From NCBI GenBank assembly GCA_040400605.1, contig JBBAPZ010000007.1:1-19384 (forward strand): a stretch of 19,384 bases of DNA, given 5' to 3'. Positions 1 to 19,384 of the stretch are shown piece by piece. Numbering within the stretch: position 1 is the first letter of the stretch; the number at the start of each line of letters is the position of its first letter. The DNA is from Candidatus Sericytochromatia bacterium. Lineage in GTDB: Bacteria > Cyanobacteriota > Sericytochromatia > S15B-MN24 > JAQBPE01. The notes beneath the pieces are model-generated. The model was not told where the DNA came from and did not search any database. It saw only the letters and a program-made list of their open reading frames with translations. The translations under genes were made by a program, and so were the position numbers.

Positions 1-138
1 CTGCACACCCAATTTGCAACCACCAAAAAAACGCGGATTTACACCCCCGCTAACACCACTGCGAGCGGTCACGCCTTTCAGCGGGTTCATAAGGTGATGA
101 GCACAACCGGGGCGAAATCTCTGCCCTGTCACATAGTC

Positions 139-167
139 TTTACTTTTTTTTAACTTTTACTTAAGAT
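139..167 (+). promoter_or_regulatory. Putative sigma70-type promoter for the carboxypeptidase gene
   Basis: TTTACT (139-144), a 17 nt spacer, then TAAGAT (162-167), in an AT-rich patch about 45 nt upstream of the RBS-supported ATG at 211. Confidence 0.45.
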
Positions 168-210
168 GCTAACTGTCCACAGCGATGGGTGCGTGAGAAA
201 GTTGGAGGCG

Positions 211-1725
211 ATGAAACTGAAACGATGGGGTTTGGGTTTAGTGGGCGCCGTGTTGCTGACGGCGTGTGCGAAGCAGGGCGCGAACAGCCAGGTGCCAGGT
301 GATTTGGGTGCGTTTCGTGCGGAGGCGGTGGCCAACGGCAAGCCGGCGGTTGTGAGCATCTCGTTTCAGAACCGGGCGTTATTGGGTGAGTTGGCTGCCG
401 TTGGCATGGACATCTGGTATGTGGATGATGAGAATGCCAGGGTGTATGGTCAGATTACATCCGCCCAGTTGGCGTTCATTCGCAAGCGTGGCTTGACGGT
501 GCGTCTGGTGCAGGGCCCGGGCCCTGGCATTTACAATCGTTTCGATAGCGCGTATCGGTCCTATGATGAAATGTTGGATGAATTGCGGGCAATGGCGCGT
601 GCAAAGCCTGCGATCGCACGCCTGCTTGATATCGGCGATGGTTGGGAGAAAACGCAAGGGCGCGCGGGCCGCGACATTTGGTGTTTGAGAGTCGGCACCC
701 AGTCGGCCGATGCGAAGCCGGCGTTGTTGTTTTGTGGGGCGCATCATGCGCGTGAGATCGTGACGCCCGAGATTGTTTTGAACTTGGCCAAGATGCTCAT
801 TGATGGCTATGGCAATGACCCCGAATTGACTAACTTCGTTGAAAACCGTGACATTTACCTGGTACCGATGGTGAACCCGGAAGGTCACAAGCTGGCGTCA
901 GAGGGTGTTGATTGGCGCAAGAACGTCAATTTTAGCGTCGGTGGTGGTACAGGGTTCGGGTTTGCCCCAAATGGACCTGGGGTTGATCTCAACCGTAACT
1001 ATGGTTATAAGTGGGGCGGTCCCGGTGCATCGACCAGAGTCGCAGATTCCACCTTCCGGGGGCCGGGCGCCTTTTCGGAGCCTGAAACACAGGCAATCAA
1101 AAATCTGATTGAAAGCAGAAAATTCACGTTTTTGATGAGCTACCACAGTTTCAGCAACTTGATTCTATGGCCTTGGGGCCACACCAAGGAGCCACCGCCG
1201 GATCCCCGCTTGCCTGCGATCGGTAAAAAACTTGGCGATCTATCCGGCTACAGGCCCCAACAAAGCGTCAACCTGTACCCCACCTCCGGCGACACAACCG
1301 ACTGGGCCTTCGGCACCCACGGCATCCTCAGCTACACCACCGAGATTGGCAGCTATGGCGACGGTTTCGATCCCCCGTACAGCCGGGTACCAACTTTCTG
1401 GAAACAGAATGAAGGTGGTGCACGACTCCTGTTGAGCCTCGCCGACAACCCCGGACATGTTCAAGGCCCAACACTGGATAAGGTTGTTTCTGGCAGCGCC
1501 CAAGCGTCCGTCACGGCAAACCGAAGCATTAAAGCAGTCGAAGCGTTCTACGACGCGCCAGGCCCCGATGGGCGCGGCGTGCCCTTTGACCAGGTACAAG
1601 GCAAAACAGCCATCCTGAGTCTGAACGCCGGGGCACGGAGCGCTGGCAAGAAACGTCTGCTGCTGGTGCATGCGCAAGACACAGCTGGTAACTGGGGTCC
1701 CTACAAGGCGACATTCGTCCAGTGA
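211..1725 (+). CDS. M14 family zinc carboxypeptidase (carboxypeptidase T-like), predicted lipoprotein
   Basis: Zn ligands HHARE (HxxE) and SYHSF, substrate motifs WRKN and DLNRNY, plus FSEPET and catalytic YTTEIG. The start is moved from 166 to ATG 211, which follows GGAGG. The resulting N-terminus MKLKRWGLGLVGAVLLTAC is a signal peptide with an LTAC lipobox. Confidence 0.92.
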   Translation: MKLKRWGLGLVGAVLLTACAKQGANSQVPGDLGAFRAEAVANGKPAVVSISFQNRALLGELAAVGMDIWYVDDENARVYGQITSAQLAFIRKRGLTVRLVQGPGPGIYNRFDSAYRSYDEMLDELRAMARAKPAIARLLDIGDGWEKTQGRAGRDIWCLRVGTQSADAKPALLFCGAHHAREIVTPEIVLNLAKMLIDGYGNDPELTNFVENRDIYLVPMVNPEGHKLASEGVDWRKNVNFSVGGGTGFGFAPNGPGVDLNRNYGYKWGGPGASTRVADSTFRGPGAFSEPETQAIKNLIESRKFTFLMSYHSFSNLILWPWGHTKEPPPDPRLPAIGKKLGDLSGYRPQQSVNLYPTSGDTTDWAFGTHGILSYTTEIGSYGDGFDPPYSRVPTFWKQNEGGARLLLSLADNPGHVQGPTLDKVVSGSAQASVTANRSIKAVEAFYDAPGPDGRGVPFDQVQGKTAILSLNAGARSAGKKRLLLVHAQDTAGNWGPYKATFVQ

Positions 1726-1925
1726 TCGCAAGCCAGGCACTTAAAAAATCGCGCTGATTAGTGAATGAAATTCTGACTGTTTTTCGACAGCAGCGCGTCG
1801 GTGCCTGATGTTTTCGAGTCTGCTACACAGGTTTGCAAAAAAGCTTTGCATCACCGCATGGTCACTTGTCACCCGTCAGCCATACGGGTAAGACCACAAG
1901 ATCCTGGTGATGAAGCCTACGACCG

Positions 1926-1966
1926 GAAAAATCTGAGCCTGCCGCTTCAATGTTGCGGCAGGCTCA
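1926..1966 (-). terminator. Rho-independent terminator for the recombinase-family gene
   Basis: Perfect 12 bp stem TGAGCCTGCCGC (1934-1945) / GCGGCAGGCTCA (1955-1966) with a 9 nt loop. On the minus strand it is followed by GATTTTT and lies about 30 nt after the stop codon at 1998. Confidence 0.7.
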
Positions 1967-1997
1967 AAATTTCCATCCACGCGGTTAAGTGTCTCGC

Positions 1998-2783
1998 TTA
2001 CGCCATCTGGACAATGTCTGTGTGGCTGTTGACCTGCTGGAACAACTCTTCCGTGATCACCGCCTCGTGATCATTCGGATACAGACGGTTTTGACACTGG
2101 TATGCACCCGTGTAAAACACGTTTTCCAGAATCGTCTTCACCGTATTCGCCTGCCAACGACCACCGCGCTTGGTCGCGATGCCATCGCGGGTAAGGTCAT
2201 TCGCAATTTGACGCAAACTCCGACCAGACAAACGCTCCCGGAAAATACGCTTGACGACATTGCCCTCCAACGGCATCACCTGATACTGGTTGGTTGCCTC
2301 ATTCAACACGTAACCGTAAGGACACGTGCCCCCGTTGTGCAAGACCTCTCGACTGCGGACAAAGGTTCGCGGACGCTCCTTCACCGGATGCCGCATCATC
2401 CGCGCCACTTGCGGCACCTTGATGAAGAAGCGCAACAACTGCTGACCTTCCGACCGCTCCGTATCAATCTCCTCCTCGATGGCAATCAATCGAATATCCC
2501 GATTATTCACCTCACCTATCACCACCGCCACATCGTGGAAACGACGCCCCAAGGAAGCCAATGAGGGAACCACGACAACCACTTGCGGCATCTGCAACAG
2601 AGCAGACAAAGCCGGCCGTTCCAACGCGTTGCCAGTCACCGCATCCTCCACACACACATCCATCAAGTCGATCGTGTTAGCTTGGCAATACGCGCGGAGC
2701 TTCTGTGTCTCTCGCTCAACCAGTTCCGCATTCAACGCCTCTTCCGGCGCCATCCATATGTATCCAACAGCACTCACGGACAT
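1998..2783 (-). CDS. Serine recombinase family protein (resolvase-like N-terminal domain + Recombinase DNA-binding domain), catalytic motifs degenerate
   Basis: The N-domain follows the resolvase pattern (AVGY..., LRAYC, ERPALSALL, VVVV..L..LGR, EEIDT...G). The C-domain has GG.CPYGY, VKRIF, SLRQIANDL, GGRW...TVKTILEN.FYTG and HEAVITEELF. The start is placed at ATG 2783, 8 nt after AAGGAG; the ORF track uses GTG 2792. Confidence 0.85.
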   Translation of the reverse strand: MSVSAVGYIWMAPEEALNAELVERETQKLRAYCQANTIDLMDVCVEDAVTGNALERPALSALLQMPQVVVVVPSLASLGRRFHDVAVVIGEVNNRDIRLIAIEEEIDTERSEGQQLLRFFIKVPQVARMMRHPVKERPRTFVRSREVLHNGGTCPYGYVLNEATNQYQVMPLEGNVVKRIFRERLSGRSLRQIANDLTRDGIATKRGGRWQANTVKTILENVFYTGAYQCQNRLYPNDHEAVITEELFQQVNSHTDIVQMA

Positions 2784-3067
2784 CTGGAACACTCCTTACG
2801 AATCTTAACTCGGCTACTCTCACCCGTTTGCAACACTTCCAAGACCCTTATAGCAACCACCCACGCGCAGCTTGCGGCAATGGGATTAAATCAGGGGTAA
2901 GATATTGTTAAATCTACCACGTTATCAGCCAAAAACCGCGCACCGAGACCGTTTCAAGCAAAAATCTCAAATCAGTTGACATCAAGGTGACAGGTTCCAG
3001 CCATTCCATTAACGACGGGGTTTGAAGGGGGCGTGAGTACGCGATGTGTTCAGCATGACGAGAGGAT

Positions 3068-3793
3068 GTGTTACGCTTGCATGCGTCGCTTGGTGCCGCT
3101 CTGTCTTGTGGGATGCCGCCTGTGTTGTTCGAAGCTGTCTTGTTTGATATGGATGGGGTGCTGGTGAACACCATGCCAATGCATCGCAAGGTGTGGCGTC
3201 AATTCGCTGCCGAGCGAGGACGTATCGTTGATGAGGCGTGGTTGCGGTCATACGATGGTTGGCGGGCCAGTGAGGTCATTCAGGCGATTCTTGGACCGGG
3301 GTTGGATGAAGCCACGGTGAAGCGTCTGTCATCCGAACGGGAACACTTGTTTGGCACCTTGTTGGGGGCGGCTGAGATTGAAGCCATTCCGGATGCGTCG
3401 GCAGCGGTTCTGGCGCTGAAGGCGCGGGGCATCCCGTGTGTGCTGGCCACCTCGGGTGTGGCAGACAATGTGTCACACGTATTGAGGGCGCTTGGCCTGG
3501 TTGATGTGTTTGATGCGGTGTTGACCGCTGTGGATGTGGTACGTGGCAAACCGGCGCCGGATATCTATCTGCTGGCGGCCGAGCGCGTGGGAGTTTCACC
3601 TCACGCGTGTTTGGCGGTCGAAGATGCGGTGCCGGGCATTGCATCCGCACTGGCGGCAGGATGTATGGTGGTTGGGGTGAGCAGCAGTTTGTCGGAGGCG
3701 GCGCTGCGGGATGCTGGCGCGCGTTGGGTGGTGCCGGATCTTGGTCCGTTACCGGATATTGTGTTTAAAGGGTTCACGCAGGCGCTTCAGTGA
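3068..3793 (+). CDS. HAD-superfamily phosphatase, beta-phosphoglucomutase/CbbY-like
   Basis: Motif I FDMDGVL, motif II LATS, motif III GKPAPDIY, motif IV VEDAVPGI. The true start may be ATG 3113 (MPPVLFEAVLFD). Confidence 0.88.
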   Translation: MLRLHASLGAALSCGMPPVLFEAVLFDMDGVLVNTMPMHRKVWRQFAAERGRIVDEAWLRSYDGWRASEVIQAILGPGLDEATVKRLSSEREHLFGTLLGAAEIEAIPDASAAVLALKARGIPCVLATSGVADNVSHVLRALGLVDVFDAVLTAVDVVRGKPAPDIYLLAAERVGVSPHACLAVEDAVPGIASALAAGCMVVGVSSSLSEAALRDAGARWVVPDLGPLPDIVFKGFTQALQ

Positions 3794-3796
3794 GGG

Positions 3797-4807
3797 GTGG
3801 TTAAGTTGGCACGGTATCTTGCAGGCGACATTGGTGGGACCAAGGTGTTGATGGCGGTTTGCGAGTCCGCCGGAGGCGCCATCAAGGTGGTGGCTGAGCA
3901 TCGGTACGCGAGTGCGGATTATGCAAGTTTTGATGCGATCGCCGACGACTTTCTGCAACGTTACCCCCTCGGGCCCATCGCAGGAACAGGGCTTGGTATT
4001 GCCGGCCCCGTCATCAACGACCGCTGTGTTGCAACCAACCTGCCATGGGTTGTGGATCGGCACGAATTGGCTACCCGGCTGCCCTTGGGAGCCGTTGCCT
4101 TGATCAATGACTTCAAGGCAGCCGCTTTAGGGGTGCTGCGTCTGGGTCCCGATGACTCCGTGGAACTCAATCCGGGCACACCAGTCCCGGGCGGACCAAT
4201 CGCTGTGCTCGGGGCCGGAACCGGCTTGGGTGAAGCACTCCTGTTCGATGTCAACGGCCGTTATCAGGTGATTCCGACCGAAGGCGGCCACAAGGATTTC
4301 GCACCGCGCAACGAAGAGGAAATGGATCTCCTGCGCTACATGCTCAAGCGCCACGCGCGTATCTCCTACGAACGCCTGGTTTCCGGTGCCGGTATCAAAG
4401 CCATCTATGACTTTTTGATTGACAGTAACCAGGTGTCCGAGTCGCCCGAAGTTCAGGCCGCTTTGCTGAATGCGGCTGATCCCTCAGCGGTCATCGCGGA
4501 ACTTGCCCACACCCAAGCCGATGCGGCCTGTGTACGCGCCATGGACATGTTTGTTTCCATTTACGGTGCCGAAGCAGGCAACCTGGCATTACAAATCATT
4601 GCAACCGGTGGCGTTTACCTCTGCGGCGGCATCGCACCAAAAAATCTGGCCAAAATGCTGGACGGCAGCTTTCAACGTGCCTACTGTCACAAAGGCCGTT
4701 TCTCCGATCTTGTTCGTTCCATCCCGGTGCGCCTCGTCATTAACCAACATGTCGCGCTGCTCGGTGCCTGCGCAGCCGCGATCGAAGCGTCATCCCCCAA
4801 GCACTGA
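3797..4807 (+). CDS. glk: Glucokinase (E. coli-type, non-ROK)
   Basis: LAGDIGGT, TNLPW, INDF, GAGTGLG, TEGGH, ERLVSG.G, GGIAPK and KGRF motifs. The GTG start lies 3 nt after the HAD stop, with GAGG overlapping that stop, suggesting an operon. Confidence 0.93.
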   Translation: MVKLARYLAGDIGGTKVLMAVCESAGGAIKVVAEHRYASADYASFDAIADDFLQRYPLGPIAGTGLGIAGPVINDRCVATNLPWVVDRHELATRLPLGAVALINDFKAAALGVLRLGPDDSVELNPGTPVPGGPIAVLGAGTGLGEALLFDVNGRYQVIPTEGGHKDFAPRNEEEMDLLRYMLKRHARISYERLVSGAGIKAIYDFLIDSNQVSESPEVQAALLNAADPSAVIAELAHTQADAACVRAMDMFVSIYGAEAGNLALQIIATGGVYLCGGIAPKNLAKMLDGSFQRAYCHKGRFSDLVRSIPVRLVINQHVALLGACAAAIEASSPKH

Positions 4808-4947
4808 GCAACAGCCAGCCAAAATTTGATCACCAAGCAATACGTGTCTGCATCGCATCAGCACCGTGTCTGAAACAGCCAAGATAAACACGCTCATCCG
4901 CCTTCAAAAAGCGGTCTGAGCACCGCTAACGCGGTACAAGCATTGGT

Positions 4948-6858
4948 CTAGGCGAGTCCCAGCATCAGCAACGCCATGATGACAGCGACCGCCATCAAGC
5001 TTTCACCCGCAATCATGCCAGACGCGAGCGGCACCAGGTAAACATCAGCACTCGCACGGTGACGCCTGAACCACGCTTGGGCCAACACGGCACCCAAGGC
5101 GATGGATAACGCGTTATAGAAAGGCTGTACCATGCCCAAGCCCAAACCCAGTGCTGACGGCAAAAAGCGCCGAGTATGAGGATAACGCAGCTCAGCGATC
5201 GTCAACATCAGCGCGAGGGCGGCTGCCCAAAACGTGGCTTGTAAAGCTGTTGGGGGAATGGCGGACAATCCCAGTGCCATCCCTTCCGCCGTTGCCTTTA
5301 CGGTAAAAGCGGCTGGCAGGGCGAAGCGCTCACCAATTACTTGGGCATCGGGAATGAGCAGATAAAAGGCCGGGACACAAGCCAGGGTGCCAGCCACAAG
5401 CCCCAAAAGCTGTGCCAGAAATTGCATGCGTGGCCGCGCACCCAGCAAATAACCGCATTTGAGATCCGTCAAGAGATCAGCCGCGTGCATGGAAGCCCCC
5501 ACTGTCACGCTCGCCGTCATCAAATTGAGTGTCGGCTGCCCTTGTGTCAAGGCTGCGTTAGCAATCTGCGACACTTTGCCAACCGGCGGCGCAATATCCG
5601 TCTCGCCTGCGACCCTCGCGGTCATGACCGACAAAATCAGCGCCATGACAATGGCCAGCGCACCAAAAAACAATGGAATCCCAAAAAACGCATTTTGGAT
5701 GTAGATTAACACAAACGCAGTGAGGCCCAAGCCAATCGTGACCCACCGCACCGGCACCTCGGCTTGCGCGGGCGCTATGTCGGCCGCTTTCGCACGGGTG
5801 TCCCAAACGCCGCTTAACTGCTGCCAACCCCGCACCCACGCGCGCCATTGCCACGCCACCGCAACCAAGGCAGCTACCACCATCAGCGCGCTGGCAGGCC
5901 AGGCGCTCCACCCAACGACCCTGCCGAAACCACCGGTTACCACCTTGCCGTTGACGGAGATTTGATGCTGAATCAGCCAAGGCGCGATGACGAACCAATT
6001 GATCACCGCACCGAGCAACACGCTCAACGCGGTACGCAAACCAACGATCGCCCCGGCGGCATACAACACAATGCTCAAGTCAAAAGCCAGCGTCAGCTTT
6101 TCCGCCTCAACCCCACGCACCGTCCCTGGCCACGTGATTTGCGCCGGCAAGCCGACAGCCAACCCTTTCAATGAGGCATAACTGGCTGCCAACTTACCGA
6201 AAATCGCCGCATGCGCATCGCGCAGGTACGCAATCACAGCACCAATCAACGCACCAACCCCGAGGGCCCGCGCTTTTCTTGAACTCGTTTCGCCATCGCC
6301 ATGGAGGCTGCGGATCGTCTCAGCCGCCGCGATGCCTGACGGAAAGGGTAGTTGATCAACATTGATCATCTGCCGTTTAAGCGGCACCGCAACGAGAACA
6401 CCCAAAACCGAAACCGACAGAATCCACACGGCTAATTGCCATGGCGCAAGGGCGGGTCCTCCCATCAGCATCAACGCGGGAATGAAACTGATCAGACCCG
6501 CTGAAACCATAAAACCCGCCGCCGACGTCGCCGATTGCATGGCATTGTTTTCCAGTTCACCAAAAGGCGCAACCGGCCAGATTCGCTCAACCAGACGAAA
6601 CACCGCAAATGCCAAAATGCCCGCCGTAATCGTGATGCCAAACGACCAACCGGTTTTAAGCCCTGCATACAGGTTCGAAATGGACAAAACGCCGCCCAGC
6701 ACCATCCCCATTCCCGCGGCGCGCCATGTCAACTGCGGCAGATCCGGGCGATACACCCGTTGATACCAGATGCGGTCGCGCTCACCCTCAGACGCAGACT
6801 GCAACAATTGAGCGGTCTCGCTGATACTGCTGAGTTCAGCCTTTGTTTGTTCAATCAT
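4948..6858 (-). CDS. OPT family (YSL-like bacterial clade) oligopeptide/metal-chelate transporter, copy 1
   Basis: QLTWRA...NLYAGLKTG, ENNAMQS, LPFPSGIAAAETI, GETDIAP and DLLTDLKCGYLLGA motifs; many hydrophobic segments; AGGAG RBS upstream. Confidence 0.92.
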   Translation of the reverse strand: MIEQTKAELSSISETAQLLQSASEGERDRIWYQRVYRPDLPQLTWRAAGMGMVLGGVLSISNLYAGLKTGWSFGITITAGILAFAVFRLVERIWPVAPFGELENNAMQSATSAAGFMVSAGLISFIPALMLMGGPALAPWQLAVWILSVSVLGVLVAVPLKRQMINVDQLPFPSGIAAAETIRSLHGDGETSSRKARALGVGALIGAVIAYLRDAHAAIFGKLAASYASLKGLAVGLPAQITWPGTVRGVEAEKLTLAFDLSIVLYAAGAIVGLRTALSVLLGAVINWFVIAPWLIQHQISVNGKVVTGGFGRVVGWSAWPASALMVVAALVAVAWQWRAWVRGWQQLSGVWDTRAKAADIAPAQAEVPVRWVTIGLGLTAFVLIYIQNAFFGIPLFFGALAIVMALILSVMTARVAGETDIAPPVGKVSQIANAALTQGQPTLNLMTASVTVGASMHAADLLTDLKCGYLLGARPRMQFLAQLLGLVAGTLACVPAFYLLIPDAQVIGERFALPAAFTVKATAEGMALGLSAIPPTALQATFWAAALALMLTIAELRYPHTRRFLPSALGLGLGMVQPFYNALSIALGAVLAQAWFRRHRASADVYLVPLASGMIAGESLMAVAVIMALLMLGLA

Positions 6859-7163
6859 AATTCGGTACTCCTAATCAGCCGATACCCCGAGCGCCAGCCT
6901 GAGCCAACCCGAATTGGGACGGGAACCACCAATTTCACTGTTCAGACGACGACCACCAGACCAATACGTAAAGTTACAGGAGTGATTCCGTTTGCTATGT
7001 GCGGCACTGCGACAACAAACATTTGACGAACAATCAGTCAATTTGATGAATCGGGTTGTGAAAACAAGACAGGCACCGATGCCTGCTAAAAGCTCTCACC
7101 GAGCCCTCCGCGCTCAAACGCAATGGTTGTCGTCACGACACGCTTGAATGGATCTGGATGACA

Positions 7164-9056
7164 TCAGACGAGTCCGAGCGCCCGCTTCAGGCCAATCAGG
7201 ATCACCGCCATGATGCTCTCACCCGCAATCAAACCCGAGGACACCGTGATGGTGTAACGTTCGGCGCGCGCACGGGCGAAACGAAAACACAACGCCGCAA
7301 CCACGGCACCGATAAAAATGGCCACCGAATTGCTAAAGGGTATGACAAAGGCCAATCCGAGTCCCGTGGGCGACGGCAAGTAGCGCTTGCTCTTGGGCCA
7401 TAATTGTTCGACGACGGTCACAACCACGGTCGCGATAATCGCAACCGCCGCAAACGTCAAAGCCGAAGCCGGAATGGCATGAATCCCACGCGCCAGAACC
7501 TCCGCCGTGGCTTTCCACACCAGCGCGGCAGGTGCTGCAAACCTGTCGCCACCCAAGACACTCGCATCCGGCACCATCAAATTGTAAGCCGGTACACACG
7601 CCAAGGTTCCAGCGGCTACCCCAAACAACTGCGCCAAAAATTGCTGACGCGGCTTGGCACCCAGAATGTAACCGCTTTTGAGATCAGTCAAGAGATCCGA
7701 TGTGTGCGACGCAGCACCAGCCGTCACATTAGCGGACATCAAATTGGTCACGGGCTGCCCAGGCGACAGCAATGCATAAGCGAACTGCGTGATTTTGCCC
7801 ATCGGCCCAATCGGCGCAATGTCGGTTTCACCAGAGACCCGTGTGGCAACGATCGCAAGCAAGATGGCAAACAACGCACCAATCACGCCCAAAACAGGGT
7901 GAATGCCAAACAAGGCCCACTGCAAAATGACCGTGGCAACCAAGGCCGCACCCAACCCCACAACAAACCAGCTTCCCGGCACCTCAATCTCATCCGACAA
8001 GGCCTTTGGCGCATTCGGGTTGAGCAGGGATCCAAGGCTTGCAAAACTGTTCAACAACGAGCGCCATTGAAAAGCCAAGGCCACCAATGCCGCGACGACC
8101 ATAATCCCGACACCTGGCCAGGTCGACCAAGCGACCACTTGGCGGAAGCCTCCCTCAATCACCTTGTCATTCGCAACGACCTGGTTCGTAATCAACCACG
8201 GCGCTACCACCAACCAGTTAAGTATTGCCCCAAGCATCATCGAAATCCCCGTACGCAACCCCACAATGGCTCCCGCCGCGTACAGCAACAAACTCGTATC
8301 CAGCCACGCCGTCAGCTTTTCCGGCGCAATGCCGCGGATGCCGGGAAACACCTGAAAAGACTCAGGCAAACTGAACGCCAACGACTTGAGCCCATATTTT
8401 TCCATCAAGGTGGCATGACCATCGCGCAAGTACGTCGCAACCGCCGCGAACAACGCCGTCAGACCCATGGCGCGGGCCTTGCGCAAGGCTTCTTCACCGT
8501 GACCATGCAAGCTTTTGATGGTCTCAGCCGCAGCGATGCCGGATGGAAAGGGTAACTGATCGATGTTGATCATCTGCCGCTTCAATGGAATCGCAACCAC
8601 CACACCCAACAACGAAATCGCGCCAATCCACAGCATCAAAGGCAGCGTATCAATGCGCGTCCCATTAAGCATGAGCAAAGCAGGAATCGCACTCACCAAA
8701 CCGGCAGAAGACATCGCCCCAGCCGCCGAGGCCGTCGACTGCATGGCGTTGTTTTCCAAATCCGTGAACGCCCCACCCGGCAACCAGCGTTCCAGCGCTT
8801 TAAACACCGCAAAAGCCAAAATGCCCGCGGTGATGGTCACACCAAAACCCCAGCCGATTTTTAACCCAACGTACAGGTTCGATACCGACAACACCGCGCC
8901 CAACACCATGCCCATGAGGGTGCCGCGCACGGTCAACTGCTTGACATCCCCCCGATAAACGTGGCGGTGCCAGTAGGCTTCCCGCTCGTCGGGCGGCAAA
9001 TCCTGCAAAATTTGCGCCGTACTCGCCCCGGTGGAAGGATGCAAAACATCGGTCAT
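7164..9056 (-). CDS. OPT family oligopeptide/metal-chelate transporter, copy 2
   Basis: QLTVRG...NLYVGLKIG, ENNAMQS, LPFPSGIAAAETI, GETDIAPIGPMGK, DLLTDLKSGYILGA and SGLIAGES motifs; colinear paralog of 4948-6858. Confidence 0.92.
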   Translation of the reverse strand: MTDVLHPSTGASTAQILQDLPPDEREAYWHRHVYRGDVKQLTVRGTLMGMVLGAVLSVSNLYVGLKIGWGFGVTITAGILAFAVFKALERWLPGGAFTDLENNAMQSTASAAGAMSSAGLVSAIPALLMLNGTRIDTLPLMLWIGAISLLGVVVAIPLKRQMINIDQLPFPSGIAAAETIKSLHGHGEEALRKARAMGLTALFAAVATYLRDGHATLMEKYGLKSLAFSLPESFQVFPGIRGIAPEKLTAWLDTSLLLYAAGAIVGLRTGISMMLGAILNWLVVAPWLITNQVVANDKVIEGGFRQVVAWSTWPGVGIMVVAALVALAFQWRSLLNSFASLGSLLNPNAPKALSDEIEVPGSWFVVGLGAALVATVILQWALFGIHPVLGVIGALFAILLAIVATRVSGETDIAPIGPMGKITQFAYALLSPGQPVTNLMSANVTAGAASHTSDLLTDLKSGYILGAKPRQQFLAQLFGVAAGTLACVPAYNLMVPDASVLGGDRFAAPAALVWKATAEVLARGIHAIPASALTFAAVAIIATVVVTVVEQLWPKSKRYLPSPTGLGLAFVIPFSNSVAIFIGAVVAALCFRFARARAERYTITVSSGLIAGESIMAVILIGLKRALGLV

Positions 9057-9183
9057 GTTGTCAAAACCCTTTCCTGAAACAACCGCTCATCGTCGCATGC
9101 CCAAACGCGTTTGACCAGATGCGTGTTAAGATCCAATTGGCCTTTTGGTAATTCGCGTAAAATCTTCATCAAGGAGAGTCCCA

Positions 9184-12100
9184 ATGGATGTGACCGCCTC
9201 CGCACCACCAACGACCACATCGTACGCCCTGACAAACAAGGTGCGTTTTGTGACCGCCGCCGCGCTGTTTGACGGTCATGATGCTGCCATCAACATTATG
9301 CGGCGGATTTTGCAGGCATCAGGCGCGGAAGTGATTCACCTGGGTCACAACCGCTCTGTGTTGGAGGTTGTGGAGACTGCGATCCAAGAAGATGCGCACG
9401 GCATTGCGCTGTCCAGTTATCAAGGCGGCCATTTGGAGTATTTTCGGTACGTGGTTGACCTGTTGCGCGAACGGGGTGCCGAACACATCCGGGTGTATGG
9501 TGGGGGTGGGGGTGTAATCGTACCGGCTGAGATCGCTGAGTTGCACGCGTATGGCGTTGCACGGATCTTTTCCCCGGAAGACGGGCGCGTGCTTGGTTTG
9601 CAAGGCATGATTGACTTGATGCTACGCGAATGTGATTACCCGATGGCGGCCAAAGGGATGCCGGAGGTTGACACGCTAACACTCGGTGCGGATGGGGCGA
9701 TCGCACGGGCCATCACCTTGGCGGAGGCCGGTCATCACGGCGAGTGGTTGGAGCAGGTCCGAGGCCGGGCCGCGCAGCGCGCAACACCGATTCTTGGGAT
9801 CACAGGCACGGGTGGCGCAGGCAAATCCACGTTGACCGATGAGTTGGTGCGGCGGTTTATGAACGACAACCCCGAGAAGTCCGTCGCCATTTTGTCGGTG
9901 GATCCGTCCCGACGCAAGACGGGGGGCGCGTTGCTGGGCGATCGCATCCGAATGAATGCCATCAATCACCCCCGTGTCTACATGCGCTCGCTTGCCACGC
10001 GCGAAGCCCACGTCGCAACCTCGCGCGCTTTAAATGATGCGATCAACGTCGTCAAGGCGGCGGCTTACGATCTCGTCATCGTCGAAACGGCGGGCATCGG
10101 CCAAAGCGATTCAGCCATCGTTGATAGCGTCGACCTGACACTTTACGTCATGACCAGCGAATTTGGCGCAGCCAGTCAACTGGAAAAAATTGACATGCTC
10201 GATTTCGCCGATCTCGTGGCCATCAACAAGTTCGACAAACGCGGCGCCCTCGACGCGTTGCGTGACGTTCGCAAAACCCTCCAACGCAACCAGAAACGCT
10301 TCGATGAAACCCTCGAGGCCATGCCGGTTTTTGGCACCATCGCCTCCCAATTCAACGATGCCGGCACAACCGACCTGTATCAAGCCGTTTTAACCATGCT
10401 CAACACCCGGACCAACAGCCAGTTTGAAACACGCCTGATGCAACCGGCCACAGACAGCCGCAAACAGGCACTGATTCCACCCCATAAAGAACGCTATTTG
10501 TCTGACATCGCCGACAGCGTCACGCGCTATCACGCGCAAGCCCAGGCAGAAGCCCGTCAGGCGCGCGAAGCCTACGGCTTCTGGCTAAGCCTCAAGGCTT
10601 TGGGAGCACCCGTTTCGACCATGGGCCAAGCCCTTCCAGCGATGGACAGTGCGCCTGGTACCAGCGACTTTGTCTGCCAGGCTTTACAGACGCGTTATAC
10701 AACGAGTCTTGAGGCGCTTGAGCCGGCTGCTCGCAATTGGTTGCAGAACTGGCCGGCACGCTCAGCCCGCTACCAGTCAGAGCGCCACACCTACGTGGTG
10801 CGTGGGCGAACCATCGCGGTGGAAAACCATACATCAAGCCTGTCGAATCTGCTGATACCCAAAGTTGCGCTGCCTGCCTTCAGCGATTGGGGAGACCTGC
10901 TGCTGTGGGCACACCGCGAAAATTTGCCGGGGCACTTCCCTTTTACGGCCGGGGTGTTTGAATACCGCCGCCAAGGCGAGGATCCCACGCGGATGTTCGC
11001 GGGGGAAGGCACACCGGAACGAACCAACAAACGCTTCCATTATTTATCAAAAGGCCAGGGTGCCGTGCGGCTTTCCACGGCGTTTGACTCGGTCACGCTC
11101 TATGGTGAGGACCCGGCCACCCCGCCGGATGTCTACGGCAAAATCGGCAATTCCGGTGTATCCATCTGCACGCTCGATTGCGCCAAGAAACTTTATTCGG
11201 GCTTTGATTTGTGCCAAGCCAACACATCCGTGTCCATGACCATCAACGGTCCCGCACCGATCATCCTCGCCTTTTTCCTCAATACCGCCATTGACCAGCA
11301 AGTCGAAAAGTACCTGCTTGAAACCGGTCAGTGGGAACAAGCCGAGGCGTTGATTGTCGAACACTTTGCAAGCTTGGGCCTTGAGTGCCCGGTTTATGAG
11401 GGTGCGGATACGCCGGCAGGCGATCGCTTATTCGGACTGCGCACCTTGGGCGTGACAGGTGACATGCTGGTTGATGCGGCCACGTATCAACGTATCAAGG
11501 CTGAAACACTCACAGCCGTCCGTGGCACGGTGCAGGCGGATATCCTCAAAGAGGACCAGGCCCAAAACACCTGCATTTTTTCCACCGAGTTTGCCCTCCG
11601 GATGATGGGGGATATCCAGCAATACTTTATAGACCATGGCGTGCGCAATTATTACTCGGTATCCATCAGCGGGTATCACATTGCGGAAGCCGGGGCCAAT
11701 CCGATTACGCAGCTCGCGTTTACCCTCGCAAACGGTTTCACGCTGGTAGAGTATTACTTGAGCCGAGGCATGGCCATTGATGATTTTGCACCCAACTTGA
11801 GTTTCTTTTTTTCGAACGGGATTGACCCTGAGTATGCGGTGATTGGTCGTGTGGCACGTCGCATTTGGGCGATCGCCATGCGCGAGCGCTATGGTGCGAA
11901 CGAGCGCTCCCAAAAACTGAAATATCACATCCAGACGTCGGGGCGATCGCTTCACGCGCAAGAGATCGATTTCAACGACATCCGCACCACCCTGCAAGCC
12001 CTCTATGCCATCTACGACAATTGCAATTCCTTACACACCAATGCCTACGATGAAGCGATCACCACCCCCACCGAAGCCTCCGTCCGACGCGCCATGGCCA

Positions 12101-12621
12101 TTCAGCTCATCATCAACCGGGAGCTGGGTCTCAACAAAAACGAAAATCCCTTGCAAGGCGCCTTCATCATCGATACCCTGACCAATCTGGTCGAGGAAGC
12201 CGTCTTGCTGGAATTCAGGCGCCTCTGCGAGCGCGGCGGGGTATTGGGTGCCATGGAAACCATGTACCAACGCGGCAAAATCCAGGAAGAATCCATGCAC
12301 TACGAAACCCTCAAGCACTCGGGTGATTTGCCAATCATTGGCGTCAACACTTTCTTGAATCCCGAAACCGAGAGCATCACCCATGTCACGGAACTCATTC
12401 GCTCAACCGAAACAGAAAAACAACAGCAAATCACCAATTTGAAGCGCTTCGCGGTCTCCCGCGCCAGCAAAGCCGAACAAGCGTTGCAGCATCTCCAAAC
12501 CACTGTCCTGGCAAACGAAAACATCTTTGATGCCTTGATGGAAACCGTGAAACATTGCTCACTTGGAGCCATTACACAAGCACTGTATCAAGTCGGTGGC
12601 CAATACCGTCGCAACATGTGA
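9184..12621 (+). CDS. icmF: Fused isobutyryl-CoA mutase / MeaB-like GTPase chaperone IcmF
   Basis: N-terminal B12-binding domain ([23 protein letters not shown]), then a GTPase ([19 protein letters not shown]), then the mutase barrel ([53 protein letters not shown]). The start is placed at ATG 9184, after AAGGAG (9171-9176); the ORF track uses 9145. Confidence 0.95.
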
Positions 12622-12635
12622 CAAGGCGATCGGCC

Positions 12636-13349
12636 TCAGGCGTCGAAGGCTTCAGGCAACCAAAAACCCGTGCGAATCCAGCCATCCGTTGCCTCAATCG
12701 GATACGTGCGACCCCCATTCCCTCGCTCAATCACGCCCCGGAACAGGACCAGACCAATCCCCGCCAAGTCGCCATTGAGCATCCGTTCGCACACGGCAGC
12801 ATCGTCACCGACCTGGCAAAACATCGTCACTGCTACACCCCCATTCTCCCGCCGAACGTCAAGGGTGATCGCCGTGAGCGTAGACTCCTGCTTCAAAAAC
12901 GCCTCCAAGACCTGAGACAGAATCAACTCCACGCTTTCTCCATCAGCACGCACCAACAAAGGGCCCGGCTGCAATCGAAGTTCCCAGGCGACACCACGAC
13001 ACCGAGACTCCTCACCCACGCGCTCATCAAGCGTCTGAAACAACATCCGCAGATCAATCGCCTGCTTCAACCAACGCAAATTGCCCGCATCCAACCGACA
13101 CACTGTCAACCAATTCTCAAGCAACCGGTGCAATTCCTGTGCATTCTTCTCAATGCTCAATGCCAGATCACGCGTCTCGGGACCACTCAACTCCGCATCG
13201 CCTATCAATGACGCTGCACCCATCAACACCGTCAAAGGCGTCCGTAACTCATGCCCCCACATCTCCCAATCAATTGGCGCCATCACCCGTTCACGACGTC
13301 GCTCATTCGGGACGAACATTTCACCGGCATCCATATAATAACTACACAC
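12636..13349 (-). CDS. Sensor-less histidine kinase-like protein (HisKA + degenerate HATPase)
   Basis: H-box GHELRTPLT, LHRLLENWL..CRLDAG helix, residual G2 box AGIGL and NGG. The start is uncertain (13349, 13334 or 13283). Confidence 0.75.
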   Translation of the reverse strand: MCSYYMDAGEMFVPNERRRERVMAPIDWEMWGHELRTPLTVLMGAASLIGDAELSGPETRDLALSIEKNAQELHRLLENWLTVCRLDAGNLRWLKQAIDLRMLFQTLDERVGEESRCRGVAWELRLQPGPLLVRADGESVELILSQVLEAFLKQESTLTAITLDVRRENGGVAVTMFCQVGDDAAVCERMLNGDLAGIGLVLFRGVIERGNGGRTYPIEATDGWIRTGFWLPEAFDA

Positions 13350-13456
13350 CTACTACCTGGCTTTCAAAACACAACACAAAACTCGGGATACGTTGAGACA
13401 ACCATGCCTAACAAAAAACGTTAATAACCTTAACAATTCTTGATGCAAATTGGCAA

Positions 13457-13475
13457 TTGATAAAAAAACTATCAA
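13457..13475. promoter_or_regulatory. Palindromic operator-like site TTGATA-N7-TATCAA
   Basis: Perfect 6 bp inverted repeat in the AT-rich divergent region between the kinase-like gene and pfaD. It contains the T-N11-A core typical of LysR-type binding sites. Confidence 0.45.
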
Positions 13476-13699
13476 AAATGATTCATGTCATACTGTTTGG
13501 TGGGTTGAAATCCACCAAACGAAGCGTCAAGCGTGCATCGACCCCTTCTGACCTTAAACGCAAACCATTCGGCTGAGATATTTTACTCGGCAAAAAAACG
13601 GTTTTAAAATCCAACACCATGGTTTCGATCATGGCAAGTCATTACATCTAACCGGGTCAGTTTGAAGGTGAGCGCGCAACTGTCGAATGTTCACGAAAG

Positions 13700-13708
13700 T
13701 GCTAGAAT
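13700..13708 (+). promoter_or_regulatory. Putative extended -10 promoter element for the pfa cluster
   Basis: TGCTAGAAT (TGn-TAnAAT) lies 17 nt upstream of the pfaD ATG at 13726. Confidence 0.4.
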
Positions 13709-13725
13709 CCATGAGCACGCGATGA

Positions 13726-15387
13726 ATGGACACGACGCAGATGCCAAGCAACAGGGGTTTTTTGTTTGCGACGACAGCTGGACAGGCTGCACCGGGCGCG
13801 TTGATTCAGACGCCTGATCCTGAAACGATCAGAGACGCCATTTTTGCGATCCGTGACACGCTGACGGTTTTGGTGTCGCCGGACGGTTTAAGCTTGTTCG
13901 CCGGGCCAAGGGCGGAAGTACCGAAATCGGAGGGTACACGTGCCGTTGTCGAGGTGCCGCCTGAAACCTTGGCGGGTCTTGGCGATCGCTCGTTTTTGCG
14001 CGATCATTGTTTGCGGTATCCGTACGTCGCAGGTGCCATGGCAAGCGGAATTGGTTCGGCTGCGATAGTCGAAGCCATGAGTCGCGCCGGCATGTTAGGT
14101 TTTTTTGGTGCCGGTGGGTTGTCGCTGGATGCGATCGAGGATGCGATCGACCGTGTGGCTGGTAGCCTGGGCGATCGCCCGTGGGGCTTCAATTTGCTGC
14201 ACAGTCCGCAAGAACCCGCTCACGAAGCGGCCACGGTTAACCTTTATCTCCGCAAAGGCGTGCGCTTGGTCGAAGCGGCGGCATATCTGGATTTGACCCT
14301 GCCGCTGGTGCGTTATCGATTGAGCGGGATTCATCGCGACGCAACAGGACGCATTGTCACACCCAATTGCGTGATTGCCAAGGTGTCACGCATTGAGGTG
14401 GCAACAAAATTTTTTCAACCCGCACCCGACGCCCTGCTGGCGCGTTTGGTCGAAGAAGGGGCACTCAACCCCGAACAGGCGGAATTGGCAAAACACGTGC
14501 CAGTGGCCCAGGACCTGACCGCTGAAGCTGATTCCGGTGGACATACCGACAACCGGCCGGCCATTACCTTGTTACCAACGTTGCTTGCGCTGCGCGATCG
14601 CATGCAGGCGCAGTACCCGCCGGAGCTGCGCTTGCGCGTCGGACTCGCAGGTGGCATCGCAACGCCTGCTTCGGTTGCTTGTGCCTTTGCGATGGGTGCA
14701 GCCTACGTATGCACAGGCTCCATTAACCAGGCGTGCGTCGAAGCGGGCACATCCCCTGTGGTTAAAACCATGCTGGCCCGCGCGGAACAGGCGGATTGCG
14801 CAATGGCCCCCGCCGGTGACATGTTTGAGATGGGCGTGAAGGTGCAAGTGCTCAAACGTGGCACCATGTTTGCCATGCGCGCAGCCAAACTTTATGAACT
14901 GTATCGGAGCCTCGCAAGCCTGGAAGACCTCACACCCGAACAACGCCAAGTATTGGAGCGCGATCACTTCAAAGCGCCCATTGACACCATTTGGCAAGAG
15001 ACCGTCGCCTATTTCGAACAACGGGACCCTGAGCAGGTCGAGCGAGCCAAACGGGACCCCAAGCACCGGATGGCGTTGGTCTTTCGCTGGTATCTGGGGC
15101 AATCGTCCCGCTGGGCGCAGCAAGGCGTTCCCGAGCGACGGATGGATTATCAGATTTGGTGTGGTCCTGCCATGGGCGCCTTCAATGAATGGGTTCGGGG
15201 CAGCTTTTTGGAGCCGGCCGAAGCCCGCGACGTGGTCACGGTCGCACGCAACCTGCTGGTCGGCGCGGCCGCTTTAAACCGCTACAATCATTTGATGCGC
15301 CATTGGCCAGATACACAGGCATTTCCTTTGCTCACCCTCGGCACCCGAATTTTTTCCCGCGAACAACTTGAAAGCCTCTTGGCTTGA
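13726..15387 (+). CDS. pfaD: PfaD-family FMN-dependent enoyl reductase of a PUFA/polyketide synthase
   Basis: YVAGAMASGI, GFFGAGGL, NLLHSP, AKVSRIEVA, EADSGGHTDNRP, AGGIATP, TGSINQACVE, MAPAGDMFEMGVKVQVLKRGTMF and DYQIWCGPAMGAFN are all hallmark PfaD motifs. Confidence 0.93.
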   Translation: MDTTQMPSNRGFLFATTAGQAAPGALIQTPDPETIRDAIFAIRDTLTVLVSPDGLSLFAGPRAEVPKSEGTRAVVEVPPETLAGLGDRSFLRDHCLRYPYVAGAMASGIGSAAIVEAMSRAGMLGFFGAGGLSLDAIEDAIDRVAGSLGDRPWGFNLLHSPQEPAHEAATVNLYLRKGVRLVEAAAYLDLTLPLVRYRLSGIHRDATGRIVTPNCVIAKVSRIEVATKFFQPAPDALLARLVEEGALNPEQAELAKHVPVAQDLTAEADSGGHTDNRPAITLLPTLLALRDRMQAQYPPELRLRVGLAGGIATPASVACAFAMGAAYVCTGSINQACVEAGTSPVVKTMLARAEQADCAMAPAGDMFEMGVKVQVLKRGTMFAMRAAKLYELYRSLASLEDLTPEQRQVLERDHFKAPIDTIWQETVAYFEQRDPEQVERAKRDPKHRMALVFRWYLGQSSRWAQQGVPERRMDYQIWCGPAMGAFNEWVRGSFLEPAEARDVVTVARNLLVGAAALNRYNHLMRHWPDTQAFPLLTLGTRIFSREQLESLLA

Positions 15388-15405
15388 TCACAATAGGAAA
15401 CACCC

Positions 15406-18400
15406 ATGTCCGTGCCTCAAAACCCGGCCCCCACCCACGCGCCCTTGGCCGTCATTGGCATGGCCTGCCTGTTTCCGCAGGCAGACAATTTGGGTGCTTA
15501 TTGGGCCAACATCAGACACGGGCGTGACGGCATCACGGCCATTCCGGAATCACACTGGCGCGTGGCTGACTATTACGACGCAGACCCCAAAAAATCTGAT
15601 CACACCTACGCCAAACGCGGTGGCTTCATTCCCCCCGTACCCTTTGATTGCGCGACCTACGGCATTGCGCCGCATAACCTGGAAGCGACGGATGTGTCGC
15701 AACTGCTCGGTTTGGCAGTTGCCGACGCAGCCCTTGCGCACGCCGGTTATGGCGCGATGAGCGATGCGCAACGGCAAACCGTCAGTGTCATTTTGGGTGT
15801 TACCGGCACCTTGCAACTGGTCATCCCACTTGGCGCGCGCCTCGGGCACCCACAGTGGCGTCAAGCGTTGCTTGATGCGGGTGTCAGTCCCGCCGTCGCC
15901 AACGACGTTGTCGCACGGATCGCAGACAGTTATGTCCCGTGGCAGGAAAACTCTTTTCCAGGCCTGCTTGGCAACGTCGTGGCGGGTCGCATCGCCAATC
16001 GCCTGAACCTTGGCGGAACCAACTGCGTGGTGGATGCCGCCTGTGCCAGCAGTTTGTCTGCAACACACATGGCTGCACTCGAATTGAACGGCGGGCGTGC
16101 CGACATGGTCATCACGGGTGGCGTGGATACCTTTAATGACATTTTCATGTATATGTGCTTCTCAAAAACGCCGGCGCTCTCACCAAGTGGTGATAGCCGG
16201 CCCTTTGATGCGGCTGGAGACGGGACCATTTTGGGGGAAGGCATTGGGATGGTCGTGCTCAAAAGACTGGCAGATGCCGAGCGTGACGGTGACTGTATTT
16301 ATGCTGTATTGAAAGGCATCGGTACCTCCAGTGACGGGCGGGGCAAGGCCATTTACGCACCCAGTGCCCAAGGGCAGATTCAAGCCCTGAACGCGGCTTA
16401 CCAACAAGCGTCCGTGACACCCGACACCATCGAATTGGTTGAAGCCCACGGCACCGGTACGAAAGTGGGTGATGCCATTGAACTGGACGCCTTGCGGCAG
16501 GTTTACGGCAAGGCGCAAACAGGTGCTTGGTGCGCGTTGGGTTCGGTGAAAAGTCAGATTGGTCATACCAAGGCGGCGGCGGGAGCCGCAGGGTTGCTAA
16601 AAGCCGCATTGGCCCTGCATCACAAGGTCTTGCCTCCCACGCTGAAAGTGAACGAGCCACTTGAAGCCCTGCAGGCACCTGATTGTCCCTTTTATCTCAA
16701 TACCGCCGCACGCCCCTGGCTCAAGCGCCCCGCCCATCCACGGCGGGCTGCGTTGAGTGCGTTTGGTTTTGGTGGCAGCAACTTTCACGCGGTTTTAGAG
16801 GAGTTTGGCGAACACAAAGCGGCGATTGACTGGCATGGGGATCACGAAGTGGTCTGCCTGGGCGCCGACACGCCAGATGGCATCACTGCCCAGTTTGAAC
16901 AGATGCGCGCCCTGTCGGAATGGCACGCGTGGCGTCTGTTCGCGCATCAATCACGCGCGCGATTCCGTGTAAGCGATACCCATCGCCTCGTCTTCATCGT
17001 TGAGGCGGATCCCCTCACAAGAACCAAATGGCTTGACACCATTCAAGCCCACTGGTCCCGGACCGAAGCGCCGTGGTCTTTGCGCGACGGGGCATGGTGC
17101 GCGTCTGGCGCAGCACCCGGTGCGCTTGCAGCGATTTTTCCGGGACAAGGCTCGCAATATGTCGATATGGGACGCGATTGGGCCTGCCAATTTCCGGAGG
17201 CCTTTGATGCCTGGCAAGCGGCGGAAGACGCCTTTGAAACGGTCGGAACAGCGCGTGCCAAAGGTTGTCGCCTGATTGACTGTGCCATGCCACCTGCGGC
17301 ATTCTCAGAAGCGGCCAAGCAACAGCAAGCCGTGCGCCTGCGTGAAACCGATGCGGCCCAAGTGGCGATCGGTGCCATGAGCATGGGACTGTGGCAGGTG
17401 CTGCAGCGTTTTGGTGTGCAAGTATCAGCCGTTGCCGGACACAGCTATGGTGAACTGACCGCCTTGTGGGCAGCAGGTCGTTTGCAAGACGCTGATTACT
17501 TGCACCTGTCCGCATTGCGCGGTTCACTCATGCACGCCGAAGGACACAGTGGCGGCGCGATGCTCGCGGTTCATGCCAGTGCCAAGGAGGTCCTTGCCGC
17601 TCTGGAATCGGCCCAATTGCCAGTTGTCATCGCCAATTACAACGCCCCGCGGCAAGTGGTGCTCTCAGGTCCCATCGAGGCCATCGACGCGGCGACAAAG
17701 CGCCTTGAGGCCCAAAAGTTACGAAGCAGCCGTTTACCCGTTGGTGCGGCGTTTCACAGCCCCTTGGTCGCCGCGGCGCAAGTCCCGTTTGCCGAGGCAC
17801 TCAAAGCCGTTCCGTTTCAGGACGCGCAAGTCCCGGTTTATGCCAACACCACGGCTGAACTGTACCCGGAGGATGCCCGGCAGGCGCAAGTGCTGTTGGG
17901 CGGACAATTGGCGCAAAGCGTTAACTGGGAAGGCATTGTCAGACGCATGCTCGAGTCTGGCGTGCGCACCTTTGTCGAGGTGGGGCCGCAGAATCGTCTG
18001 AATGGTTTGGTGCAGGCGATCGCCACCGATTACCCAGGGGTCTCGGTCATCTCCTTGGATGCCCAAGGCGGCAAGCGTCGCGCGGACCTCGATTTGGCAC
18101 ACACGCTGGGACACCTCGCGGCACTGGGCTACTTGGTTGACTGGTCACCCTGGCAAGGGGGCGATGCCGTCTATGAAGGCCTGGCGGCACGCAAGACCCC
18201 CAAAATGGCCGTGATGCTATCAGGTGTCAACCACCGCAGCACCCAGCCTGCCCCACGCCCCGCTACACTCAGCCATCCCGTCGACAGCACCAAATCACTC
18301 GAACCAGCATCAACAGTGGGCGTGAAGGCATCTACCCCCGCAGCCCCAGCAGGGGTAAACAGCCGCCCAGGCGTCAACGCAACCCCGATTGCGACAAATG

Positions 18401-19384
18401 GCGCATCACCTGTGAACAGCGCAGCAGCAACTGTCATCTCGGTAACGGCATCCGTGAATGGTGCACAAAGCCAGGTCGTGGGATCCATTGCACCGCCCCT
18501 CACGCCCAATGCGTCACCGGCAGCCCAACAGGCTCTGCTCGCGCTGCAACAGTTGGCCAGCGACACCGCCCGTCTGCACGCCCAGTTTCTTGAAACCCAA
18601 TCCCGCACCCAACAAATGGTTCTACAATGGCTCAACCCGCAAGCGGTGACAAACGGCCACGCGACGGCAGCTGCCAACGGCCACGGTGCTTCTCCTTCGA
18701 ACACAGGGTTGACAGCGCCAAGCGCGCCCATCCCCAACCCATACCCGTTACCCCAGACGCCTGCGGCACAACCGAGCGCTTCCACGTCAGTTTCCGCACC
18801 CAGACAACCCGAGGGCGCAGTCCCCCCCCTTGGGATGGCAGGCGTAGCCGCCCCCATGCCCCGAACCATTGACAACCCGACAAACGCGAATCAATGCGAG
18901 GGGCCAGCGACACCAAGTGCACAAGCGGGGTCAGGCGCCGTGGCGGCCAAGCTGGATGAGACGGATCCCTTGGCCGTTGAAGTAGCGGCTCAGTTGCAGC
19001 AGCGTGTGCTTACGGTGGTGGCGGAAAAAACCGGGTATCCCGTTGAGATGCTGGGCCTTGAGATGAGCCTGGAGGCGGACCTGGGCATTGATTCCATCAA
19101 GCGGGTGGAGATTATGGCCGCCTTGCAGCAAGCCTTGCCCCAAGCCGAGCCGGTTGCCCCGGAGCGTCTGGGCAGCCTGGTCACCTTGCAGGATGTGCTG
19201 GCGGCGCTAAGCAAGCAGGCGGTGCGATCGCCTGTCACGGGCGCATCGGGTGCCGTGGCAACCAAACGTGACGACGTGCCTCAAACGGACGGTTTGAGTG
19301 TTGAAGCAGCGGCTCAGTTGCAGCAGCGTGTGCTTACGGTGGTGGCAGAAAAAACCGGGTATCCCGTTGAGATGCTGGGCCTTG
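15406..19384 (+). CDS. pfaA: PfaA-type iterative type I PKS/PUFA synthase (KS-MAT-ACP-ACP...), 3' truncated by the window edge
   Basis: Translated by hand from ATG 15406 (MSVPQNPAPTHAPLAVIGMACLFP). KS: WQENSFPGLLGNVVAGRIANR, DAACASSL, EAHGTGT (16441), KSQIGHTK, SAFGFGGSNFH. MAT: FPGQGSQY, AGHSYGE (about 17434) and AFHS. ACP: EKTGYPVEML...LEADLGIDSIKRVEI (about 19024-19113), with a second ACP starting near 19300. All motifs are in one frame, and the ORF is absent from the track because it has no stop in the window. Confidence 0.93.
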   Translation, partial: MSVPQNPAPTHAPLAVIGMACLFPQADNLGAYWANIRHGRDGITAIPESHWRVADYYDADPKKSDHTYAKRGGFIPPVPFDCATYGIAPHNLEATDVSQLLGLAVADAALAHAGYGAMSDAQRQTVSVILGVTGTLQLVIPLGARLGHPQWRQALLDAGVSPAVANDVVARIADSYVPWQENSFPGLLGNVVAGRIANRLNLGGTNCVVDAACASSLSATHMAALELNGGRADMVITGGVDTFNDIFMYMCFSKTPALSPSGDSRPFDAAGDGTILGEGIGMVVLKRLADAERDGDCIYAVLKGIGTSSDGRGKAIYAPSAQGQIQALNAAYQQASVTPDTIELVEAHGTGTKVGDAIELDALRQVYGKAQTGAWCALGSVKSQIGHTKAAAGAAGLLKAALALHHKVLPPTLKVNEPLEALQAPDCPFYLNTAARPWLKRPAHPRRAALSAFGFGGSNFHAVLEEFGEHKAAIDWHGDHEVVCLGADTPDGITAQFEQMRALSEWHAWRLFAHQSRARFRVSDTHRLVFIVEADPLTRTKWLDTIQAHWSRTEAPWSLRDGAWCASGAAPGALAAIFPGQGSQYVDMGRDWACQFPEAFDAWQAAEDAFETVGTARAKGCRLIDCAMPPAAFSEAAKQQQAVRLRETDAAQVAIGAMSMGLWQVLQRFGVQVSAVAGHSYGELTALWAAGRLQDADYLHLSALRGSLMHAEGHSGGAMLAVHASAKEVLAALESAQLPVVIANYNAPRQVVLSGPIEAIDAATKRLEAQKLRSSRLPVGAAFHSPLVAAAQVPFAEALKAVPFQDAQVPVYANTTAELYPEDARQAQVLLGGQLAQSVNWEGIVRRMLESGVRTFVEVGPQNRLNGLVQAIATDYPGVSVISLDAQGGKRRADLDLAHTLGHLAALGYLVDWSPWQGGDAVYEGLAARKTPKMAVMLSGVNHRSTQPAPRPATLSHPVDSTKSLEPASTVGVKASTPAAPAGVNSRPGVNATPIATNGASPVNSAAATVISVTASVNGAQSQVVGSIAPPLTPNASPAAQQALLALQQLASDTARLHAQFLETQSRTQQMVLQWLNPQAVTNGHATAAANGHGASPSNTGLTAPSAPIPNPYPLPQTPAAQPSASTSVSAPRQPEGAVPPLGMAGVAAPMPRTIDNPTNANQCEGPATPSAQAGSGAVAAKLDETDPLAVEVAAQLQQRVLTVVAEKTGYPVEMLGLEMSLEADLGIDSIKRVEIMAALQQALPQAEPVAPERLGSLVTLQDVLAALSKQAVRSPVTGASGAVATKRDDVPQTDGLSVEAAAQLQQRVLTVVAEKTGYPVEMLGL
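18976..19384 (+). repeat. Tandem ACP-domain DNA repeat (period 324 bp)
   Basis: 18976-19060 and 19300-19384 (GTTGAAG[T/C]AGCGGCTCAGTTGCAGCAGCGTGTGCTTACGGTGGTGGC[G/A]GAAAAAACCGGGTATCCCGTTGAGATGCTGGGCCTTG) differ at only 2 of 85 positions by eye. Confidence 0.9.

Follow-up and report, generated by a model that had tools for sequence, protein, structure and literature searches.

A single-copy serine recombinase homolog with an eroded active site, probably retained as a DNA-binding protein in the Sericytochromatia

The window, a stretch of 19,384 nucleotides of DNA from Candidatus Sericytochromatia bacterium (GCA_040400605.1, contig JBBAPZ010000007.1), carries on its minus strand, at 1998..2783, a gene whose product is probably a domesticated, non-cutting, sequence-specific DNA-binding derivative of an enzyme of the large-serine-recombinase type. 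Domestication had been proposed in a sequence-only reading of this DNA, and it is borne out by the presence of the gene as a single copy in 43 of the 47 genomes of the class, by a gene tree that is true to the taxonomic families, by dN/dS values of about 0.03-0.37 and by housekeeping genes as neighbours. Since a single-copy gene has been inherited and retained while the residues needed for cutting have been lost, the protein most likely only binds DNA now.

The coding sequence runs from an ATG at 2783 over 261 amino acids plus stop, exactly where the sequence-only reading had placed it. A longer GTG frame is also open (minus strand, 1998..2792, 264 amino acids), but the ribosome-binding site AAGGAG lies at 2792..2797 (minus strand), 8 nt before the ATG, so that the GTG falls within the ribosome site and the ATG at 2783 is the true start; the opening residues of the homologs, MSxAVGY, agree with this start, and most orthologs have AAGGAG or GAGGAG at the equivalent position. 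Downstream, at 1925..1965 (minus strand), there is an intrinsic terminator (dG -37.1 kcal/mol, z -5.8) with a 14-bp stem and a 9-nt loop followed by AGAUUUUUCC, which was equalled by none of 200 shuffles. Thus an uninterrupted frame with a strong ribosome site and a good terminator, as read from the bare sequence, is what we found as well. A simple terminator scan of the region left this stem-loop uncalled, probably because the scanner's loop limit is 8 nt, and an Rfam search gave no match. A 260-nt metatranscriptome contig matches positions 2005-2264 at 94% identity; since its source is a relative and carried-over DNA may account for it, we did not count it as evidence of expression.

The former catalytic site is where the family departs most plainly from active enzymes. 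Its positions are named here in gamma-delta numbering (consistent with PMC2794168), and counts were taken over 38 distinct orthologs. Residues 7-13, G-Y-I-W-M-A-P (2745..2765, minus strand), align to G-Y-x-R-x-S-T of active enzymes, and residues 76-84, A-S-L-G-R-R-F-H-D (2532..2558, minus strand), to D-R-L-x-R-x-x-x-D. In a gap-free alignment to Ser-bearing relatives (GYVRVSTEKQ / KLDRLTRS), the residues opposite Arg8, the nucleophile Ser, Asp67/Arg68 and Arg71 are W10, A12, A76/S77 and R80, respectively, and the genome-wide Pfam match begins with Tyr8 at profile position 4, so that Ala12 is at profile position 8. The replacement of Y-x-R-x-S, and that of D-R-L-x-R by A-S-L-G-R, with Asp67/Arg68 lost and Arg71 kept, had therefore been read correctly. 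Trp occupies the Arg8 position in all 38 orthologs, the Asp67 position is never Asp and the Arg68 position is Arg in only one; the Tyr6, Arg45 and Arg71 positions are kept in 38 of 38, and the Asp36 position remains acidic (D in 25, E in 13). Not one of the 38 orthologs retains YxRxS. Loss of the nucleophile, which the sequence-only reading expected the orthologs to share, holds for the window copy, which has Ala12 rather than Ser or Thr, but not for the family, in which that position is Ser in 15, His in eight, Ala in four, Pro in four, Gln in three, Asn in three and Thr in one, the Ser-bearing orthologs falling mostly in deeper families. Because so many orthologs still carry Ser, its loss is not the defining lesion; the replacement of Arg8 by Trp together with the loss of Asp67 and Arg68 is the invariant lesion of the family. 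Newly fixed residues surround it: P13 is found in 36 of the 38, G79, R80, R81, F82 and D84 in all and H83 in 33. From the missing residues we infer that catalysis has been lost. According to PMC2794168, mutants of Tn3 resolvase in Y6, R8, S10, D36, R68 or R71 show greatly reduced cleavage and recombination while none of these mutations strongly inhibits binding to the site, i.e. in this resolvase group binding outlasts the loss of catalytic residues.

As to its domains, the protein consists of a Resolvase-type N-terminal domain, the former catalytic domain (residues 1-125; 2409..2783, minus strand; PF00239, E 4.5e-14, above cut-off), and a Recombinase domain equivalent to DBD1 of large serine integrases (residues 153-253; 2025..2327, minus strand), the match of which (PF07508, E 2.3e-21) agrees with its earlier description as near consensus. 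No further Pfam family matched at E <= 1, hence the zinc ribbon is unmatched, and the protein ends 8 residues past the Recombinase domain, just before the terminator; all family members are about 260 amino acids long, and the view that the protein stops before any zinc-ribbon or coiled-coil region stands. Foldseek matched the N-terminal domain to the catalytic domain of TP901-1 (3bvp, TM 0.77 on target), as well as to those of Sin and gamma-delta, and the Recombinase domain to the large serine recombinase-DNA complexes 4kis, 9dxh and 9iu2 and also to 4bqq; its top matches were the SPbeta, Bxb1, phiC31, TP901-1 and LI integrases (E 4e-14 to 1e-7), and the closest solved structure by sequence (HMMER) was again 9dxh (E 5e-8).

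Between the two domains, residues 111-152 (2328..2453, minus strand) form, judging from the orthologs and an AlphaFold2 model, a shortened helix E with P124-Q125, followed by a variable proline-rich linker. The region reads K-V-P124-Q-V-A-R-M-M-R-H-P-V-K-E-R-P-R, P124-Q125 is invariant among orthologs, and the model (pLDDT 88.6) has a helix at 111-122, a break at P124, a helix at 124-130 and a low-confidence linker up to residue 157, with coil pLDDT down to 59. The long continuous helix E that is typical of active enzymes is absent from this predicted structure, in line with the suggestion that prolines break it. The second half of helix E is the part that, in active enzymes, occupies the minor groove where crossover takes place; with that half replaced by a flexible linker, the DNA-binding domain would be only loosely tethered. 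A homodimer prediction with two copies and alignment A2 (score 0.01, mark 0.42) speaks neither for nor against a dimer.

The protein thus resembles large serine recombinases (SPbeta SprA-YokA, Bxb1, phiC31, TP901-1 and the Listeria LI integrase) in having a resolvase-type domain, helix E and DBD1 in the same order. Unlike them, its family has no zinc-ribbon DBD2 and no coiled coil, has lost the Arg8, Asp67 and Arg68 positions family-wide (with one Arg68 exception in 38), leaves the Ser10 position unconstrained, has a helix E that is broken by Pro and whose minor-groove half is a linker in the predicted structure, and is encoded by a chromosomal, single-copy, vertically inherited gene outside any phage or mobile element. 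Its nearest relatives outside the family are short (~233 aa) Ser-bearing proteins (P0094-P0101 and look-alikes) from the same organism group, which are 27-31% identical and share A-Y-C and T-K-R-G-G-R-W-Q-A, but keep G-Y-V-R-V-S-T and D-R-L-T-R, end within the Recombinase domain and vary in copy number; the tree branch separating the two groups amounts to 3.1 changes per column. A search for a link to dead large recombinases of cyanobacteria gave only 117-aa frames with a Recombinase domain and nothing else (E about 6e-7), and no close relation emerged. Partial NCBIfam matches show local similarity to CcrB, CcrC and XisF across both domains, yet the scores are so far below the cut-offs (65.7 bits vs 900, 39.7 vs 900 and 27.2 vs 375, respectively) that the protein is none of these.

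The working part of the protein is most likely the Recombinase domain, i.e. DBD1. Mean pairwise identity among orthologs is 0.67 in this domain vs 0.44 in the N-terminal domain, and residues 204-221, T-K-R-G-G-R-W-Q-A-N-T-V-K-T-I-L-E-N (2121..2174, minus strand), form a run of near-invariant columns in alignment A2. Within the invariant R-W-Q-A-N-T, N213 aligns to Y237 of the SPbeta integrase (HMMER alignment to 9dxh), a residue which DBD1, according to the structure's authors, places in the major groove. Since the better conserved half of the protein thus contains a near-frozen helix matching the major-groove helix of SPbeta, the protein, if it binds DNA as its sequence suggests, probably recognises one fixed DNA sequence. 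Its charge profile is unlike that of a strongly basic DNA binder, the Recombinase domain having a net charge of +2 (family mean +1.5) and the N-terminal domain one of -8.

The gene became fixed in the ancestor shared by all members of the window's class, and its inheritance since then has been vertical. At E <= 1e-45 there is one ortholog per genome where the gene is found, all 23 high-quality class genomes have it, and the window's own genome contains a single match; across 254 other genomes of the phylum no ortholog was detected, the best match having E 1.6e-20 and 31% identity. Among 1.84 billion representatives searched, the Trp form was confined to the top matches, Ser-bearing forms appearing from about E 1e-29. 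Homologs carry the class name Sericytochromatia or Blackallbacteria in their source names. The gene tree requires 7 label changes for 8 groups, which is the minimum and was reached by none of 200 shuffles, with the window copy on a long end branch (0.43 vs a median of 0.069). In all 43 orthologs the frame is intact and free of internal stops.

Selection has evidently kept both domains. For 11 close pairs with dS of 0.15-0.45, which are not independent of one another and come from a family with between-genus dS values compressed through codon bias, dN/dS was 0.026-0.371, and for the N-terminal domain alone it was 0.03-0.41; values below 1 are what the domestication proposal had called for. When the window copy is compared with other genera dS exceeds 2.4, making dN/dS unusable, and a strain comparison was used instead: against a 92%-identical strain, 24 of the 25 coding differences listed were synonymous and the gene contained no indel, a further 61 differences lying outside that list. 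Of 49 alignment columns with a conservation of 95% or more across the other 37 orthologs, the window protein matches 47, which, together with the strain differences, argues against its being a neutrally decaying relic. We propose that selection maintains the former catalytic domain as a scaffold or dimerisation module, although the invariant G-R-R-F-H-D and the Trp could form a new active or ligand site instead.

The genes around it are a M14 carboxypeptidase, a HAD hydrolase, a glucokinase, two OPT transporters, a fused B12 mutase/MeaB, a HisKA fragment and PUFA-synthase-like genes; as the sequence-only reading had it, no phage or transposon genes occur around the gene. Searches for att-like or res-like inverted repeats and flanking repeats near the gene returned only short chance-like pairs and the terminator. 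Conserved synteny, one of the checks suggested for the orthologs, did not hold: at 21 ortholog loci the neighbours are housekeeping genes that differ between families, and no recombinase is a conserved neighbour across these loci.

The upstream region is conserved in a way of its own. A promoter-like pair, GCAAG-N18-TATAA (2846..2875, minus strand), recurs upstream of orthologs, its strict form being present in 23 of 37 ortholog upstream regions, in none of the 37 on the opposite strand, and at 0.085 per shuffled set. Directly upstream of GCAAG lie four 11-bp units with the cores TTAA, ATAA or TTAC (2883..2925, minus strand), and the TTAA slots at -15, -26, -37 and -48/-49 are shared across families. 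Loosely spaced TTAA boxes are enriched among promoters of this type (6 of 46 vs 1.7% of non-coding tiles), which raised the idea that they are a general part of the promoter; this was rejected, as the 45 other promoters do not use the fixed slots (1 of their 40 TTAA falls there vs 2.5 expected). The array is thus a candidate operator specific to this gene, and self-regulation there is possible. It is also like the Pho box of cyanobacterial SphR/PhoB, which according to PMC1906773 is made up of three or more 8-bp repeats in tandem, spaced by a 3-bp linker, with the consensus CTTAACCT: it has an 11-bp (8+3) period and the cores CTTAACCA, CTTAACCG and CTTAACTG in fixed slots. In contrast to a Pho setting, PstS, PhoU and PhoD were not detected in the window's own genome (94.5% complete) and PstB was below cut-off, and the genes adjoining eight perfect TTAA triplets in this genome (an MFS transporter, an EF-hand protein, DUF5995, LysM, PLD and unknowns) are not phosphate genes; Pho-box identity is therefore not supported.

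A sigma-70 consensus scan found no promoter. The pair resembles the sigma-28 consensus and, by eye, the regions upstream of two of the nine flagellin genes in the window's own genome, which encodes a FliA/WhiG-family sigma factor. A strict flagellar role was considered and rejected, since the 46 similar promoters lie mostly before secreted peptidases, LysM and cell-wall proteins and unknowns, and since one family has flagellin in none of its six genomes, yet the ortholog in four of them.

Taken as a mechanism, the favoured reading is that the class ancestor captured a large-serine-recombinase-type enzyme, whose cutting and rejoining would then have been lost. The helix of the Recombinase domain would enter the major groove and read one fixed target; the former catalytic domain would have become a scaffold or a module for dimerisation, its pocket being remodelled (W10, P13, R56, G79-R80-R81-F82-H83-D84); and the gene's own conserved promoter with its 11-bp-phased TTAA boxes would hold the putative operator. 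The sequence-only reading had named a regulator, an architectural protein or an inhibitor of integrases, and the protein may be either of the first two, dominant-negative inhibition being the least likely of the three. Tn3 and gamma-delta resolvase offer a comparison: they have a similar fold and an upstream site array that is mostly bound without catalysis. They differ in being active enzymes with a small HTH domain and inverted half-sites, and binding of the array by the window protein is only putative.

One may also consider that the former active-site pocket (W10, R56, R80, R81, H83 and D84) binds a small anionic ligand or phosphate and so switches DNA binding, the protein being a one-component regulator that controls itself at the TTAA array. 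The family-specific invariants at the old active site (the Trp and G-R-R-F-x-D in 38 of 38, the His in 33), the purifying selection on the N-terminal domain alone and the fixed TTAA register, specific to this gene's promoter, would all fit, as does the autorepression that Tn3 and gamma-delta resolvase exert when bound at res. However, we know of no ligand for the serine recombinase fold, the repeats of the array are direct, unlike the inverted half-sites to which dimers of serine recombinases bind, and the array's likeness to a Pho box means that another protein may bind it; on balance we hold this to be unlikely. A bolder version, to which we assign a still smaller probability, is a class-specific transcription factor whose DBD1 helix reads the TTAA units at a res-like operator of its own and at a handful of other promoters, with the old active site as sensor pocket; if true, this would be a one-component regulator of a new kind, which descends from an enzyme of mobile elements and has been fixed for as long as the class has existed.

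Alternatively, the protein might be a non-catalytic partner of active serine recombinases, in the manner of the resolvase subunits at the accessory sites II and III of res, or might inhibit incoming integrases in a dominant-negative way. Additional Ser-bearing matches (E 1e-24 to 1e-13) do occur in class genomes, four of them for example, a YCRVSS / DRLSR fragment is found on a contig of the own genome, and the first half of helix E, the dimer interface in active enzymes, is retained in the predicted structure. Yet the dead gene is universal and single-copy while the number of active paralogs in a genome ranges from none detected to about five, which makes obligate pairing unlikely; no recombinase is conserved nearby; the nearest active forms are only 27-31% identical; the frozen DNA-reading helix argues for a fixed DNA target of the protein's own; and the zinc ribbon and coiled coil, which mediate contacts between integrases, are missing. 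Such a role appears quite improbable. The protein might also be an enzyme still, whose leftover or novel chemistry, acting on DNA or on some other phosphoester, would use Ser where it is kept, Tyr8 or His83/Asp84. The Ser of 15 orthologs, the invariant Tyr8, R56, R80, R81 and D84 and the frequent H83 speak for this, and Ser-bearing orthologs may indeed retain some chemistry, given that the Tyr6, Arg45, Arg71 and acidic Asp36 positions are kept. This is very unlikely for the family, in which the window protein and 22 other orthologs, whose nucleophile position is A, P, H, Q, N or T, are equally under purifying selection, the linker is predicted in place of the minor-groove part of helix E, and Arg8 and Arg68, each required for cleavage by Tn3 resolvase according to PMC2794168, are gone. 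Finally, lost catalytic residues and a short protein without C-terminal domains might be expected if a prophage or transposon had left behind a decaying recombinase, a reading to which the intact frame in 43 of 43 orthologs, vertical descent, dN/dS far below 1, the synonymous strain differences and the failure to find mobile-element genes or flanking repeats leave next to no chance.

Cases in which a host has captured a transposase or recombinase gene are well known from eukaryotes and have seldom been documented in bacteria, and full-text literature searches brought up no report of a serine recombinase that is non-catalytic and kept as a core gene, nor any on this family. The capture described here is old, having the age of a bacterial class, and clean, being single-copy and vertically inherited. 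The host organisms are an uncultured non-photosynthetic sister group of cyanobacteria, for which a class-specific DNA-binding protein with a conserved operator-like array provides a concrete handle on gene regulation, and the Recombinase domain, which here stands without a zinc ribbon, may serve as a minimal DNA-recognition module. The survival of Ser in the deeper lineages and its replacement several times later, set against the universal change of Arg8 to Trp and loss of Asp67/Arg68, suggests the order in which the active site decayed.

The gene lies on the minus strand, in an open frame (1998..2792) that begins at a GTG. The true start is the ATG at 2783, which gives a product of 261 amino acids, since an AAGGAG ribosome-binding site (2792-2797, minus strand) stands eight bases ahead of it and homologs start with MSxAVGY. 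Pfam assigns the protein a Resolvase domain (E 4.5e-14) and a Recombinase domain (E 2.3e-21) and, at E <= 1, no other domain, and NCBIfam gave only partial matches far under cut-off (CcrB, 65.7 bits vs 900; XisF, 27.2 vs 375). On the same strand, 30 bases past the stop codon, an intrinsic terminator is formed by a 14-bp hairpin followed by AGAUUUUUCC (dG -37.1 kcal/mol, z -5.8). No phage or transposon family was found by Pfam among the 15 + 5 neighbours tested, and there are no flanking repeats of note around the gene. Everything that the sequence-only reading had described (frame, AAGGAG, terminator, two domains and non-mobile neighbours) is present.

From 5.8 billion clustered proteins, 92 homologs were recovered at E <= 1e-41, full-length or nearly so, 36-98% identical and almost all of ~260 aa. 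After a gap come proteins of ~233 aa (E 8e-17 and weaker) that carry G-Y-V-R-V-S-T-E-K-Q and K-L-D-R-L-T-R, and around these motifs the two groups align without gaps. Positions follow gamma-delta/Tn3 numbering, in agreement with PMC2794168. Among 38 distinct orthologs extracted from genomes, Tyr6, Arg45 and Arg71 are retained in all 38, and Asp36 is Asp in 25 and Glu in 13. The Arg8 position is Trp in all 38, Asp67 is Asp in none, and the Arg68 position holds S22 A6 D5 N2 H2 R1. At the Ser10 position we observed S15 H8 A4 P4 Q3 N3 T1, the window protein having Ala. Newly fixed residues include P13 (36/38), G79-R80-R81-F82 and D84 (38/38) and H83 (33/38). The substitutions claimed from the sequence are therefore real in the window protein, namely W10 at Arg8, Ala at Ser10 and a D-R-L-x-R motif without its D-R; loss of Ser is seen in the window protein but is not shared by the whole family, where Ser or Thr persists in 15 and one of the 38, respectively.

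Olorunniji and Stark (PMC2794168) report that mutating Y6, R8, S10, D36, R68 or R71 of Tn3 resolvase greatly reduced cleavage and recombination, and that site I binding was not strongly impaired by any mutation. Three of these six residues are lost in the window protein and two family-wide (Arg at the Arg68 position surviving in 1/38). Ser at the nucleophile position is commonest in the deeper taxonomic families (f5, f6 and most of f7), and in the order containing the window it is replaced by assorted residues; this distribution fits inactivation first via Arg8 to Trp, with a useless Ser drifting later.

An AlphaFold2 model built from a 78-row alignment (mean pLDDT 88.6) has an alpha/beta N-terminal domain, a lower-confidence linker up to residue 157 (block means as low as 59) and a compact Recombinase domain (158-253). 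In the helix E region a helix spans 111-122, is interrupted at P124 and resumes at 124-130; with P124-Q125 found in 38/38 orthologs, the proline break proposed earlier is borne out. Foldseek against the PDB returned, in rank order, SPbeta integrase (E 4e-14), Bxb1, the phiC31 N-terminal and recombinase domains, the catalytic domain of TP901-1 (TM 0.77 relative to the target) and LI integrase in complex with DNA. In large serine integrases, according to PMC11722253, the C-terminal part of helix E sits in the minor groove, and the Recombinase domain, known as DBD1, puts Y237 into the major groove. When the window protein is aligned by HMMER with SPbeta integrase, to which this Y237 belongs, its N213 falls on Y237, within a stretch (T-K-R-G-G-R-W-Q-A-N-T-V-K-T-I-L-E-N) that is invariant or nearly so family-wide, which indicates that the predicted DNA-reading surface is frozen. 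Judging from the model, the minor-groove part of helix E is now a variable proline-rich tether.

Mean pairwise identity is 0.44 in the N-terminal domain, 0.46 in the linker and 0.67 in the Recombinase domain, and of the 49 columns conserved at 95% or more among the remaining 37 orthologs the window protein retains 47. Nei-Gojobori dN/dS in 11 ortholog pairs with dS 0.15-0.45 was 0.026-0.371 for the whole gene, below 1 as the sequence-only reading would have it, 0.025-0.41 for the N-terminal domain alone and 0.012-0.36 for the Recombinase domain alone; one additional pair had dN = 0, and between-genus pairs were left out because their dS is compressed. The same stretch occurs in a public subsurface metagenome run with 2 differences over 1601 bases. 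A strain in another metagenome, X5, differs at 103 of 1374 bases, with the gene free of indels and 24 of 25 listed coding differences synonymous; the sole replacement, Q249H, recurs among the four sites that differ in the homolog P0002.

The genome that holds the window, 3.7 Mb in 174 contigs and 94.5% complete, has the gene in a single copy. Across the class, 45/47 genomes have a match at E <= 1e-5, and 43/47 have exactly one of ortholog grade (E <= 1e-45, 37-68% identity, internal stops absent), including 23/23 high-quality genomes with an ortholog; of the four others, three are 64%, 74% and 75% complete and the fourth has a 163-aa partial match. A set of 254 genomes from elsewhere in the phylum yielded no ortholog, the best match (E 1.6e-20, 31% identity) being to ordinary recombinases. 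Filter-free HMMER against 1.84 billion representatives gave only 7 proteins at E <= 1e-30, and the Trp form was restricted, among matches listed, to the top matches and fragments. A regular expression found the canonical motif in 109 of 147 newly listed proteins, and most others were canonical by eye; three more were family members already known. Homologs carry the source names Candidatus Sericytochromatia, Candidatus Blackallbacteria and 'Cyanobacteria bacterium UBA8530'. When the 38 orthologs and 6 Ser-bearing outgroups are placed in a maximum-likelihood tree, every taxonomic family is a single clade, with 7 family-label changes for 8 groups, the minimum possible and a value as low in 0/200 shuffles; the end branch of the window protein is long (0.43 vs a median of 0.069).

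We consider it rather probable that the protein is a domesticated, non-catalytic DNA-binding protein. A relic ranks last among the alternatives and is contradicted, the dN/dS values lying well below 1. Residual or new enzymology ranks third: Tyr6, Arg45 and Arg71 are universal and Ser is kept in some families, yet Trp has replaced Arg8 throughout. A role as partner or inhibitor of active recombinases comes second. The strongest competitor is a variant of the domesticated DNA-binding protein that senses a ligand and regulates itself, for which the upstream region is of interest. Full-text literature searches brought up no paper on this family and none on serine recombinases kept as core genes in non-catalytic form.

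Ortholog upstream regions share (G/A)CAAG - N17-18 - (G/T)ATAA, ~45-100 nt ahead of the ATG (2846-2875 in the window, minus strand). The strict pattern occurs in 23/37 upstream regions, 0/37 reverse complements and 0.085 per shuffled set, counts that are descriptive because the pattern was defined after viewing the sequences. The sigma-28/SigD consensus is TAAAGTTT-N11-GCCGATAA, to which the motif is similar in sequence, and the genome encodes a FliA/WhiG-family sigma factor (C23:14757-15425). Genome-wide, GCAAGTTT - N11-12 - CGATAA occurs 67 times vs 12-20 expected under a first-order Markov model, and a looser pattern (any base ahead of CAAG) 101 times, 46 of them in non-coding context; the motif lies, for example, at C1:179500-179573, C3:132370-132456, C4:208650-208815, C9:88988-89060 and C21:927-985. 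Pfam domains were found in 13 of 30 scanned downstream genes, among them a subtilase, clostripain, an M23 peptidase, two LysM proteins, a peptidoglycan-binding protein, 5'-nucleotidase, PLD, caleosin, an RpoD-like sigma factor and rpsM; overall, the genes behind the motif include secreted peptidases and many small unknown genes.

For the 23 orthologs with the strict promoter, the 80 nt upstream contain 48 TTAA words, and 38 of these stand precisely at -15, -26, -37, -48 or -49, counted from the C of CAAG. This 11-bp ladder is present in f1, f2, f4, f5 and f7, slots without TTAA being mostly ATAA, TTAC or TTAT, and four units lie at ~2883-2925 of the window (minus strand). Its register stayed constant while inter-box sequence and neighbouring genes changed, although the compared sequences are related and non-independent. 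At the other 45 such promoters of the genome only 1 of 40 TTAA words fell on ladder slots (2.5 expected), so that the ladder is specific to the dead-recombinase gene. Perfect TTAA triplets with exact 11-bp spacing number 8 (C3:44349-44374, C3:216758-216783, C6:619-644, C6:24640-24665, C8:37577-37602, C8:70693-70718, C9:89090-89115 and C23:16720-16745), and looser four-slot arrays 24 in the first 1.5 Mb vs 0 in two Markov-1 controls. The genes adjoining the triplets are unrelated (MFS transporter, EF-hand protein, DUF5995, LysM, PLD, unknowns), and the triplets may be the regulon of one DNA-binding protein. Resolvases bind at res, and by analogy the binder of the upstream ladder could be the dead recombinase itself; it could also be a response regulator. 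The ladder unit is similar to the Pho box of cyanobacteria, for which PMC1906773 gives at least 3 tandem copies of an 8-bp repeat, CTTAACCT, spaced by linkers of 3 bp. PstS, PhoU and PhoD were not found in the 94.5%-complete genome, and PstB only under its cut-off.

Several minor observations concern leaders and relatives. In f2 (L011-L014, L016, L018, L020) a GC-rich hairpin-like element, GGGC..TGAGAGC..GCCC, without an Rfam match, lies in the presumed 5' leader, ~20-45 nt ahead of the ATG, and the window has a weaker counterpart, CGGGTGAGAGTAGCCG, at 2811-2826. Flagellin genes occur in 41/47 genomes of the class, with 9 matches in that of the window, and in 0/6 of f6, 4/6 of which keep the dead recombinase. 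The own genome also has a Ser-bearing recombinase fragment (Y-C-R-V-S-S, D-R-L-S-R) on a 1.8-kb contig, L002 (G000:C112:1-1847), that ends within the gene and has an overlapping frame ahead of it; it is probably a mobile element that interrupted assembly. P0107 (847 aa) and P0126 (662 aa) read Y-T-R-V-N-T or Y-T-R-I-N-T, with Asn at the nucleophile position and 4-5 stretches matching the query, and may by sequence be another non-catalytic lineage. Several Cyanobacteriia genomes each have one short Recombinase-domain-only frame, 117 aa long in three of them and 140 aa in a fourth (L102, G167:C1:2029998-2030225; L103; L104; L105); within a single genus, E-values to the query hardly vary between genomes (~6e-7 to 3e-6).

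Across 21 loci of ~20 kb, the conserved synteny expected of relatives was seen within families and not between them: a convergent M14 carboxypeptidase in 3/4 f1 loci, MutS2 upstream on the same strand in 6/8 f2/f4 loci, histidine phosphatase and threonine-aldolase-like genes in 3 loci of one f7 genus, and a 1860-aa protein without Pfam domain in 4 other f7 loci. In the window the neighbours are a convergent M14 carboxypeptidase, a divergent HAD hydrolase and glucokinase, and two OPT transporters. Further along, B12-binding, MeaB GTPase and methylmalonyl-CoA-mutase-type domains are joined in one 1158-aa frame (9145-12621), an IcmF-like architecture. A 237-aa frame with HisKA as its sole domain (12636-13349, minus strand; E 1.9e-10) had no ATPase domain reported at the threshold used. 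PfaD-like (NMO with FabD insert) and PfaA-like (KS-AT-ACP repeats) genes at 13726-19383, of polyunsaturated-fatty-acid-synthase type, extend past the window end.
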